Under the pieces are notes generated by a model that made no database searches, was not told the DNA's origin, and was given only the letters and a program-made list of their open reading frames with translations. Shown one piece after another: positions 1 through 64,000 of a DNA stretch of 64,000 bases. The DNA is from an uncultured Solirubrobacterales bacterium. GTDB taxonomy: Bacteria > Actinomycetota > Thermoleophilia > Solirubrobacterales > Solirubrobacteraceae. How positions within the stretch are numbered: the stretch's first letter is position 1; each line of letters opens with the position of its first letter. The position numbers and the translations under genes are program-made. The stretch spans positions 38,643 through 102,642 of the forward strand of contig CAVRGI010000014.1 of NCBI GenBank assembly GCA_963720665.1, in the 5' to 3' direction.

Positions 1-641
1 AACGCGAGGGACTGGTCGGCAAGCTCTGCCTGCCCTACACGATGCGCGGGCTTCTGCGCTGGCGCACCGGCGAATGGGAGGTTGCAGTCGAGCTGTTTCG
101 CCGCGCCCGCGAGCTCGCCGAGCAGGTCGGCTGGTCGGAGGTCGCCGTCAGCGCGCTGCTCGGGCTCGCCGCCGCGCAGCGCGACCGCGGCGACTTCGCC
201 GACGCCGAGGCGACGATCGCCGAGGCGCTCGACGTATGTGAGCGCGCCGGCCTGATCGGACAGTCGATCCAGGCGACCTCGATGCGCGCGCAGCTGCGCG
301 CGCTCGCCGGCGAGCATGCGCTTGCGCGAGAAGCCGCCGAGCAGGCCACCCTGCTGGTCGAGCGCGTTCACTACCCGCTCGCCGAAGCGACCGTGCTCGA
401 GGCGCGCGGCGTGACCGGCGAGCTCGCCGACGCGCCCGACCTGCTCGCGCGAGCGGGCGCCGCATGGGCGCGACTCGGCCGCCCGCTCGACGCGGCGCGC
501 TGCGAGCTGCTCCTCGGTCAGCGCCTGCACGACAGCGACCCCGCCGCCGCCGGCGAGGCGCTGGCCGCGGCCGCCGCGGCGTACGAGCGCGTCGAAGTCA
601 GGCATCTCGCCACGCTGGCGCGCGAGGTGATGGCCGCCTGA
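1..641 (+). CDS. TPR-like repeat protein, C-terminal fragment (5' end outside the window)
   Basis: The frame of ORF 42..641 stays open back to base 3. The translation is Ala/Leu/Glu-rich with helical-hairpin periodicity, like the TPR part of the regulator at 1615..4569. Confidence 0.55.
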   Translation, partial: REGLVGKLCLPYTMRGLLRWRTGEWEVAVELFRRARELAEQVGWSEVAVSALLGLAAAQRDRGDFADAEATIAEALDVCERAGLIGQSIQATSMRAQLRALAGEHALAREAAEQATLLVERVHYPLAEATVLEARGVTGELADAPDLLARAGAAWARLGRPLDAARCELLLGQRLHDSDPAAAGEALAAAAAAYERVEVRHLATLAREVMAA

Positions 642-785
642 GAGCAGGCGTCGCCGGCGCGGCGATGGCGCGCCCCGACGTAAGTACGCGTCTGAGGCGC
701 GCGGGTTTGCAAGTTTTCACAGTGATGCGCGTGTCCGGTCACAATCGTGTCTCGCGCGTCGCATTTGCTGCCTTAACTTGCTGGT

Positions 786-1241
786 GTGCACACGGCTCCC
801 GGCGCCGAACCCCCCGCGGGCGCTACGGCGTCCGGATCGGGCGCAGCGCGCGTCGAACCCCGGCGCGCGCTCGGGAGCCGTGGCGAGGCGCTCGCCGCCG
901 CTCACCTGAGCCGGCTCGGCTTCTCGATCGTCGCCCGCAACGAGCGCACCCGCTACGGCGAGATCGACCTGATCGCATTCGACGGGCGGACACTCGTGTT
1001 CGTCGAGGTAAAGAGCCGTCTGGTGCAGCCTTGGGCCGGATCCCCTCGCGACGATCAACAACCGCTGGCCCGGCTGCGTCCGCGGCAGCGCGCGCGACTG
1101 CGCCGGCTCGCTGTGGCGTGGCTGGCGGACGCCGGGCGCGTGCGTCCCACCGCCCACACGATCCGCTTCGACGCGATCGGAGTGATCCTCGACAGCGGAC
1201 ACGATCTCGTCCGACTCGACCACTTGGAGGGTGCGTGGTGA
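786..1241 (+). CDS. yraN: YraN family (UPF0102) endonuclease-like protein
   Basis: 151-aa ORF with a GTG start. It carries the motif GEALAAAHL...GFSIVARNERTRYGEIDLIAFDGRTLVFVEVKSR typical of YraN/UPF0102. Confidence 0.8.
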   Translation: MHTAPGAEPPAGATASGSGAARVEPRRALGSRGEALAAAHLSRLGFSIVARNERTRYGEIDLIAFDGRTLVFVEVKSRLVQPWAGSPRDDQQPLARLRPRQRARLRRLAVAWLADAGRVRPTAHTIRFDAIGVILDSGHDLVRLDHLEGAW

Positions 1242-1311
1242 ATGTGCGGCGCGCGGTAAAAGCGCCGTCTCGGAAGCGTGCTGTGGCGCCCGTGCCCCGG
1301 TACCGAACCCG

Positions 1312-1569
1312 CTAGGCGTACATCTCCGCGGAGACGCGATTGACCTCGACAACGACGTCGGCGGGAATGCCGACGCGCTTGGCGGCCGCGACGATCGTGT
1401 CTGGCGAGGGCGCTTCGTACAGGCAATACGAACGGCGTCGGTCGGCGCTGAGGAACGAGAACAGCCAGCGGACACCCTCGTCGGCGTTTACCTCCTCGAT
1501 CAGCTTCACGTCCTCGCTCGTCAGCTCGAGCTGCTCGGCGAACGCACGCTCGATCATGTATATCGGCAT
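1312..1569 (-). CDS. DUF4242 (SCO4226-like) small protein
   Basis: 85-aa ORF MPIYMIERAF...SYCLYEAPSPDTIVAAAKRVGIPADVVVEV, matching the DUF4242 family as I recall it. Confidence 0.6.
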   Translation of the reverse strand: MPIYMIERAFAEQLELTSEDVKLIEEVNADEGVRWLFSFLSADRRRSYCLYEAPSPDTIVAAAKRVGIPADVVVEVNRVSAEMYA

Positions 1570-1614
1570 CGATCAAATCCTAGCGACTCGCTGGGCGATC
1601 CGTTAGGCACTCGG

Positions 1615-4569
1615 TTAACGCTCGACCAGGCCGCGCCGGTAGGCGTAGGCCGTCGCCTCGGTGCGGTTTGAGCTGTCGGTCTTGCGGAGAATGCTGCGCA
1701 TGTGGTTGGCGGCTGTGTGTTCGCTGATGAACAGCGATGCCCCGATCTCGCGATTCGACAGGCCTCGCGCAACGAGGCGAAGCACGTCGAGCTCGCGCGC
1801 GGACAGACCGTCGGGCGGAGGCGGGCCCGGCCCAGAGGCAAACGCGCGGGCGCGCGCCTGCAGCGCGGGCATCCCGATCGCCTCAGCGAGAGCGACGGCC
1901 TCGGCGAGCAGCCGTTCGCCGTGAGCGACGTCTCCTCCGTCGAGCTGCAGGCGCGCGTACTCGTAGTTCGTGTGCGCGAGCCAGGTAGTCGCACCCATCC
2001 GCTCGTTGAGCTCCAGCGCCGACTCGAAATAGCGAGCGGCGGTATCGCGCTTACCGAGCGTCGCAGCGAGCATGCCCAGGTAGCGGTCCGCGGCGCCGTA
2101 GCAGGCAACACCGTGGCCGATCATCACGTTGGTGCCGGTCAGGGGCGCAAGTTGCGGGTAGACGAGCGCGGCGACCTCGCGGTGTCCGACGGCGCTCGCA
2201 GCGTCGGTCAGATACGTGAGCGACGCCAGCCACAGCCCTTCTCGCAGCCGCGCGAGGCCCTCCGCCTGAACGCGGTCGAGCTCGCCGCGGACCTGCTCGG
2301 GCGCGTCCAGCTCGGCGAGCGTCGCGGCTAGGCCAGGGCGCCATGCCGCGCCCTCGCGATCTCGCGACCCGAGGACGCGCATCACCGGCGCGAGCTCCGC
2401 AATCCGACCCTGCTCGCGACGAATGCCGAACATCTGGATCCCGTAGATACTCGACGCGTCTCGGCCGACGAGGTGCTCACCCAGTTCGCGCGAGCGCTCG
2501 GCGGCCGCCTCGGCTTCGTCGAGTCGACCCTCGAGCAGCGCCAGCGCGGATCGGTAGTGCTCGGCTACATGCAGGATGAACGGCTGACGCGTGTGTCTCG
2601 CCGCCTCGGAGGCGACCGCAAGCTCCTGGCGTGCATCGGCGATCTGACCGAGAGCCATCAGCGCGGAGACGCGCCACTCCGCGGCCTCGGCCTGGCCCTC
2701 GACATCTCCAAGCTCTTGCGCCAGGTCGCGCGCCTCGCCGAGCATCTGAAGCGCTTCTCGCAGGCTCGTCGTGGCCCGCGCCCAGTACACGCCCATCAGC
2801 GCGCTCGCCAGTCCGGGACGATCGTCGATGCGGCGCGCCATCGCTATGGCCTCCGCGCGCACGCCGGCGGCCGGGTCGGAGCTACCTTCGAACTCCAGCG
2901 CGCGGGCCAGACAGGCGAGCAGCCTGACGCGCAGCGGCGAATCCTCCGGGCCCAGCGCCGCAGACGCCTCCTCGAGCAGCGCGCGGGGCCCTTGATCGGC
3001 GTGTCCGGGACGCCAACAGGTCGTCTCGTAGCCGATCGCTGCGCGCGCAAGCAGCTCCCCCTCGCCGAGATCTCGCGCAATCTCCGCTGCCTGTCGAAAC
3101 GCCTGCAGCGAGTCGAGCGACCTTCCCGCGCGGAAGGTCGCCGTACCGAGGTCGAGCAGGGTCTCGGCGCGCTGGCGCGCGTCCTCGATTCCGATCTGCA
3201 GCGCGGTCCGCAGGCGCGCGGTCGCCTCGTCATAGGCCAGCGCGACGGATGCGGCCTGCGCCGCGAGCAGGTTGTACTTGACCGCTCGCACCGGCCCGGC
3301 AACCGGCGTGGCTTCGGCGAAATGGTGCGCGAGATCAGCCAGCACCGGCCCGCGCTCGAGCCCGCCAGCTGCCTCCAGCGCCAAGGCGAACCGCAGGTGC
3401 AGCTCCGCCCGGCGGACCGAGCTCAGCCGGTCGTACAGGGCACGCCGCACGAGCTCGTGGGTGAAGCGGTAGGCGAGCGTTTGCGAGGACAGCTCCTCGA
3501 CTACGCCGCTGCGCACCGCAGGTTCGAGGGCGTCGATCCGCTCGAACTCGACCGGCGCGGCGCGGCGCAAGATGTCGAGCTCGAACTCGGATCCCGCTAC
3601 GGCGGCCTGCTCGAGCAGATCGCGGGTCTGTGCATCCAGGCGTGTCAAGCGCTGGCTGACGACCTCGTGCACGCTGCGCGGCGTCGCGATCTCGCCGAGC
3701 GGCCGCTTCAAGCGGACGGTGCCGTGATCCACCGCAAGCGTCTGGGTCTCGGTCAGCGCACGCCAGAGCTCACACAACAGGAACGCGTTGCCCTCGGTCA
3801 GCTCGCGCATCTCGCGCGAGAGCGTCGGCTCGGCGGGATCGATCTCGCCACCGCTCGCGCGGCGTACGAAGTCCCCGATGTCCTCCTCGGTCAGGCCATC
3901 CAGGCGCAGGCGCACGACGTCATCGGAACGACGCAGGTCGGCGAGCGTGTCGGCAAGCTCCGCGGGCACGTCGGCGTCTGTGTCGCGGAACGTCGCGAGC
4001 ACGAGCACGCGCGCCTCGGTCGCCGTCCGCGCCAGGTGGCGCAGGAGGACCAAGGTCGGGGTGTCGGCCCAATGCTCATCCTCGAGCACGAGCAGCAGCG
4101 GCTGGCGGCGGCCGACGCTGGTCAGGAGGTCGCTGATCGAGGTATGCAGGCGATGACGCTCCGTGTCCGGGTCGGCGCTGATCGGTGCCGGCAGCCCGGG
4201 CAGACGGGCGGGGAGGTCGGGCACGAGTCGCGCAAGCTCGCCCCCGGCGCTGCCGAGGTCTTCGCGCAGCAACTCCGGCTCGATGGATCGGGCGAGCTGG
4301 GCGAGCACCTCGACGAACGGGCGGTACGGGGTCTGCACGACCGCGTCGCAGGCGCCGTAGAGCACGAGCACGCCTTCCGAGGCGACCTCGTGAGCTAGCT
4401 CGCGGACCGTGCGGCTCTTGCCCGAGCCTGCCTCGCCCCCGATCAGGGCGACGCGACCACGCTCGCCCAATTCGCGCGGCACCAACGCCCGCAGGGTGGC
4501 GAGCTCGCTCGAGCGGCCGACGAACGGGGAGGAGGGAGGAAGTCGTAGGGGGCCGGGGAGCGCAGACAT
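1615..4569 (-). CDS. Large ATP-binding LuxR-family (LAL/MalT-like) transcriptional regulator
   Basis: 984 aa. It has an N-terminal Walker A (GGEAGSGKS) and Walker B (LLLVLEDEHWAD), a long TPR-like middle region, and a C-terminal LuxR HTH (LSARELDVLRLVARGLSNREIGASLFISEHTAANHMRSIL). Confidence 0.85.
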   Translation of the reverse strand: MSALPGPLRLPPSSPFVGRSSELATLRALVPRELGERGRVALIGGEAGSGKSRTVRELAHEVASEGVLVLYGACDAVVQTPYRPFVEVLAQLARSIEPELLREDLGSAGGELARLVPDLPARLPGLPAPISADPDTERHRLHTSISDLLTSVGRRQPLLLVLEDEHWADTPTLVLLRHLARTATEARVLVLATFRDTDADVPAELADTLADLRRSDDVVRLRLDGLTEEDIGDFVRRASGGEIDPAEPTLSREMRELTEGNAFLLCELWRALTETQTLAVDHGTVRLKRPLGEIATPRSVHEVVSQRLTRLDAQTRDLLEQAAVAGSEFELDILRRAAPVEFERIDALEPAVRSGVVEELSSQTLAYRFTHELVRRALYDRLSSVRRAELHLRFALALEAAGGLERGPVLADLAHHFAEATPVAGPVRAVKYNLLAAQAASVALAYDEATARLRTALQIGIEDARQRAETLLDLGTATFRAGRSLDSLQAFRQAAEIARDLGEGELLARAAIGYETTCWRPGHADQGPRALLEEASAALGPEDSPLRVRLLACLARALEFEGSSDPAAGVRAEAIAMARRIDDRPGLASALMGVYWARATTSLREALQMLGEARDLAQELGDVEGQAEAAEWRVSALMALGQIADARQELAVASEAARHTRQPFILHVAEHYRSALALLEGRLDEAEAAAERSRELGEHLVGRDASSIYGIQMFGIRREQGRIAELAPVMRVLGSRDREGAAWRPGLAATLAELDAPEQVRGELDRVQAEGLARLREGLWLASLTYLTDAASAVGHREVAALVYPQLAPLTGTNVMIGHGVACYGAADRYLGMLAATLGKRDTAARYFESALELNERMGATTWLAHTNYEYARLQLDGGDVAHGERLLAEAVALAEAIGMPALQARARAFASGPGPPPPDGLSARELDVLRLVARGLSNREIGASLFISEHTAANHMRSILRKTDSSNRTEATAYAYRRGLVER

Positions 4570-4725
4570 GACGAAGCACGTGTCGAGTAGTCAGATCTGA
4601 TTATCGCTCCCGACATGCCGGGTTCTGATCTGCTCCCCAACTGTGTCAATCCATGTCATGACAACGGGCGCGGGCTCGCGTAGCTTCGTCACTGGGCACG
4701 TGCAGACGGCACCGGCCCTCAACGG

Positions 4726-6150
4726 ATGAGCGACAAGCAGGAGGCAGACATGAGCACCACGATCACGGCAGCAGATGCGGCGCGAACAGAGCTCAGGGGG
4801 AAGTTCTCCGGCGAGCTCGTCGGCCCCACCGACCCAGGCTATGACCAGGCCCGCGCGGTCTTCAACGCGATGATCGATCGCCGCCCGGCGCTGATCGCCC
4901 GCTGCGCGAGCACCGAGGACGTAGCCGAGACGATCGCCTTCGCGCGCCGGCACGAGCTGCTGCTGGCCGTGCGCGGTGGCGGGCACAACGGCGGCGGATT
5001 GGGGGTCTGCGACGACGGTGTCGTGCTCGATCTCTCGCTGCTGCGCGCAGTCGAGGTCGATCCGGACGCCCGCACCGTTCGCGCGGGCGGCGGGTCCACC
5101 TGGGGCGAGGTCGATGCGGCGACCCACGAGGTCGGTCTGGCGACACCCTCGGGAATCATCTCGACGACCGGCGTCGGCGGCCTGGCGCTCGGAGGCGGGA
5201 TCGGCCATCTGGCGCGCAAGTACGGGCTCACGATCGACAACTTGATCGAGGCCGAGGTCGTGCTCACCGACGGAACTCTCGCGCGCGCGAGCGCCGACGA
5301 GAACCCCGAGCTGTTCTGGGCGCTGCGCGGCGGCGGCGGCAATTTCGGCGTCGTCACGTCGTTCCAGTTCCGGGCCCACCCGGTCTCCACCGTGCTCGCC
5401 GGACCGACGTTCTGGCCGATCGAGCAAACGCCCGAGGTGATGCGCTTCTACCGCGAGTTCCTGCCCGCCGCGCCGCGCGAGCTGAACGGGTTCTTCGCGA
5501 CCATGACCGTGCCGCCCGCGGACTTCCTGCCCGCGGATCTGCACCTGCGCAAAGTCTGCGCCGTGATGTGGTGCTACACGGGTGCGGAGGACGCCGCCGA
5601 GGAGCTGTTCGCTCCCGCGCAACAGATCGGTACACCGCTGCTGCACGGCGTCGCACCGACGCCGTTCCCGGCACTTCAGAGCCTGTTTGACGGGTTCTAC
5701 TCCCCGGGTCTGCAGTGGTACTGGCGCGCCGACTTCGTGCGGCAACTGCCCGACGAGGCGATCGCGGCCCATACCCAGTTCGCCGAGAAGCTGCCGACGC
5801 TGCACTCGGCGATGCACCTCTACCCGATCGACGGCGCCGTGCAGGACGTTGCCAATAGCGACACTCCGTTCAGCTACCGCGACGTGAACTGGGCCGAGGT
5901 GATCGTCGGCGTCGACCCGGATCCCGCAAACGCCGGCGTCATCCGCGACTGGACCGTCGACTACTGGGAGGCCACGCATCCCCACTCGGCCGGTGGCGCG
6001 TACGTCAACTTCATGATGGACGAGGGGCACGCGCGCGTGCGCGCAACCTACCGCGACAACTACGACCGACTGGCCGCGGCGAAGGCGACCTACGATCCGG
6101 CGAACGTGTGTCGCGTCAACCAGAACGTCGAGCCCCGGCAAGCAGCGTGA
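4726..6150 (+). CDS. FAD-linked oxidoreductase (PCMH-type FAD-binding domain with BBE-like C-terminus)
   Basis: 474-aa ORF with AVRGGGHNGGG and ALRGGGGNFGVVT motifs. A second ATG at 4750 follows a GGAGG (4740-4744) and is the more likely start. Confidence 0.85.
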   Translation: MSDKQEADMSTTITAADAARTELRGKFSGELVGPTDPGYDQARAVFNAMIDRRPALIARCASTEDVAETIAFARRHELLLAVRGGGHNGGGLGVCDDGVVLDLSLLRAVEVDPDARTVRAGGGSTWGEVDAATHEVGLATPSGIISTTGVGGLALGGGIGHLARKYGLTIDNLIEAEVVLTDGTLARASADENPELFWALRGGGGNFGVVTSFQFRAHPVSTVLAGPTFWPIEQTPEVMRFYREFLPAAPRELNGFFATMTVPPADFLPADLHLRKVCAVMWCYTGAEDAAEELFAPAQQIGTPLLHGVAPTPFPALQSLFDGFYSPGLQWYWRADFVRQLPDEAIAAHTQFAEKLPTLHSAMHLYPIDGAVQDVANSDTPFSYRDVNWAEVIVGVDPDPANAGVIRDWTVDYWEATHPHSAGGAYVNFMMDEGHARVRATYRDNYDRLAAAKATYDPANVCRVNQNVEPRQAA

Positions 6151-6160
6151 TCGCTTGCCG

Positions 6161-6958
6161 TTAGAGCGTCAACTGCTGATAGGCCAAGGACTGGAACGAC
6201 AGGCGGTGCAGCGGCGAGACGCCCCGGCGCGCGATCGCCTGGCGGTGGTCGGGGGTGGAGTAGCCGACGTGCTCCGCGAACCCCCACCCGGGGTGCTCAG
6301 TGTCGGCGTGGCGCATGTAGCGATCGCGGGTGACCTTGGCGACGATCGAGGCCGCCGCAATCGCGGCGCTGGTCGCATCGCCGTCGACGATCGCCCGCTG
6401 CGGACGCTCGAACTCCGGCACGCAGAAGCCGTCGAGCAGACACAGCACCTCGCCGGGCAAGCCCGCGGTGACCCCGCGGATCGCGTCGCGCAACGCGGCG
6501 AGATTGGTGTTGTGCAGGCCCCGCTCGTCGATGCCGCGCACGCAGCGCGAGACGACCACCACCCGCGCGGCGCTCGCGAGCACCAGCGGGTAGAGCTCCT
6601 CGCGGGCCGGCGCGCTGTGTTGCTTGGAGTCGTTCAGCGCGCCGAGCGCGGTGAGCTCCCGCCGCCCGAGCGCGGCGTAGTCGAACAGGACGCCCGCGGC
6701 AACCAGCGGTCCCGCCAAGCTTCCGCGCCCGGCCTCGTCCGCACCTGCAACCAGCGGCGTGCCGAGGCGCCGGTCAAACGCGAACAGGCGGCGCCCGGCG
6801 GCGCGCGCGCGCTTGCGCCGACGCCGCTCCCGCGCGGAGCGGGCGGCTGGCCTAGAAGAACCCGACCCGGCTGAGCGGCCAGTACGTGAAGAACGCTTCT
6901 CCGATGATCCACCCGGTGGGGACGGGTCCCCAGAACCTGCTGTCATCGGATTCGCCAC
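6161..6958 (-). CDS. rnhB: Ribonuclease HII
   Basis: GADEAGRGSLAGPLVAAGV and NDSKQ motifs, in the conserved rplS-lepB-rnhB order. The start is uncertain: the only ATG codons (6946, 6958) overlap lepB by about 100 nt (see findings). Confidence 0.8.
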   Translation of the reverse strand: MANPMTAGSGDPSPPGGSSEKRSSRTGRSAGSGSSRPAARSARERRRRKRARAAGRRLFAFDRRLGTPLVAGADEAGRGSLAGPLVAAGVLFDYAALGRRELTALGALNDSKQHSAPAREELYPLVLASAARVVVVSRCVRGIDERGLHNTNLAALRDAIRGVTAGLPGEVLCLLDGFCVPEFERPQRAIVDGDATSAAIAAASIVAKVTRDRYMRHADTEHPGWGFAEHVGYSTPDHRQAIARRGVSPLHRLSFQSLAYQQLTL

Positions 6959-7514
6959 GGTTGTCCCCCATCATGAACCAGTGCCCGGCGGGAATGCGGA
7001 TTGGCACCGGGAAGTTGCACTCCGGGCTCGCGCCGCACTGGCGGATGTACGAGTCGGCCTCGCGCTTGCCGTTGCGGGTCACGTGACCTTCGCGGATCGA
7101 GATCACGTCGCCGGGGCCCCCGACGACGCGCTTGATGAAGTTTTCGCTCGCCTCCTTGGGGACCGGCTGTGTGCAGGCCGCGCCCCCTAGTTTGACCGTG
7201 TGCGGGACGGGGCCGCACTGCTCCTGTTTGGCCCCTTCCGGCGGATGGAAAACCGCTATCTCGCCGACGTGGGGATCGCTGAAGTGGGTGCCGATCCGGT
7301 CGACCAGCACGCGCTGGCCGATCGCGAGCGTTGGTTCCATCGAACCGCTCGGGATCTTGTACGGCTTGACGATGAATGCCTGGATCAGGAGCGCCAGACC
7401 GAGCGCGATCGCGACGATCATGACGAGCTCGACGACCGAGCCTTTCATCGTTTTCGAGCGCTTCTTCGGGCCAGGCTGCTGCTTGGCGCCGGGCTTCTTG
7501 GCGCGGGCGCTCAC
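6852..7514 (-). CDS. lepB: Signal peptidase I
   Basis: 220 aa with an N-terminal TM helix, a SGSMEPTL catalytic Ser box and a [14 protein letters not shown] box. It has a 4-nt overlap with the rplS stop. Confidence 0.9.
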
Positions 7515-8284
7515 GGCGGCGGGTCGCCGGCCCCGTCGCCCCCCGGCGAATCGCCGGCGCCGGAAGACGGGGGATCGTCGCTCGCTGCCTCGGCCTCGCC
7601 GCCCGCCTCCCCTGCGGAACGCGCGGACGCTTCGATCTCGCCGCTCGGACCGGCCTCGGCGCCGTCGCTGTCGCCCGCCGCTTCCTCGCCATCCGACGGT
7701 CCGCCATCGCCCCCAGCAGAAGCCTCGCCCGCGTCATCGCCCGCGGCCGCAGCCTGCTGCGCATCGCCCCCGGTCTGCGCTGGGGCACCTTGCGCCTCGG
7801 CGCCCGCCTGAGCGCCGTCGGCTTCTGCTCCCTCGCCATGGGCTCCCTCGACGACCGTGTCCTCCGCGGTCTGGCCCTCCGCATCGGTCGCCCCGTCGGG
7901 CTCGTGCAACAGGCCCGGCTCGACCGTCTCCTCGGGGCCGATGTAGCGGCGCTCGCGCACGCGCGCGCGCTTGCCGACGCGATCGCGCAGGTAGTACAGC
8001 TTGGCGCGGCGCACGTCGCCGCGCGCGGCCACCTCGATGCGCTCGATCTTCGGCGAGTGCACCGGGAACATGCGCTCGACGCCGACGCCGAACGATTGCT
8101 TGCGCACAGTGAACGTCTCGCGCACGCCATGTCCTTGACGCTTGATCACGACCCCCTCGAACACCTGCACGCGGCGGCGCGAGCCCTCGATCACCTGGAA
8201 GTGGACCTTGACCCGATCGCCGGGCGCGAATTCGGGGACGCGGCGCAACTGCGCGCGCTCGATGGTGTCGATGACGCTGCTCAT
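7511..8284 (-). CDS. rplS: 50S ribosomal protein L19 with a long acidic C-terminal extension
   Basis: From the ATG at 8284: [47 protein letters not shown]... is canonical L19 for about 113 aa. About 144 aa of Ala/Gly/Glu/Asp-rich sequence follow. Confidence 0.85.
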
Positions 8285-8464
8285 AGCGGACGGGGTAGAG
8301 GCGCGCTGAAAGACCGCTGCCAACCCTTCAGAGCGGGCGGCCGACGCGGTCAGCATGGTAGCGGACATTCGCCAAGCTTCGCCTCACCGAACGCGCGTAT
8401 CCAAGCGCCGCGTGCGCGGCTGTGGCGATGCGCGACCGCCTCCCGCGGGCGCTGCGGATGACCG

Positions 8465-9133
8465 CTAGGCGCGTTCGGCGCTGCGTTCGCGCCGCCAGCG
8501 TTCGATACGCAGATGATGCCCCGAGAGCAGAACCTCGGGAACGCGCCAGCCACGATACTCGGCTGGGCGCGTGTACTGCGGGTACTCGAGGCCGCCTTCC
8601 AGCGCCGGGCTGAACGACTCCTGAACCGCCGATCGCTCGTCGCCCAGGGCGCCCGGCAGCTTGCGCAGCACGGTGTCGCATACGACCATCGCCGCCAGCT
8701 CGCCGCCGGCCAGGACGTAGCGTCCGATCGAGATCTGCTCGCCGGCGAGATGCTCCACGATCCGCTCGTCAAAGCCCTCGTAGCGCCCGCACAACAGCGT
8801 CAGCGCGGGCTCAGACGCGAGCTCGCGCGCGAGGGCGTCGTCGAGCAGCCGTCCCCCCGGGGTCAGCGCGATCACGCGGCGCTGCTCGCGCAGCCGCAGC
8901 GAGTCGAGCCCGTAGTGGCCCTGCAGGGCGCTGTCGAGCACGTCGACGCGCAGCACCATGCCGGCGCCACCGCCGAACGGCGTGTCATCGACCTGGCCGG
9001 CGCTGAGTGGAGTGTGGTCGCGAAAGTTGACGCACTCGATTCGCGTTCCGCGGGCCAGCGCGTTGCGCACGTGCCGCTGCTCGAAAAACCAGCCGAACCA
9101 ACCCGGGAACAGCGTGAATATGTCGATCTGCAC
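8465..9133 (-). CDS. trmD: tRNA (guanine37-N1)-methyltransferase
   Basis: 222 aa with a GTG start. It resembles TrmD throughout ([31 protein letters not shown]) and sits next to rplS. Confidence 0.95.
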
Positions 9134-9394
9134 GTCTACAGGCGTTGGGAAGTAAATCGAATTAGCCCTGCTGTGGAGCGACCATTGTGAGCGATCAAGC
9201 CCCCGGGTTCGGCCAGACGGCGCTCGCGCCGTAGACGCCTCGGCCGAAGCACGCAGCCCAGCGCCTCAGCGCGGCCCACCGTGGCATCGCAGACCGCTGT
9301 CATGGTCGCGATCCGGTCGAGCGCTTAGGCTCTTCTTCTTGCTGTTCCATTCGGTACCTCGCCTTGCTGGTCGTTAGGGTTAGGATGCGCGCGG

Positions 9395-10114
9395 GTGAGC
9401 GAGATGCCGACGAACGCGGGGTCCACGTCGAACGTAGAGGGCGCCGTGGATCGCTGGTCTGCGGGCCTGGATGAGGAGACGGAGTTCTGGTTTCGCTGGC
9501 TGCGCGACCACGGCGAACCGTGGCCCGACGTCTATCGGCAACGCACGAATTCGCGCTCTCCGCTGCAGCCACATATCCGCCGCCACGTTCGCGCGCTGCC
9601 GGGGTCCCGAGTGCGCATCCTCGACGTCGGCTCGGGGCCGATGACGGCGCTCGGCAAGCGCTGGTCGCTGCGCCGCGTGCGGATCATCGCGGTCGATCCG
9701 TTGGCAGACCGGTACGCCGAGTTGTACGAGCGCACTGGTTTCGAGCCGCTCGTGCGGCCCATTCGGGGTGAGGCCGAGCACCTCGCCGGAATGTTTCCGG
9801 CCGACTCGTTTGACCTGGTCTACGCGCAGAACTGCATTGACCACGGCTACGACCCGCTGCGATCGATCCGGCAGATGCTGACCGTCGTGCGCCGCGGCCA
9901 CACAGTGTTGCTTGAGCACGCCATCGATGAGGGCGAGTTCATGAAGTACGCCGGGCCCCACCAGTGGAACTTCCGTGCCGAGGACGATCGGTTGGTGATC
10001 TGGCGTCCGGGGCTGCGCGTTGACGCGCACGCCGAGCTCGAACCACTGGCGGACCTCGAGCTGGATTCTCGGCAGGACATTCGCTGGCTGACGGTGGCGT
10101 TGCGCAAGCACTAG
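9395..10114 (+). CDS. Class I SAM-dependent methyltransferase
   Basis: 239 aa with SAM motif I (RILDVGSGPMTALG) and an acidic post-I/motif II pattern. It is on the opposite strand to all its neighbours. GTG 9395 or ATG 9404 could be the start. Confidence 0.75.
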   Translation: MSEMPTNAGSTSNVEGAVDRWSAGLDEETEFWFRWLRDHGEPWPDVYRQRTNSRSPLQPHIRRHVRALPGSRVRILDVGSGPMTALGKRWSLRRVRIIAVDPLADRYAELYERTGFEPLVRPIRGEAEHLAGMFPADSFDLVYAQNCIDHGYDPLRSIRQMLTVVRRGHTVLLEHAIDEGEFMKYAGPHQWNFRAEDDRLVIWRPGLRVDAHAELEPLADLELDSRQDIRWLTVALRKH

Positions 10115-10143
10115 CGGCGCGAGCGCGGTCTCGATCGCGCCGC
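10114..10143. terminator. Hairpin between the convergent methyltransferase and rimM genes (possible bidirectional terminator)
   Basis: GCGGCGCGA (10114-10122) is perfectly complementary to TCGCGCCGC (10135-10143), giving a 9-bp stem and 12-nt loop. There is no clear U tract. Confidence 0.3.
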
Positions 10144-10182
10144 GCCTGAGCGTCGCGAGCGTGGGGTTGTCAGGTCGCACGT

Positions 10183-10677
10183 CTACTGCCCGATGAAATC
10201 CATGTCCACGTCGATCTTCGCCGTGCTCGGATCGACCGCGCGGATCGCGTCTTTGACCATCGGCACCAGCAGCGGTTGCCCGCCCGCCTGCGGTTGCACC
10301 TCAAGCGCCTCGCAGGAGGGCAGCTCGATCACGCCGCTCACAGTGCCGACCGTGCGCTCGCCGTCTACGACGATGCAGCCTTCGAGCTGATGCGCCCACC
10401 ATTCCCCGTCGGCCAGCGCGGGGGCCTCGCGCGCTGCGACGGTCAGCGTCAAACCGCGCAGCGCCTCGGCGCCGTCGCGATCGCCGATCTCGGCAAGGCG
10501 CACGATCGGCCGCTGGTCGGTACCCGCGCGGCGCACGATCTTCATCGCCCTGCCGTCGACTGTCACGTGCGCTCCGGGCTCGAGCAGCTGCGGCCTGGCC
10601 CGCGTCACGTAGAAGCTGCCGTCCAGGCCGTGAGCGCGACCGACCCGGCCGGCCTGCAACGGATGCTCGCCGCTCAT
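10183..10677 (-). CDS. rimM: 16S rRNA processing protein RimM
   Basis: 164 aa with RimM N-terminal and PRC-barrel-like sequence (GRVGRAHGLDGSFYV...), positioned after rpsP and the KH protein. Confidence 0.9.
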   Translation of the reverse strand: MSGEHPLQAGRVGRAHGLDGSFYVTRARPQLLEPGAHVTVDGRAMKIVRRAGTDQRPIVRLAEIGDRDGAEALRGLTLTVAAREAPALADGEWWAHQLEGCIVVDGERTVGTVSGVIELPSCEALEVQPQAGGQPLLVPMVKDAIRAVDPSTAKIDVDMDFIGQ

Positions 10678-10692
10678 CGCGCCTCGGGTCAG

Positions 10693-10941
10693 TCAGTCGA
10701 CGATGTCGACGAGCACCCTGCGGCCTTCGCCGGTCGCCGCCGCTTTGACGACCGTGCGCAGCGCCTGTGCGGTACGTCCGCCGCGACCGATCACCCTGCC
10801 GTAGTCGCTCTCCGCGACGCACAGCTCGAGCACGATCGTCCCGTCGTCCTCCTCGAATTGCTCGACCGACACGTCCGCAGGCTCGTCGACCAGGCCTTCC
10901 GCCAGGTACGCAAGCAGTTCTCGAGGGGTCTCGCCGGACAT
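10693..10941 (-). CDS. KH domain RNA-binding protein (YlqC family)
   Basis: 82 aa with the GRVIGRGGRTAQALRTVV KH motif, in the conserved position between rpsP and rimM. Confidence 0.85.
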   Translation of the reverse strand: MSGETPRELLAYLAEGLVDEPADVSVEQFEEDDGTIVLELCVAESDYGRVIGRGGRTAQALRTVVKAAATGEGRRVLVDIVD

Positions 10942-10983
10942 CTCGCTTCTACCGCAGCCCGTGCTCCCGGTCCTGCCGTGGCG

Positions 10984-11238
10984 TCAGTCGCCGTGGGCGG
11001 AAATGCCCTGGATGCGCAGCAGCTTGCGCACGGTTCTCGACGGTTGGGCGCCGCGAGCCAGCCAGGTGCGCGCGCGCTCGCCGTCGATCGAGATCGTCGA
11101 GGGATCCGTCTGCGCGTTGTACTGGCCGATCGTCTCGATCACCCGACCATCGCGCGGCGAGCGCTGGTCGGCGACGACCACGCGCCAGATCGGATCCTTC
11201 CTGCCGCCCACTCGCGTGAGCCTGAGTCTTACCGACAC
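10984..11238 (-). CDS. rpsP: 30S ribosomal protein S16
   Basis: 84 aa, MSVRLRLTRVGGRKDPIWRVVVADQRSPRDGRVIETIGQY..., preceded by a GAGAGGAAAG Shine-Dalgarno. Confidence 0.95.
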   Translation of the reverse strand: MSVRLRLTRVGGRKDPIWRVVVADQRSPRDGRVIETIGQYNAQTDPSTISIDGERARTWLARGAQPSRTVRKLLRIQGISAHGD

Positions 11239-11356
11239 TCTTTCCTCTCTGGATGCTTGATATCAGCGCAGTGCAGCCTGGTCGGCTGCCGCTCCGCGTG
11301 CGATTGCAAGCAGCAGCTTAGACGGTGCACCCTGCGGAGGCCTGCCCGCCGGCAGC

Positions 11357-12691
11357 CTAGCGGCCCTGACGCATCAGCGCCCCGATATCCGGCATCTTGC
11401 CCCGTCCGAGCTGCTTCATCAGCTTGCGCGTCTGGCCGAACTGCTTGACGAGCTGGTTCACCTGCTGGACGTTCGTACCCGAGCCCCGGGCGATGCGCAG
11501 CCGCCGCGAGCCCTTGATCAGCTCCGGGTGACGGCGCTCGTCGGGCGTCATCGACAGGATGATCGCCTGCACGCGATCGAGCTCGCGCTCGTCGACCTTC
11601 ATGTTCTGCAGCTGATGCCCCGCGAGCCCGGGGAGCATGCCGAGCAGGTTGGTGAGGGGGCCCATCCGCCGCATCGTCTTGAGCTGAGCGAGGAAGTCGT
11701 CGAGGCCGAATTCGTCTCGCTTGAGCTTGCGCTGCAGCGCGAGCGCCTCGTCCTCGTCGAATTGGCGCTCGGCGTGCTCGATCAGGCTCAGCACGTCGCC
11801 CATGCCGAGGATCCGCTGGGCCATCCGGTCCGGGTGGAAGCGCTCGAACTGGCCGATCTTCTCGCCGGTCGACGCGAACATGATCGGCTTGCCGGTGACG
11901 GCCTTGACCGATAGCGCCGCGCCGCCGCGCGCGTCGCCGTCGAGCTTGCTCATCACCACGCCGTCGAACTGGATCTCCTCGGCGAACCGCTCGGCGACGC
12001 CGGCCGCGTCCTGGCCGGTCATCGCGTCGACCACCAGCAGCACATCGGTTGGGTCGACTGCGGAGCGCATCCGCACGAGCTCGGCCATCAGCTGCTCGTC
12101 GATGTGCAGCCGCCCGCTGGTGTCGACGATCAGGACGTCCTTGCCCTCCTGCTTGGCGCGCTCGAGCGCCCAGGCGGCGATCTCGACCGGGTCGCGCTCG
12201 GTCCCCTGCTCGTAGACGTCCGCCCCGGCCTGTCCTCCGACCTTGACGAGCTGCTCGACCGCGGCGGGCCGGTAGGTGTCGCACGCCGCGACCGCGACCG
12301 CAGCGCCGCGCTGCTCGCGCAGGTGATGCGCGAGCTTCGCGGTCGCGGTCGTCTTGCCCGAACCTTGCAGCCCGGCCATCAGGATCACGGTCGGCGGGCT
12401 GGAGGAGAACTCGAGCTCGGCCGCAGCGCCGCCCATCAGCGCGGTCAGCTCCTCGGCGACGATCTTGATGACCTGCTGGCCCGGGTTCAGCCCCCCGATC
12501 ACGTCTGCCCCGAGGCAGCGCTCCTTGACCTGCGCGGTGAACTGGCGCACGACCTTGAAGTTGACGTCCGCCTCGAGCAGCGCGAGCCTGATCTCGCGCA
12601 TCGCGGCGTCGACATCCTGCTCGGTCAGCGTCCCACGCCTGCGCACGTCGGCGAGCGCGATCTGGAGCTTCTCGGAGAGGGCGTCGAACAT
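11357..12691 (-). CDS. ffh: Signal recognition particle protein Ffh
   Basis: 444 aa with an NG domain (GLQGSGKTTT, DTSGR) and a Met-rich M domain (LLGMLPG...). Confidence 0.95.
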   Translation of the reverse strand: MFDALSEKLQIALADVRRRGTLTEQDVDAAMREIRLALLEADVNFKVVRQFTAQVKERCLGADVIGGLNPGQQVIKIVAEELTALMGGAAAELEFSSSPPTVILMAGLQGSGKTTATAKLAHHLREQRGAAVAVAACDTYRPAAVEQLVKVGGQAGADVYEQGTERDPVEIAAWALERAKQEGKDVLIVDTSGRLHIDEQLMAELVRMRSAVDPTDVLLVVDAMTGQDAAGVAERFAEEIQFDGVVMSKLDGDARGGAALSVKAVTGKPIMFASTGEKIGQFERFHPDRMAQRILGMGDVLSLIEHAERQFDEDEALALQRKLKRDEFGLDDFLAQLKTMRRMGPLTNLLGMLPGLAGHQLQNMKVDERELDRVQAIILSMTPDERRHPELIKGSRRLRIARGSGTNVQQVNQLVKQFGQTRKLMKQLGRGKMPDIGALMRQGR

Positions 12692-12733
12692 GAGCTGATT
12701 CTCGCAGCCGTCGGTTAACCGGCAGCGTTTGGC

Positions 12734-13654
12734 CTAGCGTTCGCCGTCCGCCGGCGGCAGCGGCGGCTGGTCGCCCGCGCCGCCGCTCACGCGCCGTGAG
12801 AGCGCTTCGCCGATGCCGCCGAAGGCCTGCGCGAACTCCGACGGCACGACGAACACCTTGTTGGCGTCGCCTTCGGCGAGGTCCGGCAGCATCTTCAGGT
12901 ATTCGTAGCTGAGCAGCTCGCGCGTCGGCTTGCCCGCGTGGATCGCTTTGAACACCGTATCGATCGCTTTCGCTTCGCCCTCGGCGCGCAAGATCGCGGC
13001 TTCGCGCTCGCCCTCGGCCGTCAGCACCGCCGCCTGCTTGGCTCCCTCCGCGGTGAGGATCTGCGACTGCTTCTCGCCTTCGGCGGTGAGGATCAGGGCA
13101 CGGCGATCGCGCTCGGCCCGCATCTGCTTCTCCATCGCCGTCTTGATGTCTTCCGGCGGATCGACCGACTTGATCTCGACGCGGTTGATCCTGATCCCCC
13201 ACTTGCCGGTCGCCTCGTCGAGGACCGTACGCAGCTCGGCGTTGACGTTCTCGCGCGCGGTCAGCGTCGCCTCGAGCGTCAGGCCTCCGATCACGTTGCG
13301 CAGGGTCGTCACGGTGAGCTGCTCGATCGCCTGCAGTGGATTGGAGATCTCATACGTCGCCGAGCGCGCATCGGTGATCGTGAAGTAGAGGACCGTTTCG
13401 ATCGCCACGACGACGTTGTCCTCGGTTATCACCGACTGGGGCGTGAAGTTCACGACCTGCTCGCGCATATCCAGAAGCGGGCGTACGCGGTCGATGAACG
13501 GGGTGACGATCGCCAGGCCAGGTTCGAGCGTACGGCTGTAGCGACCGAGCCGCTCGACGACCCCCGCCTTGGCCTGGGGAATCACGCGAATCGTGCGCGC
13601 CGCCAGCACCAGCGCGAACAACACGACCACGACGACGACGATGATTGCGACCAT
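12734..13654 (-). CDS. SPFH/band-7 (stomatin-like) membrane protein
   Basis: 306 aa with an N-terminal TM helix, an SPFH core and an AEGE-repeat coiled region. It is paired with an upstream NfeD gene. Confidence 0.9.
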   Translation of the reverse strand: MVAIIVVVVVVLFALVLAARTIRVIPQAKAGVVERLGRYSRTLEPGLAIVTPFIDRVRPLLDMREQVVNFTPQSVITEDNVVVAIETVLYFTITDARSATYEISNPLQAIEQLTVTTLRNVIGGLTLEATLTARENVNAELRTVLDEATGKWGIRINRVEIKSVDPPEDIKTAMEKQMRAERDRRALILTAEGEKQSQILTAEGAKQAAVLTAEGEREAAILRAEGEAKAIDTVFKAIHAGKPTRELLSYEYLKMLPDLAEGDANKVFVVPSEFAQAFGGIGEALSRRVSGGAGDQPPLPPADGER

Positions 13655-13714
13655 TGCCCAGGTTCCTTTTCTCGCAGGTGCTACCCGCAGCGTAGCTCGA
13701 TTACGGCACCTCTC

Positions 13715-14146
13715 TCAGTGCATGACCAGCGCAGTCGCTCCGCGAATCTCCACCACTTCGACCCGCTCGCCCGCGTCGATGATCTCGTCCTGGTCATAGC
13801 TGCGCGCCGTCCAGACCTCGCCGTCGATCTTCACGCAGCCGACGCCTTCGTCGTTGGCGATCCGCTCGATCACGATCGCGGGCTTGCCGACGAGCGCCGC
13901 TGCGCCGGTCCTGATCGCCGGCGGCAGCCTGCGATGCCTGTGTGCGACGGGCCGAAGCGTCGCGAAGACGATCCCCGACGCGGCCAGGAACACGATCGTG
14001 CTGAGCAGGACGCCCACCCCGAGCAGGCTGACGACGGCTGCGAGCGCCGCTCCCGCCGCGAACGGGGCGAGATAGAAGCTGCCTTGATGCATCTCGCCCA
14101 CGCCGAGCAGACAGGCGGCGATGAGCCACACGATCCATGCATCCAT
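13715..14146 (-). CDS. NfeD family membrane protein
   Basis: 143 aa with N-terminal TM helices and a C-terminal OB-like domain (GKPAIVIERI...VKIDGEVWTARS), sitting upstream of the SPFH gene. Confidence 0.85.
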   Translation of the reverse strand: MDAWIVWLIAACLLGVGEMHQGSFYLAPFAAGAALAAVVSLLGVGVLLSTIVFLAASGIVFATLRPVAHRHRRLPPAIRTGAAALVGKPAIVIERIANDEGVGCVKIDGEVWTARSYDQDEIIDAGERVEVVEIRGATALVMH

Positions 14147-14155
14147 GCCTCCAGA

Positions 14156-15160
14156 TTACTCGCCGGCAACCAATGCCTGCGCGAATTCCTGCGGATCGAA
14201 CGGCGTGAGATCCTCGACCGTCTCGCCGGTGCCGATCAGCTTGACCGGCAGCTGCAGCTCGCGCGCGATCGCCAGCGCGATGCCCCCGCGCGCGGTTCCG
14301 TCGAGCTTGGTCAGCACGACGCCCGTGACGCCAGCCGCGTCGGCGAACAGCTGCGCCTGGCGCAGCCCGTTCTGGCCGGTCGTCGCGTCGATCGTCAGCA
14401 GCGTCTCGTGCGGGGCGCCCTGCAGCTGGCGGCCGATCACGCGGCGGACCTTGGCGAGCTCGGCCATCAGATCGTCCTGGGTGTGCAAGCGTCCGGCCGT
14501 GTCGACGATCACCACGTCGCAGCCGTCCGCGTGCGCGCGGGAAATCGCCTCGAACGCGACCGCGCCCGGGTCCGAGCCCTCCGGGCCGGTCACGATCTCA
14601 CAGCCGGCCCGCTGCGCCCAGCCCGCGAGCTGCTCGCTGGCAGCCGCCCGGAACGTGTCCGCGGCGGCGAGCAGCACGGTCCGGCGCAGCTCCTTGTGCA
14701 GGTGCCAGGCGAGCTTGCCGATCGTCGTCGTCTTGCCGGTCCCATTGACGCCGACCGCCAGGATCACCGTTGGCTTTGCTCGGATGTCGATGCGCCCGTC
14801 GCCGACATCGGCCGTCTGGGCCAGGAGTCCGACCAGCCGCTCGCTCAGCGCCTCGCCGCCCTCGAGTTCCCCCGCGTCGGCCTCGGACTCGAGCGTCGCG
14901 ACGATCGCAGCGGTCGTGCGCGCACCCACGTCCGCGACGATCAGAGCCTCCTCCAGGCGTTCCCACGCTTGCGCGTCGAGCGGCCCGAACAGCGTCGCTT
15001 TGATCTCGCCGCCGAGCGCCTCGCGAGTCTTCGTCAGATTCTCGCGCAAGCGTCGGAAGAGCCCGCGCCTGCGCTCGCGCCGGCCGGCAGACGCCTCCCC
15101 GTCGCCTGGCGTGCCCGCCGGGTCACCGGCGATGAACAGCTCGCTCCAGTCTCGCGCCAC
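14156..15160 (-). CDS. ftsY: Signal recognition particle receptor FtsY
   Basis: 334 aa with an NG domain (GVNGTGKTTT, DTAGR, TKLDGTARGG), in the conserved rnc-smc-ftsY order. Confidence 0.95.
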   Translation of the reverse strand: MARDWSELFIAGDPAGTPGDGEASAGRRERRRGLFRRLRENLTKTREALGGEIKATLFGPLDAQAWERLEEALIVADVGARTTAAIVATLESEADAGELEGGEALSERLVGLLAQTADVGDGRIDIRAKPTVILAVGVNGTGKTTTIGKLAWHLHKELRRTVLLAAADTFRAAASEQLAGWAQRAGCEIVTGPEGSDPGAVAFEAISRAHADGCDVVIVDTAGRLHTQDDLMAELAKVRRVIGRQLQGAPHETLLTIDATTGQNGLRQAQLFADAAGVTGVVLTKLDGTARGGIALAIARELQLPVKLIGTGETVEDLTPFDPQEFAQALVAGE

Positions 15161-15171
15161 GGCGGGGTGTC

Positions 15172-17973
15172 TCAGGCAACCTCGGCGACGGACGCCGGCT
15201 CGCCGCGCTCGACCGCGTCGATGCCCGGGGCGGAGGGCGGCGCCTGCGCCGCGCGCCCCGAATCTTCAAGCCGGTCGGCCGTGTCCGTTCGGTCGTCCGT
15301 GTCCGTACGGTCGGCCAGGTCCGGTCGGTCGGCCAGGTCCGGTCGGTCGGCCCCGTCCAGCGGGTCCGCCGCGTCCGGCCGGTCGGCCCCTTCCGGCCGG
15401 TCCGCCGCGTCCGGCCGGTCGGCCCCGTCCAGCCGGTCGGCCCCTTCCGTTCGGTCGGCCGCGTCCAGCCGGTCAGCAGCTTGCGGAGGCAGGCGCCGCG
15501 AGAGCACCTTGGAGACGCCGTCGCTGCCCATCGAGACGCCGTACAGCCAGTCGGCGGCCTCCATCGTGCGCTTCTGGTGGGTGATGACGATGAACTGCGC
15601 GCGGTCGGCGTAGCGGCGCAGCAGCCCCACGAAGCGGTCGAGGTTGAGGTCGTCCAGCGCGGCCTCGACCTCGTCGAGGATGTAGAAGGGGCATGGCCTG
15701 GCGAGGAATACGGCGAACACGAACGCGAGCGCCGTCAGCGACTTCTCTCCGCCGGACAGCAGCGACAGGCGTTTGGTCGACTTGCCCGCCGGCGTGATCT
15801 CGATCTCGACGCCGAGCGGGTCCTCCATCCCGTCGCGTTCGAGCTCATCTCGTTCAGGCTCCATCTCCGCGACTGACTCAGTGGCGCCGTCCGCGTGGGC
15901 CGCGCCGCTCGCTTGCGAAGCTTCTGCGTCGAGCGGTTCGGCGCCGAGCACCGGTCGCGGCGCCTGCTCCTCGCGCACCAGCCGCAGCCGTCCGCTGCCG
16001 CCAGGAAACAGATCGCCGACGAGCTCTTCGAAGTTCCGCGCGGCTGCCGTGAACGTCCGCTCGAACGTCTCGCTTATCTGGCGGTCGGTGTCTCTGATCA
16101 CGCTACCCAGCTCGCGCAGCGCCGTCTCCAGGTCTTCCCGCCTGGACTCGAGCTCCGCGACATGAGCGAGCGACTCCGCGTACTCCTCCTGCGCGAGCGG
16201 ATTGATCGGACCGAGCTGCTCGCGCCGGCGCATCAGCCGCTGCACGCGCGCCTCCAGCGCCTCGGCCTCCTCCGCCGCGAGCGGCTGCTCTTGGCCGTCC
16301 TCGTCTGACGGCGTCAGCTGCAGACGCTCGGCGATGTCGCGCAGCTCGGTTTGGGCCTCCGCGGCCTGATCGCGCAGGCGCTGCGCGGCGAGCGCCGCCT
16401 CCGTGACGGCCTCGCTCGCAGCACGCAGTGCGCTCTGGATCTCGGCCTCCTCGCCCGCGCACAGGCGCAGCTCGCCGGCGACCTCCTCGCCAACCGCGCT
16501 GTCCTGGTCGAGCTCCGCGTCGAAGCGCCCGACCACGCCCGCTGCGATCGCCGCGTCGAGGCTCGCCAGCGCGTCGCTCAGCCGCTGCGCGACCGGCGCC
16601 AGCCGCAGATCGGCCTCGAGCCGGGCGCGCAAACTCTCGATCCGCTGGGCCCGTTCGGCGAGCGCTGACGCCGCGAGCTCGGCTCGGCGACGCTCCTCCT
16701 CGGTATTCGAGCTGGACAGCGCGTCGGCGAGCGCGCGCTCAAACGCCTCGCGCGCCAGGAGCTCCGCTGCGGCGAGCGCCTCCTCGAGCAGCCGCGCGCG
16801 CGCGTCGTCGTCGCTCTGCCGCAGCGCGCGCTCGACGCCGTCGGCGATCGTGCTGCGGACCCGTCGCCAGAGCGCTTCCCAGGCCGCCCGACCGTCGCTT
16901 CCGGCGACCGCATCCTGCTCGCCCGGCGGGCCCGGCAGAACCTGCTCGGCGACGGCAGCCCGCGCGGCTGCCCCGGACGGCGACGGGAGAGGTTCGACAA
17001 GCTCCGCCTGCTGGCGCTCGATCCGGCGCGCGAGCACCTGCGCGCTGGCGCTCGCCTGCTCCGCGCGCAGACCGATGCGATCGCGCGCCGAGCGCGCGCC
17101 GTAGGCGCGGCGCGCCAGCTCGTCGCGACGCTCGGAGCGCTCGGTCAAGGCGCGTTCGGCCGCTGCGCGCCGGCGCACGACCGCTTGCAGTTCGGACTCG
17201 ACGTGCTCACGCCGCTCGCGCGCGGCGTCGGCGCGCGCCTCGGCCGCTCGCAGCTCGACACTGCGGGCGCGCAGCGACTCGCGACCAAGCGTCCAGCGTG
17301 CTTCCAGCGTCTGGCGTTCGAGCCGCTCGTGCAGCTCCGCCGCCTCTGCCTGGCGCTTGAGCGGGCGCAGCCGCGCGCGCGCCTCGCGCTCGATGTCCAG
17401 CGCGCGATCGAGGTTCTCCTGGGTTCGTTCGAGCTTCAGCTGCGCGCGCCGGCGGCGCTTGCGGTGCTTGCCCAGCCCGGCCGCCTCCTCGATCAGCAGC
17501 CGCCGCTCGCGCGGTTTGGAGGTCACGATCGACTCGACCCGCCCCTGGGAGATAACCGAGTGGGTCTCCTTGCCAAGCCCGGTGTCGGAGAGCACCTCGA
17601 TCACGTCACTCAGCCGGCAGCGCGCGCCGTTCAAGCGGTAGCCGCCGTCGCCCGTGCGCTCGAGCCGCCGTACGATCGATATTTCGCTCAGGGGAACGGC
17701 GAGCGTGCCGTCGGAGTTGTCGAGCACGATCTCGACCTCGGCCGCGTTGCGCGCCTGCACGCCTCTGGCGCCGCCGAAGATCACGTCCTGCATCGACTGC
17801 CCCCTCACCGCCAGCGGCGATTGCTCGCCCATCGCCCAGAGCACCGCGTCGGTGATGTTCGACTTGCCCGATCCGTTCGGCCCGACGACGACGCTCACAC
17901 CCGGCCCGAAGTCGAGCGTGGTCCGCCCGGAAAAGGACTTGAAACCCTTCAGGGTGAGCGATTTCAAACGCAC
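15172..17973 (-). CDS. smc: SMC chromosome segregation ATPase (short; no hinge recognised; repeat tail)
   Basis: A GTG at 17973 gives VRLKSLTLKGFKSF...GPNGSGKSN (Walker A). The C-terminal head has LSGGEK and ILDEVEAALD. The gene sits between rnc and ftsY. It is about 933 aa, against roughly 1150-1200 aa for typical SMC as I recall. Confidence 0.8.
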   Translation of the reverse strand: MRLKSLTLKGFKSFSGRTTLDFGPGVSVVVGPNGSGKSNITDAVLWAMGEQSPLAVRGQSMQDVIFGGARGVQARNAAEVEIVLDNSDGTLAVPLSEISIVRRLERTGDGGYRLNGARCRLSDVIEVLSDTGLGKETHSVISQGRVESIVTSKPRERRLLIEEAAGLGKHRKRRRRAQLKLERTQENLDRALDIEREARARLRPLKRQAEAAELHERLERQTLEARWTLGRESLRARSVELRAAEARADAARERREHVESELQAVVRRRAAAERALTERSERRDELARRAYGARSARDRIGLRAEQASASAQVLARRIERQQAELVEPLPSPSGAAARAAVAEQVLPGPPGEQDAVAGSDGRAAWEALWRRVRSTIADGVERALRQSDDDARARLLEEALAAAELLAREAFERALADALSSSNTEEERRRAELAASALAERAQRIESLRARLEADLRLAPVAQRLSDALASLDAAIAAGVVGRFDAELDQDSAVGEEVAGELRLCAGEEAEIQSALRAASEAVTEAALAAQRLRDQAAEAQTELRDIAERLQLTPSDEDGQEQPLAAEEAEALEARVQRLMRRREQLGPINPLAQEEYAESLAHVAELESRREDLETALRELGSVIRDTDRQISETFERTFTAAARNFEELVGDLFPGGSGRLRLVREEQAPRPVLGAEPLDAEASQASGAAHADGATESVAEMEPERDELERDGMEDPLGVEIEITPAGKSTKRLSLLSGGEKSLTALAFVFAVFLARPCPFYILDEVEAALDDLNLDRFVGLLRRYADRAQFIVITHQKRTMEAADWLYGVSMGSDGVSKVLSRRLPPQAADRLDAADRTEGADRLDGADRPDAADRPEGADRPDAADPLDGADRPDLADRPDLADRTDTDDRTDTADRLEDSGRAAQAPPSAPGIDAVERGEPASVAEVA
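15262..15486 (-). repeat. About 12 tandem 18-nt units inside the smc 3' end
   Basis: Units such as cggtcggtcggccaggtc, cggccggtcggccccgtc and cagccggtcggccccttc recur at an 18-nt period. They encode ADRLDA ADRTEG ADRLDG ADRPDA ADRPEG and similar hexapeptides. Confidence 0.85.
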
Positions 17974-17989
17974 CGATGGACTCGCTTTC

Positions 17990-18682
17990 TCAGGATCCCG
18001 ACTGCAGCCGCTCGACCACAACCCGGGCCGCCTCCTGCTCTGCCTGCTTCTTGCTTTTGCCGCTGCCTCCTCCCATCAGCTCGCCGTCGACCAGCGCCGC
18101 GACCTCGTAGATGCGCTCGTGCGGCGGCCCGCTCTCGCGCTGGATCTCGTAGCTGACGACCTCTCCGCGGCGCGCGAGCAGCTCCTGCAGCGCGGACTTG
18201 AAGTCGACCGGGTTCTCCAGCGCCTGGTCGATCTCCGGCGCAAACGCATCGACCACGGCTTGGGCAGTGCGCTCGTAGCCCGTGGTCAGGTAGCAGGCGC
18301 CGATCACCGCCTCGATCACCGACGCGAGCACGCGCTCGGTCTCGGACAGCGCGCCCGCACCGTCCGACGCTCCCTGCGGGGCTGCCGCGCGTAGCCGCGC
18401 CGGCACTCCCAGCCGCTCGGCGACCGCCCGGCAGCTCGGTCCCGACACCGCCTGCGCACGGATCTTCGTGAGCCTGCCTGCGCCGAAGCGCTCGGCCTCC
18501 AAACGCGGATACAGGTGCGTGGTGACCGCCAGCGCGAGCACGCTGTCGCCGAGGAACGCCAGCCGTACGTAGGAATCCTCGCGCCGATCGGTCCACGACG
18601 CGTGCGTGAACACCTGGCGCTCGAGCTCCGCGGGCAGCTCTTCCAGCAATTGCCTCAGGCGTTTCATGCGCGGGCATCCCAC
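17990..18682 (-). CDS. rnc: Ribonuclease III
   Basis: 230 aa with the FLGDSVLALAV signature and a C-terminal dsRBD (GSGKSKKQAEQEAA). Confidence 0.9.
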   Translation of the reverse strand: MGCPRMKRLRQLLEELPAELERQVFTHASWTDRREDSYVRLAFLGDSVLALAVTTHLYPRLEAERFGAGRLTKIRAQAVSGPSCRAVAERLGVPARLRAAAPQGASDGAGALSETERVLASVIEAVIGACYLTTGYERTAQAVVDAFAPEIDQALENPVDFKSALQELLARRGEVVSYEIQRESGPPHERIYEVAALVDGELMGGGSGKSKKQAEQEAARVVVERLQSGS

Positions 18683-18694
18683 ACGGCCCGGACA

Positions 18695-18940
18695 TCAGGC
18701 GTGCGCATGCGCCAGCACGAAGTCCACCGCCTGCCCGACCGTGGCGATCGTGGCCGCCTGCTCGTCGCTGATCCGCACGCCATAGCTGTCCTCAAGCTCC
18801 TGCACGAGCGTATACAGGTCGAGCGAATCGGCTTCGAGATCCTCCTTGAACCGCGTCGTCTCGAGGATCCTGTCCGGTTCGACGTCCAGCTCGTCGGCCA
18901 AGTGGTCCCTGATCAGCTCGAACACCTGCTTACGGTTCAT
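18695..18940 (-). CDS. acpP: Acyl carrier protein
   Basis: 81 aa with the LEADSLDLYTLVQELE phosphopantetheine Ser motif. Confidence 0.9.
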   Translation of the reverse strand: MNRKQVFELIRDHLADELDVEPDRILETTRFKEDLEADSLDLYTLVQELEDSYGVRISDEQAATIATVGQAVDFVLAHAHA

Positions 18941-20093
18941 CGTCCGGCAGGCTAGCGCTCGACGCGGACACGCGGTCGCCCTGCGCGCCGGCGCCGTCGC
19001 CTTGCACCGCGCTGCCGTCGGCGGACACCGGAGCGGTTCTCAGGGCGCCGGCCTGCGCGAGCGCGGCGTGCGTTCGCCCGACGAGGTCCTCCCGCGCTCC
19101 CCTGTCTGCGCGCAGGATCGCCTGCGCGAAGCCCCTCCTGGTGAAGCCGCCGTGGGGCACCACGCCCAGCCGCCGCAGCCCTAGCAGGTACGCCCCGCCC
19201 TGGGCTTCGGGGTCGAGCTCCCGGCGGAACCCTCGCAAGGCGGGCCGCAGCAGCGTCCCCCCGAGCTTCGCCCGGGGCGAGGACATCGCGGCGTCCCTGA
19301 TCGCCCCGAGCATCGTCTGGGACACCCCCTCCATCAGCTTCAGCGCGATGTTCCCGGTGAACCCGTCCGTCACGATCACGTCCGCCACGCCACTGACCAG
19401 GTCGCCGCCCTCGACGTTGCCGACGAATTCGAAGCCGACGCGGCGATCCTCGCCGATCTGCGCGTGGACCGCGACCAGGCGGCGATGCGTGTCGAGCACG
19501 AGGTCGCTACCGCGATGCGCCTCCTCGCCGTTGGAAAGCAGCGCAACCCGCGGGCGCTCGATCGCGAGCAGCGTACGCACCAGCGCGACGCCCATCATCG
19601 CGAACTGCTCGAGGTGCTCGCTACGCGCCTGAGCGTTCGCGCCGACGTCGAGGAGCGTCACCGCTGCCCCCGGGACCGGCAGCCCGAGCGCGAGCGCCGG
19701 GCGATGGATCCCGCGCCCGCGCTTGATGTTGAACAGGCCGGCCGCCAGCGCGGCTCCGGTGCCGCCCGCACAGACCAGCGCCTGCGCCCGGCCTTGCGCG
19801 ACGGCTCTTGCCGCCTGCACGATCGACGCCTGCGTGCACTTGCGCGCGGCTCCTGCGGGATCGGGGCTCTTGGCGATCGACGCCGGCGCGTGGACCACCT
19901 CGATCGCGCCCGGGGGCGCGTCCTCGACCGCCCCGCGAAGCTCGCTCTCGGGCCCGAACAGGATGACTCTCGCGCCGTCGCGCGCCGCGAGCGCCGCGCC
20001 CGCCGCGACCTCGCCCGGACCGAGGTCAGCGCCGTTGCAGTCGACCGCGACGAGGACGCCCGGGACACGCTGCTCGGAGGCGACCGCGCGCAG
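18930..20093 (-). CDS. plsX: Phosphate acyltransferase PlsX (start codon unresolved)
   Basis: PlsX-like sequence runs through ORF 18930..19898. The same frame stays open upstream and encodes VLVAVDCNGADLGPGEV (the PlsX N-terminal motif). The only start-like codon there is CTG at 20093. Confidence 0.75.
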   Translation of the reverse strand: MRAVASEQRVPGVLVAVDCNGADLGPGEVAAGAALAARDGARVILFGPESELRGAVEDAPPGAIEVVHAPASIAKSPDPAGAARKCTQASIVQAARAVAQGRAQALVCAGGTGAALAAGLFNIKRGRGIHRPALALGLPVPGAAVTLLDVGANAQARSEHLEQFAMMGVALVRTLLAIERPRVALLSNGEEAHRGSDLVLDTHRRLVAVHAQIGEDRRVGFEFVGNVEGGDLVSGVADVIVTDGFTGNIALKLMEGVSQTMLGAIRDAAMSSPRAKLGGTLLRPALRGFRRELDPEAQGGAYLLGLRRLGVVPHGGFTRRGFAQAILRADRGAREDLVGRTHAALAQAGALRTAPVSADGSAVQGDGAGAQGDRVSASSASLPDDEP

Positions 20094-20108
20094 GGACCGT
20101 TCGGGCGA

Positions 20109-20165
20109 CTCGCTGCTCGTGCTCGTGCCCGTCCCTACTCGTGCTCGTGTTCGTGCTCGTGCTCT
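20109..20165. repeat. Imperfect hexanucleotide (GCTCGT/CTCGTG) repeat spanning the rpmF stop
   Basis: The sequence ctcgctgctcgtgctcgtgcccgtccctactcgtgctcgtgttcgtgctcgtgctc encodes the EHEHEHEHE tail of L32 and continues past the TAG. Confidence 0.8.
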
Positions 20166-20347
20166 TCAGGGCTATGCGGTACGAGGACCTCGCGGCCCGC
20201 GTAGGTTCCGCACACGGGGCACACGCGGTGCGGTCTGCGCGGGCTGTGGCAGCGCGGGCACGCGTTCAGCGCGGGCGCCGCGACCCGATGCTGGGCCCGG
20301 CGCTTGCCGGTGCGGCTGTGCGACTGCTTTTTCTTGGGTACCGCCAT
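20135..20347 (-). CDS. rpmF: 50S ribosomal protein L32 (zinc-ribbon form) with a His/Glu tail
   Basis: 70 aa, MAVPKKKQSHSRTGKRR...CPRC...CPVCG, ending EEHEHEHEHE. Confidence 0.9.
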   Translation of the reverse strand: MAVPKKKQSHSRTGKRRAQHRVAAPALNACPRCHSPRRPHRVCPVCGTYAGREVLVPHSPEEHEHEHEHE

Positions 20348-20369
20348 CTTGGGCGACAGGCTACCAGCC

Positions 20370-20888
20370 CTATTCGAGCTTCAGCTCCTTCAACTTGGCC
20401 CAGCGCGGGTCGGGCGTGCGCGGGTGGGAATGCTCGGCACCGACCTCGTTGAGATCGGCCGCGCACTCCGGGCACAGACCCGCGCAGTCCTCGCGGCAGA
20501 GGACCTTGGCGGGCGCCGCCAGCGCGAACGCGTCGCGCGCCCAAGTCGCGAGCTCGAGCGTCTCGTCGTGCACGTAGGGGCTCGTCAGCTCCTCGCCCTC
20601 GCCGGGAACGCTGACCTCGCGCGCGTCCACCGCGACCGCCGGGGCGCCATCCTTCAGGCAGCGCATGCACGGACCCGCGAGCGCCCCGCTCAGCCGCAAC
20701 CTCAGCGCGTACCCGCCGCCGGTCATGCGCGAGATGTCGAGCGTCACGGGCACCGTCGCCGGGCGCGCCTGGTAGCGCTCGCCGCCCAGCTCGAGCGCCG
20801 CGATCGGCACCTCAAGCTCGAGCCTGCGCCCCTCGCCGGGGCTCAAGCGCAGCCCGGCGAGATCGAAGCAGTGGGTCTGCGCGGCCAT
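20370..20888 (-). CDS. YceD/DUF177 family protein
   Basis: 172 aa with the C-terminal CREDCAGLCPECAADLN motif, in the conserved position upstream of rpmF. Confidence 0.85.
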   Translation of the reverse strand: MAAQTHCFDLAGLRLSPGEGRRLELEVPIAALELGGERYQARPATVPVTLDISRMTGGGYALRLRLSGALAGPCMRCLKDGAPAVAVDAREVSVPGEGEELTSPYVHDETLELATWARDAFALAAPAKVLCREDCAGLCPECAADLNEVGAEHSHPRTPDPRWAKLKELKLE

Positions 20889-20930
20889 CCATTTCAGGCT
20901 AGCGTCCGGGCCGCGGTCGGCCCTCGCCCC

Positions 20931-22553
20931 TCAGGCGGAGGTCTCAAGCTCGCGCTTGAGAACCTTGCCCGTGGCGTTGCGCGGCAGCTGATCGACGAAC
21001 ACGACCTCGCGCGGCACCTTGTAGCGGGCGAGGTTCTGCTTGACGTAGGCCTGCACCTGGCCCTCGTCGAGCTCACCTGCCTTGCGCGCCACCACGAACG
21101 CCTTCAGCCGCTGGCCGAACTGGTCGTCGGGCACGCCGACGACGGCGGCCTCCTCGATCTCGGCATGCTTGGCGAGCAGATCCTCGACCTCCCGCGGGAA
21201 CACGTTCTCGCCGCCGCTGACGATCATCTCGTCGTCGCGCCCCTCGACGAACAGCCGCCCGGCGGCGTCGAAGCTGCCGACGTCGCCAGTGCTCATCAGG
21301 CCGCTCACGACCTCCTTGCTGCCGCCGCCCGTGTAGCCTTCGAAGACCATCTCGTTGGCCACGAAGATCCGCCCGCCCTCGCCCGGCGCGACTTCGCACC
21401 CCTCGGCGTCGAGCAGCTTGACCACCGTGCCCAGCGGCGGACGGCCGGCGGTCCCGGGCGCGGCGCGCAGGTCCTCGGGAGTGGCGATCGTCGCCCACGC
21501 CACCTCGGTCGAGCCGTACAGGTTGTAGAGCACGTCCCCGAACGTGTCCATCACCCTTGTCGCCAGCTCGCCGGGCAACGTCGAGCCGCTCGCGGCGATC
21601 ACCTTCAGCGCGCTCACGTCGTAGCGTGAGATCCGCTCCTCTCCCAGGTCGAGTATCCGTTGCAGCATCACCGGCACGACCGCGAGCGCGGTCGCGCGAT
21701 GATGGGCCACCGCCCGCAGCGTGTCCTCCGCGTCGAACTTGCGCCGCAGCACGAGCGTGGATGCGAGGGGGAGGCCGAGCGTGAAATGCGCGAAACCCCA
21801 CGAGTGGAACATCGGCGCCGCGATCATCGTCGTCTCGCGAGCCTTCAGCGGGATCTTCGAAAACAGCGCCGCCGCCGGTTCCAGCGAGTCCGGCTGTTTG
21901 CGCGCGGCGCCCTTCGGGGCCCCGGTCGTTCCCGAGGTCAGGATCACGACCCTCCCCTTCTCCGCCGGCGGCGAAAGCGGCGTGTCCGATTCGGCCGCGA
22001 TCAGCTCCTGAAGGCGCGGGTCGGACTTCGACAACGGCCGCTCGCCGGGCTCGTGCCAGGCGACGTAGCGTTTGCGCCCCGTGCCGCCCTCCGCGACGAG
22101 CTCGTCGAACTCCTCGTCGTAGATCAACGCGACCGGGTTCTCGCGCCGCATCACGTCCGCGATCTGAGGCCCGGCGAACGCCGTGTTCAAGTACAGCGCG
22201 CTCGCTCCGAGCTTCGAACAGGCGACCGTCGCCTCGATGAATCCGCGGTGGTTGCGACACATGATCGCGACGCCGTCCTGTTCGCCGATGCCCTCCCGAT
22301 GCAGCGCCCGCGCGAGCGCGTTCGTGCGGCCGTCCAGCTCGGCGAACGTCAGGGTCCCGCGCTCGTCGACGATCGCCTCCTGCGTCGGATAGCGGATCGC
22401 CGAGCCCGTATACGCGGCCGCCGGCGTCGGTCCCCACTGGCGCAGAGTCAGCAGCGAGCGCAGCGCCTTGTCCGGGCGCATCGGCTGGATCATCCCGGTC
22501 CCGAGGAGCGTCCTCGCGACCTGCGCCCTGTGCCTCAGCTCGTGCGCGTTCAT
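20931..22553 (-). CDS. AMP-dependent acyl-CoA synthetase/ligase
   Basis: 540 aa with the LTSGTTGAPKGA AMP-binding motif, STGDVG and a GKVLKREL C-terminus. Confidence 0.85.
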   Translation of the reverse strand: MNAHELRHRAQVARTLLGTGMIQPMRPDKALRSLLTLRQWGPTPAAAYTGSAIRYPTQEAIVDERGTLTFAELDGRTNALARALHREGIGEQDGVAIMCRNHRGFIEATVACSKLGASALYLNTAFAGPQIADVMRRENPVALIYDEEFDELVAEGGTGRKRYVAWHEPGERPLSKSDPRLQELIAAESDTPLSPPAEKGRVVILTSGTTGAPKGAARKQPDSLEPAAALFSKIPLKARETTMIAAPMFHSWGFAHFTLGLPLASTLVLRRKFDAEDTLRAVAHHRATALAVVPVMLQRILDLGEERISRYDVSALKVIAASGSTLPGELATRVMDTFGDVLYNLYGSTEVAWATIATPEDLRAAPGTAGRPPLGTVVKLLDAEGCEVAPGEGGRIFVANEMVFEGYTGGGSKEVVSGLMSTGDVGSFDAAGRLFVEGRDDEMIVSGGENVFPREVEDLLAKHAEIEEAAVVGVPDDQFGQRLKAFVVARKAGELDEGQVQAYVKQNLARYKVPREVVFVDQLPRNATGKVLKRELETSA

Positions 22554-22581
22554 TCGCGCGCACCCTACTCAATCTGGCGTC

Positions 22582-23046
22582 TCAGCCCACCTCGGCCGGT
22601 TCGTCCTTGCCCTGCAGGCGCTCGCGACCGCGTTGGACGGCAGCGATGAACTTCGACAGGTTGACCTCGAGCGTGTTCAGGATCTCGTCCGCGTAATCCT
22701 CCGCGCCCAGCCTGATCTCGCGCTCGCGCGCGCGGGCGTCCTCGACGATGTCCTCCGCGGCTCGCTCGGCCTGCTTGGTGACCTCCTCGTCGCCGACCAG
22801 CCGCTCCTGGCGCTCCTGCGCCTCCTTGAGGATCCGCTCGGCCTCCTTCTTGGCCTCGGCGAGCATCTCCTGGCGCTCCTTGACGATCCAGCGCGCCTGC
22901 TTGATCTCCTCGGGGATCGTCGCGCGCATCTGGTCGAGGATGTCGTAGATCTCCTCCTTGTCCACTCGCACCGAGTCGCTCAGCGGGATCGTCTTGGCGT
23001 TGTGCACCAAGTCGTCGAGCTTGTCTATGAGTACCAGCACGTCCAT
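22582..23046 (-). CDS. Coiled-coil protein, probably in the SepIVA (Rv2927c)-like DivIVA-related family
   Basis: 154 aa. The N-terminus LIDKLDDLVHNAKTIPLSDSVRVDKEEIYDILDQMRATIPEEIKQA and C-terminus AEDYADEILNTLEVNLSKF resemble the actinobacterial protein found near coaD/yceD, from memory only. Confidence 0.5.
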   Translation of the reverse strand: MDVLVLIDKLDDLVHNAKTIPLSDSVRVDKEEIYDILDQMRATIPEEIKQARWIVKERQEMLAEAKKEAERILKEAQERQERLVGDEEVTKQAERAAEDIVEDARAREREIRLGAEDYADEILNTLEVNLSKFIAAVQRGRERLQGKDEPAEVG

Positions 23047-23053
23047 CCGCTAC

Positions 23054-23059
23054 ACCCTA
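23054..23059 (-). promoter_or_regulatory. -10-like TAGGGT hexamer 7 nt upstream of the ATG at 23046 (possible leaderless transcript)
   Basis: The minus strand reads ...caacggaTAGGGTgtagcggATG. There is no Shine-Dalgarno in between and no convincing -35. Confidence 0.25.
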
Positions 23060-23141
23060 TCCGTTGACGCCAGCGGGGGCCGGCGCGACGCGGTTGTCGC
23101 GCGAGCACAGACCATCGGGCGTCCGGATGCTGTCCAGTTCG

Positions 23142-23657
23142 TCACCGCCTGAGCTCTTCCTGCAAGCGCCGCGCCACGTCGCCGGGCACTAGGTCGTCAA
23201 TGTTGCCACCGAAGATCGCCAGCTCCTTCACGCCGCTCGAGGACAGGAAGCTGTACTGCGAGCTGGCCATCAAATAGACCGACTCGACCTCGGGATCCTG
23301 CCTGCGATTCAGCTGGTGCATCTCGAGCTCGTACTCGAAGTCCGAGATCGCGCGCAGCCCCTTGACGATCGCCTTCGCACCGACCTTGCGCGCGAAGTCG
23401 ACGACGAGCGTGTTGAACGACTCGGCTCTGACCCGCGGCAGATCAGCGGTCGCTTTTTCGATGAAGCCGAGCCGCTCCTCGATCCCGAACAGCGTCTCCT
23501 GCTTGCGCACCGAGCGGTTGACGACGGCCACCACCACCTCCTCATACAAAGCCGCCGCGCGCCGGATCACGTCCAGGTGACCGTTGGTGATCGGGTCGTA
23601 GGAGCCCGGGCACACGGCGGTCCCGCAATTCTCGTTCGCCTTGCTCGCCGGGGTCAT
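23142..23657 (-). CDS. coaD: Phosphopantetheine adenylyltransferase
   Basis: From the ATG at 23657: ...AVCPGSYDPITNGHLDVIRRA... The longer ORF to 23849 was trimmed. Confidence 0.9.
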   Translation of the reverse strand: MTPASKANENCGTAVCPGSYDPITNGHLDVIRRAAALYEEVVVAVVNRSVRKQETLFGIEERLGFIEKATADLPRVRAESFNTLVVDFARKVGAKAIVKGLRAISDFEYELEMHQLNRRQDPEVESVYLMASSQYSFLSSSGVKELAIFGGNIDDLVPGDVARRLQEELRR

Positions 23658-23679
23658 CTCGTTGGGCGGACTGTGCGTG

Positions 23680-24228
23680 TCATTCGTGGCGGTAGATCCT
23701 GATCTCTGTGTCTCCGTACCGGCGCTGTTTGCTGAGCGCCAGCTCGAGCTCGAGCTCGAGCGGCATTCGCCGATCGCTCTCGGCGACGAGGCGCGCGCCC
23801 GGCTCGAGCAGCGCCGGCAATCGCGCCGACAGCCTTCGCCCCCACTCACACGCCCGTCCGTACGGAGGATCGATCAGGACCAGATCGTATGTCTCTTTGC
23901 GCTGGCGTGCTGTCTTGAGCGCATCGAGGGCGTCTTCGCGCCGGACAGGTGCCTGCTCCTCGCCGAGCCCGAGTGCCGTCAGATTCGCGCGCAACGCAGC
24001 GATCGCGGCACGATCGCGCTCGATGAACAGCACCCGTTCGGCGCCCCGCGACAGCGCCTCGATGCCGAGCGCGCCGGTTCCCGCGAACAGGTCGATCGCA
24101 CGCGCTCCCGCGACATCGCCGAGCATCGCAAACAGTGCCTCCCTGACCCGGTCGGCGGTAGGTCGCGTCGTCCCGCCCCGCGGCGCCTTGAGGATGCGCC
24201 CGCGATAGCGCCCGGCGATCACCCTCAT
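23680..24228 (-). CDS. rsmD: 16S rRNA (guanine966-N2)-methyltransferase
   Basis: 182 aa with DLFAGTGALGIEALSRGA and DPPY motifs. It has a 4-nt overlap with the recG stop. Confidence 0.9.
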   Translation of the reverse strand: MRVIAGRYRGRILKAPRGGTTRPTADRVREALFAMLGDVAGARAIDLFAGTGALGIEALSRGAERVLFIERDRAAIAALRANLTALGLGEEQAPVRREDALDALKTARQRKETYDLVLIDPPYGRACEWGRRLSARLPALLEPGARLVAESDRRMPLELELELALSKQRRYGDTEIRIYRHE

Positions 24229-26477
24229 CCCGGGATCGGCTGGGAGGCCTCCGCGCCGAACGTCCGCTCGAGCGCGTCGCGCAGCAGCGCGTGCTCCGGG
24301 GCCTGTAGCCGCGGGTCGCGGGCGACGATCGCCTCGGCGCAGGCCCGCGCCCGCTCGAGCAGGTGGGCGTCATCGGGCAGGCAGGCGACCTTGAACTGGC
24401 CGGTTCCCGACTGGCGGGTCCCGATCAGCTCCCCCTCCTTGCGCAGTCGTAGGTCGATCTCGGCGAGCGCAAACCCGTCGGAGTGGCGCGCGAGCGCCCG
24501 CAGCCGCGCCGCGCCGGGCGGTCCCATCAACAGACACCACGAGCGGTGCTGCCCGCGCCCGACCCGCCCCCGCAGCTGATGCAGCTGGGAGATGCCGAAA
24601 CGCTCGGCGTTCTCGATCAGCATCACCGTCGCGTTGGGCACGTCGATCCCGACCTCGATGACCGTCGTCGCCACGAGCACGTCCTTCGCGCCCGCCGCGA
24701 ACTGCGCCATCGCCTGCGCCTTCTCGCGCGGGCGCATCGCGCCGTGCAGCAGCACCAACCGATGGTCCTTCAGCGCGCCGCCGCGCAGCCGCTCGAGCTC
24801 GGCGGTCGCAGCGCGTACCTCGCCGCTCGGGCCGCGTGCGCCGGCGTCGCACCGATCCTCGGGAGCGCGCGAGGCGCCCTCGTCGGCCTGCTCGATCTGC
24901 GGACAGACCACGTACGCCTGCCTGCCCGCCCGCAGCTGCTCGCGCAGCCGCTCATAGGCACGCGCACGCTGGGCCTCGCCGGCGACGATGCGCGTCTCGA
25001 TCGGCTGCCTGCCCCGCGGCAGCTCGCGCAACACGCACGCGTCCAGATCGCCGTAGTTCGCGAGCGCGAGCGTGCGCGGGATCGGCGTCGCCGTCATGTG
25101 CAGCACGTGCGGGGCGACTCCGGCGCGCGCCTTGCCGTCCAGGGCCGCTCGCTGGCGCACGCCGAAGCGATGCTGCTCGTCCACGACCGCGACCGCGAGC
25201 GCGCGGAAGTGAACGTCGGGCTCGATCAGGGCGTGAGTGCCAACGACCAGCTCGAGCTCGCCGCTGCGCAGCTTGCCGAGGATGTCCGCCCGCATGCGCG
25301 CGCCGGTCGAACCCGTCAGCAGGGCGCACTTGACGTGCGCGTGCGCTCCCGCGAGAAGCTCCTGCAGAGTCGCGAAGTGCTGCTCGGCGAGCGTCTCGGT
25401 CGGCGCCATCAGGGCGGCCTGCAGGCCGTGCTCGATCGCCCGCAACACCGCATACACGGCGACCACCGTCTTGCCGCTGCCGACCTCGCCCAGCAGCAGC
25501 CGTTGCATCGCGCGGTCCTCGGCGAGATCCGCGCGGATCGTCTCGATCGCCCGGCGCTGGTCGCCGGTCGGCGCGAACGGCAGCTCCTGCTCGAGCCAGC
25601 GCGCGCTCAGCGCAGGCGGCTGATCGAGGACCGGCGCGCCCCTGCGCGCCCGGCGCCTGGCTCGGCGGCGCAGGAACGCTAGCTGGGTCAGCAGCAGCTC
25701 CTCGAACGCAAGTCGCTCCCGCCCCTTGACGGGATCATCGGCGTCGCGGGGAAAATGCATCGCCGCCAGCGCGCCCGGCCGGTCGGGCAGGCGCTCGCCG
25801 ACCCTGATCGCGGCCGCCAGCGCCTCCGGCACGTCCGCCAGCGCGCCGCGCGCGCCGCGCATCAGCGTGAGGATTTGCGTCGAGCTGACGCCCTCCGTCG
25901 CGGGATAGTGCGCGACCTCCCCCGGCTCGCCCGTCGCTCCCGTCCGCCCCGGCGGATCGGCATCGCGGGCGATCGCGTGATGTGCGACGTTGAACTTCCC
26001 GCGCGTGATCAGCTTCCCGTGCAACACGAGCCTCGTCCCTGGCTTGTAGCGCGCCACCAGCCACGGCTGGTTGAAGAACATCGCGCGCATGCTCCCGGTC
26101 TCGTCGCAGACGAGTGCCTCGACCAGCGGCTTCATCCCGCGCCTGCGCACCGGACGCGCGCCGATCGCGCGCACCTGCACGGCGACCGTCGCCCCCTCGC
26201 CCGGCGCCAACCCCTCGACCGTGCGCGCATCCCGGCTGTCGCTGGGCAGGTGCTCGAGCAGCGCGCCGACGCTCGTCAGCCCGAGCGCCAGCAGGCCGTC
26301 CGCGGTCTTACCCGACGCCACCTCGAGCCGGGCCTGCAGCCGTGACGGCCGGGGCCAGCGCAGGCGCGCGCCCAGCAGCTCCTGTCGCGTCATGCTCCTG
26401 GCCGATGCGAACGCCCGCGGCCCGCTGTCGCCCCGGCCGGGCGCGAGCTTCGCGGTTGTCGCGGCTGGGGATCCCAT
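24225..26477 (-). CDS. recG: ATP-dependent DNA helicase RecG
   Basis: 750 aa with a wedge/OB region, GEVGSGKT, VVDEQHRFG and QLHQLRGRVGRG. The start may instead be the internal ATG near 26393. Confidence 0.9.
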   Translation of the reverse strand: MGSPAATTAKLAPGRGDSGPRAFASARSMTRQELLGARLRWPRPSRLQARLEVASGKTADGLLALGLTSVGALLEHLPSDSRDARTVEGLAPGEGATVAVQVRAIGARPVRRRGMKPLVEALVCDETGSMRAMFFNQPWLVARYKPGTRLVLHGKLITRGKFNVAHHAIARDADPPGRTGATGEPGEVAHYPATEGVSSTQILTLMRGARGALADVPEALAAAIRVGERLPDRPGALAAMHFPRDADDPVKGRERLAFEELLLTQLAFLRRRARRRARRGAPVLDQPPALSARWLEQELPFAPTGDQRRAIETIRADLAEDRAMQRLLLGEVGSGKTVVAVYAVLRAIEHGLQAALMAPTETLAEQHFATLQELLAGAHAHVKCALLTGSTGARMRADILGKLRSGELELVVGTHALIEPDVHFRALAVAVVDEQHRFGVRQRAALDGKARAGVAPHVLHMTATPIPRTLALANYGDLDACVLRELPRGRQPIETRIVAGEAQRARAYERLREQLRAGRQAYVVCPQIEQADEGASRAPEDRCDAGARGPSGEVRAATAELERLRGGALKDHRLVLLHGAMRPREKAQAMAQFAAGAKDVLVATTVIEVGIDVPNATVMLIENAERFGISQLHQLRGRVGRGQHRSWCLLMGPPGAARLRALARHSDGFALAEIDLRLRKEGELIGTRQSGTGQFKVACLPDDAHLLERARACAEAIVARDPRLQAPEHALLRDALERTFGAEASQPIPG

Positions 26478-26510
26478 CGGCAGTCGGGATGATGACCACC
26501 GCGGCGGTCA

Positions 26511-28187
26511 TCACTCCGCGGCGAGCAGCCACCAGTATGCGCGCTGGCCGCCATCGCGCAGCTCGAGCTCGACGTCGCCGTTGACCATCGCTTCGATCTG
26601 CTCGCGCGCGAGCGGCGCGTCGGCGCCGATCAGGCAGCTGATCAGCTCGGCCTCCTGCGCGAGCCGCTCGATCACGGCGCTCAGGGTGCCCGCCGGGTCT
26701 CCCCAGGCGTGCACGTCCTCGGCGACGAACCCGACCGCATCGCCGCGCGCGAAGCGCCCTTGCGCGTCGTCGCGCGCGGCCGGCGCCACCGCGCCGGTGC
26801 GCACGTGCGCGAGCGCCTCCGCCAACGCGCCGGCGTTCTCCTCGACGCTGCGTGTCTCGTCGAGCGCCACCGCCGCGACCAGGCCCGCCTGCTGGCTGAC
26901 CGCCGGCGCGACCAGCACCAGCTTGTCCGACAGCTCCGCCGCCCGCTCGGCGGCCATCACCACGTTGGCACTGCCCGGCAGCAGCAGCACCTCCTCGGCA
27001 GGCACGTCGTGGATCGCGGCGAGCAGCTCATACGTCGAGGGGTTCAGGGTCGGGCCGCCGTCGATCGTGCGCACGCCGAGCTCCTCGAACATCCGCGCCA
27101 GTCCGTCGCCTGCCACGACCGCCAGCGCCCGGCAGCGCGCCGGTGCGCCGGCGGGCGCCGGCGTACCTGCGCCGCGCGCGAAACCGTGCAGGCGCTCGTC
27201 GCGCGCGGCGACCTGCGCGCTCATATCGGCGATGTCCAGGCGCGAAATCTCCCCCGCATCCGCGAACGTGGTGGTCGCGCTTTCCGGCTCGTCGGTGTGA
27301 ATGTGCACCTTCAGCGTGTTCGCATCCCCGACCACCAGCACGGAGTCGCCGAACGCCTCGAGCGGGGCGATGAAACGCCCCGCACTGAGTCCGCTGCCGG
27401 TGACGGCGAAGTTCACGCAGAAGCGATACGTGCTCGAGACGTGCTCCGGATGAGTGATCTGCGCCGGCGCGTAGTGATCGAGCTCGGGCGCCTCCTCCCC
27501 GCGCAGCGCCGCGACGACGCCTGCAAAGATGATCGTCAGCCCGTAGCCGCCCGCGTCGACGACGCCGGCCTCGCGCAGCGCGAGCAACAGCTCCGGGCTG
27601 TGCCTGACGGAATCCTGGCCGGCGTCGACCGCGCGCTGCAGCGTTTCGGCGATCGCCGCTTCCTGCCCGCTCGGGTCGGTCGCGGGTCCCAGTCTCGGGT
27701 TCTCCGAACTGTGCGCGACGTCGGTCATGATCTTGTGCGCCATCTCGCGGGCGACGGTCAGGATCGTGCCCTCCGCCGGCTCGCGCACCGACGCGTATGC
27801 GCGGTTCGCGGCGTTGGCCAGCGCGGCGCCGATCAGCGTCGCGTCGATCAACTCGCCGGGCCGGCTGACGAGCTCTTCGGCAGCGCCGCGGATCAGCTGC
27901 GAGAGGATCACGCCCGAGTTTCCGCGCGCGCCGAGCAACGCGGCGCGCGCGACCGACTGAACGATCTCCTCGCGCCCGATCTCATCGATCGTGCGCACGC
28001 CGTTGTTGCCGTGCAGGCGATCGAGCTCCGCCAGCACCGCGCGCAGCGTCAGCACCATGTTGTCGCCGGTGTCCCCGTCCGCAACCGGAAACACGTTGAG
28101 GTCGTTGACCTCCTCCCTGCGTGACTCCAGGTGCGCCAGCCCTCCCGCCACCGCCGCGCGAAAACGAACCAGATTGGTGTCGCTCAC
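26511..28187 (-). CDS. DAK2 domain fusion protein YloV
   Basis: From the GTG at 28187: VSDTNLVRF...FPVADGDTGDNM (Dak2), followed by a YloV-type C-terminal half. The longer ORF overlapping rpmB was trimmed. Confidence 0.85.
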   Translation of the reverse strand: MSDTNLVRFRAAVAGGLAHLESRREEVNDLNVFPVADGDTGDNMVLTLRAVLAELDRLHGNNGVRTIDEIGREEIVQSVARAALLGARGNSGVILSQLIRGAAEELVSRPGELIDATLIGAALANAANRAYASVREPAEGTILTVAREMAHKIMTDVAHSSENPRLGPATDPSGQEAAIAETLQRAVDAGQDSVRHSPELLLALREAGVVDAGGYGLTIIFAGVVAALRGEEAPELDHYAPAQITHPEHVSSTYRFCVNFAVTGSGLSAGRFIAPLEAFGDSVLVVGDANTLKVHIHTDEPESATTTFADAGEISRLDIADMSAQVAARDERLHGFARGAGTPAPAGAPARCRALAVVAGDGLARMFEELGVRTIDGGPTLNPSTYELLAAIHDVPAEEVLLLPGSANVVMAAERAAELSDKLVLVAPAVSQQAGLVAAVALDETRSVEENAGALAEALAHVRTGAVAPAARDDAQGRFARGDAVGFVAEDVHAWGDPAGTLSAVIERLAQEAELISCLIGADAPLAREQIEAMVNGDVELELRDGGQRAYWWLLAAE

Positions 28188-28246
28188 GGCGACACGTCTT
28201 ATCACGTCCGCGGGATGCGGCAAAGGCGGGCGCGCGCTCGCGCCGC

Positions 28247-28438
28247 TCAGGCGGCCTTGGTGATCTTGCCCGCTTTCAAGCAGCGCGTGCAGACATACAC
28301 CCGCCGCGGCGCCTTGCCGACCATGATCCGGACCTTCTGCAGGTTCGGGTCGAAGCGACGCTTGGTGGCGACCATCGAATGGCTGCGGCTCTGGCCGAAT
28401 GCCGGTCCCTTCCCGCAGCTGTGACATACCTTGGCCAT
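28247..28438 (-). CDS. rpmB: 50S ribosomal protein L28
   Basis: 63 aa, MAKVCHSCGKGPAFGQSRSHSMVATKRRFDPNLQKVR... Confidence 0.9.
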   Translation of the reverse strand: MAKVCHSCGKGPAFGQSRSHSMVATKRRFDPNLQKVRIMVGKAPRRVYVCTRCLKAGKITKAA

Positions 28439-28483
28439 CGCGCCGTGCAGTGTAGCCGGGATCGGCGAGCGGCCTGGGCGCGG

Positions 28484-28951
28484 CTAGCCGTAGGCGAGCT
28501 CGCGCCGCAGCGAGACCATGCACAGCACCGCTTCGGCCGCCCGGCGCCCCTGGTCGCGCTTGCCCCCGCCGGCCCGCGCGAGCGCCTGCTCCATCGTCGC
28601 GCAGGTCAGCACGCCGAACGCACAGGGCACGCCCGTCTGTAGTTGCACCTGCATGATCCCCCTCGCGGCCTGCGCGCAGACGTAGTCGTAGTGGTCGGTC
28701 TCTCCCCTGATCACCGCGCCGAGGCAGGCGACGCCCGCGAAGCGCCCGGACTCAGCCGCGTACTTCGCCGCCAGCGGCAGCTCATACGCGCCTGGCACGT
28801 CGAAGATCTGGACGTCCGCGTGCCCGGCCTGCATGAACGCCTCGCGCGCGCCCGCCTCCAGGCGCTCGGCCAGATCTTCGTAGAAGCGCCCGACCGCGAT
28901 CGCGAAGCCCCCCGCGGACGCCGCCGCGTGCTCGGGCCCCGCGGCCCTCAC
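28484..28951 (-). CDS. ribH: 6,7-dimethyl-8-ribityllumazine synthase
   Basis: A GTG at 28951 overlaps the ribBA TGA (GTGA). It encodes 155 aa with FDVPGAYELP and LGAVIRGETDHYDYV. Confidence 0.9.
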   Translation of the reverse strand: MRAAGPEHAAASAGGFAIAVGRFYEDLAERLEAGAREAFMQAGHADVQIFDVPGAYELPLAAKYAAESGRFAGVACLGAVIRGETDHYDYVCAQAARGIMQVQLQTGVPCAFGVLTCATMEQALARAGGGKRDQGRRAAEAVLCMVSLRRELAYG

Positions 28952-30270
28952 TTCTGGCGCCGTTTCTCGCTGCTGTCTCGCTCGCGCTCGGAGTGCAGCA
29001 GCTCGGCGTCGAGGTTCAGCCCCTGGTGATGCAGGATGTGGCCCATCCGCCGGGCCTTCGTGCGCAGGTAGGACTCGTTGTGTTCGTTGGGCGCGGGCTC
29101 GATCGGGATCTGCGCGCTGACCGACAGCCCATATCCCTCGAGTCCCTTGATCTTCTTCGGGTTGTTCGTGAGGATCCGGATCGAACTGAGCCCCAGATCG
29201 CCGAGGATCTGCGCGCCGATCCCGTAGTCGCGCAGGTCGGCCGGCAGACCGAGGCGCTCGTTCGCCTCGACCGTGTCGAGGCCCTCCTCCTGCAGGCGGT
29301 AGGCGCGCAGCTTGTTCAGCAGCCCGATCCCCCGCCCCTCCTGGGAGAGGTACAGCAGAACTCCCTGGCCCTCGCGCTCGATCATCGCGAGCGCCGCGGC
29401 CAGCTGCTCGCCGCAGTCGCAGCGCAGCGAGTGAAAGACGTCGCCGGTGAGGCACTCCGAGTGCACGCGCACGAGCACGTCCTGCGCGCCCGCCACCTCG
29501 CCCTTGACCAGCGCGACGTGGTGCTTGTCGTCGACCCGCGAGCGGTAACCGACCGCCTCGAACTCGCCGAACGCCGTCGGCAGCTGGGTCCTGACGACCC
29601 GCTCGATCAGCCGATCGTTGCGCCGGCGGTAGGCGATCAGCTCCGCGATCGTGACCATCTTCAGCGCGTGGCGCGCGCAGTAGCCGGTGAGGTCGCCGAC
29701 CCGCGCCATCGACCCGTCCTCGTTCATCACCTCGCAGATCACCCCAGCCGGAATCAGTCCGGCGAGCCGCGCCAGGTCGACGCTCGCCTCGGTGTGTCCC
29801 GTGCGCTCCAGCACGCCACCGCGCTTGGCCTTCAACGGGCTCACGTGCCCGGGCTGCACGAGATCGCCGGGCGCGGTCTTCGGATCGATCGCGACCTGCA
29901 TCGTGTGCGCCCGATCGTGCGCGCTCACGCCGGTCGTGATGCCGTCGCGCGCCTCGATCGTCACCGTGAACGGCGTCTGCAGCGCTGACTCGTTCTTGGC
30001 CGTCATCAACTCCAGCCCGAGCTCCTCGCAGCGTTCCGGGGTCAGCGCCAGGCAGATCCAGCCGCGGCCCTCCTTGGCCATGAAGTTGATCGCCTCCGGC
30101 GTGACGAACTGCGCCGCCATCACCAGGTCGCCCTCGTTCTCGCGATCCTCGTCGTCGCAGACGACGATCATCTTGCCCTGCCTGATCTCCTCGATCGCCT
30201 CCTCGATCGTCGCGAACGGCGACGCGGGCTCCTCGGCGCGCTCGGCGGTGGTTGTCTTGGGTCGGTTCAT
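28948..30270 (-). CDS. ribBA: Bifunctional 3,4-dihydroxy-2-butanone-4-phosphate synthase / GTP cyclohydrolase II
   Basis: 440 aa with DDEDRENEGDL (DHBPS) and VRVHSECLTGDVFHSLRCDCG (GCH II). Confidence 0.95.
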   Translation of the reverse strand: MNRPKTTTAERAEEPASPFATIEEAIEEIRQGKMIVVCDDEDRENEGDLVMAAQFVTPEAINFMAKEGRGWICLALTPERCEELGLELMTAKNESALQTPFTVTIEARDGITTGVSAHDRAHTMQVAIDPKTAPGDLVQPGHVSPLKAKRGGVLERTGHTEASVDLARLAGLIPAGVICEVMNEDGSMARVGDLTGYCARHALKMVTIAELIAYRRRNDRLIERVVRTQLPTAFGEFEAVGYRSRVDDKHHVALVKGEVAGAQDVLVRVHSECLTGDVFHSLRCDCGEQLAAALAMIEREGQGVLLYLSQEGRGIGLLNKLRAYRLQEEGLDTVEANERLGLPADLRDYGIGAQILGDLGLSSIRILTNNPKKIKGLEGYGLSVSAQIPIEPAPNEHNESYLRTKARRMGHILHHQGLNLDAELLHSERERDSSEKRRQK

Positions 30271-30863
30271 GCGCGGGCCTCCAGTAGTCGCTCGACGTGC
30301 TTGGCCAGCACGTCAACCTCCAGGTTGACCCGCTCCCCGACAGTCATTTCTCCCAAGTTGGTGCGCTGCTGGGTCTCCGGAATCAGCGCCACCTCAAAGC
30401 CATCCTCGGCGAGCGCGCTGACGGTCAGGCTGACGCCGTCAACCGCGATCGAGCCCTTCTCCACGAGGTAGCGTTTCAACTCCGGTTGGGTGGCGATCGA
30501 CAGCACGCGCGCGGAGCCCTCCTCGCGAACCGCGTGGACGGTGCCGGTGCCGTCGATGTGGCCCTGGACGACGTGCCCGCCGAGCCGGCCGTCGACGCGC
30601 AGCGCCAGCTCCAGGTTCACGTCCGCGCCGAGCTCGAGGTCGCCGAGCGCCGTGCGGCGCAAGGTCTCGCCGATCGCCTCGGCGCGAAAGCGCCCCTCGT
30701 GGACATCGGTCGCGGTCAGGCAGACCCCGTTGATCGCGATCGACTCGCCGGGGCGCAGATCGCTCGCCAGGCGTGTCGCGATCTCAAGCGTCGCGCCCGC
30801 GCCGTTTCGCCGCAGCGCGACGACATTGCCGCGGTCGGAGATCAAGCCCGTGAACACGCTCAC
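30267..30863 (-). CDS. ribE: Riboflavin synthase alpha chain
   Basis: A GTG at 30863 overlaps the ribD TGA, giving VSVFTGLISDRG... The internal duplicated barrel motifs (INGVCLT, VDGVSLT) are present. Confidence 0.9.
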   Translation of the reverse strand: MSVFTGLISDRGNVVALRRNGAGATLEIATRLASDLRPGESIAINGVCLTATDVHEGRFRAEAIGETLRRTALGDLELGADVNLELALRVDGRLGGHVVQGHIDGTGTVHAVREEGSARVLSIATQPELKRYLVEKGSIAVDGVSLTVSALAEDGFEVALIPETQQRTNLGEMTVGERVNLEVDVLAKHVERLLEARA

Positions 30864-31996
30864 CACTCGCGCAGGCGAGCGCTGATCAGCAGATCCTCGC
30901 CGACCCGCTCGCAGTCGAAGGTCAATGCCCGCAGCGCCTCGGAGATCTGCGCGACGCCCTCGCCCTCGAGCGGGTCGCGCGCGGCACTGCCGCCGAGCAG
31001 CAACGGCGCGAGGAACAGCCGCACCTCGTCGATCTCGCCCGCATCGAGGAACGCTCCCGCCAGATGTGGGCCGCCCTCGAGCAGCGCCGAGCTCACGCCG
31101 AGCGCGCCCAGCTGCTCGAGACCGGAGCGCACCCGCGCCGGCTCGTTCTCGCCGGTCGCAACGAGCACCTGCACGCCGGCCGCTTCCAGCGCGTCGGTGT
31201 CCGCGCGTGCGGCCGCGCGCGAGACCACGACCGTCAACGGGATCTCCTGCGCGGCGGCGACGAGCTGCGAGCCGGGCGAGAGCCGCCCGAGCGAGTCGAA
31301 CACGACACGCCGGGGCTGCTCCTCGATCTCGTCCGTGAGGCCTTCGGGACGCGCAGTCAGCCGCGGATCGTCCGCGAGCGCCGTGCCGATCCCGACGACG
31401 ACCGCGTCGACCGACGCCCGCCAGCGGTGGGCGAGCTCGCGGCTGACCTCGCCGCTGATCCATTGCGAGTCACCGGTCCTGGTGGCGACCTTGCCGTCGA
31501 GCGTCATCGCCGACTTGAACAGCACCCACGGGCGCCCGACGCGGGCGTGCTTGCGAAACGCCTGGTTGAGCAGCCGCGCGGTCACCGCCAGCTCCCCGTC
31601 GGCCAGCACCACCTCGATGCCCTCGTCGCGGAGGATCCCCAGACCGCGGCCGGACGCCTTCTCGGTCGGGTCATCCGAGCCGACGACCACGCGCCTGATG
31701 CCGGCCTGCACGATCGCCTCGGTGCACGGCGGCGTCTTGCCCTCGTGACAGCAGGGCTCGAGCGAGACGTACAGCGTCGCGTCGCTGAGATCGGCCATCC
31801 CGCAGGCCTCGATCGCGTTGACCTCGGCGTGCGCAGCGCCGAACCGTTCGTGCCACCCTTCGCCGACCACCTCGTCCCGGCGCGCAACCACGGCGCCGAC
31901 CGCGGGATTCGGCTTGACCTTGCCCACGCCTTTGCGCGCCAGCTCGATCGCGCGCTGCAGATGCGGCTCGTCGGTGTCCGTGTAGATCGGCATCAC
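30860..31996 (-). CDS. ribD: Bifunctional riboflavin biosynthesis deaminase/reductase
   Basis: 378 aa with the HAEVNA and LEPCCHEGKTPPC deaminase zinc motifs and a reductase C-terminal half. Confidence 0.9.
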   Translation of the reverse strand: MMPIYTDTDEPHLQRAIELARKGVGKVKPNPAVGAVVARRDEVVGEGWHERFGAAHAEVNAIEACGMADLSDATLYVSLEPCCHEGKTPPCTEAIVQAGIRRVVVGSDDPTEKASGRGLGILRDEGIEVVLADGELAVTARLLNQAFRKHARVGRPWVLFKSAMTLDGKVATRTGDSQWISGEVSRELAHRWRASVDAVVVGIGTALADDPRLTARPEGLTDEIEEQPRRVVFDSLGRLSPGSQLVAAAQEIPLTVVVSRAAARADTDALEAAGVQVLVATGENEPARVRSGLEQLGALGVSSALLEGGPHLAGAFLDAGEIDEVRLFLAPLLLGGSAARDPLEGEGVAQISEALRALTFDCERVGEDLLISARLREW

Positions 31997-32029
31997 CGCA
32001 TCCAGGATAACTTGGCGCCGACGCGCGGC

Positions 32030-33856
32030 TCAGGCGCAGCGACCGCCGTGCAACCGGTAGACGGTCATCTCGGGCCCCGGCCGGCTGTACGCAAGCGGGT
32101 AGTAGTCGAAGCTCCAATCGAAGCCGAACGCGACCGGACCGCGCCCGCGCGCGTACGGCGATGCCCGGTAGACCACTTCGCCGCGCCGGGCCAGCGCGCG
32201 GTAATAAGCGATCGCGAGCGGCACCGCGGCAGGATTGGCGGAGGCCCGTCCGGACTCGGTCGAGCCGCTCACCACCCAGCAGTAGGAGTTGGCCTCGTAG
32301 TAGTCGATCAGCGCCGGGGCGAGCGTGCGCTCGTAGTCCTCGATCCCGACGACCTTCGTCGCGTGCGCCTGCAGGGCGCCGGCGGCGGAGATCCGCGAGC
32401 GCAGCGAGACGTACTTGCGCCAGCGATCGCCGCCCCCCGCGCCTTCGCGCAGCCACGCTTCGGGCGCGACCGGCTCGAGCACGATCTTCGCGCCGGCCGG
32501 CACGTGCGCCCCCAGCCAGGCGCGCGTCAGGTTGCGCGTGTCCGCGCGCGAGAGCACCACGCCCGTGTGCACGCTGTAGACGATCCCCTGTGCCAGCAGA
32601 GCTGCTGCCAGCAGCGCCGAGATGGCTCGGCGAAGGCGTGGCGCCCGGCGCGCCAGCACATCGGCGAGCTGGGAGACGAAGAGCGCCGCGAGCAGGCACA
32701 GCAACGGGAAGACAGGCAACAGCCAGCGTCCGAAGTAGCGGCCCTGCAGGCCCATGAACGCGAGGTACAGCACGACCGCCGGGACGAGAACCCAGCCGAG
32801 CGCGGTCTCCTTGCGCCAGACGCTGAGCGCGCCGCCCAGCGCGGCCAGCGCCGGCAGCCAGCCGAGCCCCCAGGTGAGTGTCCACAGGTAGTAGACGAGC
32901 CCGGCCTGATGGGGCGCGCCGAGCTTGCCCTGCGCTTCGGCCGAGAGCGAGGACTGGTGGACGAGTTCGCGCTGGAAGTCGTGGTAGTCGAGGATCGCGT
33001 AGGGGTTCGCGAGCAGGAAGGTCGCGAGCGCGGCGAGTCCCGCCAGCGCCACGTACCCGAGCATGCGGCGCGCGAGCGCGTCGTGCTCGGCCCGCGCCTG
33101 GCCCACCGCAACGGCCGCCAGATAGGGCACGAGCACGATCCCCGCGGTGTACTTGCTCGCGCACGCGAGCCCGAGGCCTGCGCCGGCGAGCAGGTGATCG
33201 CGTGCGCGGCCTTTGCGCAGGACGCCTGCGGTCCCGAGCAGCGACAGCGTCAGCGGCGCCAGGGTCGGCACGTCGTTGAGCGCCAGGTGCGCGTAGAACA
33301 CGGGCAGGAACGCGACGGCCTCGAGTGCGGCGGCGAGCAGGCCGGCGCCGCGAGACAGCAGGCGCGCGCCCGTCGCATACAGCAGCCACAGCGCGGCGAC
33401 GCCGAGCACCGCCGCCGTGACCCGCGCCAGCGTGTACACCTCGCGGGGATCGGCGTTGAGCGCGTGCAGCGTGCCCTTGCCGCCGCCGTACCAGACCGCG
33501 AACAGGAAGTGCAGCAGATAGGTGAACGCGGGCGGGTTGGCGAAGTAGTGCGGGTTCAGGCCGCTTTCGAACATCTTCACCGCGCGCGGGACGAAGTGGT
33601 CAGCCTCGTCGGCGTTGTACACGTAAGGGAGCCCCTGCCCGACGCCCCACAGGCGCAGCGCCAGTCCCCCGCCGAGCACGAGCGCCAGCCCTCCCCACGC
33701 CCATGTGCGAGACCGTTCAGCAGTTCGCAAAGACCGCGCAATCGTGGTTGGTGTAGATGCGCCGGTAGCCGGTTCAGCAGTTGGCATACACCGCGTAGTA
33801 GTGGCTGGTGTAGATGCGCCTGTAGCCGGCCTGGGGGATCTGGTCGCGCGGGTCAT
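32030..33856 (-). CDS. GT-C fold membrane glycosyltransferase (ArnT/PMT, GT39-like)
   Basis: A protein of up to 608 aa with many TM helices. The N-terminal LRLWGVGQGLPYVYNADEADH loop is typical of the ArnT/PMT_2 family. The start is uncertain: the ATG at 33787 and TTG at 33730 are candidates, because the 5' end lies in a duplicated segment. Confidence 0.75.
   Translation of the reverse strand: MTRATRSPRPATGASTPATTTRCMPTAEPATGASTPTTIARSLRTAERSRTWAWGGLALVLGGGLALRLWGVGQGLPYVYNADEADHFVPRAVKMFESGLNPHYFANPPAFTYLLHFLFAVWYGGGKGTLHALNADPREVYTLARVTAAVLGVAALWLLYATGARLLSRGAGLLAAALEAVAFLPVFYAHLALNDVPTLAPLTLSLLGTAGVLRKGRARDHLLAGAGLGLACASKYTAGIVLVPYLAAVAVGQARAEHDALARRMLGYVALAGLAALATFLLANPYAILDYHDFQRELVHQSSLSAEAQGKLGAPHQAGLVYYLWTLTWGLGWLPALAALGGALSVWRKETALGWVLVPAVVLYLAFMGLQGRYFGRWLLPVFPLLCLLAALFVSQLADVLARRAPRLRRAISALLAAALLAQGIVYSVHTGVVLSRADTRNLTRAWLGAHVPAGAKIVLEPVAPEAWLREGAGGGDRWRKYVSLRSRISAAGALQAHATKVVGIEDYERTLAPALIDYYEANSYCWVVSGSTESGRASANPAAVPLAIAYYRALARRGEVVYRASPYARGRGPVAFGFDWSFDYYPLAYSRPGPEMTVYRLHGGRCA
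33716..33829 (-). repeat. Two tandem 57-bp copies (49/57 identical) of the 3' end of gene 33774..35318
   Basis: Copy B (33773-33829) encodes ...GYRRIYTSHYYAVYANC-stop. Copy A (33716-33772) would encode TGYRRIYTNHDCAVFANC-stop in the same phase. Confidence 0.85.
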
Positions 33857-35318
33857 CGCCGGGGTCGACGATCGCCTCGAAGAAGACCGCGCTGCCGAGC
33901 GGGTAGACGGCGACGCTGCCCCTCCGCAAGCGCTGTTCGAGCGCGTCGTCGCCCGCTTCCAGGTTCGCGCGCGCCTGGCTGCGCGCGACGATATTCCGCT
34001 GGCCGACGCTGTCGAGGATCCAGCGCGCGTCGGGGATCAGCTTGTTGTCGGGCAGCGAGACCAGCGGGCAGCGCTTCAGCGCCGCCTTCACTCGCGGGTT
34101 GCCGAGCGCCGCCACCAGGCCCTCGTGGAAGTCCTCGTGGTAGGCCAGCGTCGTGCGCAGGCTCGTCAGGCTGAACCTGGAGGCGGCCGACGCGCCGCCG
34201 TACACGACCAGCGCGGCGGCGGCGACCATCCACGCCTGCCGCCACCGGGAGCCGGGCTCGAGCATCGCCCAGCCCCCGATCGTGACCGCGCAGAACAGCA
34301 AGAGCACTGTTGCCGCGCCCATCAGGTAGCGGTCGATTACCGACGCCCCGGCCGCCCCCTCGGCGAGGTACACGCCGACCAGCACGGCCAGCGCCGCGAG
34401 CGGCGTGAGCGCCCGGCGCGGCGCGAGCCAAATCGCCAGCGGCACGCCCGCGAGACCCGCGAGCAGCACCGGCGTCTTGTCGATCCGCACTCCGTAGCTC
34501 CACAGCGAGGCGGCGACGCTGGTCAGCCCCTGGGTTCGTTCCAGTTCCTGGGCGAGGACGGCCGTCGAGTGCAGCGAATACAGCGGATCGCCGGTCACGA
34601 TCGTGTCCACGCACACCCAGACGACCGGCCCGATCAGCGCGAGCGCGAGGTAGCGGATGCGTCTGCCCGGCGCCGGCGCGGGCGCGCCTTGCGACCGCCG
34701 CCGCGGCCAGCAACACCACAGCCAGTACACGCCGCTCAGCACCCAGGCGTCCGGGCGCACCAGGCCGGCCGCAGCGAGCAGCAAAAAGACGGCGGCGCCC
34801 CGCCGCGGTTTCGCCACCTCGAGCGCGATCGCCCAGACGATCAGAGCCACGTAGGAGATGTCGAGGTAGCCCTGCGCCGCGAGGTTCTCGACGAAGAAGC
34901 GAGTCAGCACGAGTAGCGCGGCGAACAGCCCGACGATCGGCCCAAAGCACAGCCGCCCCAGCCGGTACATGCCTGCGACGAGCGCCACGAACGAGGCGAT
35001 CGATCCGAGCACCATCACGCGCGCGCCGCCCTGGCCGAAGATCGAGGACAGCGCCCCGAACGCGATCGCGAGCGGATGCTCGGTCGGCGCGCGGTACACG
35101 CGAAAGTCGGGCACGTTTAGGTGCAGCACGTCGCGGCCCCACAGCAGCGCGTAGAACGAGTCGTACGTCGGGTAGGTCGGGTAGAGCAGATAGCCGGCCA
35201 GCGCGCCTGCGCACATCAGCGCGAAGCCGACAATCGCCCACGTCGAGGCTCGCACGGCACGCAGCCGCTGGAGCGGCGTGGGACCCGGCCGCGGCTTTGA
35301 GATCGTAGCGCTGGCCAT
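33774..35318 (-). CDS. Polytopic membrane protein, probable GT-C glycosyltransferase
   Basis: 514 aa with at least 10 hydrophobic helices and a soluble C-terminal domain. It lies next to the GT39-like gene and diverges from a GT2 gene. The family call is tentative. Confidence 0.6.
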   Translation of the reverse strand: MASATISKPRPGPTPLQRLRAVRASTWAIVGFALMCAGALAGYLLYPTYPTYDSFYALLWGRDVLHLNVPDFRVYRAPTEHPLAIAFGALSSIFGQGGARVMVLGSIASFVALVAGMYRLGRLCFGPIVGLFAALLVLTRFFVENLAAQGYLDISYVALIVWAIALEVAKPRRGAAVFLLLAAAGLVRPDAWVLSGVYWLWCCWPRRRSQGAPAPAPGRRIRYLALALIGPVVWVCVDTIVTGDPLYSLHSTAVLAQELERTQGLTSVAASLWSYGVRIDKTPVLLAGLAGVPLAIWLAPRRALTPLAALAVLVGVYLAEGAAGASVIDRYLMGAATVLLLFCAVTIGGWAMLEPGSRWRQAWMVAAAALVVYGGASAASRFSLTSLRTTLAYHEDFHEGLVAALGNPRVKAALKRCPLVSLPDNKLIPDARWILDSVGQRNIVARSQARANLEAGDDALEQRLRRGSVAVYPLGSAVFFEAIVDPGDDPRDQIPQAGYRRIYTSHYYAVYANC

Positions 35319-35388
35319 GGGCCGTAGAGCCTATCCCCGCAACGGCCTGACCCTGGACAGACCTCCCCACGGGGTACGCTTCGTCGGG

Positions 35389-36486
35389 GTGAAGCTCATC
35401 ATCCAAATCCCCTGCTTCAACGAGGCGGAGCAGCTTCCGCAGACGCTCGCGGACCTGCCGCGCGAACTGGACGGCTTCGACGCCGTCGAATGGCTGGTGA
35501 TCGACGACGGCTCGACCGACGCGACGGTCGCGGTCGCGCGTGCGCATGGCGTCGACCATCTCGTGCGCCTGACCAGCAACAAGGGGCTGGCGACCGGCTT
35601 TCAGGCGGGGATCGACACGGCGTTGAAGCTCGGGGCGGACGTGATCGTCAACACCGACGCCGACAACCAGTACTATGGGCCCGACATCGCCCAGCTCGTG
35701 CGCCCGATCCTTGAGGGACGCGCAGACATGGTCATCGGCGATCGCGAGGTCGGCGGCATCGCGCACTTCTCGCCGCTAAAGAAGCTGCTGCAGCGTCTCG
35801 GCTCGTGGGTCGTGCGCCAGGCGTCCTCGACCTCCGTGCCGGACACGACCTCGGGCTTTCGCGCGTATAACCGCGAGGCGGCGATTCAAATGCTGGTCGT
35901 CTCGCGGTTCACCTATACGCTCGAGACGATCATCCAGGCGGGCAAGCTGCTGGTCGCGATCGACCATGTGCCCGTGCGAACCAACCCGCAGACGCGGGAG
36001 TCGCGCCTGTTCCCGTCGATGGGCGCCTACGTGCGCCGCAACGCGGTCTCGATCTTCCGCGTCTACGCCCAATATGAGCCGTTGCGCGTGTTCTGGAGCC
36101 TGGCGGCGCTGATCGGCCTGGTCGCGCTCGGCGTCTGGATTCGCTTTGCCGTCGCATATCTCGAAGGCAGCGGCAAGGGCCATGTGCAGTCGCTGATCCT
36201 GGGCGCGGTGCTGTTCATCGCGGCGGTCGTCCTCTGGGCGCTGGGGGTGATCGGGGATTTGCTCGCGGCCCAGCGCGTGATGACCCAGAGGGCATTTGAG
36301 CGAGTGCGCCGCATCGAGCTGGAGCTGGGCGTTGCGCCGTCGCACTACGAACCCGGGGAGGCCGCCGAGGCGGAGCGCGCCGCCGGGGCGCAGCGGCCCG
36401 CCGGGGCGGGGGCGGCGACCCAGCGCGCCGCCGCGGGGCCTGCGCGCGCAGACCCGGCGCAGGAGCGCGAGGCGGTACGGCTGTGA
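35389..36486 (+). CDS. GT2 polyprenyl-phosphate sugar synthase-like glycosyltransferase (DPM1/GtrB/ArnC type)
   Basis: From the GTG at 35389: VKLIIQIPCFNE...VIDDGSTD...NTDADNQY, plus two C-terminal TM helices. The ORF track begins at 35278. Confidence 0.85.
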   Translation: MKLIIQIPCFNEAEQLPQTLADLPRELDGFDAVEWLVIDDGSTDATVAVARAHGVDHLVRLTSNKGLATGFQAGIDTALKLGADVIVNTDADNQYYGPDIAQLVRPILEGRADMVIGDREVGGIAHFSPLKKLLQRLGSWVVRQASSTSVPDTTSGFRAYNREAAIQMLVVSRFTYTLETIIQAGKLLVAIDHVPVRTNPQTRESRLFPSMGAYVRRNAVSIFRVYAQYEPLRVFWSLAALIGLVALGVWIRFAVAYLEGSGKGHVQSLILGAVLFIAAVVLWALGVIGDLLAAQRVMTQRAFERVRRIELELGVAPSHYEPGEAAEAERAAGAQRPAGAGAATQRAAAGPARADPAQEREAVRL

Positions 36487-37112
36487 GCGCCGGCGTGACC
36501 CTCTCCGAGGACGGGATCGTCACCGGCAACACCTACGACAAGTACGGCTCGAGCAATCCGCTGGTGAAGCGCATGATGGCGAGCTTCGAGGGCGCGCTCG
36601 ACGAGCTGCTCGCGCAGGCCGCGCCGACGTCGCTGCTCGACGTCGGCTGTGGCGAGGGCGTGCTCGTGCACCGTTGGGCGCGGGCGCTGGGCGACGGTTG
36701 CCGCGTCGTCGGCATCGATCTCGAAGAGGAGTCGATTCAGGCGGGCTGGTCGCAGCGGCGAGCGCCGAATCTCGAGTACCGCGTGATGCGCGCGGAGAAC
36801 CTCCCCTTCGGCGAGCGCGAGTTTGAGCTGGCGAGTGCGATCGAGGTGCTCGAGCACGTTCCCGATCCCGAACAGACTCTGGCTGAGATGGCGCGCTGCG
36901 CGCGCGGCGGTCTGCTGGTCTCGGTGCCGCGCGAGCCGCTGTGGCGGATGATGAACATGGCGCGCGGCGCCTACTGGCGCGCGCTCGGCAACACGCCGGG
37001 TCATCTCAACCACTGGTCCAAGCAGGGGTTTGTGCGGCTGCTCTCGCGCTACGGGAGCGTGGTCGAGGTCCGCTCGCCGTTCCCGTGGACGATGCTGCTT
37101 GTCCGGCTCTAG
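36483..37112 (+). CDS. Class I SAM-dependent methyltransferase
   Basis: 209 aa with the LLDVGCGEGVL motif I. It has a 4-nt overlap with the GT2 stop. Confidence 0.8.
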   Translation: MSAGVTLSEDGIVTGNTYDKYGSSNPLVKRMMASFEGALDELLAQAAPTSLLDVGCGEGVLVHRWARALGDGCRVVGIDLEEESIQAGWSQRRAPNLEYRVMRAENLPFGEREFELASAIEVLEHVPDPEQTLAEMARCARGGLLVSVPREPLWRMMNMARGAYWRALGNTPGHLNHWSKQGFVRLLSRYGSVVEVRSPFPWTMLLVRL

Positions 37113-38607
37113 CGTACCCCCGAGCGCCGGCGCCGAGCGCGCGGCGTACGCGCCCGGGCGCCTGTCGGCGCGCAATCCCGAGGCGCGCGCGGGCTCCTAC
37201 GCGCGCGGCGCGCGGATCCTCTCGATCGGAATCGCTTGCACGGGGCTGCTGACGCTCGCCTACTTCGCGATCTCCAGCCACGTGCTCGATCCGGCCGCGG
37301 CGTCACGCATCGCCCTTCTGTGGTCGGTGATGTTCGTGATCATCTCGGTGATCTACCGCCCGATCGAACAGCTGCTCTCGCGGACGATCGCCGAGCGGCG
37401 AGCGCGCGGACATGCTCAGCACCCGCTGCGCGTGCCCGTCGCGATCCAGGCGGGCTTCGCGCTCGCGTTCCTGATCGCCGCCCTGGCGCTCAAGGAAACC
37501 CTGATCGACGACGTCTTCGAACACTATGCGGCGCTCTACTACGTGCTGGTGGCGGGCACGTTGGCCTACGCGGCGAGCTACTTCGCGCGCGGCTGGCTGG
37601 CGGGCCACGAGTACTTCGCCCTGTACGGCGGCCTCGTGCTGATGGAGTCGCTCTCGCGCCTGTGCTTCGCGCTCGCGGTCGCGCTGGGGATCGCGAGCGG
37701 CCAGACGGCGGTCGCGCTGGGGATCGCGGCGGCGCCGCTGGTTTCGCTGATCGTCGTGCCGGCCGCGTTCGCGCGGCAGAGGGAAGACCGGATGCGGGTC
37801 GGTGTCGCGGATGCACCCGCGACGCACGCCGCCGACACGGCGCTCGCGGGGCCGATCACGGCCGATGAGGCCGATGCCGCGCTGGCGGGTCCCGGCACCG
37901 AGGGCGTGCAGGAGGCAGCCGCCCACGACGAGCTGTCGGTCCGGCGCAGCACCGGGTTCGCTGGTTGGGTGTCCGGGATCATGCTCTCCGAGCAGACGCT
38001 GTTGAACGCGGCGGTGCTGACGGTGGCGGCGACTGCAGCCAACAAAGCGCTCGCGGGGATCGTGTTCGATGTGCTGCTGATCGCCCGCGCGCCGCTGCAG
38101 CTGTTCCAGGCGATCCAGACCTCGCTGTTGCCGCACCTGACCGGCCTTGAGACGACCGCGGGGCACCGCGCGTTCGCGCGCGCGGTGCGCGTCACCGTGC
38201 TCGCGATCGGTGGCTTCGCGGCCCTTGTCGCGCTCGCCTTGCTGGCGATCGGGCCGTTCGTCATGGAACACCTGTTCGGCCAGCACTACCCGTACGGCCG
38301 CGTCGGCCTGGCGCTCGTCGGGGTCGGCATGGGGCTGCATCTCACCTCTGGTGCGCTCAACCAGGCCGCGCTCGCGCGCAACCGCGCGCGCGCGGCGGCC
38401 GTCTGCTGGCTGTTGGCAGCGGGCCTGTTCCTCGGCTGGATGCTGACCCCGGCGGTCGCCAACCAGCTGTCACGAACCGAGATCGGCTACGCCGGCGCTA
38501 CCGGCCTGCTCGCGCTGATGCTGTGGACGGTCTACCGCCAGGGTTCGCGCACGCTGGATCGCGGCGCGATTCAGTCGGCGCCGACGGCGCGCGCGATCGC
38601 GCGGTAG
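37099..38607 (+). CDS. Polysaccharide biosynthesis/flippase-like (MOP/Wzx-type) membrane protein
   Basis: A multi-TM protein of about 500 aa. The TTG at 37099 (or 37030) is the only canonical start. Membership of the flippase family is inferred from topology and context only. Confidence 0.6.
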   Translation: MSGSSVPPSAGAERAAYAPGRLSARNPEARAGSYARGARILSIGIACTGLLTLAYFAISSHVLDPAAASRIALLWSVMFVIISVIYRPIEQLLSRTIAERRARGHAQHPLRVPVAIQAGFALAFLIAALALKETLIDDVFEHYAALYYVLVAGTLAYAASYFARGWLAGHEYFALYGGLVLMESLSRLCFALAVALGIASGQTAVALGIAAAPLVSLIVVPAAFARQREDRMRVGVADAPATHAADTALAGPITADEADAALAGPGTEGVQEAAAHDELSVRRSTGFAGWVSGIMLSEQTLLNAAVLTVAATAANKALAGIVFDVLLIARAPLQLFQAIQTSLLPHLTGLETTAGHRAFARAVRVTVLAIGGFAALVALALLAIGPFVMEHLFGQHYPYGRVGLALVGVGMGLHLTSGALNQAALARNRARAAAVCWLLAAGLFLGWMLTPAVANQLSRTEIGYAGATGLLALMLWTVYRQGSRTLDRGAIQSAPTARAIAR

Positions 38608-39260
38608 GCCTCCCCGGGATCCGCGGCGTCGAAGATCGCCGAACCGGCGACGAACACGTTCGCGCCCACCTCCCGGCAGGCCGCGGCGGTTCGCGGATCG
38701 ATGCCGCCGTCCACCTGCACCGCGATCTCGCTGCCGACGATCGCCCGCACGCGCAGGACCTTGTCGAGCGAATGGGGAATGAACTGCTGCCCGCCCCAAC
38801 CCGGGTTGACCGTCATGCACAGCGCCATGTCGATCGCGCCGGTGACCTCCGCGAACGTCCCGACCGCGGTCGCCGGGTTGATCGCCAGCCCGACCGCCGC
38901 GCCCCGCTCGCGCAGCAGCCCCGCGGTGTAGGAGACGTGCGGTGTGGCCTCCGCGTGAAAGGTGACCGTGTCGGCGCCGGCCTGGACGAAGTCCGGGATG
39001 TGCCGCTCGGGGCGCTCGATCATCAGGTGCACGTCGAGCAGCGCTTGGGCGCCCTCCGCCTGTTCGCGCAGCGCGGCGACGACGAGCGGCCCGACGGTGA
39101 TCGGCGGCACGAAGTGACCGTCCATGACGTCCACGTGGATCACGCTCGCACCGGCGTCGAGCACCTCGCCGACCTGCTCTCTGAGGCGGGCGAAGTCGGC
39201 CGAGAGGATCGAAGGCGCCACGTGCACGCGTCCGAGCCTCTCGGCTACGGCGTCGTTCAT
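38571..39260 (-). CDS. rpe: Ribulose-phosphate 3-epimerase
   Basis: From the ATG at 39260: ...VAPSILSADFARL...HVDVMDGHFVPPIT... The longer ORF to 39452 was trimmed. Confidence 0.9.
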   Translation of the reverse strand: MNDAVAERLGRVHVAPSILSADFARLREQVGEVLDAGASVIHVDVMDGHFVPPITVGPLVVAALREQAEGAQALLDVHLMIERPERHIPDFVQAGADTVTFHAEATPHVSYTAGLLRERGAAVGLAINPATAVGTFAEVTGAIDMALCMTVNPGWGGQQFIPHSLDKVLRVRAIVGSEIAVQVDGGIDPRTAAACREVGANVFVAGSAIFDAADPGEAYRAIARAVGAD

Positions 39261-39505
39261 ATCGGCTGCAACATGCTGTCGCCGCAGTTGTTGCACTTCA
39301 CGATGGCCGTAGATGACATGCGCACGATCGTCGAGTGCTCCCCGCAGTTCGGGCATACCGACGAGAGCTCGAAGCGGTGCAGGCAGTAGACGCAGCGGTA
39401 GCGGCCCGGGAGATTCGACGGCCGCAGCCACGGCTCGCCGCAGCTCGGACATTCTGGGCCGAGCCGGACGATGGCCTTGGCAGCCGCGTTCCGCTCCTCG
39501 CCCAC
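39257..39505 (-). CDS. Small double zinc-ribbon protein (four CxxC pairs)
   Basis: 82 aa with CPSC, CVYC, CPNC and CNNC pairs. Its stop overlaps the rpe ATG (ATGA). Confidence 0.55.
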   Translation of the reverse strand: MGEERNAAAKAIVRLGPECPSCGEPWLRPSNLPGRYRCVYCLHRFELSSVCPNCGEHSTIVRMSSTAIVKCNNCGDSMLQPI

Positions 39506-39510
39506 CTGGC

Positions 39511-40941
39511 TCAGCCCTCCCTACGCAGCCGGGCGATGAAGAACCCGGCGGTGTGGTCGCGCTGCGGCAGCGTCAGCACCGTCTCCGGCGCGCGCGGATT
39601 GGCGTAGGCGCCCAGCACGGGGCGGAGATCATCGAGCCCGAAGTGCGGACTGGCATCGAGGAACACGGCGATCTGGCGCTCGTTCTCGGTCGCAGAGATA
39701 GTGCACGTAGAGTAGACCAGCACGCCTCCCGGACGGACTGCCCCGGCGGCCGCCGCCAGGATCCTGCTCTGGGCCAGCTCGAGTCCGGGCATCCGCGCCG
39801 GCTGCATTCGCCAGCGCAGATCGGGATGGGCCTGCAGCGTGCCCAGTCCCGAGCACGGCGGGTCGACGAGCACGCGGTCGAACGCGCGATCCGCGTCGAA
39901 GCGAAGGCGGGCCGCGTCGGCCAGTTCGACGCGCACGTTGCCCGCGCGCAGCCGGCGCGCGGTGCGCGCGAGCGCGCCGGCGCGCCGCCGGTCTCGCTCG
40001 ACCGCCACGACCTCGCCCGTGCCCCCCATCAGCGCCGCCAGATGGGTGCTCTTGCCTCCCGGCGCGGCGCACAGGTCGAGCAGCCGCTCGCGCGGTCGCG
40101 GATCGACGGCGCGCGCGACCAGCATCGCCGCGCGCGACTGTGCGAGGAACGCGCCTTCGCGCCACAGCCTCGAGGCGTGCGCGTCGAACGGGTCTTCGAG
40201 CACGAGCGCCTCGGGAATCCGCGCATCGAGGCGCGCCCTCACCGGCTGTTCACCGTGCTGCGGATCGCCGCGCGCGAGCGCTCGCGCGAGCGTGGGCGCA
40301 TCGGTCACCAGCGTGTTCGCGCGCAACGCCTGCTCGCCGGGCTCGTTGTCGTAGGCCATCAGCGCGCGCGCCCCGTCGGCGCCGAGCTGATCCCACCACA
40401 GGTGCGCGATCCACTCCGGATGGGAGTGCTTGACGCTCGCTCGCTGCGGCGTGCGATCGTCGAGCGCGTCGCGCAGCGCCGCGCCTTCGCGCGCGGCGCG
40501 CCGCAGCACCGCGTTGACCAGCCCGTGGCCCGCAGGCCCCGCGCCCTTGGCCAGCTCGACCACATCGGCCACGACCGCCCAGTCGGGTGCGCCCGCGGTG
40601 TACAGAAGCTCGTACAGCCCGAGCCGCAGCGCCGCGAGCACGTGCGCGTCGAGCTGTTCGGGCGGACGCCCGGCGAGGGTCCGGGTCAGGTGATCGAGCG
40701 TGCCCCTGCGCTGCACGGCTCCGTAAGCCAGGCGCTTGGCCAGCGCCCGGTCGCGTGGCGCGAGGCCACGCGCCTGCGCCTGCAGCGCCTTGTCGGCGTA
40801 TGCGCCGCGCTCGAACACCCGACGCAGGACTGCGTACGCGCACGCGCGCGCCGGCGCCACGCTCGCTCGCGGCGCGGCCGCCGCGACCGGCAGCGGGCGA
40901 GCGTCGTGCGACGAGCGTCTCACGCCATCACCGCCTCTCAA
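39511..40941 (-). CDS. rsmB: 16S rRNA (cytosine967-C5)-methyltransferase
   Basis: 476 aa with a NusB-like N-terminus and DLCAAPGGKS, DPPCSGLG and YSTCT motifs. Confidence 0.9.
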   Translation of the reverse strand: MRGGDGVRRSSHDARPLPVAAAAPRASVAPARACAYAVLRRVFERGAYADKALQAQARGLAPRDRALAKRLAYGAVQRRGTLDHLTRTLAGRPPEQLDAHVLAALRLGLYELLYTAGAPDWAVVADVVELAKGAGPAGHGLVNAVLRRAAREGAALRDALDDRTPQRASVKHSHPEWIAHLWWDQLGADGARALMAYDNEPGEQALRANTLVTDAPTLARALARGDPQHGEQPVRARLDARIPEALVLEDPFDAHASRLWREGAFLAQSRAAMLVARAVDPRPRERLLDLCAAPGGKSTHLAALMGGTGEVVAVERDRRRAGALARTARRLRAGNVRVELADAARLRFDADRAFDRVLVDPPCSGLGTLQAHPDLRWRMQPARMPGLELAQSRILAAAAGAVRPGGVLVYSTCTISATENERQIAVFLDASPHFGLDDLRPVLGAYANPRAPETVLTLPQRDHTAGFFIARLRREG

Positions 40942-41873
40942 CCCGCGGACGCGCGCTCGCCCGGCAGCTCATGTCCGCGAAGATACGACGCCGCGTCCAT
41001 CGGCCTGCCGCCGGGCGGCTGAACGACGAGCAGCTCGAGCGGCGCGTCGCGCGCTCCATACAGCAGGCGCTCGCCAGCCCGGGCGAGCTCGCCCGCCGGA
41101 GGCCCGCCGCTCGCGGATAGCTCGCCGGCGCGCGCCTCGAGCACTCCGAGCAGGTCTCCCCCGCTCAGCGCGAGCCGGGAGCCGATGTGAGGATGCAGCG
41201 CCCTGACGACCCGCTCGAGCTCGAGCGAAGTGCGCGCGCCTGTCAGCAGGCGATCCTCGGGGCCGATCTTCTCGGCGTAGGTCGCCTGGCGCTCATCCTG
41301 CTCGGCGCACTCGAGCGCCGTACCCCGTGCCAGCTCGTCGAGGGCGCGCACGAGCAGCTCCCCACCCAGCGTCTGCAGCCGCCCGGCCAGCGACCCGTAG
41401 GTGTCCTGCGCTCCGATCGGCGCGGCTCCGGCGAGGCAGACCGGGCCACTGTCCAGGCCCGCGGTGAGGCGCATGATCGACACCCCGGTGCGCTCGTCGC
41501 CCGCCATGATCGCCCGCTCCACCGGCGCCGCGCCGCGCCAGCGCGGCAGCAGCGAGGGGTGCACGTTGAGCAGCTCATGTTCCGACAGCAGCGGCTCCTT
41601 GATCAACGCGCCAAAAGCGCAGACGACGACGACCTCGGGCCGCGTCCTCGCGATCCGCTCGCGCGTCGCGGCCTCGTTCACCGTCGCCGGCTGCTCGGTC
41701 GCGATCTCGAGCCTGCGCGCGGCCCGTGCCACCGGCGGCGAGCCCAGTCTGCGCCCGCGCCCGCGCGGACGGTCCGGGCGGGTGAGCACGAGCTGCGGGC
41801 GGTGAGCGCTTGCCGCGAGTCGCTCCAGCACGGCGACCGCAAACTCGGATGTGCCCAGGAAGACGGTGCGCAC
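40938..41873 (-). CDS. fmt: Methionyl-tRNA formyltransferase
   Basis: 311 aa, MRTVFLGTSEFAV...HPSLLPRWRGAAP. Confidence 0.95.
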   Translation of the reverse strand: MRTVFLGTSEFAVAVLERLAASAHRPQLVLTRPDRPRGRGRRLGSPPVARAARRLEIATEQPATVNEAATRERIARTRPEVVVVCAFGALIKEPLLSEHELLNVHPSLLPRWRGAAPVERAIMAGDERTGVSIMRLTAGLDSGPVCLAGAAPIGAQDTYGSLAGRLQTLGGELLVRALDELARGTALECAEQDERQATYAEKIGPEDRLLTGARTSLELERVVRALHPHIGSRLALSGGDLLGVLEARAGELSASGGPPAGELARAGERLLYGARDAPLELLVVQPPGGRPMDAASYLRGHELPGERASAG

Positions 41874-41895
41874 GACGCTCGCGCCGCTTGACCGG

Positions 41896-42690
41896 CTAGG
41901 AGGGAGTGGCGTCGGACTCGGCCGCGCTCACCGTCGACGCGTCCTCCCCCGGGCTCTCGCTGGCCTCGCCGCGCCGACCCTCGCTGGCCTCGCCGCGCCG
42001 ACCCTCGCTGCCCTCGCCGCCCGGGCCCTCGCTGGCCTCGCCGCCCGGGGCCTCACGGGCTTCGCGCAGCGCGCGCATCGCGTCGCGGCGCGCCTCGCGG
42101 GAGATGCGGTCGAGGATCAGGATCCCGTCGAGGTGGTCGACCTCGTGCTGGATGACGCGCGCCTCGAGACCTTCGGCATCGACGACGAGCTCCTCCCCCG
42201 AGGCGTCCTGGGCGCGCGCGCGAATGCGCGCCGGGCGCTCGACCTCGACGTGCACCCCGGGGATGCTGAGGCAGCCCTCTTCGGCTGTCTCGCGCTCATC
42301 GCTGCGCCACTCGATGACCGGGTTGACGAGCGCAGTGATCGGGTCGTCGGGCTGCGCGCGGTAGACCAGGACGCGGTGCAGAACCCCCAGCTGGGTGGCG
42401 GCCAGGCCGACGCCGAGCGCGTCGCTCATCAGCTCGCCCATGCGGCCGACCTCCGCCCGCAGCGCGTCGTCGAAGCGGTCCACCGCGACCGCGCTCGCCC
42501 GCAGCACCGGGTCCCCGAGCTTGCGCACCTGTGCGAGCGCTGCGTCGCGCAGCGCGCGTGTCTCGTCGTCGAGCTCTTCGCTTGTCGAGACCGGCTCGGA
42601 GGCCTCGACCTCGACGTCGGCCTCAGCGGAGCGCGTCGTCGGATGCTCGGGCCGCGCCTGCTCGGTGGCGGTGCTGTCCTGTGCGGGCAT
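41896..42690 (-). CDS. def: Peptide deformylase with N- and C-terminal low-complexity extensions
   Basis: The core has GVGLAATQLG, EGCLSIPG and QHEVDHLDG. It is flanked by an acidic leader of about 45 aa and a GEASEG-repeat tail. Confidence 0.9.
   Translation of the reverse strand: MPAQDSTATEQARPEHPTTRSAEADVEVEASEPVSTSEELDDETRALRDAALAQVRKLGDPVLRASAVAVDRFDDALRAEVGRMGELMSDALGVGLAATQLGVLHRVLVYRAQPDDPITALVNPVIEWRSDERETAEEGCLSIPGVHVEVERPARIRARAQDASGEELVVDAEGLEARVIQHEVDHLDGILILDRISREARRDAMRALREAREAPGGEASEGPGGEGSEGRRGEASEGRRGEASESPGEDASTVSAAESDATPS
41956..42051 (-). repeat. 4 x 24-bp tandem repeat in the def 3' end
   Basis: Units 41956-41979 and 41980-42003 are identical (ctcgctggcctcgccgcgccgacc). 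Two more diverged units follow. They encode GEASEGRR/GEGSEGPG octapeptides. Confidence 0.9.
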
Positions 42691-42726
42691 GATGCATTGA
42701 GTTTATGAGATGCCCTGTGCGAATCC

Positions 42727-45105
42727 TCAGCGCCTGGCGCGCTTGGCCTTAGCCATGCGCAGCGTCGCGAGGGCTTGCGTCGTGGCGCTCGTACCGGCGG
42801 GGTCGCGAGCCACGATCGTGCTGCGCACGCGCAAACGGTGTGTGTGTGCGAGCAACCGGCGCGCCTTCGCCGACAGGTGCAGCGTGAGCGCGTCCACCTT
42901 CCCGGCGCCGGCTGTGAACGAGGCGCTCGCGAGGGTCAGCACCGTGGCCCGCGCCTTCGCGACCGACGCGATACTGACCGGCCCGAACGTACGCAGCGTC
43001 AGCGTGCCCTTACAGCTGCCCACGCCGGCGGGGCATGCGACCCTGACGGTCAGCCTCCCGGATGGGCTCGCCACCAGCGAGGCGCTCGCCAGGGTGACGG
43101 TGGGCGCGCGGGGGTTGGCCGCGGGCTGGACGCTGCCCGGGAGGTTCGCCGTCAGCGGTGATTTTTCTGCTTCGCGCCTGGCCGCGGCCGCGGCTTCTTC
43201 TTCTTCCTGGTGCCTTTTGGCGGCTTCTTCTTCTTGCTTGCGTTTTTCAGCTTGTTCGCGTTCTTCCCGCTTCCTTTTCGCTTCTTCTTCTTCTTCTTGG
43301 ACCTTCCTTCTGGCTTGTTCTGCTTCGGTGAGTACTTCTACCGCGGTGCTCGACGTCCCGGTCAGGCCGTAGCTGTCGGTGACGGTCAATGTCACGAGGT
43401 AGGTCCCGGTGCTGGCGTACGTGTGCGTTGGCGCAGGCCCGCTGCTGGCAGGGCTGCCGTCGCCCCAATTCCAGCTGTAGCTGACGATCCCCACGCGGTA
43501 GGGATCTTTCGCGCTGCCGTTGAAGCTCAGTTCCGTCCCGTTGGTCGGCCGGCTGGGCGGGGCGATCACCGGGGTCGGCGACTGCGGTCTGAACGCGCCC
43601 AACCCCTTCGGCGCGCCGACGCCGGACGGCCCATCGAGACCGCCCGCGGCGTTGCAGGCCCTCGTTTCGCCGCAATCCACCTGCCCGAGGCCGGCATCCT
43701 GTTCAGCACAGCGTGCCAGCGCCTCGCCGTCGCAGTAGCCGCTGGCGCCTTCTGTGACGTCATACAGCGATGACCCGAGGTCATCGGCGTAGACCGTCAG
43801 CGCCGGATAGCTCAACCCGCCGCTGCCGCCGGCGAGGGCATAGAGCGCGGTGATCAGCGGCGTCGACAGCGACGTGCCGCCGATCGTTATCCAGCCTTTG
43901 CCGAATCCTTCGCTCGTACAGCGGCTGCCGCATTCGTCGGTGTCATAGATGTCAAAACCGGTGAAGGGATCGCCAACCGCCGAGACATCGGCCGCGAGCC
44001 GTTTGTTGCCGCAGCCGCTCGCTTGGAAGTCGGGCACGTCCTGCTGCTGCCAGGGCTGCGCTTCAAAGAGCGTGCTGCAGCCCCCGCCCGTGGCGCCTTC
44101 GGCGCTTTTGTTCTGACGTCCTTTTTTGTCGCCGACACCGTTGTTGTTCCACACGGTCTCGCTCGCGCGCGTGCCGTTTTCTTCGAGGTGAAGCGAGGTG
44201 CCCCCGACGGCCACCACGGAAGGAAACGACGCGGGCGCCTCGGGCTTGCCCGCCGCGCGTTTGCCTTCGTTGACGAGGTCCCAGTCGTAGTAGCCGTCGT
44301 CGCCGCTGGCGGCGGCGATCACGACTCCGGGATGGACATAGGCTGCCTGTTCGGCGCTTCCGAGCTGCGACTCGGGGCCGCCATAAGAGTTCGAGACCTC
44401 GGTCGCCCCGAGGGCGACCGCCTCGTTGACCCCCGCCGCGAGATCGGCGAAGGTTTCGCTGTTGGTCTCGACGAGCAGGATCTTGCAGTTCGGGCAGACC
44501 CCGTGGACGGTCTCCACGTCGAGTGCGATCTCCCCCGACCAGCCGGCTTTGTCCTGTTTGGGCAGCGACGTCGGGCTTCCGGTCTGGCCGACCTTTGCGA
44601 AGCAGCCGTTGGCGGTCGTACAGGCCGGGAGTCCGTATTGATGGTCGAATTCGGCGAGATCGCTTTCGATCTTCGGATCGTCGTACGCATCGACGATCGC
44701 GACCGTCTGGCCACTGCCGCCGCCCTGCCCTTGTTCGTATTCGTACGCTCTGGCGAGCTGCTGCGGCGTGAGGCCGCCCGCGGGGCCGGAGGAGGCGGCC
44801 CCGTCGTTTTCGGTGTAGGGCTGTACGCCGGCGCTCGTTGCTTCGCTCGAGGCCGCGGGCACGCGAAACAGGGCAAAGCAGCTGGCGTGGCCCGCGGTCG
44901 GCGCCCGACACGCGTGCCGTACCCGCGCGTAGCGGACATGCAGGCGCGGTGCAGCTTCGCTGCTCGACGCAGCCGCCAGCGCGGCCGCCAGCGCGGCGAG
45001 CAGGGCGAACGCGGCCCGCGTGCTACGCACGCCGGCGCGCATCCTGAATCTGCCCGCGCTTCTGTGAATCCGTCGGCGCATACTCCCCATGACTAGCGTG
45101 CGCAC
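42727..45105 (-). CDS. Secreted S53 (sedolisin/kumamolisin-like) peptidase with PKD domain, charged helical spacer and C-terminal domain
   Basis: A signal-like AAFALLAALAAALAAASSSEA is followed by a pro-domain, AIVDAYDDPKIESDLAEFDHQYGLP, EIALDVE and GGTSLSTP. Next come a PKD-like YSWNWGDGSP...YLVTLTVTD, an E/K/R-rich stretch of about 55 aa and an unassigned C-terminal domain of about 150 aa. Confidence 0.8.
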   Translation of the reverse strand: MRTLVMGSMRRRIHRSAGRFRMRAGVRSTRAAFALLAALAAALAAASSSEAAPRLHVRYARVRHACRAPTAGHASCFALFRVPAASSEATSAGVQPYTENDGAASSGPAGGLTPQQLARAYEYEQGQGGGSGQTVAIVDAYDDPKIESDLAEFDHQYGLPACTTANGCFAKVGQTGSPTSLPKQDKAGWSGEIALDVETVHGVCPNCKILLVETNSETFADLAAGVNEAVALGATEVSNSYGGPESQLGSAEQAAYVHPGVVIAAASGDDGYYDWDLVNEGKRAAGKPEAPASFPSVVAVGGTSLHLEENGTRASETVWNNNGVGDKKGRQNKSAEGATGGGCSTLFEAQPWQQQDVPDFQASGCGNKRLAADVSAVGDPFTGFDIYDTDECGSRCTSEGFGKGWITIGGTSLSTPLITALYALAGGSGGLSYPALTVYADDLGSSLYDVTEGASGYCDGEALARCAEQDAGLGQVDCGETRACNAAGGLDGPSGVGAPKGLGAFRPQSPTPVIAPPSRPTNGTELSFNGSAKDPYRVGIVSYSWNWGDGSPASSGPAPTHTYASTGTYLVTLTVTDSYGLTGTSSTAVEVLTEAEQARRKVQEEEEEAKRKREEREQAEKRKQEEEAAKRHQEEEEAAAAARREAEKSPLTANLPGSVQPAANPRAPTVTLASASLVASPSGRLTVRVACPAGVGSCKGTLTLRTFGPVSIASVAKARATVLTLASASFTAGAGKVDALTLHLSAKARRLLAHTHRLRVRSTIVARDPAGTSATTQALATLRMAKAKRARR

Positions 45106-45149
45106 GTAAAGTCGCGGTTTAGCGTACTGCGGATCGGTCGCGGTTACGC

Positions 45150-47195
45150 CTATTGCGGATCGACGTCCACGCTGAAGCTCACCCGCCGGTGGCGGCGCTC
45201 GCGCGCGACGCCCTGGACGGCGTCGCCGACGGACCGCACGACCGGACGGCGCTCGGGCGCCTTCAGGACCAGCACCCGGCGCTCCTGGCCGCGCAGGCGA
45301 AACAGCGAGGCCGGGCCGAGGATACGGGTGTGAACGGGCGTGGTCGTGGCCAGGCGCTGCGCCAGGGCGACCGCGGCCTCCTGGGCGTGAGCGCCCTCGG
45401 CGGCCGCGCAGACGATCCGGATCAGGTGCGAGAAAGGCGGGTAGCCAAGCGCGCGGCGGCGCTCGAGCTCGCTGGCCAGGAACCCGTCGCTGTCGTGCCG
45501 CGCGGCGTAGGCGATCGCGCGCGCCTCTGGCGCGATCGTCTGCACCAGCACCCTGCCGGGCGCCCCGCGTCCGACGCGCCCGGCGAACTGGGCGATCAGC
45601 GCGAAGGTGCGCTCGTCGGCGCGGAAGTCCGGGAAACGCAGCGTCGCGTCGGCGTCGAGCACGACCCCGAGCGTCACGTCGGGGAAGTCGTGGCCCTTGG
45701 CGACCATTTGCGTGCCGATCAGCACCCCCGCAGGAGCGGCCTCAAAGCTGCGCAGCAGCGCGGCCGGCCCGCGCGCGTCGCGCGCTTGGTCGCCGGCGGG
45801 CGCGGCGACTGAAGCCGGCAGACCCGCGCCGAGCGTATCGGCGTCGAGCCGGAAGACGGGGAAGCGCCCGTCGCCGTCGAGCGCCGCCGCGAGATCGTGC
45901 TCGAGGCGCTCGGTGCCGGCGCCGTGGCGCGCGACCGAGATCGATCCGCACTGCGCGCAGTGACGCGGCACGGGCTCGCGATGGCCGCAGTGATGACACG
46001 CGAGGAAGCCCTCGCGGCCGTGCAGCACGAGCGCGACGTCGCATTCCGGGCAGCCCCAGACCGTGCCGCAGGAGCGGCACGAGAGGAAGTTCGACCAGCC
46101 GCGGCGGTTGAGCAGCACGATCGCCTTGCCCTGCCCCGCGCGGACGTCGGCGAGCGCGTGCGCGGTGAGCGGGTGCAGACCGGCTGTATCCCAGCGCATG
46201 TCGAGCACGCTCACCTGCGGGAGGGGACGCGCATCGACGCGCGCGGGCAGGCGCAGCGTCGGCCACCGGCCGGTCGTACGGCGTGCGCTCTCCGGACGCG
46301 GAGTCGCGCTGCCCGCCAGCAGCAGCGCGCCCGCGCGGCGCGCGCGCTCGAGCGCCACGTCGCGCGCGTCGTAGCGCGGGTCGCCTTCGTGCTTGTACGA
46401 GCCGTCGTGCTCCTCGTCGATCACGATCAGGCCGAGGTCTGCGACCGGCGCGAAGATCGCCGAGCGGGGACCGACGCACACGCGCGCCTCGCCGGTGCGC
46501 AGACGCCGCCATTCCTGATAGCGCTCGCCGCCGCGCAGCCGCGAATGCAGCACGGCCACGGTCTCGCCGAAGCGCTCCCGGAAGCGCCCGACGATCTGCG
46601 GCGTCAGCGCGATCTCCGGGACGAGCACGATCGCGCCGCGGCCCTGCTGAAGGGCGGTCGTGGCTGCGCGCAGGTAGACCTCGGTCTTGCCCGAGCCGGT
46701 GACGCCCTGCAGCAGGCGCCGCTCGTAGGCGCGCGCGTCGAGCGCCGCGCGCAGCGCTGCAAGCGCACGCTCCTGAGCGGCGCTGAGCGCCGGCGGGGGG
46801 TTGCCGCGGGACCCGACCGGGAGGTGCTGCGAGCGCACGATCGCGCGGCGCTTGCGTCCACCGAGACGCCGCGTGGCGCCGGGCGGGAGCACGAGCGCGA
46901 GCGCGCGCGCGAGCGTCGAGCAGTATTCGCTCGCGATCCAGCGCGCGAGCGCGACGAGCTCGACCGGCACGCCGAACTCCAACGCGCGCAGCGGCGCGAG
47001 CAGCTTCTCCTCGGCCACCTCGCTCGTGTCGGCGAGCCCGACGACCACCCCGAGCACCTCGCGACGCGCGAACGGCACGACGAGCATCGAACCGACGTCG
47101 ACCCCGCCGCGCAGCGCGTGCGGCAGGCGATAGTCGAACGGGCCGCGCAGCGCGCGGGCCGTGGTCATCGGCTCCACTTGAGCGATCGAGGCCAT
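45150..47195 (-). CDS. priA: Primosomal protein N' (PriA helicase)
   Basis: GVTGSGKTEV, IDEEHD and the Cys-rich insertion CRSCG...CPECD...CHHCG...CAQCG. The ATG at 47195 was chosen; 47168 is an alternative. Confidence 0.9.
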   Translation of the reverse strand: MASIAQVEPMTTARALRGPFDYRLPHALRGGVDVGSMLVVPFARREVLGVVVGLADTSEVAEEKLLAPLRALEFGVPVELVALARWIASEYCSTLARALALVLPPGATRRLGGRKRRAIVRSQHLPVGSRGNPPPALSAAQERALAALRAALDARAYERRLLQGVTGSGKTEVYLRAATTALQQGRGAIVLVPEIALTPQIVGRFRERFGETVAVLHSRLRGGERYQEWRRLRTGEARVCVGPRSAIFAPVADLGLIVIDEEHDGSYKHEGDPRYDARDVALERARRAGALLLAGSATPRPESARRTTGRWPTLRLPARVDARPLPQVSVLDMRWDTAGLHPLTAHALADVRAGQGKAIVLLNRRGWSNFLSCRSCGTVWGCPECDVALVLHGREGFLACHHCGHREPVPRHCAQCGSISVARHGAGTERLEHDLAAALDGDGRFPVFRLDADTLGAGLPASVAAPAGDQARDARGPAALLRSFEAAPAGVLIGTQMVAKGHDFPDVTLGVVLDADATLRFPDFRADERTFALIAQFAGRVGRGAPGRVLVQTIAPEARAIAYAARHDSDGFLASELERRRALGYPPFSHLIRIVCAAAEGAHAQEAAVALAQRLATTTPVHTRILGPASLFRLRGQERRVLVLKAPERRPVVRSVGDAVQGVARERRHRRVSFSVDVDPQ

Positions 47196-47274
47196 TGGGA
47201 GGGGACGCGAAGCAGGCCCGAGGGGGCCGTCGAGCTGGCAGCGAGACGGGGGTATCTCGCAGAGCACCAACGTT

Positions 47275-47320
47275 AGGTCACGGCCCGGCGGCAGCCCAGG
47301 TCACGGCCCGGCGGCAGCCT
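47275..47320. repeat. Two tandem 23-nt units (aggtcacggcccggcggcagcc+1) between metK and priA
   Basis: 47275-47297 and 47298-47320 are identical except for the last base. A third, degenerate copy overlaps the metK stop at about 47336-47365. Confidence 0.85.
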
Positions 47321-47346
47321 GGATCATTTCCCGACGACAGCCTGGG

Positions 47347-48567
47347 TCAGAGGCCGGCGGCGGAGCGCAGAGCGTCGGTCTTGTCGATGCGCTCCCAGGT
47401 GAAGTCGTGATCGTCGCGGCCGAAGTGACCGTAGGCGGCGGTCTTCTGATAGATCGGCCGGTGCAGTTTCAACTCCTCGCGAAACGCTCCGGGCCGCAGG
47501 TCGAACACTTGCTCGACCGCCTGGGCGATCTGCGCGCGGCTCGCCCCGCGCTCGGTGCCGAAGGTCTCGACCATCACCGACACCGGGTGGGCGACCCCGA
47601 TCGCGTAGGCGACCTGCACCTCGGCGCGGTCCGCGAGCTGGGCGGCGACGATGTTCTTGGCGACCCAGCGGGCGGCGTAGGCCGCCGAGCGGTCGACCTT
47701 GGAGGGATCCTTGCCGGAGAACGCGCCGCCGCCGTGCCGGGCCATCCCGCCGTAGGTATCGACGATGATCTTGCGTCCGGTCAGTCCGCAGTCGCCCATC
47801 GGCCCGCCGATCACGAAGCGCCCGGTCGGGTTGACGAGGAAGTTCTTCAGCAGGCGGTTCTCGTCGTAGAGCGCGTGAGGCAGCACCGGGCGCAACACGT
47901 GCTCGAACAGGTCTGGCTTGATCAGCGCCTCCGCGTCGATCCCGTCGGCGTGCTGGGTGGAGATCAGAATCTTCTCGATCGCCACGGGCTTGCCATCCCG
48001 ATAGCGAACCGTCACCTGGGTCTTGCCGTCCGGACGCAGGTAGGGCAGCACCTCGGCCTTGCGCACCTCGGTGAGGCGCTTGGCCAGCTTGTGCGCGAGC
48101 GCGATCGGCATCGGCATCAGCTCGTCGGTCTCGCGCGCCGCGTAGCCGAACATCATCCCCTGGTCGCCCGCGCCCGCGGCGTCGAGCTCGTCTTCGTCGG
48201 AGGGGTCGTGACGGGTCTCATAGGCGGCATCGACGCCCTGGGCGATGTCGGGCGACTGCTTGTCGATCGCGTTGATCACCGCGCAGGTTTCGCAGTCGAA
48301 GCCGTAGTTGGCGTCGTCGTAGCCGATCCTGCGCACCGTCTCGCGCGCGATGTGCTGGATGTCCACGTAGGTCTTCGTCGAGATCTCGCCGGAGACGACG
48401 ACCAGTCCGGTGTTGACGAGCGTCTCGCAGGCGACGCGACCGTAGGGATCGTCGCGCAGCACGGCATCGAGCACGCCGTCGGAGATCTGATCGGCGATCT
48501 TGTCCGGGTGTCCCTCGGTGACGGACTCGGAGGTGAACAGGAACTCGTGCTCGTCGTGCTGGCTCAT
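47347..48567 (-). CDS. metK: S-adenosylmethionine synthetase
   Basis: 406 aa with [28 protein letters not shown] and [16 protein letters not shown]. Confidence 0.97.
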
Positions 48568-48639
48568 GTCGGAACTCGGCTTCGCGATCGCTAGCGGGAT
48601 GACCAGTTTGTGGACCGGCGCTCAGAAAGCCGGGAGAGT

Positions 48640-50049
48640 CTATCCACGTGAGCTCGCACGTCCGGAGCTCCGCCGGCGCCGGCGCTTGGGCCCGGTGGCT
48701 TGGCGGGCGCTGTCGCGTCCGCGGCGCCCGCGCTCCACGAAGTCGATGATCAGCGGCACGCCGTCCATCCCGTAGCGCGCGCGCAGGCGATTCTCGAGGA
48801 AGTAGGCGTAGTCGCGGGTGACGCGCGTGCGCGAGTTGACCTGGATCGCAAAGCGCGGTGGACGCTCGCCGACCTGGGCCATATAGAGCAGCTTCAGCCG
48901 GTGCTGCCCCGAGCCACGGCGCGTCCCGACCGGGGGCTGGCGGGCCTGGACGGTCTCGCCCAGGAAGCGGTTGAGCTCGGGCGTGGGGATGCGTCCGGCC
49001 ATCCGGTCCCCCAGCGCGATCGCCTCGCTCAGCAGGCGACCGACGTGGCGACCGGTCTTCGCGCTGGCGGTCAGCACGCGCGGGCGCAGTCGCAGCTTCT
49101 GCGCGACCTTCGCGCGCTCGTGGGCGAGCTCCTCTTCGCCGCCCTCGTGGAGGTCCCACTTGTTCAGGACCAGCGCCGTCGCGCAGCCCGATTTCATCGC
49201 CAGCTCGGCGATCCGCTGATCCTGGGCGGTGACGCCGTCGCGCGCGTCGCAGACGACGAGCGCGACGTCGGCCCGCTCGGCGGCGCGGCGGGAGCGCAGC
49301 GAGGTGTAGTACTCGATCGCATCCGAGACCTTCGCCTGGCGGCGGATACCCGCCGTGTCGATCAGGATCAGCTCGCGCCCGTTGACGAGCAGCGGCGTGT
49401 CGATCGCGTCGCGTGTGGTGCCGGCGCGCTCGGAGACGATCGTGCGGACTTCGCCGAGGAAGCGATTGACCAGCGAGGACTTGCCGACATTCGGGCGGCC
49501 GATCACCGCCAGGCGGACGGCGTCGTCCTCGCCGTGCTCCTCCGCTTGATCCCCAAGCTCGCTCAGCCGGCTGACGATCCGATCCAGGAGGTCGCCGGAA
49601 CCGAGACCTTGAGCGGCCGAAACCGCCAGCGGCTCGCCCAGCCGGAGCCGGTGGAAGTCCGCGGCCAGCGGGATGTCGGCTGCGCCATCGCACTTGTTCG
49701 CGGCGACCAGCGCCGGCGCCGAGGACCGGCGCAGCAGATCGGCGATCTCCTCGTCGCCTGCTCGCAGGCCCGCGCGCGCGTCGACCACGAGCAGCGCGAG
49801 CTGCGCGTCGGCGAGGCCGGCGCGGACCTGATCGCGGATCGAGCCCGACAGCGGGTCTGGGGCGCGGAAGTCCACGCCTCCGGTATCGATCAACACGAAG
49901 CGCAGGCCGTTCCACTCGCACTCGATCTCGTTGCGGTCGCGGGTCACGCCCGGGCGCTCATGCACGACCGCCGCGCGGGTGCCCGCGAGACGGTTGATCA
50001 GCGAGGACTTGCCGACGTTGGGATAGCCGACGACCGCGACCTTCAGCAT
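48640..50049 (-). CDS. der: Ribosome-associated GTPase Der (EngA)
   Basis: From the ATG at 50049: [16 protein letters not shown], a second G domain GRPNVGKSS, a KH-like C-terminus and an Arg-rich tail. The 643-aa ORF was trimmed. Confidence 0.95.
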
Positions 50050-50693
50050 CAGGCCAGTATGCCGCGCGCGCGCAGGAGCGCGATGATGCGCTGGACCGCC
50101 TCTTGCGGGCTGAGCTCGGTCGTGTCCAGGATCACGGCGTCCGCGGCGGGCTGCAGCGGACTGTGCTCGCGCGCCGAGTCGCGCTGATCGCGCAGCGCCT
50201 GCTCGGCGAGCACCGCGCGCGGGTCGGCGCCGAGCTCGCCGGCGCGCCGCTGCGCGCGGACGCGCGGATCGGCGGTGAGGAACACCTTCAGCTCTGCGTC
50301 GGGCGCGACGACCGTGCCGACGTCGCGACCCTCGGCGACCCAGTCGCCGGCGGCGAGTAGCGCGCGTTGCTTTTTCACGAGCACGCGGCGTATGTTGGGG
50401 TCGGCGGCGAGCTGGGAGGCCGCCTCGGAGACCTCGCGGGCGCGAATCGCCTCGGTCACGTCCTCGCCGCCCAGCAGGACGTGCACGGGCGAATCGGGCC
50501 CGGCTTCGCGGAACGCGACCTCGGCGGCGCGGGCGAGCGCGGCGGGATCGCTGTCGGGCGCGCGCAGCCACAGCAGCGCGACGCAGCGGTACAGCGCGCC
50601 GCTGTTGAGATAGGTGAATCCGAGCCGGGCGGCGAGCGCGCGGGCGATGGTCGACTTGCCGGCGCCCGCGGGCCCGTCGATCGCGATCAGCAT
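50049..50693 (-). CDS. cmk: Cytidylate kinase
   Basis: 214 aa, [15 protein letters not shown]. Confidence 0.95.
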
Positions 50694-50694
50694 C

Positions 50695-51999
50695 TCATCC
50701 GGCGATCCTCGCGAGATCCTCCACGAACTCCGGATACGACACGGAGGCCGCCTCGATGCCCACGACCTCGACGCCCTCGCGTGAGGCCAAGCCCGCTACG
50801 GCCCCCATCATCGCCATGCGATGATCGCCGCGCGCATCGAGCACGCCGCCGCGCAGGCCGCCCGTGCCGCGCACCGCAAAGCCGTCGCCGGTCGCCTCGA
50901 TGTCGGCCCCGAGTCCGCGCAGACCGTCGACGGCGCCGGCGATGCGGTCGACCTCCTTGACGCGCAGCTCCTCCGCGCCGCGCACGACGGTCTCGCCTTC
51001 CGCGAAGCAGCCGAGCAGCGCGACGAGCGGCAGCTCGTCGATCGCCAGCGGAACCTCCTCGGGCTCGACGACGGTCGCCTCGAGCGGGCCGTGGGCGACA
51101 TCGAGCTCGGTCACGGGCTCGTGCGCTGACAGTTCGCCGGTCTCCTGCTCGAGATCGCCGAGCACGATCCCGCGCATGCGGCGCAGGATGTGCAAGAAGC
51201 CGCAGCGCGTCCAGTTCGCGCCGACATCGCCGATGATCAGACGCGAGCCGGGCACGAGCACGCCCGCGGCGATGATGAAGGCGGCGGAGCTCGGGTCGCC
51301 GGGGACGCGCAGGCGGTCAAGCATCAGCTCGTCGGCGTTGACGACCGTGACGTGGCGGCCCATGCGGTGGATGCTGACGCCCGCGCGCAACAGCATCCGC
51401 TCGGTGTGGTCGCGGCTGCGCTCGGGCTCGCCGACGGTGGTGGCGCCGTCGGCGACGAGCGCCGCGAGCAGTATGCAGGACTTGACCTGGGCGCTCGCGA
51501 CCGGCAGCTCGTAGGAGATCGCGCGCAGCCGCGCGCCGCGGATGCTCAGCGGCGGATAGCGCCCATCGCGGGCGTGCAGCTCCGCCCCCATCTGGGCGAG
51601 CGGCGTGACGATCCGGTCGACGGGTCGCCGGCGGATCGAGTCGTCGCCGTCGAGCGTGAACGTGCGACCCTCCTGGGCTGCCAGCCAGCCCGGGAGGATG
51701 CGCAAGAGCGTGCCGGCGTTACCGACGTCGATCGGCCCGTCGGGCTCGCGCACCTCGCGCAGGCCGGCGCCGCGGATCACGACGTCATCCGCACGGACCT
51801 CGACAAGCGCGCCGAGCGCGCGCGCCGCCTGCAGCGTCGCGCTCGTGTCGGCGGCGTGCAGGTAGTTCTCGATCGCCACCGGCTCGCAGGCCATCGCGCC
51901 CAGCAGGGCGGCGCGGTGCGAGATCGACTTGTCCGCGGGCGCGCGCAGCTCACCGGTGAGCGCGCGGGCCGGGTCGAAGCGCATGTTCATCGGCGCCAA
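50695..51999 (-). CDS. aroA: 3-phosphoshikimate 1-carboxyvinyltransferase (EPSP synthase)
   Basis: 434 aa with KSISHRA, VGNAGTLLR and DHRMAMM motifs. Confidence 0.95.
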   Translation of the reverse strand: MAPMNMRFDPARALTGELRAPADKSISHRAALLGAMACEPVAIENYLHAADTSATLQAARALGALVEVRADDVVIRGAGLREVREPDGPIDVGNAGTLLRILPGWLAAQEGRTFTLDGDDSIRRRPVDRIVTPLAQMGAELHARDGRYPPLSIRGARLRAISYELPVASAQVKSCILLAALVADGATTVGEPERSRDHTERMLLRAGVSIHRMGRHVTVVNADELMLDRLRVPGDPSSAAFIIAAGVLVPGSRLIIGDVGANWTRCGFLHILRRMRGIVLGDLEQETGELSAHEPVTELDVAHGPLEATVVEPEEVPLAIDELPLVALLGCFAEGETVVRGAEELRVKEVDRIAGAVDGLRGLGADIEATGDGFAVRGTGGLRGGVLDARGDHRMAMMGAVAGLASREGVEVVGIEAASVSYPEFVEDLARIAG

Positions 52000-52017
52000 C
52001 CCTACGCCGTGCGCACC

Positions 52018-52848
52018 CTAGGAGTGCTGTCCGAGCAGCGTCTGGCGCTCGCCGCGGGCCCGCTCGTTCCAGTCGCGCACGGCCTGTGCGTCGCCGGCGT
52101 CGAGCGCCGCGCGGATCTGCGCGAGCCGGCCGGTGAGCTCTTCGATCGCGGCGATCAGCGGGCCCCGGTTGGACATGTAGATGTCGGTCCAGATCGCGCT
52201 GTTCGAGCCCGCCACGCGCGTCGCATCGCGAAAGCTAGGCCCGGTCCCGACGGCGCCGGGCGGGCCGTCGCCGAGCGCGGAGCTGGCCTGGGCGACGAGC
52301 AGGTTGGCGAGCACGTGCGGGAGGTGGGAGATCGTGGCCATCAGGCGGTCGTGCAGGTCGGGCGCGATCGCAACCGGCTGCGCGCCGAATGTCCGGATCA
52401 GCTGCTCGAGCGCGGGGTGGCGGTCGGCCGCGGGCGCCAGATACCAGACGGCTCCGTCGAACAGGTCCGCGCGCGCGTGCTCGACGCCGGAGGCCTCCGA
52501 GCCCGCCAACGGATGGCCGGCGACGAAGCGCCGATCCGCGATCGCCTCGGCGATCGCCTGCTTGGTCGAGCCCACATCCGACACGACGGACCGCTGTGGC
52601 GCGCAGGCGAGCGCCGCGCGAGCGGTCGGGACGAGCGCGCCGACGGGCGTCGCGACGAACACAACGTCCACGCCGTCAACGGCAGCGGCGATGTCCGGGG
52701 CCTGCTCGTCGAGCGCGGCAAGCTGCAACGCCCGGGCACAGACGTCCGGGTCGGAGTCCCAGCCGCGGACGTGGGCGCCGGCGCGCCTGCGGGCCGCGAG
52801 GCCGATCGAACCCCCGATCAGGCCGACGCCCAGCACGGCGACGTTCAA
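52018..52848 (-). CDS. tyrA: Prephenate dehydrogenase
   Basis: 276 aa with the Rossmann fold [19 protein letters not shown], and the hisC-tyrA-aroA context. Confidence 0.85.
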
Positions 52849-52909
52849 CGAGCGAACCCCCGAGGGACGGCCGGCCGCGCGCCGGTGCAGGGCGTCGGCC
52901 GGCCCCCCA

Positions 52910-53947
52910 TCAGACGGCGCTGAGGGCCTTCCCGGCGAGCGTCGCGGCGCTTTCCACGGCCGAGGCGTACTCGGCGAACGAGTCCGCGCGCAGCGCCTGG
53001 GGGCCGTCGCAAACGGCCTCCTCGGGGTTTGGATGGGTCTCCACGATCACGCCGTCGGCGCCGATCGCGGCGGCCGCCAGCGACAGCGGCTGCACCAGCT
53101 CGCGCCGCCCGGCGGCGTGGCTGGGATCGACGACGACCGGCAGGTGCGTGAGCTCCTTGAGGATCGGCACCGCCATCAGGTCGAGTGTCACGCGGCGATG
53201 ATCGGTCTCGAACGTGCGGATCCCGCGCTCGCAGAGCATCACGTTGGGATTGCCTTCCTTGAGGATGTACTCGGCGGCCATCACCAGCTCATCCAGCGGA
53301 GCAGCGAGCCCGCGCTTGAGCAGCGCCGGACGCCCGGCGCGCCCGATCTCCGACAGCAGCGGATAATTTTGCATGTTGCGCGCGCCGATTTGAATCACGT
53401 CCGCGACCTCCAGAACGGCATCGAGGTCGCGGATGTCCATCAGCTCGGTCACGACCGGCAGGCCGGTTTCGGCCTTCGCCTCGGCGAGCAGACGCAGGCC
53501 CTCCTGGCCGAGGCCCTGGAACGCGTACGGGGAGGTGCGCGGCTTGTAGGCGCCGCCGCGAAACATCGACGCGCCGGCGTCGTGCACGACGCGCGCGGTC
53601 TGCAGGGTCTGCTCGCGCGATTCGACGGTGCACGGGCCGGCGATCAGCGCGAAGTGCTCGCCGCCGATCAGACGGCCGTCGATATCAAGGACGGTGCGCT
53701 CGCCATGCGTGAACTGCAGCGAGGCGAGCTTGTAGGGCTTGAGGATCGGCACCACGCGGTCGACGCCCGGCTGCCCCTCGAGCCCGAGGCTTTCGACGCT
53801 CGCATCCTGCTCGACGTCGCCGATCGCTCCGAGCACCGTCACGCGCGCGCCCTTGCTGCGATGGACACGCGCCCCAGCTCGTTCGATCTTCTCGACGACC
53901 GCGTCCACCTGGTCGGGCGTCGCGGTCTCCTTCATTACGATCATCAT
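52910..53947 (-). CDS. aroF: 3-deoxy-7-phosphoheptulonate (DAHP) synthase, type I-beta with an N-terminal ferredoxin-like regulatory domain
   Basis: 345 aa with an N-terminal ACT/FL-like domain of about 70 aa, then GPCTVES...[18 protein letters not shown]...DPSH. An AAGGA Shine-Dalgarno lies 7 nt upstream. Confidence 0.9.
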
Positions 53948-53995
53948 CGGATCATCCTTTCACCTGCGCATGGAATGGTAAGTCCTGCTGGCGTG

Positions 53996-54014
53996 AAAAT
54001 GGCGCTTGCGCACC
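53996..54014 (-). terminator. Candidate attenuator terminator hairpin (GGUGC-GCAA-GCGCC followed by AUUUU)
   Basis: Minus-strand ggtgcgcaagcgccatttt forms a 5-bp GC-rich stem with a GNRA-type loop and a short U tract. It lies about 50 nt upstream of the DAHP synthase ATG. Confidence 0.4.
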
Positions 54015-54096
54015 GAGTTCTGTGGCGCTCTATCCCAGGACTGGGATCCGGTGCGGCCGCTGCAGCCCGCTCACGGACGGGCTCAGGCCGGAGCGC

Positions 54097-54180
54097 CTAG
54101 ATAAATCGCCAGGTGAAATAGGCGCAGGACGACCGCGCGATGCGGGTGCTCCGAGAAGATGTACGTTCGCAAGCGGACAT
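54097..54180 (-). CDS. Candidate 27-codon leader peptide MSACERTSSRSTRIARSSCAYFTWRFI
   Basis: It runs from the ATG at 54180 to the TAG at 54097-54099. The last seven sense codons are TAT TTC ACC TGG CGA TTT ATC (Tyr Phe Thr Trp Arg Phe Ile). It lies in the 313-nt spacer upstream of the aromatic biosynthesis genes. Confidence 0.45.
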   Translation of the reverse strand: MSACERTSSRSTRIARSSCAYFTWRFI

Positions 54181-54260
54181 GGCCGTCTGCAGGTCTTTGT
54201 AGCAGATCAACGGCGCTTAGTCGAGCGCGAGGAACGATGCCCGGCCGAGCGCCCGCGCGC

Positions 54261-55340
54261 TCACAGCGTGTCGGCCAGGGCCTGCACGAAGCGCGCGTTC
54301 TCCTCGGGCGTGCCGAACGTGACGCGCAGCGCGGGCGTGTCGCTGCCGAGGGCTTGGCCGCCGCGGACGAGCACGCCGCGCTCCTGCAGCCCTTGCATGA
54401 CCTGCAGCTCGTCGCGCTCGCCGAGATCGATCCAGCAGAAGTTCGCCTGCGAGTCGGCGACCCTCAGCCCGAGGGCGGGCAGCTCCTCGAGCAGCGAGAT
54501 GCGCTCGGCGACGGTCCTGGCCACGCGGTCTTCCACCTCGTCCTGGTGGGCGAGCGCCTCCACGGCGGCCGTCTGGGCGAGCGCGTTGCAGAAGAACGGC
54601 TGGCGCACCTGGTTGACCGCGCGGGGAAGCTCCTCGGAGCCGCACAGGGCGAAGCCGACCCGCAGGCCGCACAGCCCGTACACCTTCGAGAACGTGCGCA
54701 GCAGGACGACGTTGGGGTGAGCGCGCAGCAGCCCGATCGAGCATTCGGGATCGCCGAGCAGGTTGAACTCGCAGTAGGCCTCGTCGATGACCACGCACAC
54801 GTGTGCCGGGACCTCGGCGACGAACGCGGCGATGTCGGCGAGCGGGAGCGCCGTCGAGGTTGGATTGTTCGGATTGCAGACGATCGCCAGGCGGGTGGCG
54901 ACGGTGATCTCGCGCAGCATCGCCGGCAGGTCGTGGCGCAGCTCGGCGTCGAGCGGCACGGTGATCGCGCGCGCCCCCGAGGCGGCGGCGAGGTGCGGGT
55001 AGACCGAAAAGGACGGCCACGCGTACACGAGCTCGGCGCCGGGCTCGAGCAGCGCCTCGCCGGCGGCGAGCAGGATGTCGCAGGAGCCGTTGCCGACCGC
55101 GATCTGCGCGGCGGGCACTTCGTAGCGCTCGGACAGGCGCTGGCGCAGGATCGAGCTCTCCGGGTCGGGGTAGCGGTTCAGCGAATCGAGCGCGCGGTCG
55201 ATCGCGGCCCGCACCGGCGCGATCGGTGGATAGGGCGACTCGTTGCTGGCCAGGCGCACGAGCGGCGCCTGCTCGGCGTAGCCGCCGGCGGCTGGGTAGG
55301 AGGGTATGCGCCGGATGCGCTGCGCGAACTCGATCGCCAT
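54261..55340 (-). CDS. hisC: Histidinol-phosphate/aromatic aminotransferase
   Basis: 359 aa, a class II aminotransferase with PLP-Lys motif TFSKVYGLCGLRVGF, in a Bacillus-like hisC-tyrA-aroA context. Confidence 0.9.
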   Translation of the reverse strand: MAIEFAQRIRRIPSYPAAGGYAEQAPLVRLASNESPYPPIAPVRAAIDRALDSLNRYPDPESSILRQRLSERYEVPAAQIAVGNGSCDILLAAGEALLEPGAELVYAWPSFSVYPHLAAASGARAITVPLDAELRHDLPAMLREITVATRLAIVCNPNNPTSTALPLADIAAFVAEVPAHVCVVIDEAYCEFNLLGDPECSIGLLRAHPNVVLLRTFSKVYGLCGLRVGFALCGSEELPRAVNQVRQPFFCNALAQTAAVEALAHQDEVEDRVARTVAERISLLEELPALGLRVADSQANFCWIDLGERDELQVMQGLQERGVLVRGGQALGSDTPALRVTFGTPEENARFVQALADTL

Positions 55341-55380
55341 GGCCGACCTATTGTGCCCGAACGCGAGCGCGCCCTGCCGG

Positions 55381-55752
55381 TTATTGCGCGGACTCGAGGT
55401 CGGTGCGCAGCGTCGCCGCCTCGCCGAGGTAGACGTGCGCGGGCTCGTGGCCTTCGTCCGCGTGGTAATGCAGCAGCACCCTGATCACCCGTGGCAGCGA
55501 GCCCGGAACGGCGATCTCGCGCGCGCACAGCAACGGCACCCGCTCGAACCCGAGACCGCGGGCTGCGACCGCCGGGAACTGCGCGTCGAGCTCGTCGGTG
55601 ACCGTGAAGATGCAGCTGACGACGTGCTCGGGCGTCAGCGAGTTGCGCTGCATGATCGCACGCAACAGCGTGGCGGTCGCGTCGAGGATCGCCTGAGACT
55701 CGTTCTCGGGCACCGTGATCGCACCTCGCAGAGCGAAGAGTCGTTGCGCCAT
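55381..55752 (-). CDS. aroH: Chorismate mutase, AroH type
   Basis: From the ATG at 55752: MAQRLFALRGAITV..., 123 aa. The longer ORF was trimmed. Confidence 0.85.
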   Translation of the reverse strand: MAQRLFALRGAITVPENESQAILDATATLLRAIMQRNSLTPEHVVSCIFTVTDELDAQFPAVAARGLGFERVPLLCAREIAVPGSLPRVIRVLLHYHADEGHEPAHVYLGEAATLRTDLESAQ

Positions 55753-55781
55753 GGCGGCGATTCTGGCAGAGCTCGCGCGGG

Positions 55782-56483
55782 TCAGCCGGCGCCCGCGCGC
55801 AGGCGCTCGATATCGGCGGCGCTGAGGCGGCGATAGCAGCCGGGCGCGAGCCCTTCGATCGACAGCGGACCGAACGCGACGCGCTCGAGCGCGAGCACCG
55901 GATGGCCGACCGCCTGGCACATCCGCCGCACCTGGCGGTTGCGCCCTTCGCGGATCGTCAGCTCGAGCACGTCGCGCCGCACCCGGCGCACGCGGGCGGG
56001 GGCGGTCGGCCCGTCGTCGAGCTGCACGCCTCGCTGCAGGGCCCGCAGCGAGGCCTCGCGCACCGGCCCGCCGGCGACGCGGACCCGGTAGGTCTTCGGG
56101 ACTTCATAGCGCGGATGGGTGAGCCGATTGGCGAGCTCCCCGTCGTTGGTGAGCAGGATCAGCCCGGTCGAATCGGCGTCGAGCCGGCCGACCGGATACA
56201 GCCGCAGCCCCGGCGCGGGCACGAGACCGACGACCGTCGGGCGGCCATGGGGATCGCGCGCGGTCGAGACGACCCCTGCGGGCTTGTTGACCGCGTAGGC
56301 GACCCTGCGCGGGCCCCCGGCGAGCAGGCGGCCGTCGAGCTCGACGCGGCTGTCCGCACGCACATCGCGCGCGGGATCGGTCACGAGCCTACCGTCGATC
56401 GACACGCGTCCTTCGGCGATCAGCGTCTCGGCGGCCCGGCGCGAAGCGACGCCGGCATCGGCGAGATGCTTGGCGAGGCGCAT
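55782..56483 (-). CDS. rluB: Pseudouridine synthase (RluB/RsuA family)
   Basis: 233 aa with an S4 domain (MRLAKHLADAGVASRR) and the catalytic VGRLDADSTGLILLTNDG. Confidence 0.85.
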   Translation of the reverse strand: MRLAKHLADAGVASRRAAETLIAEGRVSIDGRLVTDPARDVRADSRVELDGRLLAGGPRRVAYAVNKPAGVVSTARDPHGRPTVVGLVPAPGLRLYPVGRLDADSTGLILLTNDGELANRLTHPRYEVPKTYRVRVAGGPVREASLRALQRGVQLDDGPTAPARVRRVRRDVLELTIREGRNRQVRRMCQAVGHPVLALERVAFGPLSIEGLAPGCYRRLSAADIERLRAGAG

Positions 56484-57194
56484 CTAGGCAGCAGGCGGTC
56501 CGCTCCCGGAGCGGGCATCGCCCGCGCGCAAGAGCCGCTCGCGCAGCTCGGCACGCTCGTCGGGAGTCGGATCCCAGCGCGCGACATCGGGCAGCTCCTG
56601 CAGCGAGCGCAGGCCGAACAGCTTCAAGAAGAGCGCGCTCGTCCGATACATGATCGCGCCGAACTGCGAGCGTCCCGCCTCCTCGATCAGGCCGCGCTCG
56701 AGCAGCGTGCTCGAGGCGGAGTCGGCGCTGACGCCGCGGATGCGCGTGATCTCCGGACGCGACACCGGTTGCAGGTAGGCGACGATCGCGAGCGTCTCGG
56801 CCTGCGCAGGGGTGAGCGTGCCGGCGCGCGGGCGGTTGAGCAGCCGTCGCGCGGCGTCGTCGCTGGCCGCGTCGGTCGCGAGCGTGAAGCCGCCGGCCAG
56901 CTCGCGCAAGACGATCCCGCCGGCGCCCGGCGGGTAGCTTTGGGCGAGCGCCGCGAGCGCCTCCTGCACCTCTCCCTGATCGAGCTGCGCCGCATCGGCG
57001 AGCTCGGCGACGCTGAGCGCATCGGAGGAGAGGAAGAGCAGCGCCTCGATCGTTCGCGCCGGCGCGACGGCGCCCCCGCCCCCCGGCGTCGCCGCCACCC
57101 GGATCTCGCCGTTGGCGCCGAGGTCGGGCGGCGCGATCTGCTCGATCGGCCGATCCCCGTCGCCGCCGTTCGGCGCGGCGGCGGAATCGCTCAT
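56484..57194 (-). CDS. scpB: SMC-Scp complex subunit ScpB
   Basis: From the ATG at 57194 (ATGA overlap with scpA): ...IEALLFLSSDALSV...LAIVAYLQPVSRPEITRIRGV... Confidence 0.9.
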   Translation of the reverse strand: MSDSAAAPNGGDGDRPIEQIAPPDLGANGEIRVAATPGGGGAVAPARTIEALLFLSSDALSVAELADAAQLDQGEVQEALAALAQSYPPGAGGIVLRELAGGFTLATDAASDDAARRLLNRPRAGTLTPAQAETLAIVAYLQPVSRPEITRIRGVSADSASSTLLERGLIEEAGRSQFGAIMYRTSALFLKLFGLRSLQELPDVARWDPTPDERAELRERLLRAGDARSGSGPPAA

Positions 57195-57952
57195 CGCGCC
57201 GCCTCCGCGAGCGCGGCGGGCTGCCGCGCCGCCGGCGCGCTGATCGCTATCTCGCCGAAGCACTCGGACTGGCGCCAATCGGCTTCGCCGCACTTGTACA
57301 GCTCCAGCAGCGCGAACAGGGTCACCGCGATCGTCATCCTGTCGGCGCCGCGCACGGCGTCGTCGAAACTGAACGCGCCGCGGAGCAGCAACCGGCGCAG
57401 GTGCGCCAGGCGCTCGGCGACGCTCACGCGCGGGCTGGCGAGGTGGCGCAGGCTGATCGAGGGCGGCACCGCGAGCAGCCGGCCGATCGCATCGCCCAGG
57501 ACCTCGGGATCGTGGGTGCCCTCGCGCAGCTGAATTTGGGTGCGGCGCAGGTGAGCGGGGGGCGGCACTTCGCGAAACCGCGTGCCGCGCTCGCGCGCGA
57601 GCAGCTCCTTGAGATGACTCGCGGCAGCCCGGTAGCGGCGGGCGTCGAGCATCCGCGCGAGCAGCTCCTCGGCCGCCTGCTCGGGCTCGAGCTCGGCCAG
57701 CTCCTCGTCCTCCTCGTTGGCGAGCATCAGCCTGGACTTGAGCTCCAGCAGCGCGGCGATCAGGACGATGAACTCGGTCGTCGCCTCCAGGTCGAGCTCG
57801 CCGCGTGCCTCGAGATGATCGAGGTAGGCGAGCACCACGTCGGCGAGCGCAAGCTCGAGCAGGTCCACCTCTTCGCGCAGGATCAGCGCCAGCAGCAGAT
57901 CGAACGGGCCGCTGAACACGTCGAGGTCGAGATCCAGCGCGGTGATCGTCAT
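57191..57952 (-). CDS. scpA: Segregation and condensation protein A (kleisin)
   Basis: 253 aa, LDVFSGPFDLLLALILREEVDL... Confidence 0.9.
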   Translation of the reverse strand: MTITALDLDLDVFSGPFDLLLALILREEVDLLELALADVVLAYLDHLEARGELDLEATTEFIVLIAALLELKSRLMLANEEDEELAELEPEQAAEELLARMLDARRYRAAASHLKELLARERGTRFREVPPPAHLRRTQIQLREGTHDPEVLGDAIGRLLAVPPSISLRHLASPRVSVAERLAHLRRLLLRGAFSFDDAVRGADRMTIAVTLFALLELYKCGEADWRQSECFGEIAISAPAARQPAALAEAAR

Positions 57953-58035
57953 CGAGCTGCCCGGGCCTCGGTCCGCGCGTCCCCCTCAGCACAGGCGCAC
58001 GACGCGCCGCAACCCTGAACCGCAGCATCGGTCAT

Positions 58036-59076
58036 TCACTCACGGTACCCATCCGTCCCGACGCGCAATCTGTCCGCCCCGGCCGGCGCCCCGACTCCCA
58101 TCCGCTCGCGCACGTCCGCGAGCGTGCCTGCGGCGATCGCCCGGGCGCGCCCGACGCCGTCGGCGAGGACCGCCTCGAGCGCTGCCTCGTCGGAACGCAG
58201 GTCCGCGTAGCGCTCGCGCACGGGCGCGAGATACTCGATCGTGGCGGCGGCGACGGCCTGCTTGAGCTCGCCGTAGCCGCGCGCGCCGGCGAGCTCGGCT
58301 TCGATCGCCTCCGGCGTGCTGGCGCGGGCGACGGCCAGGATTTCGATCAGATTGGACACACCCGGCTTCTCGGGCGAGCGCGCGATCTCGCTGCCGGAGT
58401 CGGTGACGGCGCTACGGATCTTCTTCTCGATCGCCTTGGGCTCGTCGAGGACGTACACGGTGCCCTGCTCAGAGCCGCCGGTCGTCGACATCTTCGTGCT
58501 CGGGTCTTGTAGATCCATGATCCGCGCGCCTACCTGCGGGATGCGGTGCTCGGGCACGACGAGCACTTCCTCGCCGTTGCCGAAGCGCGCGTTGAAGCGC
58601 GTCCCGATGTCGCGCATCAGCTCGACGTGCTGGCGCTGGTCATCGCCGACCGGGACCTCTTGGGCGCGGTAGGCGAGCACGTCTGCGGCCATCAGCACCG
58701 GGTAGAAGAACAGCGCCGCCGAGACCAGCTCGCGCTGCGCCGCGGACTTCTCCTTGAACTGGTGCATGCGCATCAGATCGCCGTAGGCGGTGACGCTCGA
58801 CAAAAGCCACGTCAGCTCCGTGTGCTCGGGCGCGTCGCTCTGGCGAAACAGGATGCAGCGCTCGGGGTCGAGGCCCGCGGCGAGCAGGATCGCGGCGGTG
58901 TCGTAGACCAGCTTGCGCAGGGCGGCGGGATCCCAGGGGACCGACAGCGAGTGCAGGTCGACGATGCAGTAGATCGCTTCACCGCGATCCTGGCCGGCGA
59001 CATACTGGCTGATTGCACCGATGTAGTTGCCGAGGTGCTTGGCGCCGGTGGGCTGGATGCCGGAGAAGATTCGCAT
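58036..59076 (-). CDS. trpS: Tryptophan--tRNA ligase
   Basis: From the ATG at 59076: MRIFSGIQPTGAKHLGNYIG (HIGH-like) and the KMSTT (KMSKS-like) motif, 346 aa. Confidence 0.95.
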   Translation of the reverse strand: MRIFSGIQPTGAKHLGNYIGAISQYVAGQDRGEAIYCIVDLHSLSVPWDPAALRKLVYDTAAILLAAGLDPERCILFRQSDAPEHTELTWLLSSVTAYGDLMRMHQFKEKSAAQRELVSAALFFYPVLMAADVLAYRAQEVPVGDDQRQHVELMRDIGTRFNARFGNGEEVLVVPEHRIPQVGARIMDLQDPSTKMSTTGGSEQGTVYVLDEPKAIEKKIRSAVTDSGSEIARSPEKPGVSNLIEILAVARASTPEAIEAELAGARGYGELKQAVAAATIEYLAPVRERYADLRSDEAALEAVLADGVGRARAIAAGTLADVRERMGVGAPAGADRLRVGTDGYRE

Positions 59077-59090
59077 CGGCGAGCCCCAGC

Positions 59091-60680
59091 CTAGGAAAGG
59101 GCCTGGCGCAGGACGGGACGCTTGGCCGCGCGGACCTCGTCCAGGCGCCGCACGGGGGTCGTGTACGGGGCGTTGCGCGCGATCTCCGGCCCCTCGGTCG
59201 CGGCCTCGCCGAGGATCGCCGTGAGCGCGTCGGCGAACGCGTCGAGCGTCTCCCTGGTCTCGGTCTCGGTCGGCTCGATCATCAGCGCCTCGTCGACGAG
59301 CAGCGGAAAGTAGACGGTCGGCGGGTGAAAGCCGAAGTCGAGCAAGCGCTTGGCAAGGTCGAGCGTTCTCAGCTTCAGCTCGCGCTTCATCGCTCCGCCG
59401 GAGAGCACGAACTCGTGCATGCACAGCTCCCCGTAGGCCAGCGGCAGGCGCTCGGCGACACCGCGCTGCTTCAGCCGCGCGAGCAGGTAGTTCGCGTTCA
59501 GCACGGCCGTCTCGGAGGCATCCTTCAGCCCGTCGGCGCCGAGCGAGCGGATGTAGGCGTAGGCGCGCACGAAGCAGCCGTAGTTTCCGTGAAAGCCGCG
59601 CAGGCGCCCGATCGACTGCGGGCGCTCGTAGTCGAGCTCGAACACGGCCGCGGGGGTGCGCGCGTCGGTCTCGGCCGGCGACCGTTCGCTGCGACCGTCG
59701 CCGGGGAGGCTCGCGCCGCCGCTCGCCGGCCCCGCGCGACGGTCGTGGCGCACGACCAGCGGGACGGGCAGGAACGGCGCGATCCGCTCGCTCACCGCGA
59801 TCGGCCCCGAGCCCGGTCCGCCGCCGCCGTGCGGCTGGGTGAACGACTTGTGCAGGTTGAAGTGCACGATGTCGAAGCCCATGTCGCCGGGACGCGAGAT
59901 CCCCATCACGGCGTTGAGGTTGGCGCCGTCGTAGTACAGCGTCGCCCCGACTTCGTGGACGATCGCGGCGATCTGCTCGATGTTTGAGTCGAACAGACCG
60001 AGCGTATTCGGGTTGGTGAGCATCAGGCAGGCGACGTCCTCGTCGGCCTTGGCGCGCAGATCGTCGAGGTCGACGCCGCCGGCGGAGTCGCTGGCCAGCT
60101 TGACGACCTCGAGCCCGGCCATCGTCACCGTCGCCGGGTTCGTGCCGTGCGCGGTGTCGGGCGTGAGCACCTTGCGGCGCTGCTGGCCGCAGCTCTCGTG
60201 ATAGGCGCGGCTGAGCAGCACGCCCGCGAGCTCTCCGTGCGACCCGGCGGAGGGCTGCAGCGAGACGTACGGGAGCCCCGCGAGCTCGGCGAGCGCCTCC
60301 TGCAGATGCCACATCAGCGCGAGCGCTCCCTGGGCGTGCTCGGGGTCCTGCAGCGGGTGCAGCCGCGCGTGGCCGGGCAGAGCGGCGGCGCGCTCGTGCA
60401 GGCGCGGGTTGTGCTTCATCGTGCACGAGCCGAGCGGGTAGAAGCCCGAGTCCAGGTCGAAGTTGCGCTTGGAGATGCTGACGTAGTGGCGCACGATCTC
60501 GGGCTCGGAGACCTCGGGCAGGCCCGGAGGATCGAGCCGCCGGTGGCGCGCGGGCAGCAGCGTCTCGGCGGCGGCGCCGGGGACGTCGATCGCGGGACAG
60601 ACGAACGCACGGCGCCCGGGAGACCCCTTCTCGAAGATCGTGCGCGCGCGTTCGCGCTGCAGCGGGGCCTCGGCACTCAT
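59091..60680 (-). CDS. gcvPB: Glycine dehydrogenase (aminomethyl-transferring) subunit 2
   Basis: From the ATG at 60680 (ATGA overlap with gcvPA): LGSCTMKHNP and the PLP site NLHKSFTQPHGGGGPG. Confidence 0.95.
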   Translation of the reverse strand: MSAEAPLQRERARTIFEKGSPGRRAFVCPAIDVPGAAAETLLPARHRRLDPPGLPEVSEPEIVRHYVSISKRNFDLDSGFYPLGSCTMKHNPRLHERAAALPGHARLHPLQDPEHAQGALALMWHLQEALAELAGLPYVSLQPSAGSHGELAGVLLSRAYHESCGQQRRKVLTPDTAHGTNPATVTMAGLEVVKLASDSAGGVDLDDLRAKADEDVACLMLTNPNTLGLFDSNIEQIAAIVHEVGATLYYDGANLNAVMGISRPGDMGFDIVHFNLHKSFTQPHGGGGPGSGPIAVSERIAPFLPVPLVVRHDRRAGPASGGASLPGDGRSERSPAETDARTPAAVFELDYERPQSIGRLRGFHGNYGCFVRAYAYIRSLGADGLKDASETAVLNANYLLARLKQRGVAERLPLAYGELCMHEFVLSGGAMKRELKLRTLDLAKRLLDFGFHPPTVYFPLLVDEALMIEPTETETRETLDAFADALTAILGEAATEGPEIARNAPYTTPVRRLDEVRAAKRPVLRQALS

Positions 60681-62083
60681 GCGAGCGCAACCTCGCGCTC
60701 GGCGCTGACCGCGGCGCCGAGCACATCGGCGAGGCGGTCGATCTGCGCACGGGTGCGTTGCTCGGTGATCGCGACCAGCAGTCCGCCGCGGTCCTCCTCG
60801 CGGCCGCTCAGCGCCTGGATGTCGACCCCCGGGTTCACGCCGGCGCGCGCGCAGCGCGCCTTGACGGATGCGACGTCCGCGTCGAGCGCGAGCGCGAACT
60901 CTCTGATCACCGGCTGCTCGTGCCACGGCCGCACCCCCTCGAGCGCTGCGAGCGTCTTGCGCGCGTAGTCGGTGCGCGCCAGCAGCAGCTCGCCGAGCTC
61001 GACGATCCCGCGGCGGCCAAGCCAGGCGAGGTAGACGACGCCGGCGAGCGCGTTGAGCGCCTGTGCGGTGCAGATGTTCGAGGTCGCCTTCTCGCGCCGG
61101 ATGTGCTGCTCGCGTGTCTGCAGCGTCAGCACGAAGCCGCGCCGCCCGTCCACGTCGACGGTCTCGCCCGCGATCCGGCCGGGCATCCGCCGCAGATACT
61201 CCTCGCGGGCGGCGAACAGGCCGAACGAGGGGCCGCCGAAATCGAGCCGGTTGCCGAGCGACTGGCCCTCGCCGACGGCGACGTCCACGCCGCACTCGCC
61301 GGGGGGCTTGAGGACGCCGAGCGTGATCGGATCCACCTGCGCGACGACGACCGGCCTGTCGGCGGCATCGCCCCGCGCCGCGCCCGACCGCTTCGCCGCG
61401 GCGGCGAGCGCAGCGGCGTCCTCGACGGCGCCATAGAAGTTCGGCTGCGCGAAGCAGGCCGCGCTGGTGTCGATGTCGATCGCCGCTGCCCAGGCGTCGG
61501 GGTCGGTGACGCCGTCGGCGAGCGGAACCTCGACCAGCTCCATCGCGAACCCGTGCGCGTAGGTGCGCAGCGTCTGAATCGAGTGGGGATGCATGCCGGC
61601 GCTGACCACGAGCCGGCGGCGGCCGTTGTGCAGCTTGGCCAGGTAGCCCGCGGACGCGAGCGCGCTCGGCCCCTCGTACAGCGAAGCGTTGGCGACCGGC
61701 AACGCGGTCAGCTCGCAGATCGCGGTCTGGTACTCGAACATCACCTGCAGCACGCCCTGGGAGATCTCGGGCTGGTAGGGCGTGTAGGGGGTGAGGAACT
61801 CGGAGCGCTCCATCAGCATGTCGATCAGCGCGGGCACGTAGTGGTCGTACATCCCCGCGCCGAGGAAGGACAGCTGATCCTCGGTGCAAACGTTGCGCGC
61901 GGCGAGCTCACGCAGATGCGCATAGACATCCTGCTCGGGCATTCCCTGCGGCAGGTCGAGCGGGCGGCCGAGCCGCAGCGACTCGGGGATCTGACGGTCG
62001 AACAGCTCCTGCAGCGAGCCGACTCCGATCGCGCCGAGCATCTGCTCGCGCTCGGAAGGCGTGGTGGCGGTGTAGCGGCTCAA
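60677..62083 (-). CDS. gcvPA: Glycine dehydrogenase (aminomethyl-transferring) subunit 1
   Basis: 468 aa, MSRYTATTPSEREQML...FLGAGMYDHYVPA... Confidence 0.95.
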   Translation of the reverse strand: MSRYTATTPSEREQMLGAIGVGSLQELFDRQIPESLRLGRPLDLPQGMPEQDVYAHLRELAARNVCTEDQLSFLGAGMYDHYVPALIDMLMERSEFLTPYTPYQPEISQGVLQVMFEYQTAICELTALPVANASLYEGPSALASAGYLAKLHNGRRRLVVSAGMHPHSIQTLRTYAHGFAMELVEVPLADGVTDPDAWAAAIDIDTSAACFAQPNFYGAVEDAAALAAAAKRSGAARGDAADRPVVVAQVDPITLGVLKPPGECGVDVAVGEGQSLGNRLDFGGPSFGLFAAREEYLRRMPGRIAGETVDVDGRRGFVLTLQTREQHIRREKATSNICTAQALNALAGVVYLAWLGRRGIVELGELLLARTDYARKTLAALEGVRPWHEQPVIREFALALDADVASVKARCARAGVNPGVDIQALSGREEDRGGLLVAITEQRTRAQIDRLADVLGAAVSAEREVALA

Positions 62084-62095
62084 CTTGACTTGAGC

Positions 62096-62494
62096 CTAGC
62101 CAGCGAGACCGCTGGAATAGGTCTCGGCGTCCATCAGCGCCTCGCGCTCGGCGGGATCGCTCATCCGGATGCGCACCAGCCAGCCGACGCCGTAGGGATC
62201 TTCGTTGATCGCTTGCGGGTTCTCCGCGAGCGCCTCGTTGACCGCGACGATCTCGCCCGACAGCGGCGCGATCACGTCGGAAACGGCCTTGACCGACTCG
62301 ACCTCCGCGTACGGAGACCCTTGCCTGAGCGCGGTCCCGAGCGCTGGCGCTTCGAAGAAGACGACCTCCCCGAGGGCGTCCTGCGCATACCAGGTGATCC
62401 CTAGCGTCGCCTGCTCGTCGGCGTCGGGCTCGAGGCGTGCCCAGTCGTGCTCGGCGTGGTAGAGCAGCTCATCGGGGTAGTTCTCGTCGGCCAT
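62096..62494 (-). CDS. gcvH: Glycine cleavage system H protein
   Basis: 132 aa with the lipoyl-Lys motif EVESVKAVSD. Confidence 0.95.
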   Translation of the reverse strand: MADENYPDELLYHAEHDWARLEPDADEQATLGITWYAQDALGEVVFFEAPALGTALRQGSPYAEVESVKAVSDVIAPLSGEIVAVNEALAENPQAINEDPYGVGWLVRIRMSDPAEREALMDAETYSSGLAG

Positions 62495-63583
62495 TCACGA
62501 CCCCTTTCGATAGAACGGCTTTTCGCGCACCAGGGCGCTGCGCATCTTGCCACGGACGTCGATCTCGAGGCTCGTCCCGACGGCCGCGTGCTCGGCTGGC
62601 ACGTACGCCAGCCCGATGCCGATCTGAAGACATGGCGACAGCGTTCCGCTCGTGACCACGCCGCCGGAAGCGATCGGATTTCCGGGGCGCGCGATCCCAG
62701 GTCCATCGAGCGCGAAGGCCACCAGCGTCTGTCGCGGTCCCGCCTGGCGCACGGCGCGGACAGCCTCGGAGCCGATGAATCCGGTGTCCTCCTTGCAGCA
62801 CCAGCCGAGCCCCGCCTCGATCGGGCCGCGCTCGGTCGACAGCTCGTTGCCGTACAGGTGAAAGCACGCCTCCAGACGCAGCGTGTCGCGCGCGGCGAGG
62901 CCGGCCGGGCGCGCGCCGCGACGCGAGAGCTCCGCCCACACCGCGGCCGCCTCGGCGGGGGCCAGCAGCAGCTCGACCCCATCCTCGCCCGTGTAGCCGG
63001 TGCCGCAGATGATCGCGCGGGCGTCTCGCAGGCGGCCCTCCGCGGCGGTCATCCGCGCGGGCAGTGGAGCGTCCGCGATCGCCTGTACGATCGCGCGCGC
63101 GCGCGGGCCCTGCACGGCGAGCATCGCGTAGTCCTCGATCCGGTCGCGCACGGCGACCGCGCCCGGCTGCTCATGCTCGTGTCTGCGAAACCACTCGAGG
63201 TCGCGCTCGTGGTTGGCGGCGTTGGTGACCGTCAGCCAGCGCTCGCCCGCGAGCCGGTAGCTGAAGAGGTCATCGAGCACGCCTCCGTCTTCGCGGCAGA
63301 GGACCGCATACTGAGCGCCGCCGACAGGCACCTTGGCCAGGTCGTTCGAGAGCAGGCGCTGCAACAGCGCGGTCGACCCGGGGCCCTCCGTTTCGATCTG
63401 CCCCATGTGCGAGACGTCGAAGATCCCCACGTCTCGGCGCACCGCCATGTGCTCTTCGCGGACCGGGCTCGACGTGCCCGCGTAGTACGCCGGCATCTCC
63501 CAGCCGGCGAACTCGATCAGCTTCGCCCCCGCGGCCTGGTGCTGCTCGAAGAGCGCGGTTCGACGCGACACAACCGGTGGCAC
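62495..63583 (-). CDS. gcvT: Aminomethyltransferase (glycine cleavage T protein)
   Basis: 362 aa with a GTG start: RTALFEQHQAAGAKLIEFAGWEMP... Confidence 0.95.
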   Translation of the reverse strand: MPPVVSRRTALFEQHQAAGAKLIEFAGWEMPAYYAGTSSPVREEHMAVRRDVGIFDVSHMGQIETEGPGSTALLQRLLSNDLAKVPVGGAQYAVLCREDGGVLDDLFSYRLAGERWLTVTNAANHERDLEWFRRHEHEQPGAVAVRDRIEDYAMLAVQGPRARAIVQAIADAPLPARMTAAEGRLRDARAIICGTGYTGEDGVELLLAPAEAAAVWAELSRRGARPAGLAARDTLRLEACFHLYGNELSTERGPIEAGLGWCCKEDTGFIGSEAVRAVRQAGPRQTLVAFALDGPGIARPGNPIASGGVVTSGTLSPCLQIGIGLAYVPAEHAAVGTSLEIDVRGKMRSALVREKPFYRKGS

Positions 63584-63707
63584 GGCGCCAGGTTAACGAG
63601 TCGAGTCGCGCCTCCGGCCCGGGCTGGTCGCGCCCTCCCGCTTGCGCGGGGTCGCGCGCTCGCGCTCGAGGCGCCTGGCGCGCGCTCGCTCGCTCGGGAG
63701 CGAGGGC

Positions 63708-64000
63708 TCAGTCGGCGGACGAGGAGGTCGCGCTCGCGTTGGCCCCCGCGGGCGTGGCCGCGGCAGGCGTCTCGCTGATGAACGCTTTGATCAGCGACGC
63801 GGTCCGCTCGGGCTGGTCGATCGGGACGAACGTGTAGCTGTCCTCGATCAGCTCCAGCCGCGCGTTGGGGAACGCCCGGGCGAGCCGTTCTCCGTCGCGC
63901 AGCTTGAAGAAGCGGTCTTCCGGCGCCCACGCGATCAGCACCGGCTTTGCGAACTCCGCGAAGTGCGTCGCCGCGTCGAGCGTGTAACGCTTCGAGATGC
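63708..64000 (-). CDS. Alpha/beta hydrolase, C-terminal fragment (5' end outside the window)
   Basis: The frame stays open to the window edge. PVLIAWAPEDRFF...FVPIDQPE resembles the C-terminal His-loop region of alpha/beta-fold hydrolases. Confidence 0.5.
   Translation of the reverse strand, partial: ISKRYTLDAATHFAEFAKPVLIAWAPEDRFFKLRDGERLARAFPNARLELIEDSYTFVPIDQPERTASLIKAFISETPAAATPAGANASATSSSAD

Follow-up and report, generated by a model that had tools for sequence, protein, structure and literature searches.

The smc gene of an uncultured Solirubrobacterales bacterium encodes an Smc protein that has no recognizable hinge and a strongly shortened coiled-coil arm, and the same form recurs at the same locus in many of its relatives. 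The gene lies in a stretch of 64,000 nt (hereafter the window) from a member of the Solirubrobacteraceae (GCA_963720665.1, contig CAVRGI010000014.1, positions 38,643-102,642, forward strand), the host being a soil actinobacterium. Its identity as the canonical smc is supported both by position and by descent. Our preferred interpretation, which we consider probable though far from assured, is that this is the cell's own smc, the positional orthologue in Smc-ScpAB, in a natural and clade-wide reduced form that would still act as a condensin with ScpAB and dimerise through a two-helix tip. The features of the locus and of the protein are listed in Table 1.

Table 1. The smc gene, its neighbours and putative partners, and the segments of the encoded protein (positions are those of the window).
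Feature	Position	Strand	Remarks
ffh	11357..12691	(-)	neighbour gene
ftsY	14156..15160	(-)	immediately downstream of smc
smc CDS, hinge-less short-armed form (class A)	15172..17973	(-)	933 aa from GTG 17973
ATPase head, N-terminal half, aa 1-165	17479..17973	(-)	Walker A GPNGSGKS at 17860-17883
Ascending arm strand, aa 168-326	16996..17472	(-)	one continuous helix (AF2 secondary structure); neck portion nearly invariant
Disordered Pro/Gly/Ala-rich loop, aa 327-361	16891..16995	(-)	pLDDT ~30; 21% identity with gaps; variable in length and sequence
Tip module, H1 aa 362-384, 4-residue turn, H2 aa 389-419	16717..16890	(-)	AF2; fragment pLDDT 85-97
Descending arm strand, aa 426-587	16213..16698	(-)	helix 426-550, loop 551-566, helix 567-587 (AF2)
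ATPase head, C-terminal half, aa 588-828	15490..16212	(-)	LSGGEK 15742-15759; Walker B ILDEVEAALD 15652-15681; H-loop ITHQK
Acidic insertion in C-terminal head, aa 668-719	15817..15972	(-)	predicted disordered (AF2)
Tandem repeat in C-terminal tail	15270..15474	(-)	18 nt x 11.4, ADRPDx hexapeptides; genome-specific
rnc (RNase III)	17990..18682	(-)	immediately upstream of smc
scpA (kleisin)	57191..57952	(-)	PF02616, 2.1e-20
scpB	within 56484..57194, start inside this range not fixed	(-)	PF04079, 2e-43

The assignment to canonical smc follows from the rnc-smc-ftsY synteny, from the match to the NCBIfam SMC equivalog TIGR02168, which the protein passes with 613.5 bits in three stretches (cut-off 567.35), and from the best structural match of the predicted model, namely 5xei, an Smc head with coiled coil and joint (E 9e-23). 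The Pfam SMC_N domain is matched over aa 3-821 (E 2e-64). An earlier reading of this DNA, made from the letters alone (the sequence-only reading), had arrived at the same identity, citing the synteny, the presence of ScpA and ScpB in the window and the head motifs LKGFKSF, GPNGSGKSN, LSGGEK and ILDEVEAALD; the flanking genes and both partner genes were recovered, and all four motifs were found in the translation. Walker A, Q-loop, the signature LSGG, Walker B and H-loop are present, and these motifs are invariant across 55 sequences. Within class A the heads are 90-93% and the neck 93% identical, and the N-terminal half of the head shows a mean pairwise identity of 90% in class A and of 91% across classes A and B. 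The open frame spans 15172-18021 on the reverse strand, with a translation matching that quoted earlier. Translation probably starts at GTG 17973, given that rnc stops at 17990 and that MRLKSL is the N-terminus of homologues; this agrees with the protein length proposed before.

The neighbours of smc are housekeeping genes (rnc, ftsY, ffh and plsX). A genome scan for loci kept 80 of 533 relatives, each locus from a different MAG; rnc was located upstream of smc in all 80, and ftsY downstream wherever the contig reaches, with or without a hinge. The pentapeptide VAEVA, which forms the C-terminus of Smc family-wide, was considered as a sequence conserved for the ribosome-binding site of ftsY; this was rejected, as its GAGG precedes the GTG of ftsY by ~19 nt, too large a distance to account for the conservation.

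A head and coiled coil without a hinge resemble Rad50 and RecN, and the protein could accordingly be a repair ATPase of the Rad50, SbcC or RecN kind, or the SMC of a defence system, rather than a condensin. It shares with Rad50/SbcC and RecN an ABC-type head, an antiparallel coiled coil and a far end other than a hinge, and parts of it are matched by the PADLOC models mad3 (5.8e-68) and LmuB (1.9e-23). These PADLOC matches, however, cover generic SMC-head regions, and the genes around smc have housekeeping functions, on which grounds the defence-system reading was rejected; no nuclease (Mre11/SbcD) or defence partner gene is present among them. Unlike Rad50/SbcC, the query has no CXXC at the tip, its only cysteines being C119, C505 and C761, and the Rad50 models of NCBIfam score 21-64 bits, far under cut-offs of 700-1087. 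RecN is not among the NCBIfam matches listed for the query, and neither Pfam nor NCBIfam returned a match of the MukB/MksB/JetC type, the adjacent genes being rnc and ftsY and not MukE/F-type partners. The query is clearly descended from Smc, and over its N-terminal third it shares 80-84% identity with orthologues at this locus that carry a hinge, so that a repair or defence role appears very improbable.

The sequence-only reading had found no recognizable hinge, and neither did we. The Pfam search gave no match to SMC_hinge (PF06470) in the query even at E<=1, the hinge-bearing relative P0037, which served as positive control, scoring 1.9e-8. AlphaFold2 models of the full-length monomer and of its centre (pLDDT 89.8) contain only helices and loops in the central region and no hinge fold; the predicted chain runs through two arm strands and a two-helix tip with no globular hinge. 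Foldseek searches with the confident central model retrieved generic coiled coils and helical hairpins and nothing hinge-like (best E 0.05), and sequence comparison of the centre with solved structures gave no match. A hinge remnant or a hinge split off elsewhere was rejected after tblastn with the hinge regions of four relatives against the whole 64-kb window gave a best value of only E 0.45. Nor did the window yield a second SMC head.

The arm, too, is reduced. Its ascending strand comprises 159 aa and its descending strand ~162 aa in the AlphaFold2 model, or ~185-195 aa each if the tip helices are included, which fits the 175-220 aa estimated earlier. The paired arm is thus ~160 aa per strand as compared with ~270 aa in hinge-bearing relatives; beyond the hinge, ~60-100 aa are gone from the ascending and ~58-60 aa from the descending strand. 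The descending strand contains the conserved block ELRxCAxEEAEIQ...VTEAEVAAQRLRDQ. A Pro/Gly/Ala-rich linker had been reported where the hinge should be, and such a stretch does exist (aa 327-361), but it is not a substitute for the hinge: it is a loop internal to the arm, and in the alignment hinge-bearing relatives have a variable loop at the same arm position. The acidic insertion of ~50 aa noted before in the C-terminal head was likewise seen. [quoted passage not shown] As regards the C-terminal tail, described as a repeat tail of ~100 aa, its length stands at ~105 aa after the head, of which only ~68 aa are repeat.

The far end of the arm is closed by a two-helix module, whose homologous counterpart in hinge-bearing relatives is the stretch that directly follows the hinge. 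The first helix of the module carries W365 and W369. The length of the module is fixed, with no gaps across 55 aligned hinge-less sequences, in which W369 is invariant and W365, G379, R392, A403, E404, A407 and A414 are conserved in at least 90%. The W..xW and two-helix pattern recurs in P0132, from a lineage that is only ~51% identical. In the shortest clade, which is also more divergent (L010-L014, 785-818 aa), the Trp pair is missing and a short loop is all that is present, so that the sequences do not point to one tip mechanism common to all. Arm-length arithmetic fits equally well with tip helices that prolong the coiled coil and with helices that fold back on it.

Whether this tip joins two subunits bears on the main alternative, in which the protein is a functional condensin held together only through its ATP-engaged heads, the bridge formed by ScpA and lateral contacts of the arms, forming an open-topped clamp on which the tip is a mere cap. 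The tip shows no interface signature in sequence beyond that of the arms, with a conserved apolar share of 0.41 as compared with 0.39-0.44 in the arms and conservation that is no better; an initial description of a 'wide hydrophobic face' on the tip helices was dropped for the same equality of apolar share. The structural neighbours of the tip are generic helical hairpins, and the bare loop of the shortest clade also agrees with an open clamp. On the other hand, Smc of Bacillus subtilis is inactivated when hinge dimerisation is abolished (PMC5344682), and it is not obvious why a passive cap should keep one length, and the same small and aromatic residues, in 55 sequences. We consider the open clamp unlikely, while still giving it more weight than any of the other alternatives discussed here.

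We compared the query with its close Solirubrobacterales homologues (n=121 including the query), and the comparison of architectures reveals that 43 are hinge-less and short-armed like the query, 23 lack the hinge only, and 55 retain it. Hinge-bearing and hinge-less forms are interleaved within Solirubrobacterales. When hinge-less and hinge-bearing proteins are compared, the flanks are 95-99% identical and the centre ~40%, and on this pattern the two kinds of centre behave as an exchangeable cassette. Hinge-less smc is found at the same locus also in more distant Actinomycetota. The architecture is present in dozens of independent MAGs, closed chromosomes included, with OY970210.1 (class A) and OY970158.1 (class B) as examples of complete genomes. 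Judged from these comparisons, the query is neither a one-off nor a decayed copy. An assembly artefact or a pseudogene, given the intact ORF, the strong conservation and the agreement between so many independent assemblies, is effectively refuted. Several of the proteins are labelled just "AAA family ATPase" by NCBI, and hinge-less condensins are for this reason probably under-counted in annotation.

A further possibility is that the query is a reduced copy and that its original task has passed to another SMC complex elsewhere in the genome, either a second, hinge-bearing Smc or MksBEF, the loss of the hinge then being tolerated rather than adaptive. Our view of the genome covers 64 kb, and a divergent second copy could be missed by a scan that retained 80 of 533 relatives. 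The ancestral rnc-smc-ftsY slot is nevertheless occupied in every locus, no MAG occurs twice among the 80 loci (suggestive, not decisive, as these represent 80 of 533 relatives), and no two of the 120 best protein matches come from contigs of equal length. The conservation of the heads at 90-93% and the trimming of both strands alike argue for continued selection on function, and a study of marine sequences likewise found no regular SMC co-occurring with the hinge-less one (PMC12153180). The existence of such a replacement therefore seems quite improbable.

Under our preferred reading, in which the query is a working Smc of reduced size, the peripheral part of the molecule, consisting of the hinge and the hinge-proximal coil of both strands, would have been removed with the ATPase head, neck and joint left untouched. 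The remaining arm would be an antiparallel coiled coil with ~160 aa in each strand, and the two-helix module, derived from the former post-hinge segment, would close it. The tip helices of two protomers may pack into a four-helix bundle, holding the subunits together at the far end, with arm-to-arm zipping and the ScpA bridge at the heads possibly assisting. Both this dimerisation through the tip and continued activity as a condensin are inferred, and the partnership with ScpAB is suggested by gene co-occurrence only.

The query resembles canonical Smc of Smc-ScpAB (B. subtilis type, TIGR02168) in head motifs, neck and joint, antiparallel coiled coil, rnc-smc-ftsY locus and scpA/scpB genes, and differs from it in the missing hinge, the two-helix tip and the short paired arm. 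Natural Smc arm lengths cluster at modes, the one nearest the B. subtilis arm being 341 aa and a minor one 163 aa (PMC5344682), the latter close to the query. That survey located arms by means of the hinge (PMC5344682), so that hinge-less forms would presumably have been missed. Replacement of the hinge in B. subtilis Smc by the Rad50 zinc hook permits normal growth, from which its authors concluded that it does not matter there how the dimerisation domain is folded, loss of dimerisation itself not being tolerated (PMC5344682). The tip would do the job of that grafted hook. The engineered Mini-Smc and Smc(Zh) proteins (PMC5344682) resemble the query in that they show Smc function to be compatible with shorter arms and with a dimeriser other than the hinge, but they were made in the laboratory and have a defined dimeriser that depends on zinc, whereas the query is a natural form with a putative one.

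Hinge-less SMC proteins as a kind are not new. A marine actinobacterial cluster was described from Tara Oceans in 2025 and judged unlikely to be a paralogue (PMC12153180); it combines an SMC head and coiled coil with the absence of a hinge and of CXXC, and these descriptive features, with the actinobacterial origin, all hold for the query. The marine cluster consists of metagenomic gene-catalogue sequences, without locus context, arm analysis or mechanism (PMC12153180), whereas the query belongs to soil Solirubrobacterales, in which forms with and without a hinge are mixed in one family and for which locus, ScpAB genes and tip are defined. New in the present case are the setting of the gene in its genome, the nested series of deletions, the mosaicism and the tip module. 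Another natural SMC motor that gave up the hinge channel is JetC of Wadjet types II and III, which is without the hinge 'donut' channel (PMC12647877). JetC has longer arms and belongs to a defence system, in contrast to the shorter arms and housekeeping Smc of the query. In the same work the hinge and adjacent coiled coil are treated as a separable 'periphery' (PMC12647877), which matches the cassette of the query family.

The role of the hinge in SMC complexes is an active question, with proposals that include dimerisation, DNA binding and service as an entry gate. Most recently the hinge was proposed as a gate for bypassing obstacles (PMC12647877); if so, the hinge-less form should be without that route. 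The Solirubrobacterales provide a natural series within one family and at one orthologous locus, in which the hinge is retained (55), lost (23), or lost together with part of both strands (43). This series represents a set of ready-made constructs and comparison genomes for the contribution of the hinge and distal arm and for hinge-less dimerisation, and allows one to ask whether the hosts compensate, for example in parS number or gene orientation. We tentatively propose, as an idea that may well prove wrong, that the distal end of Smc, comprising the hinge and the coiled coil next to it, can be swapped as a cassette in Solirubrobacterales, its versions passing from species to species through homologous recombination, and that the hinge-less version dimerises via a minimal tip of two helices, which has not been described before as a mode of dimerisation in Smc. 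If this is true, the family would be a natural experiment indicating that a condensin can extrude loops without the hinge fold and without a hinge gate.

The Pfam SMC_N profile spans aa 3-821 of the query, the product of the smc gene in the window (2e-64), and SMC_hinge gives no match to it down to E<=1; in a related protein used as positive control (P0037), SMC_hinge does match, at aa 464-578 (1.9e-8). With TIGR02168, the NCBIfam equivalog for SMC, the query reaches 613.5 bits against a cut-off of 567, and the NCBIfam Rad50 models score far under their cut-offs. The sequence-only reading had claimed that the protein lacks a hinge, and this claim is borne out, as the model of the central region contains no hinge fold either; searches of the 64-kb window revealed neither hinge-like sequence nor a second SMC head, so that all the checks that could have overturned the claim were, as far as they were run, negative. 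The C-terminal head is also matched by 'mad3', a PADLOC model (5.8e-68); we rejected this match as a sign of defence function, as it appears to be a generic SMC-head match and defence genes are absent nearby.

Translation of the smc open reading frame yields a sequence identical to that quoted previously. The GTG at 17973 is most likely the start codon because rnc, the RNase III gene, ends at 17990 and every homologue starts with MRLKSL, which upholds the proposed length of 933 aa. The flanking rnc and ftsY genes agree with the assignment as canonical SMC by synteny; an NfeD/SPFH pair and then ffh follow beyond ftsY, plsX lies upstream of rnc, and the ScpA and ScpB genes said to share the window are both found in it, about 40 kb from smc. 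A 904-aa reading frame at 58036-60750 matches class I tRNA synthetases (Trp/Tyr type) over aa 557-841 only, and the long region ahead of this match may reflect an over-extended call in high-GC sequence or a real extension.

Coordinates of the features discussed (nucleotide positions are those of the window unless a locus is named; aa positions refer to the query)
Feature	Position	Strand	Remark
NfeD gene and SPFH/Band-7 gene	12734-14146	(-)	between ftsY and ffh
ftsY	14156-15160	(-)	downstream of smc
smc open reading frame	15172-18021	(-)	
smc tail	15172-15489	(-)	
18-nt repeat, 11.4 units	15270-15474	(-)	within smc tail
'mad3' match	aa 538-833; ~15475-16361	(-)	C-terminal head
acidic insertion, ~50 aa	aa 668-719; 15817-15972	(-)	between FPGGSGRLRLV and GVEIEITPAGK; disordered
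rnc	ends 17990	(-)	upstream of smc
ScpB gene	within 56484-57194	same as smc	
ScpA gene	57191-57952	same as smc	
904-aa reading frame	58036-60750	(-)	
head, N-terminal half	aa 1-165		AlphaFold2
ascending arm strand	aa 168-326		AlphaFold2; single continuous helix
disordered loop	aa 327-361		AlphaFold2; pLDDT ~30
helix H1	aa 362-384		AlphaFold2
four-residue turn	aa 385-388		AlphaFold2
helix H2	aa 389-419		AlphaFold2
short break	aa 420-425		AlphaFold2
descending arm strand	aa 426-587		AlphaFold2; helix 426-550, loop 551-566, helix 567-587
head, C-terminal half	aa 588 onward		AlphaFold2; carries acidic insertion
smc start, loci L044/L034	~5000/6001		position within locus
smc start, loci L009/L078	2836/6001		position within locus

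The repeat in the smc tail encodes ADRPDx hexapeptides and is present in none of 120 homologues; despite it, the query ends in the family-wide pentapeptide VAEVA. The VAEVA codons were rejected as a ribosome-binding site for ftsY, as about 19 nt separate their GAGG from the ftsY GTG downstream. The acidic insertion, which had also been noticed in the sequence, is disordered in the AlphaFold2 model and common to hinge-bearing and hinge-less relatives, and is therefore a trait of the lineage that has nothing to do with the loss of the hinge.

By its matches among 5.8 billion proteins, the gene belongs to Solirubrobacteraceae/Solirubrobacterales. Alignment of the query with its 120 best matches separates three architectures, giving the comparison of orthologue lengths that had been called for: class C (n=55, 1100-1260 aa) has the hinge, class B (n=23, about 940-990 aa) is without some 175 aa that include it, and class A (n=43, 830-930 aa), to which the query belongs, is without the hinge and without about 60 aa of the ascending and 58 aa of the descending strand. 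This trimming is matched, as an antiparallel coiled coil requires in order to stay in register. Judged from these sequences, the hinge-less SMC is a trait of the clade and no accident. We analysed the genomic loci of the best 80 of 533 relatives, which come from 80 different MAGs (Solirubrobacterales, Solirubrobacteraceae or "Actinomycetes"), several of them closed chromosomes. The rnc gene precedes smc in 80/80 loci and ftsY follows wherever the contig reaches, with or without a hinge; therefore, the hinge-less genes are positional orthologues of canonical smc. A divergent Solirubrobacterales/'Actinomycetes' group (L010-L014) is shorter still (785-818 aa, about 50% identity), and Pfam finds no hinge in L010 and L012, the two members tested. 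In this group and in L027, smc occupies the same locus (6001 to about 8400 in locus coordinates) and is hinge-less, with a short loop as apex and the Trp pair absent. Several orthologous condensins (e.g. P0001, P0041, P0070) are labelled only 'AAA family ATPase' at NCBI; hinge-less and some hinge-bearing members of the family thus escape SMC annotation.

AlphaFold2 modelling of aa 1-835 (input alignment of 55 sequences) gives arm strands of matching length, 159 aa ascending and about 162 aa descending, and its best match in the PDB is a structure of the Pyrococcus Smc head together with coiled coil and joint (5xei, E 9e-23). The stretch aa 250-500, modelled separately, gave a confident prediction (mean pLDDT 89.8; 85-97 in the tip helices) and no significant structural neighbours, the best being coiled coils and long hairpins of helices, all of a generic kind (E 0.05). 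The additional 58 aa of H1, turn and H2, the tip module, are predicted as a helical pair capping the arms, and both an extension of the coiled coil and a fold-back would fit the arm lengths. It had been proposed that a Pro/Gly/Ala-rich linker occupies the hinge site; this does not stand, as hinge-bearing relatives have a variable ascending-strand loop at the same position, and by alignment the loop does not take the place of the hinge. What aligns with the segment directly following the class C hinge (…GRVWFAAWGEVRQ…) is the tip module; we take this segment to be the final Gly-rich strand of the hinge plus the beginning of the descending coil. Across 55 hinge-less sequences the module is gap-free, W369 is invariant, and conservation is >=90% for W365, G379, R392, A403, E404, A407 and A414; identity is about 0.5, the level of the arms and far above the loops (0.21). 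No sequence feature that would mark an interface was found in the tip relative to the rest.

In a neighbour-joining tree built on shared alignment columns (midpoint root), class B is scattered at no fewer than five places among class C, which is explained by the mosaic seen in sliding-window comparisons. The class B gene of L044 and the class C gene of L034 are 95-99% identical in protein (84-96% in DNA) over the first 300 aa or so, about 40% (53-66%) over the 120 aa or so that precede the hinge position and the 80 aa or so that follow it, and 69-99% (72-95%) over the rest except variable loops and inserts; the L009/L078 pair shows the same pattern. Over all pairs, identity of the post-hinge segment is 0.77 within C, 0.63 within B and 0.42 between B and C, with flank identity at 0.84-0.87 in all within- and between-class comparisons. 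On the simplest interpretation, the distal arm, hinge included or not, would be a cassette exchanged between lineages by homologous recombination; it coincides with the separable SMC "periphery" of hinge and adjacent coiled coil (PMC12647877).

More short relatives, at 36-51% identity, emerged when 1.84 billion cluster representatives were searched exhaustively. Among ten distant ones examined with Pfam, seven are hinge-less with SMC_N across the whole protein, two have a hinge on very short arms and one is a fragment. The hinge-less P0203 (916 aa, Actinomycetota MAG) and P0195 (838 aa) are both encoded in an rnc…smc-ftsY-ffh neighborhood. Four low-GC hinge-less proteins from this search carry mid-protein cysteine pairs (C461/C465 in P0182, C461/C468 in P0189 and P0190, C444/C449 in P0259), which are reminiscent of a metal-binding hook; a comparable pair is absent from the query.

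B. subtilis Smc is inactive once hinge dimerisation is lost, and growth is normal with the unrelated Rad50 zinc hook in place of the hinge; Smc arms are restricted in length, with a periodicity of about 99 aa, and those found in nature cluster at 163 (a minor mode), 238 and 341 aa (PMC5344682). The paired strands of the query, about 160 aa, fall on the minor mode and are about 110 aa shorter than those of class C (about 270 aa), a difference of roughly one period, which is suggestive of a fit to the arm-length rule. Its ATPase head, neck and joint are intact and strongly conserved. The protein would still be a condensin acting with ScpAB, the far ends of two subunits being joined through their tip helices with the assistance of arm zipping. 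Dimerisation is the weak link of this model, because the tip has no interface-marking feature and the shortest clade is without the Trp pair.

The hinge-less SMC as a kind is already on record, reported once before as an abundant marine actinobacterial cluster in the Tara Oceans gene catalogue (2025, preprint 2024; PMC12153180), with the hinge absent in AlphaFold models and no CXXC motif; paralogy and lineage-specific loss were weighed there and left undecided, and the report gives neither locus context nor mechanism. We found no other relevant report on hinge-less SMC or Solirubrobacter SMC in the full-text literature. The original observation is confirmed and its interpretation supported; what is new is the soil Solirubrobacterales radiation with both forms side by side in one family, the proof of positional orthology, the series of nested deletions with its matched trimming of the strands, the definition of the tip module and the mosaic centre. 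The earlier marine report and the zinc-hook experiment, which already showed the hinge fold to be replaceable, lessen the weight of these findings, which offer SMC specialists a natural test system. Should the hinge act as an obstacle-bypass gate (PMC12647877), that route is expected to be missing from bacteria with a hinge-less SMC.

Follow-up and report, generated by a model that had tools for sequence, protein, structure and literature searches.

In the window, i.e. the whole stretch of 64,000 nucleotides analysed here (GC ~72%, lineage Thermoleophilia), a hisC-like gene on the minus strand ends with its stop codon at 54263-54261, and 313 nt separate this stop from the ATG (53947-53945) of a DAHP synthase gene on the same strand. 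The latter (52910-53947) encodes a type I-beta enzyme (NF006421, PF00793, PF18152) and is followed by tyrA, aroA and cmk. The pathway to Phe, Tyr and Trp is entered through DAHP synthase, its committed step. The enzyme had been proposed to carry a ferredoxin-like domain, and PF18152 indeed matches its N-terminal residues 1-70. As also noted earlier, the spacer is AT-richer than its surroundings, with a GC content of 0.62-0.65 against 0.72-0.78 in the flanks. Within it lie a short open reading frame (ORF), a stem abutting the stop codon of this ORF, two inner hairpins, and a GGUGC hairpin followed by AUUUU, each where the original prediction had placed it. The ORF (54097-54180, minus strand) comprises 27 codons and a TAG, MSACERTSSRSTRIARSSCAYFTWRFI, from the ATG at 54180 to the TAG at 54099-54097, and the putative regulatory aromatic codons Tyr21 (TAT), Phe22 (TTC), Trp24 (TGG) and Phe26 (TTT) at 54103-54120 fall in the region where aromatic codons are enriched family-wide.

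Searching the whole window against Rfam at the gathering score gave no match, and the region 53800-54400 at E <= 10 gave just two chance-level matches, both to eukaryotic families. The covariance models for the T-box, for the Phe, Trp, His, Leu and Thr leaders and for riboswitches matched neither window nor spacer; the leader element before DAHP synthase is absent from Rfam. A tRNA-like gene, suspected since GGCGAUUUAGCU resembles a tRNA 5' end, was discarded as ARAGORN finds no gene there, and a scan of the spacer with consensus terminator and promoter patterns returned a sole, antisense match at 54173-54190 that is attributable to chance.

Of 81 Solirubrobacterales/Thermoleophilia loci, 63 have an equivalent ORF upstream of DAHP synthase, and in these both its aromatic C-terminus and the stop-abutting helix are found again. 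With ~100 further metagenomic loci the family totals ~170; in ~30 of the metagenomic loci the leader precedes the other class of DAHP synthase, I-alpha (AroFGH). Linkage of the element to DAHP synthase is strict and extends over two enzyme classes. Of 105 loci with both the promoter motif described below and an ATG, 100 have this ATG in frame with the WRFx stop and an uninterrupted reading frame up to it. The leader ORF ranges from 14 to 46 codons across the family and its N-terminus is not conserved. Tyr, Phe and Trp together make up 24-56% of residues at positions -5 to -11, compared with 1.6% in the N-terminal part, and the variable aromatic positions show both TAT/TAC and TTT/TTC. Tyr is the most frequent aromatic residue and Trp is always present. 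At the C-terminus, W is found in 99 of 100 leaders and R and F in all 100, at a fixed distance from an invariant UAG, while the residue before UAG is free (S, I, T, R or L). The codons TTT, TAT and CGA had been called rare; in seven genes of the window they are minority codons (12.5%, 32% and 13.5%, respectively), not very rare ones. Conservation, frame maintenance, positional enrichment and a promoter all support the proposed leader peptide with codons for all three aromatic amino acids upstream of DAHP synthase. The comparative data confirm this as a real leader, whose ORF is predicted to be translated, and it most likely tunes DAHP synthase to the supply of aromatic amino acids.

The leader has a promoter of its own. 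An extended -10 element, TGcTACAAA (54196-54204, minus strand), matches the pattern TG[CG]T[AT]NA[ACT], which is conserved across the family 7-17 nt upstream of the leader ATG, and a -35 element, TCGACT (54219-54224, minus strand), lies 17 nt upstream of it. Across 120 family loci, 74% have at least four of six matches to TTGACA 16-18 nt upstream of the -10 element, compared with 3% at random leader positions. From the promoter-ATG spacing the transcript is expected to start near 54188, with a 5' UTR of ~8 nt, which would account for the missing Shine-Dalgarno sequence before the leader ATG.

Directly behind the leader, a structured domain (54024-54097, minus strand) is identified by folding and covariation. 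It is closed by helix P1 (GGCGCUC 54097-54091 with GAGCGCC 54030-54024, perfectly complementary), continued by helix P1x (54090-54086 with 54058-54054), and contains hairpins P1a (AGCCCG/CGGGCU, 54083-54064) and P1b (AUCCCA/UGGGAU, 54047-54032). A further hairpin, P2 (GGUGC-GCAA-GCGCC, 54014-54001), carries the pyrimidine-rich tail AUUUUCACG (54000-53992), which includes AUUUU at 54000-53996; together (53992-54014) they form what had been taken for a terminator. All the proposed hairpins and the helix between segments 1 and 2 (1:2, i.e. P1) are present in the ViennaRNA minimum-free-energy fold. The domain alone folds at -41.4 kcal/mol (z = -2.2) and P2 at -8.8 kcal/mol (z = -2.4), with z = -1.1 for the whole spacer of the window; given this modest single-sequence signal, it is the comparative data that place the leader above chance. 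P1 is 8-15 bp long in 141 of the 150 loci, and double changes from CU:AG to UC:GA are seen in it. Over the helices, 93.3% of cells are paired compared with ~40% in slid controls, and 12 pairs have changed on both sides, values reached by none of 500 shuffles. The 1:2 helix and the two inner hairpins thus undergo compensatory change among relatives, as the original prediction would have it. The interior of P1 forms a three-way junction in the window's clade and simple hairpins of 31-60 nt elsewhere. A second helix in fixed register (GUCGUCCU with AGGAUGAC, as in locus L003) was considered, and its register is not conserved in an 11-sequence alignment.

P2 covaries within the close clade. In the relatives, YCUCACGG takes the place of the U-tract and forms a pseudoknot with the loop of P1a, the first of the inner hairpins. 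In the window, the P1a loop CGUGAG (54070-54075, minus strand) has the tail UUCACG (53997-53992) as its partner. In the window's clade, to which the measurement applies, the pseudoknot is paired in 89% of cells; at its central position 10 sequences have U-A, 6 have U-G and 3 have C-G, so that a GCGAG loop is matched by a CUCGC tail.

The regulatory codons and the Shine-Dalgarno window of the DAHP synthase gene are complementary in a locus-specific manner, which would close the domain with a base stem. In the window, the 5' strand lies inside the leader ORF (54110-54128, minus strand), either as UUUCACCUG (54118-54110) or alternatively as CCUGCGC (54128-54122), and the 3' strand GCGCAGGUGAAA (53969-53958) overlaps the Shine-Dalgarno sequence GAAAGGA (53961-53955). 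Pairing of UUUCACCUG with CAGGUGAAA gives 9 bp at -16.6 kcal/mol (p = 0.025 versus shuffles) and reaches the first bases of the Shine-Dalgarno sequence. By our own tally, ACC-UGG goes with CCAGGU in the window and in loci L015, L039, L044 and L162, and GCC-UGG with CCAGGC in 24 loci, a compensatory change. Across the family, codons -11 to -4 pair with the Shine-Dalgarno window at a mean of -11.2 kcal/mol, compared with -9.2 for an upstream ORF segment (p = 5e-6) and -9.9 for shuffles (p = 7e-4). Cognate combinations also exceed permuted ones, with a mean run of 5.19 against 4.81 for codons -7 to -4 and the region before the ribosome-binding site (z = 4.8, 0 of 500), and with the mean of -11.2 against -10.05 kcal/mol for non-cognate leaders (z = -5.7, 0 of 200), permutation statistics that are inflated by kinship among the sequences. 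When codons -10 to -3 were compared with the last 65 nt before the gene, 25% of 150 loci had p <= 0.05, and the majority of these significant duplexes extend to within 0-7 nt of the start codon and therefore cover the Shine-Dalgarno sequence. Taken locus by locus, the base stem is significant in only one quarter to one third of cases, and in many loci the paired stretch stops 5-8 nt short of the Shine-Dalgarno sequence.

Folding models point in the same direction with small effect sizes. In partition-function folds of truncated RNA, accessibility of the ribosome-binding site is 0.41 in ribosome-free RNA and 0.47-0.48 with a ribosome on the leader 3' end (p = 7e-12), and 0.406 compared with 0.440 when the leader end is shuffled (p = 2.5e-4); whether the modelled ribosome is stalled upstream or sits at the stop codon makes no difference to accessibility (0.50 versus 0.48). 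Equilibrium folds of the full transcript with ribosome-footprint constraints show no systematic change at the Shine-Dalgarno sequence between stalled and terminating ribosomes and contain spurious long-range pairs.

We favour, at a probability of about one half, a ribosome-mediated leader-peptide attenuator that most likely acts on translation and not through a terminator. The dedicated promoter would give a transcript whose short first ORF runs into Tyr, Phe and Trp codons and then into the invariant Trp-Arg-Phe-x-UAG. With an ample supply of charged aromatic tRNAs, ribosomes would complete the leader and depart, and the freed, pyrimidine-rich 3' part of the leader could pair with the purine-rich stretch formed by the Shine-Dalgarno sequence of DAHP synthase and the bases immediately before it, in the window as UUUCACCUG with CAGGUGAAA. 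The base stem would then close over P1 with its inner hairpins, P2 and the pseudoknot, a domain whose first base is the final one of the stop codon and which would keep both strands near each other, and translation of DAHP synthase would be damped. If Tyr-, Phe- or Trp-tRNA were scarce, a ribosome stalled on the aromatic codons would cover the anti-Shine-Dalgarno strand and leave the ribosome-binding site free. We infer that the leader is translated, that ribosomes stall on it, the direction of the effect, and its level, translation as opposed to transcription.

Translational attenuation is favoured because the covarying parts resemble the LEU element of actinobacterial leuA, in which a leader ORF is combined with a pseudoknot and with a base stem joining the Leu codons to the Shine-Dalgarno sequence (Seliverstov et al. 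2005, PMC1262725). As for its mechanism, these authors favoured a protein, and their survey of actinobacterial amino acid leaders reported nothing for phenylalanine or tyrosine genes (PMC1262725). The likeness is one of architecture within the same phylum: an upstream ORF with regulatory codons near its 3' end, and a pseudoknot within the leader, which in the window's clade joins the P1a loop CGUGAG to the tail CUCACG. Unlike the LEU element, with its Leu codons before leuA, the present leader has aromatic codons before DAHP synthase, a stop-codon helix and an invariant 16-base box. The aromatic leader would work like the LEU element without being a member of it. A further precedent comes from Streptomyces, several of whose leader peptides form hairpins that lack a U-tract (PMC8079986).

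A second parallel, correctly named as a precedent in the original prediction, comes from Corynebacterium glutamicum, where the leader aroR, with the residues Phe-Tyr-Phe, precedes the DAHP synthase gene aroF, as described in PMC11802643 and PMC4046766, and also in PMC7356990. According to the accounts of Neshat et al. 2014 in these three papers, aroR responds to Phe and not to Tyr. Both systems have a short leader with consecutive aromatic codons directly upstream of DAHP synthase in an actinobacterium, the C. glutamicum leader being described as responding to limitation of aromatic amino acids, and ~30 family members precede a type I-alpha (AroFGH) enzyme, as aroR does with aroF. The present family differs in that Tyr is commonest and Trp always present, compared with the Phe-Tyr-Phe by which aroR is described, and in its Thermoleophilia lineage with a ~72% GC window. 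The proposed output also recalls the translational attenuation of ermC, cat and cmlA, in which a stalled leader ribosome likewise opens a helix masking the downstream ribosome-binding site; there, however, the stall depends on an antibiotic and the nascent peptide and the hairpin is local, whereas here scarce aminoacyl-tRNA would cause it and the masking helix spans 150-300 nt over a folded domain.

To our knowledge, RNA-level control of DAHP synthase is established experimentally only in Corynebacterium (aroR). The ~170-member family, with two enzyme classes in Thermoleophilia-type soil bacteria, would be a second and much larger example, in which one leader for three amino acids is layered on an enzyme with an allosteric domain. 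It would also be a well-populated addition to the poorly understood terminator-less leaders of actinobacteria (the LEU element and the cys, thr and met leaders), and its many natural variants make a mechanism based on codon-Shine-Dalgarno pairing directly testable.

Alternatively, the position of the leader ribosome could decide Rho-dependent or non-canonical termination, at a hairpin lacking U residues, before DAHP synthase. This would fit a leader that is conserved while a canonical terminator is absent, the short C-rich, G-poor linkers after P1, and a window in which canonical terminators are not enriched (17 found, ~15.5 expected); tna and the control proposed for mycobacterial cys leaders would be parallels, and precedent is discussed in PMC1262725. 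We regard it as unlikely, since the C-rich stretches are only ~8-12 nt long and not conserved, the highly structured region disfavours Rho loading, and the covariation of leader codons with the Shine-Dalgarno window is left unexplained.

At the end of the leader lies an invariant box. It reads TGGCGATTTAtcTAGGCG in the window (54094-54111, minus strand) and comprises Trp-Arg-Phe-x-stop and the first bases of the helix; its 16 bases, UGGCGAUUUA..UAGGCG, are without variation, even synonymous. Exact copies of the box are found in 57 of 80 genome loci and in at least 120 metagenome stretches, and the window has just one. Since CGA, UUU and the stop UAG show zero synonymous variation among family loci, the constraint is not assignable to the peptide, invariant as Trp-Arg-Phe is; variants that lose the Trp (L052 and L053 Ser, L055 Ala, L060 Tyr) retain the nucleotide core CGAUUUAGCUAGGCG. 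This nucleotide invariance of CGAUUUA..UAGGCG is not accounted for by the translational model. The box is also an imperfect inverted repeat, GCCUGGC-GAUUUA-GCUAGGC, whose hairpin H0 is weak in the window (-3.9 kcal/mol, z = -0.6) and in which no covariation signal is possible, both arms being invariant. Two candidate roles were rejected. Pairing of GAUUUA with the TAnnnT hexamer described below fits the TAAGAT and TAGRRT types, fails for TAACAT, TACCAT and others, and leaves the invariance unexplained; read-through, frameshifting or hopping at UUU-AGC-UAG was dismissed on inspection, as there is no slippery heptamer and downstream indels among the relatives are not multiples of three. We speculate, at a low probability, that CGAUUUA..UAGGCG and the stop-codon helix are a dedicated module. 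It might be read by the ribosome or a release factor, through a pause programmed at termination or through arrest of a Trp-Arg-Phe nascent chain in response to free aromatic amino acids, or else by an RNA-binding protein. Such an element would have two sensors, one for tRNA charging at the aromatic codons further upstream and one for another signal at the stop codon, and would be a regulatory RNA class of its own and not a variant attenuator.

The original prediction was of classical transcription attenuation, in which a stalled ribosome melts 1:2, the 2:3 pairing forms, and termination at 3:4 and AUUUU is prevented, as in the trp and pheA operons of Escherichia coli. All four segments are present in the window, where 3:4 is a GNRA-looped hairpin of -8.8 kcal/mol with four U residues after it, and GGCGC/GCGCC boxes permit 1:2, 2:3 and 3:4 in 13 of ~23 close relatives, counted by eye. 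However, the terminator logic does not hold up in comparison, as neither the U-tract nor the 2:3 pairing is conserved and the stop-abutting helix lacks a covarying alternative partner. From the leader stop to the ribosome-binding site, a U-rich pentamer of any kind occurs in just 28 of 150 family members, and a hairpin directly before one is, in the same 150 loci, essentially confined to the window (5 bp, four U). This stem and U-run fall short of what mycobacterial RNA polymerase is reported to need, which counts against the classical scheme. The 2:3 pairing is limited to relatives with P2 = GGGCGC/GCGCCC and is lost wherever P2 covaries to GGGAC/GUCCC and similar pairs; the P1 3' strand has no covarying downstream partner, 2:3 and the CCAGGCG box included (z = +0.9, positive control ~-10); and the sequence that follows P2 is conserved as one strand of the pseudoknot. 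The P1 domain (-41 kcal/mol) is also far more stable than a 5-bp 2:3. With no conserved 2:3 and no covarying alternative partner, P1 is best read as a constitutive structural domain and not a switch arm. The family shares with E. coli trp and pheA the end-product codons in a leader peptide and, presumably, sensing via ribosome position, and differs in lacking a conserved terminator or 2:3 antiterminator, in a constitutive stop-proximal helix, in having codons for all three aromatic amino acids in a single leader, and in matching none of the Rfam leader models. We consider termination by this route quite improbable.

Equally doubtful, in our view, is a riboswitch-like RNA that binds a protein or ligand, with the box and pseudoknotted domain as the sensor and the ORF as secondary. 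The 16 invariant bases without synonymous change, the compact fold with three-way junction, pseudoknot and base stem, and the inverted repeat of the box would suit such a sensor, but the interior of P1 differs between clades, hence there is no common aptamer, Rfam gives no match and H0 is weak in the window. Frame maintenance and positional aromatic enrichment are also hard to explain without translation.

TnaC stalls the terminating ribosome in response to tryptophan, and Trp-Arg-Phe-x with UAG could similarly cause nascent-peptide arrest, possibly sensing free aromatic amino acids. In keeping with this, Trp-Arg-Phe is nearly invariant at a fixed distance from UAG, the last residue is free, and a very stable helix begins at the stop codon. 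Selection on a peptide would nevertheless predict synonymous variation, of which none is seen, the Trp-less variants keep CGAUUUAGCUAGGCG, and the positionally loose aromatic codons upstream better suit tRNA sensing, so that we hold arrest of the TnaC or SpeFL type to be very unlikely.

Between leader and gene, a -10-like hexamer, TACCAT (TAnnnT; 53975-53980, minus strand), lies 27 nt upstream of the DAHP synthase ATG. TAnnnT is found in 89 of 150 loci (31 expected) and its composite with CCAGG in 45 (1.3 expected), and in the family loci it has no -35 element above background and no TG extension. That the leader has no role in cis, being a separate unit ended by hairpins without U residues while DAHP synthase is transcribed from TAnnnT, or that the inverted repeat is a DNA operator, is extremely unlikely: TAnnnT is enriched at a fixed distance and kept even in locus L058, which has no leader, but it lacks the -35 and TG elements, the bases downstream of it covary with leader codons, which places both on one RNA, and the element is strictly linked to two DAHP synthase classes. 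TAnnnT may be a second promoter or part of the pairing; given its position, it could start transcripts that escape control by the leader.

Reading the minus strand over 53850–54350 placed the end of the hisC-like gene at 54263–54261 and the DAHP synthase ATG at 53947, leaving a spacer of 313 nt that is AT-richer, as claimed, with a GC content of 0.62–0.65 compared to 0.72–0.78 in its surroundings. The ATG at 54180 starts MSACERTSSRSTRIARSSCAYFTWRFI, the 27-codon leader, which ends at the TAG stop codon at 54099–54097 (minus strand). The helix abutting this stop (P1; GGCGCUC at 54097–54091 complementary to GAGCGCC at 54030–54024), both enclosed hairpins (54064–54083 and 54032–54047) and the small GGUGC-GCAA-GCGCC hairpin (P2; 54001–54014), then AUUUU, were all found. 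RNAfold yields every one of these helices, and the single-sequence fold is mildly unusual (z = −1.1 for the whole spacer; −41.4 kcal/mol, z = −2.2 for the stop-abutting domain).

The flanking genes are also those named in the original prediction, DAHP synthase followed by tyrA and aroA, and then cmk. The DAHP synthase is of type I-beta with an N-terminal ferredoxin-like domain (NF006421, PF00793, PF18152). Upstream of the leader lie the hisC-like aminotransferase gene and, between it and rluB, an AroH-type chorismate mutase gene (55381–55920, minus; PF07736 at ORF residues 63–175). The position of the mutase gene next to the hisC-like gene suggests an aromatic cluster of chorismate mutase, aminotransferase, leader, DAHP synthase, tyrA and aroA, and 'hisC' may instead be an aromatic aminotransferase. 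Among other ORFs of the region, one of 514 aa (56484–58028, minus) matches ScpB at residues 325–486 only and has a long N-terminal extension without a family match. The Der/EngA GTPase ORF after cmk (48640–50571, minus) overlaps cmk as listed, so its real start is probably near 50050; a 567-aa ORF overlapping it (48218–49921), which matches no family, is probably spurious.

Searching with the DAHP synthase protein gave 80 loci, 59–90% identical, nearly all of them in metagenome-assembled genomes of Solirubrobacterales or Thermoleophilia. With the window included, 63 of 81 upstream regions hold a small ORF with a [W/Y/S]-R-F-x-stop end. Its N-terminal part is free to vary, both in length and in sequence, and its end is aromatic, e.g. 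SYWSFRCAWRFS, YAYAYAWRFS and RYYWYWRFT. In 105 loci with a recognisable promoter motif and ATG, 100 ATGs share the frame of the WRFx stop with no stop codon in between, the leaders being 14–46 codons long. Aromatic residues make up 24–56% at positions −5 to −11 compared to 1.6% in the N-terminal remainder, and both TAT/TAC and TTT/TTC are used at the variable aromatic positions. Together, the maintained frame, the positional enrichment and this codon usage argue that the leader is translated and that selection acts on its aromatic codons, and it is very probably a sensor of aromatic aminoacyl-tRNA supply. One typical leader precedes a 78% identical DAHP synthase in a record labelled 'Chlamydiae bacterium' (locus L019), probably a mis-binned contig. 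In another relative, L049, UGGCGAUUU is kept ~150–180 nt upstream of the DAHP synthase gene, and the stop codon and helix are lost.

A sigma-70-type promoter lies before each ORF and consists of a −35 element (TTGCCR, TCGACG or similar), 17 nt and an extended −10 element TGcTACAAA; in the window the two elements are at 54224–54219 (TCGACT) and 54204–54196 on the minus strand. A −35 with at least 4/6 matches was found in 74% of 120 loci compared to 3% at control positions. Only 7–17 nt separate the promoter end from the ATG, and the short 5′ UTR predicted from this spacing would explain the missing Shine-Dalgarno of the leader, which had been listed as a weakness. The stop codon of the hisC-like gene falls between the leader −35 and −10 in several relatives.

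The last codons, TGG-CGA-TTT-A[G/T]C-TAG-GCG, are invariant at the nucleotide level. An exact copy of this box stands in 57 of the 80 genome loci, one copy in each, and there is a single copy in the window. Its Arg is always CGA and its Phe always TTT (13.5% of Arg and 12.5% of Phe codons in window genes), its stop is always TAG, and CGAUUUAGCUAGGCG is kept in variants without the Trp codon, such as L055 (Ala for Trp). No pairing was found that accounts for the invariance of the 16-base box. An 18-mer box scan of metagenome contigs matched at least 120 stretches; among the matches listed, the I-beta enzyme lies downstream in 70 and a type I-alpha DAHP synthase (TIGR00034 aroFGH) in ~30, and a handful are chance. 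The I-alpha loci (e.g. L101, L109, L110, L158 and L189, all metagenomic) share the same kind of leader (FSYFWRFS, LTYWYWRFS), the invariant box and the stop-abutting helix. Its presence before two DAHP synthase classes ties the element to the enzymatic step and not to one gene lineage. The element, which has no match in Rfam 15, makes up a large, conserved family marked by an unusual invariant box. By inspection, some I-alpha loci of the L101 type carry an 11-bp stem of CCUACUUCUGG with CCGGAAGUAGG adjoining the ribosome-binding site.

The G of the leader TAG is the first base of P1, which has 8–15 bp in 141/150 loci, with double compensatory changes (GGCGCUCGG/CCGAGCGCC compared to GGCGUCCGG/CCGGACGCC). 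Five helices were tested on a 23-sequence MAFFT alignment of the window's clade: P1, the inner helix P1x, the two enclosed hairpins (P1a, P1b) and a pseudoknot joining the P1a loop to the tail that follows P2. Pairing was found in 93.3% of cells compared to ~40% with slid partners, and both-sided changes at 12 pairs; the observed values were reached by 0/500 shuffles of these related sequences. The central position of the pseudoknot is U-A in 10 sequences, U-G in 6 and C-G in 3, and GCGAG loops accompany CUCGC tails. Thus the predicted 1:2 helix and both inner hairpins are real and covarying, but in place of a switch arm they are predicted to form a constitutive, pseudoknotted domain.

The proposed trp/pheA-style terminator logic fails on comparison with relatives. 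The stretch from the leader stop to the ribosome-binding site holds any U-rich pentamer in only 28/150 loci, and one placed directly after a hairpin is essentially restricted to the window, whose tail AUUUUCACG is replaced in relatives by YCUCACGG, the pseudoknot strand. The 2:3 pairing is workable only where P2 is GGGCGC/GCGCCC and, by inspection, is lost with the covarying P2 forms GGGAC/GUCCC and GGGGC/GCCC. The P1 3′ strand has no locus-specific complementarity to downstream sequence (cognate −12.7 compared to permuted −12.8 kcal/mol, z = +0.9), in a test that recovers P1 itself, as positive control, at z ~ −10. Textbook hairpin and U-tract terminators occur elsewhere in the window (34806–34789, minus; 44780–44804 and 44092–44106, plus); as a class, terminator-like sites in the window show no enrichment relative to shuffles. 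In Streptomyces, too, leader peptides lacking U-tract terminators have been reported (PMC8079986). Leader-peptide control of Rho-dependent or other non-canonical termination is a less likely alternative.

The leader codons covary with the region preceding the start codon of the DAHP synthase gene. Many loci have CGCCUGG (Trp and its preceding codon) opposite CCAGGCG ~20 nt upstream of the ATG. Tallied by inspection, a GCC codon goes with CCAGGC in 24 loci, and ACC in its place goes with CCAGGU in the window, L015, L039, L044 and L162, with one exception. The sequences behind all statistics here are related to each other, and the permutation z-scores therefore exaggerate how independent they are. 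The pre-start region is matched better by cognate than by permuted leader ends (z = 4.8, 0/500), and codons −11 to −4 pair with the 20 nt before the start codon at −11.2 kcal/mol; an upstream ORF segment gives −9.2, shuffles give −9.9 and non-cognate leaders −10.05 (z = −5.7). For codons −10 to −3, duplexes reach p ≤ 0.05 against shuffles in a quarter of 150 loci (e.g. GCUUCUCCUA:UAGGAGAAGC in L060 and GUCCUUCGC:GCGAAAGGAC in L039), and most of these end 0–7 nt from the start codon, thus spanning the Shine-Dalgarno. In the window, UUUCACCUG (54118–54110) pairs with CAGGUGAAA (53966–53958), overlapping the Shine-Dalgarno GAAAGGA. Partition-function models point weakly in the same direction, giving a predicted ribosome-binding-site accessibility of 0.41 in free RNA compared to 0.47–0.48 with a ribosome on the leader end, and of 0.406 with native compared to 0.440 with shuffled leader ends.

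The covariation between codons and Shine-Dalgarno, together with the LEU-like and aroR precedents, favours ribosome-mediated translational attenuation, and we give the full model, including the translational output, a probability of about one half. A ribosome stalled on the Tyr, Phe or Trp codons would cover the anti-Shine-Dalgarno strand and free the ribosome-binding site, with the P1 domain acting as a clamp that would bring the two strands together. The original prediction is partly supported: its leader peptide stands and its classical terminator does not. The arrangement resembles the LEU element that Seliverstov et al. described for actinobacterial leuA (PMC1262725), which has a leader ORF, a pseudoknot and a base stem of Leu codons with the Shine-Dalgarno. 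The functional precedent is aroR–aroF of C. glutamicum, in which aroR was described by one group as a translational regulatory leader.

A −10-like TAnnnT hexamer lies 23–34 nt upstream of the DAHP synthase start in 89/150 loci compared to 31 expected (53975–53980, minus, in the window), and its composite with CCAGG occurs in 45 of these 150 loci compared to 1.3 expected. No −35 above background accompanies it in the family loci. It is kept in L058, a locus with no leader ORF, ~31–37 nt upstream of the DAHP synthase ATG, and may either belong to the RNA pairing or serve as a second, basal promoter. Another motif that recurs at the nucleotide level, UGGUCGU (Trp-Ser-x), is found at codons ~−8 to −11 in many close relatives of the window, which has CGGUCGUCC at this position (54130–54150 region); in some relatives (L003, L001 and L160) UGGUCGU pairs with AGGAUGA of the Shine-Dalgarno region.
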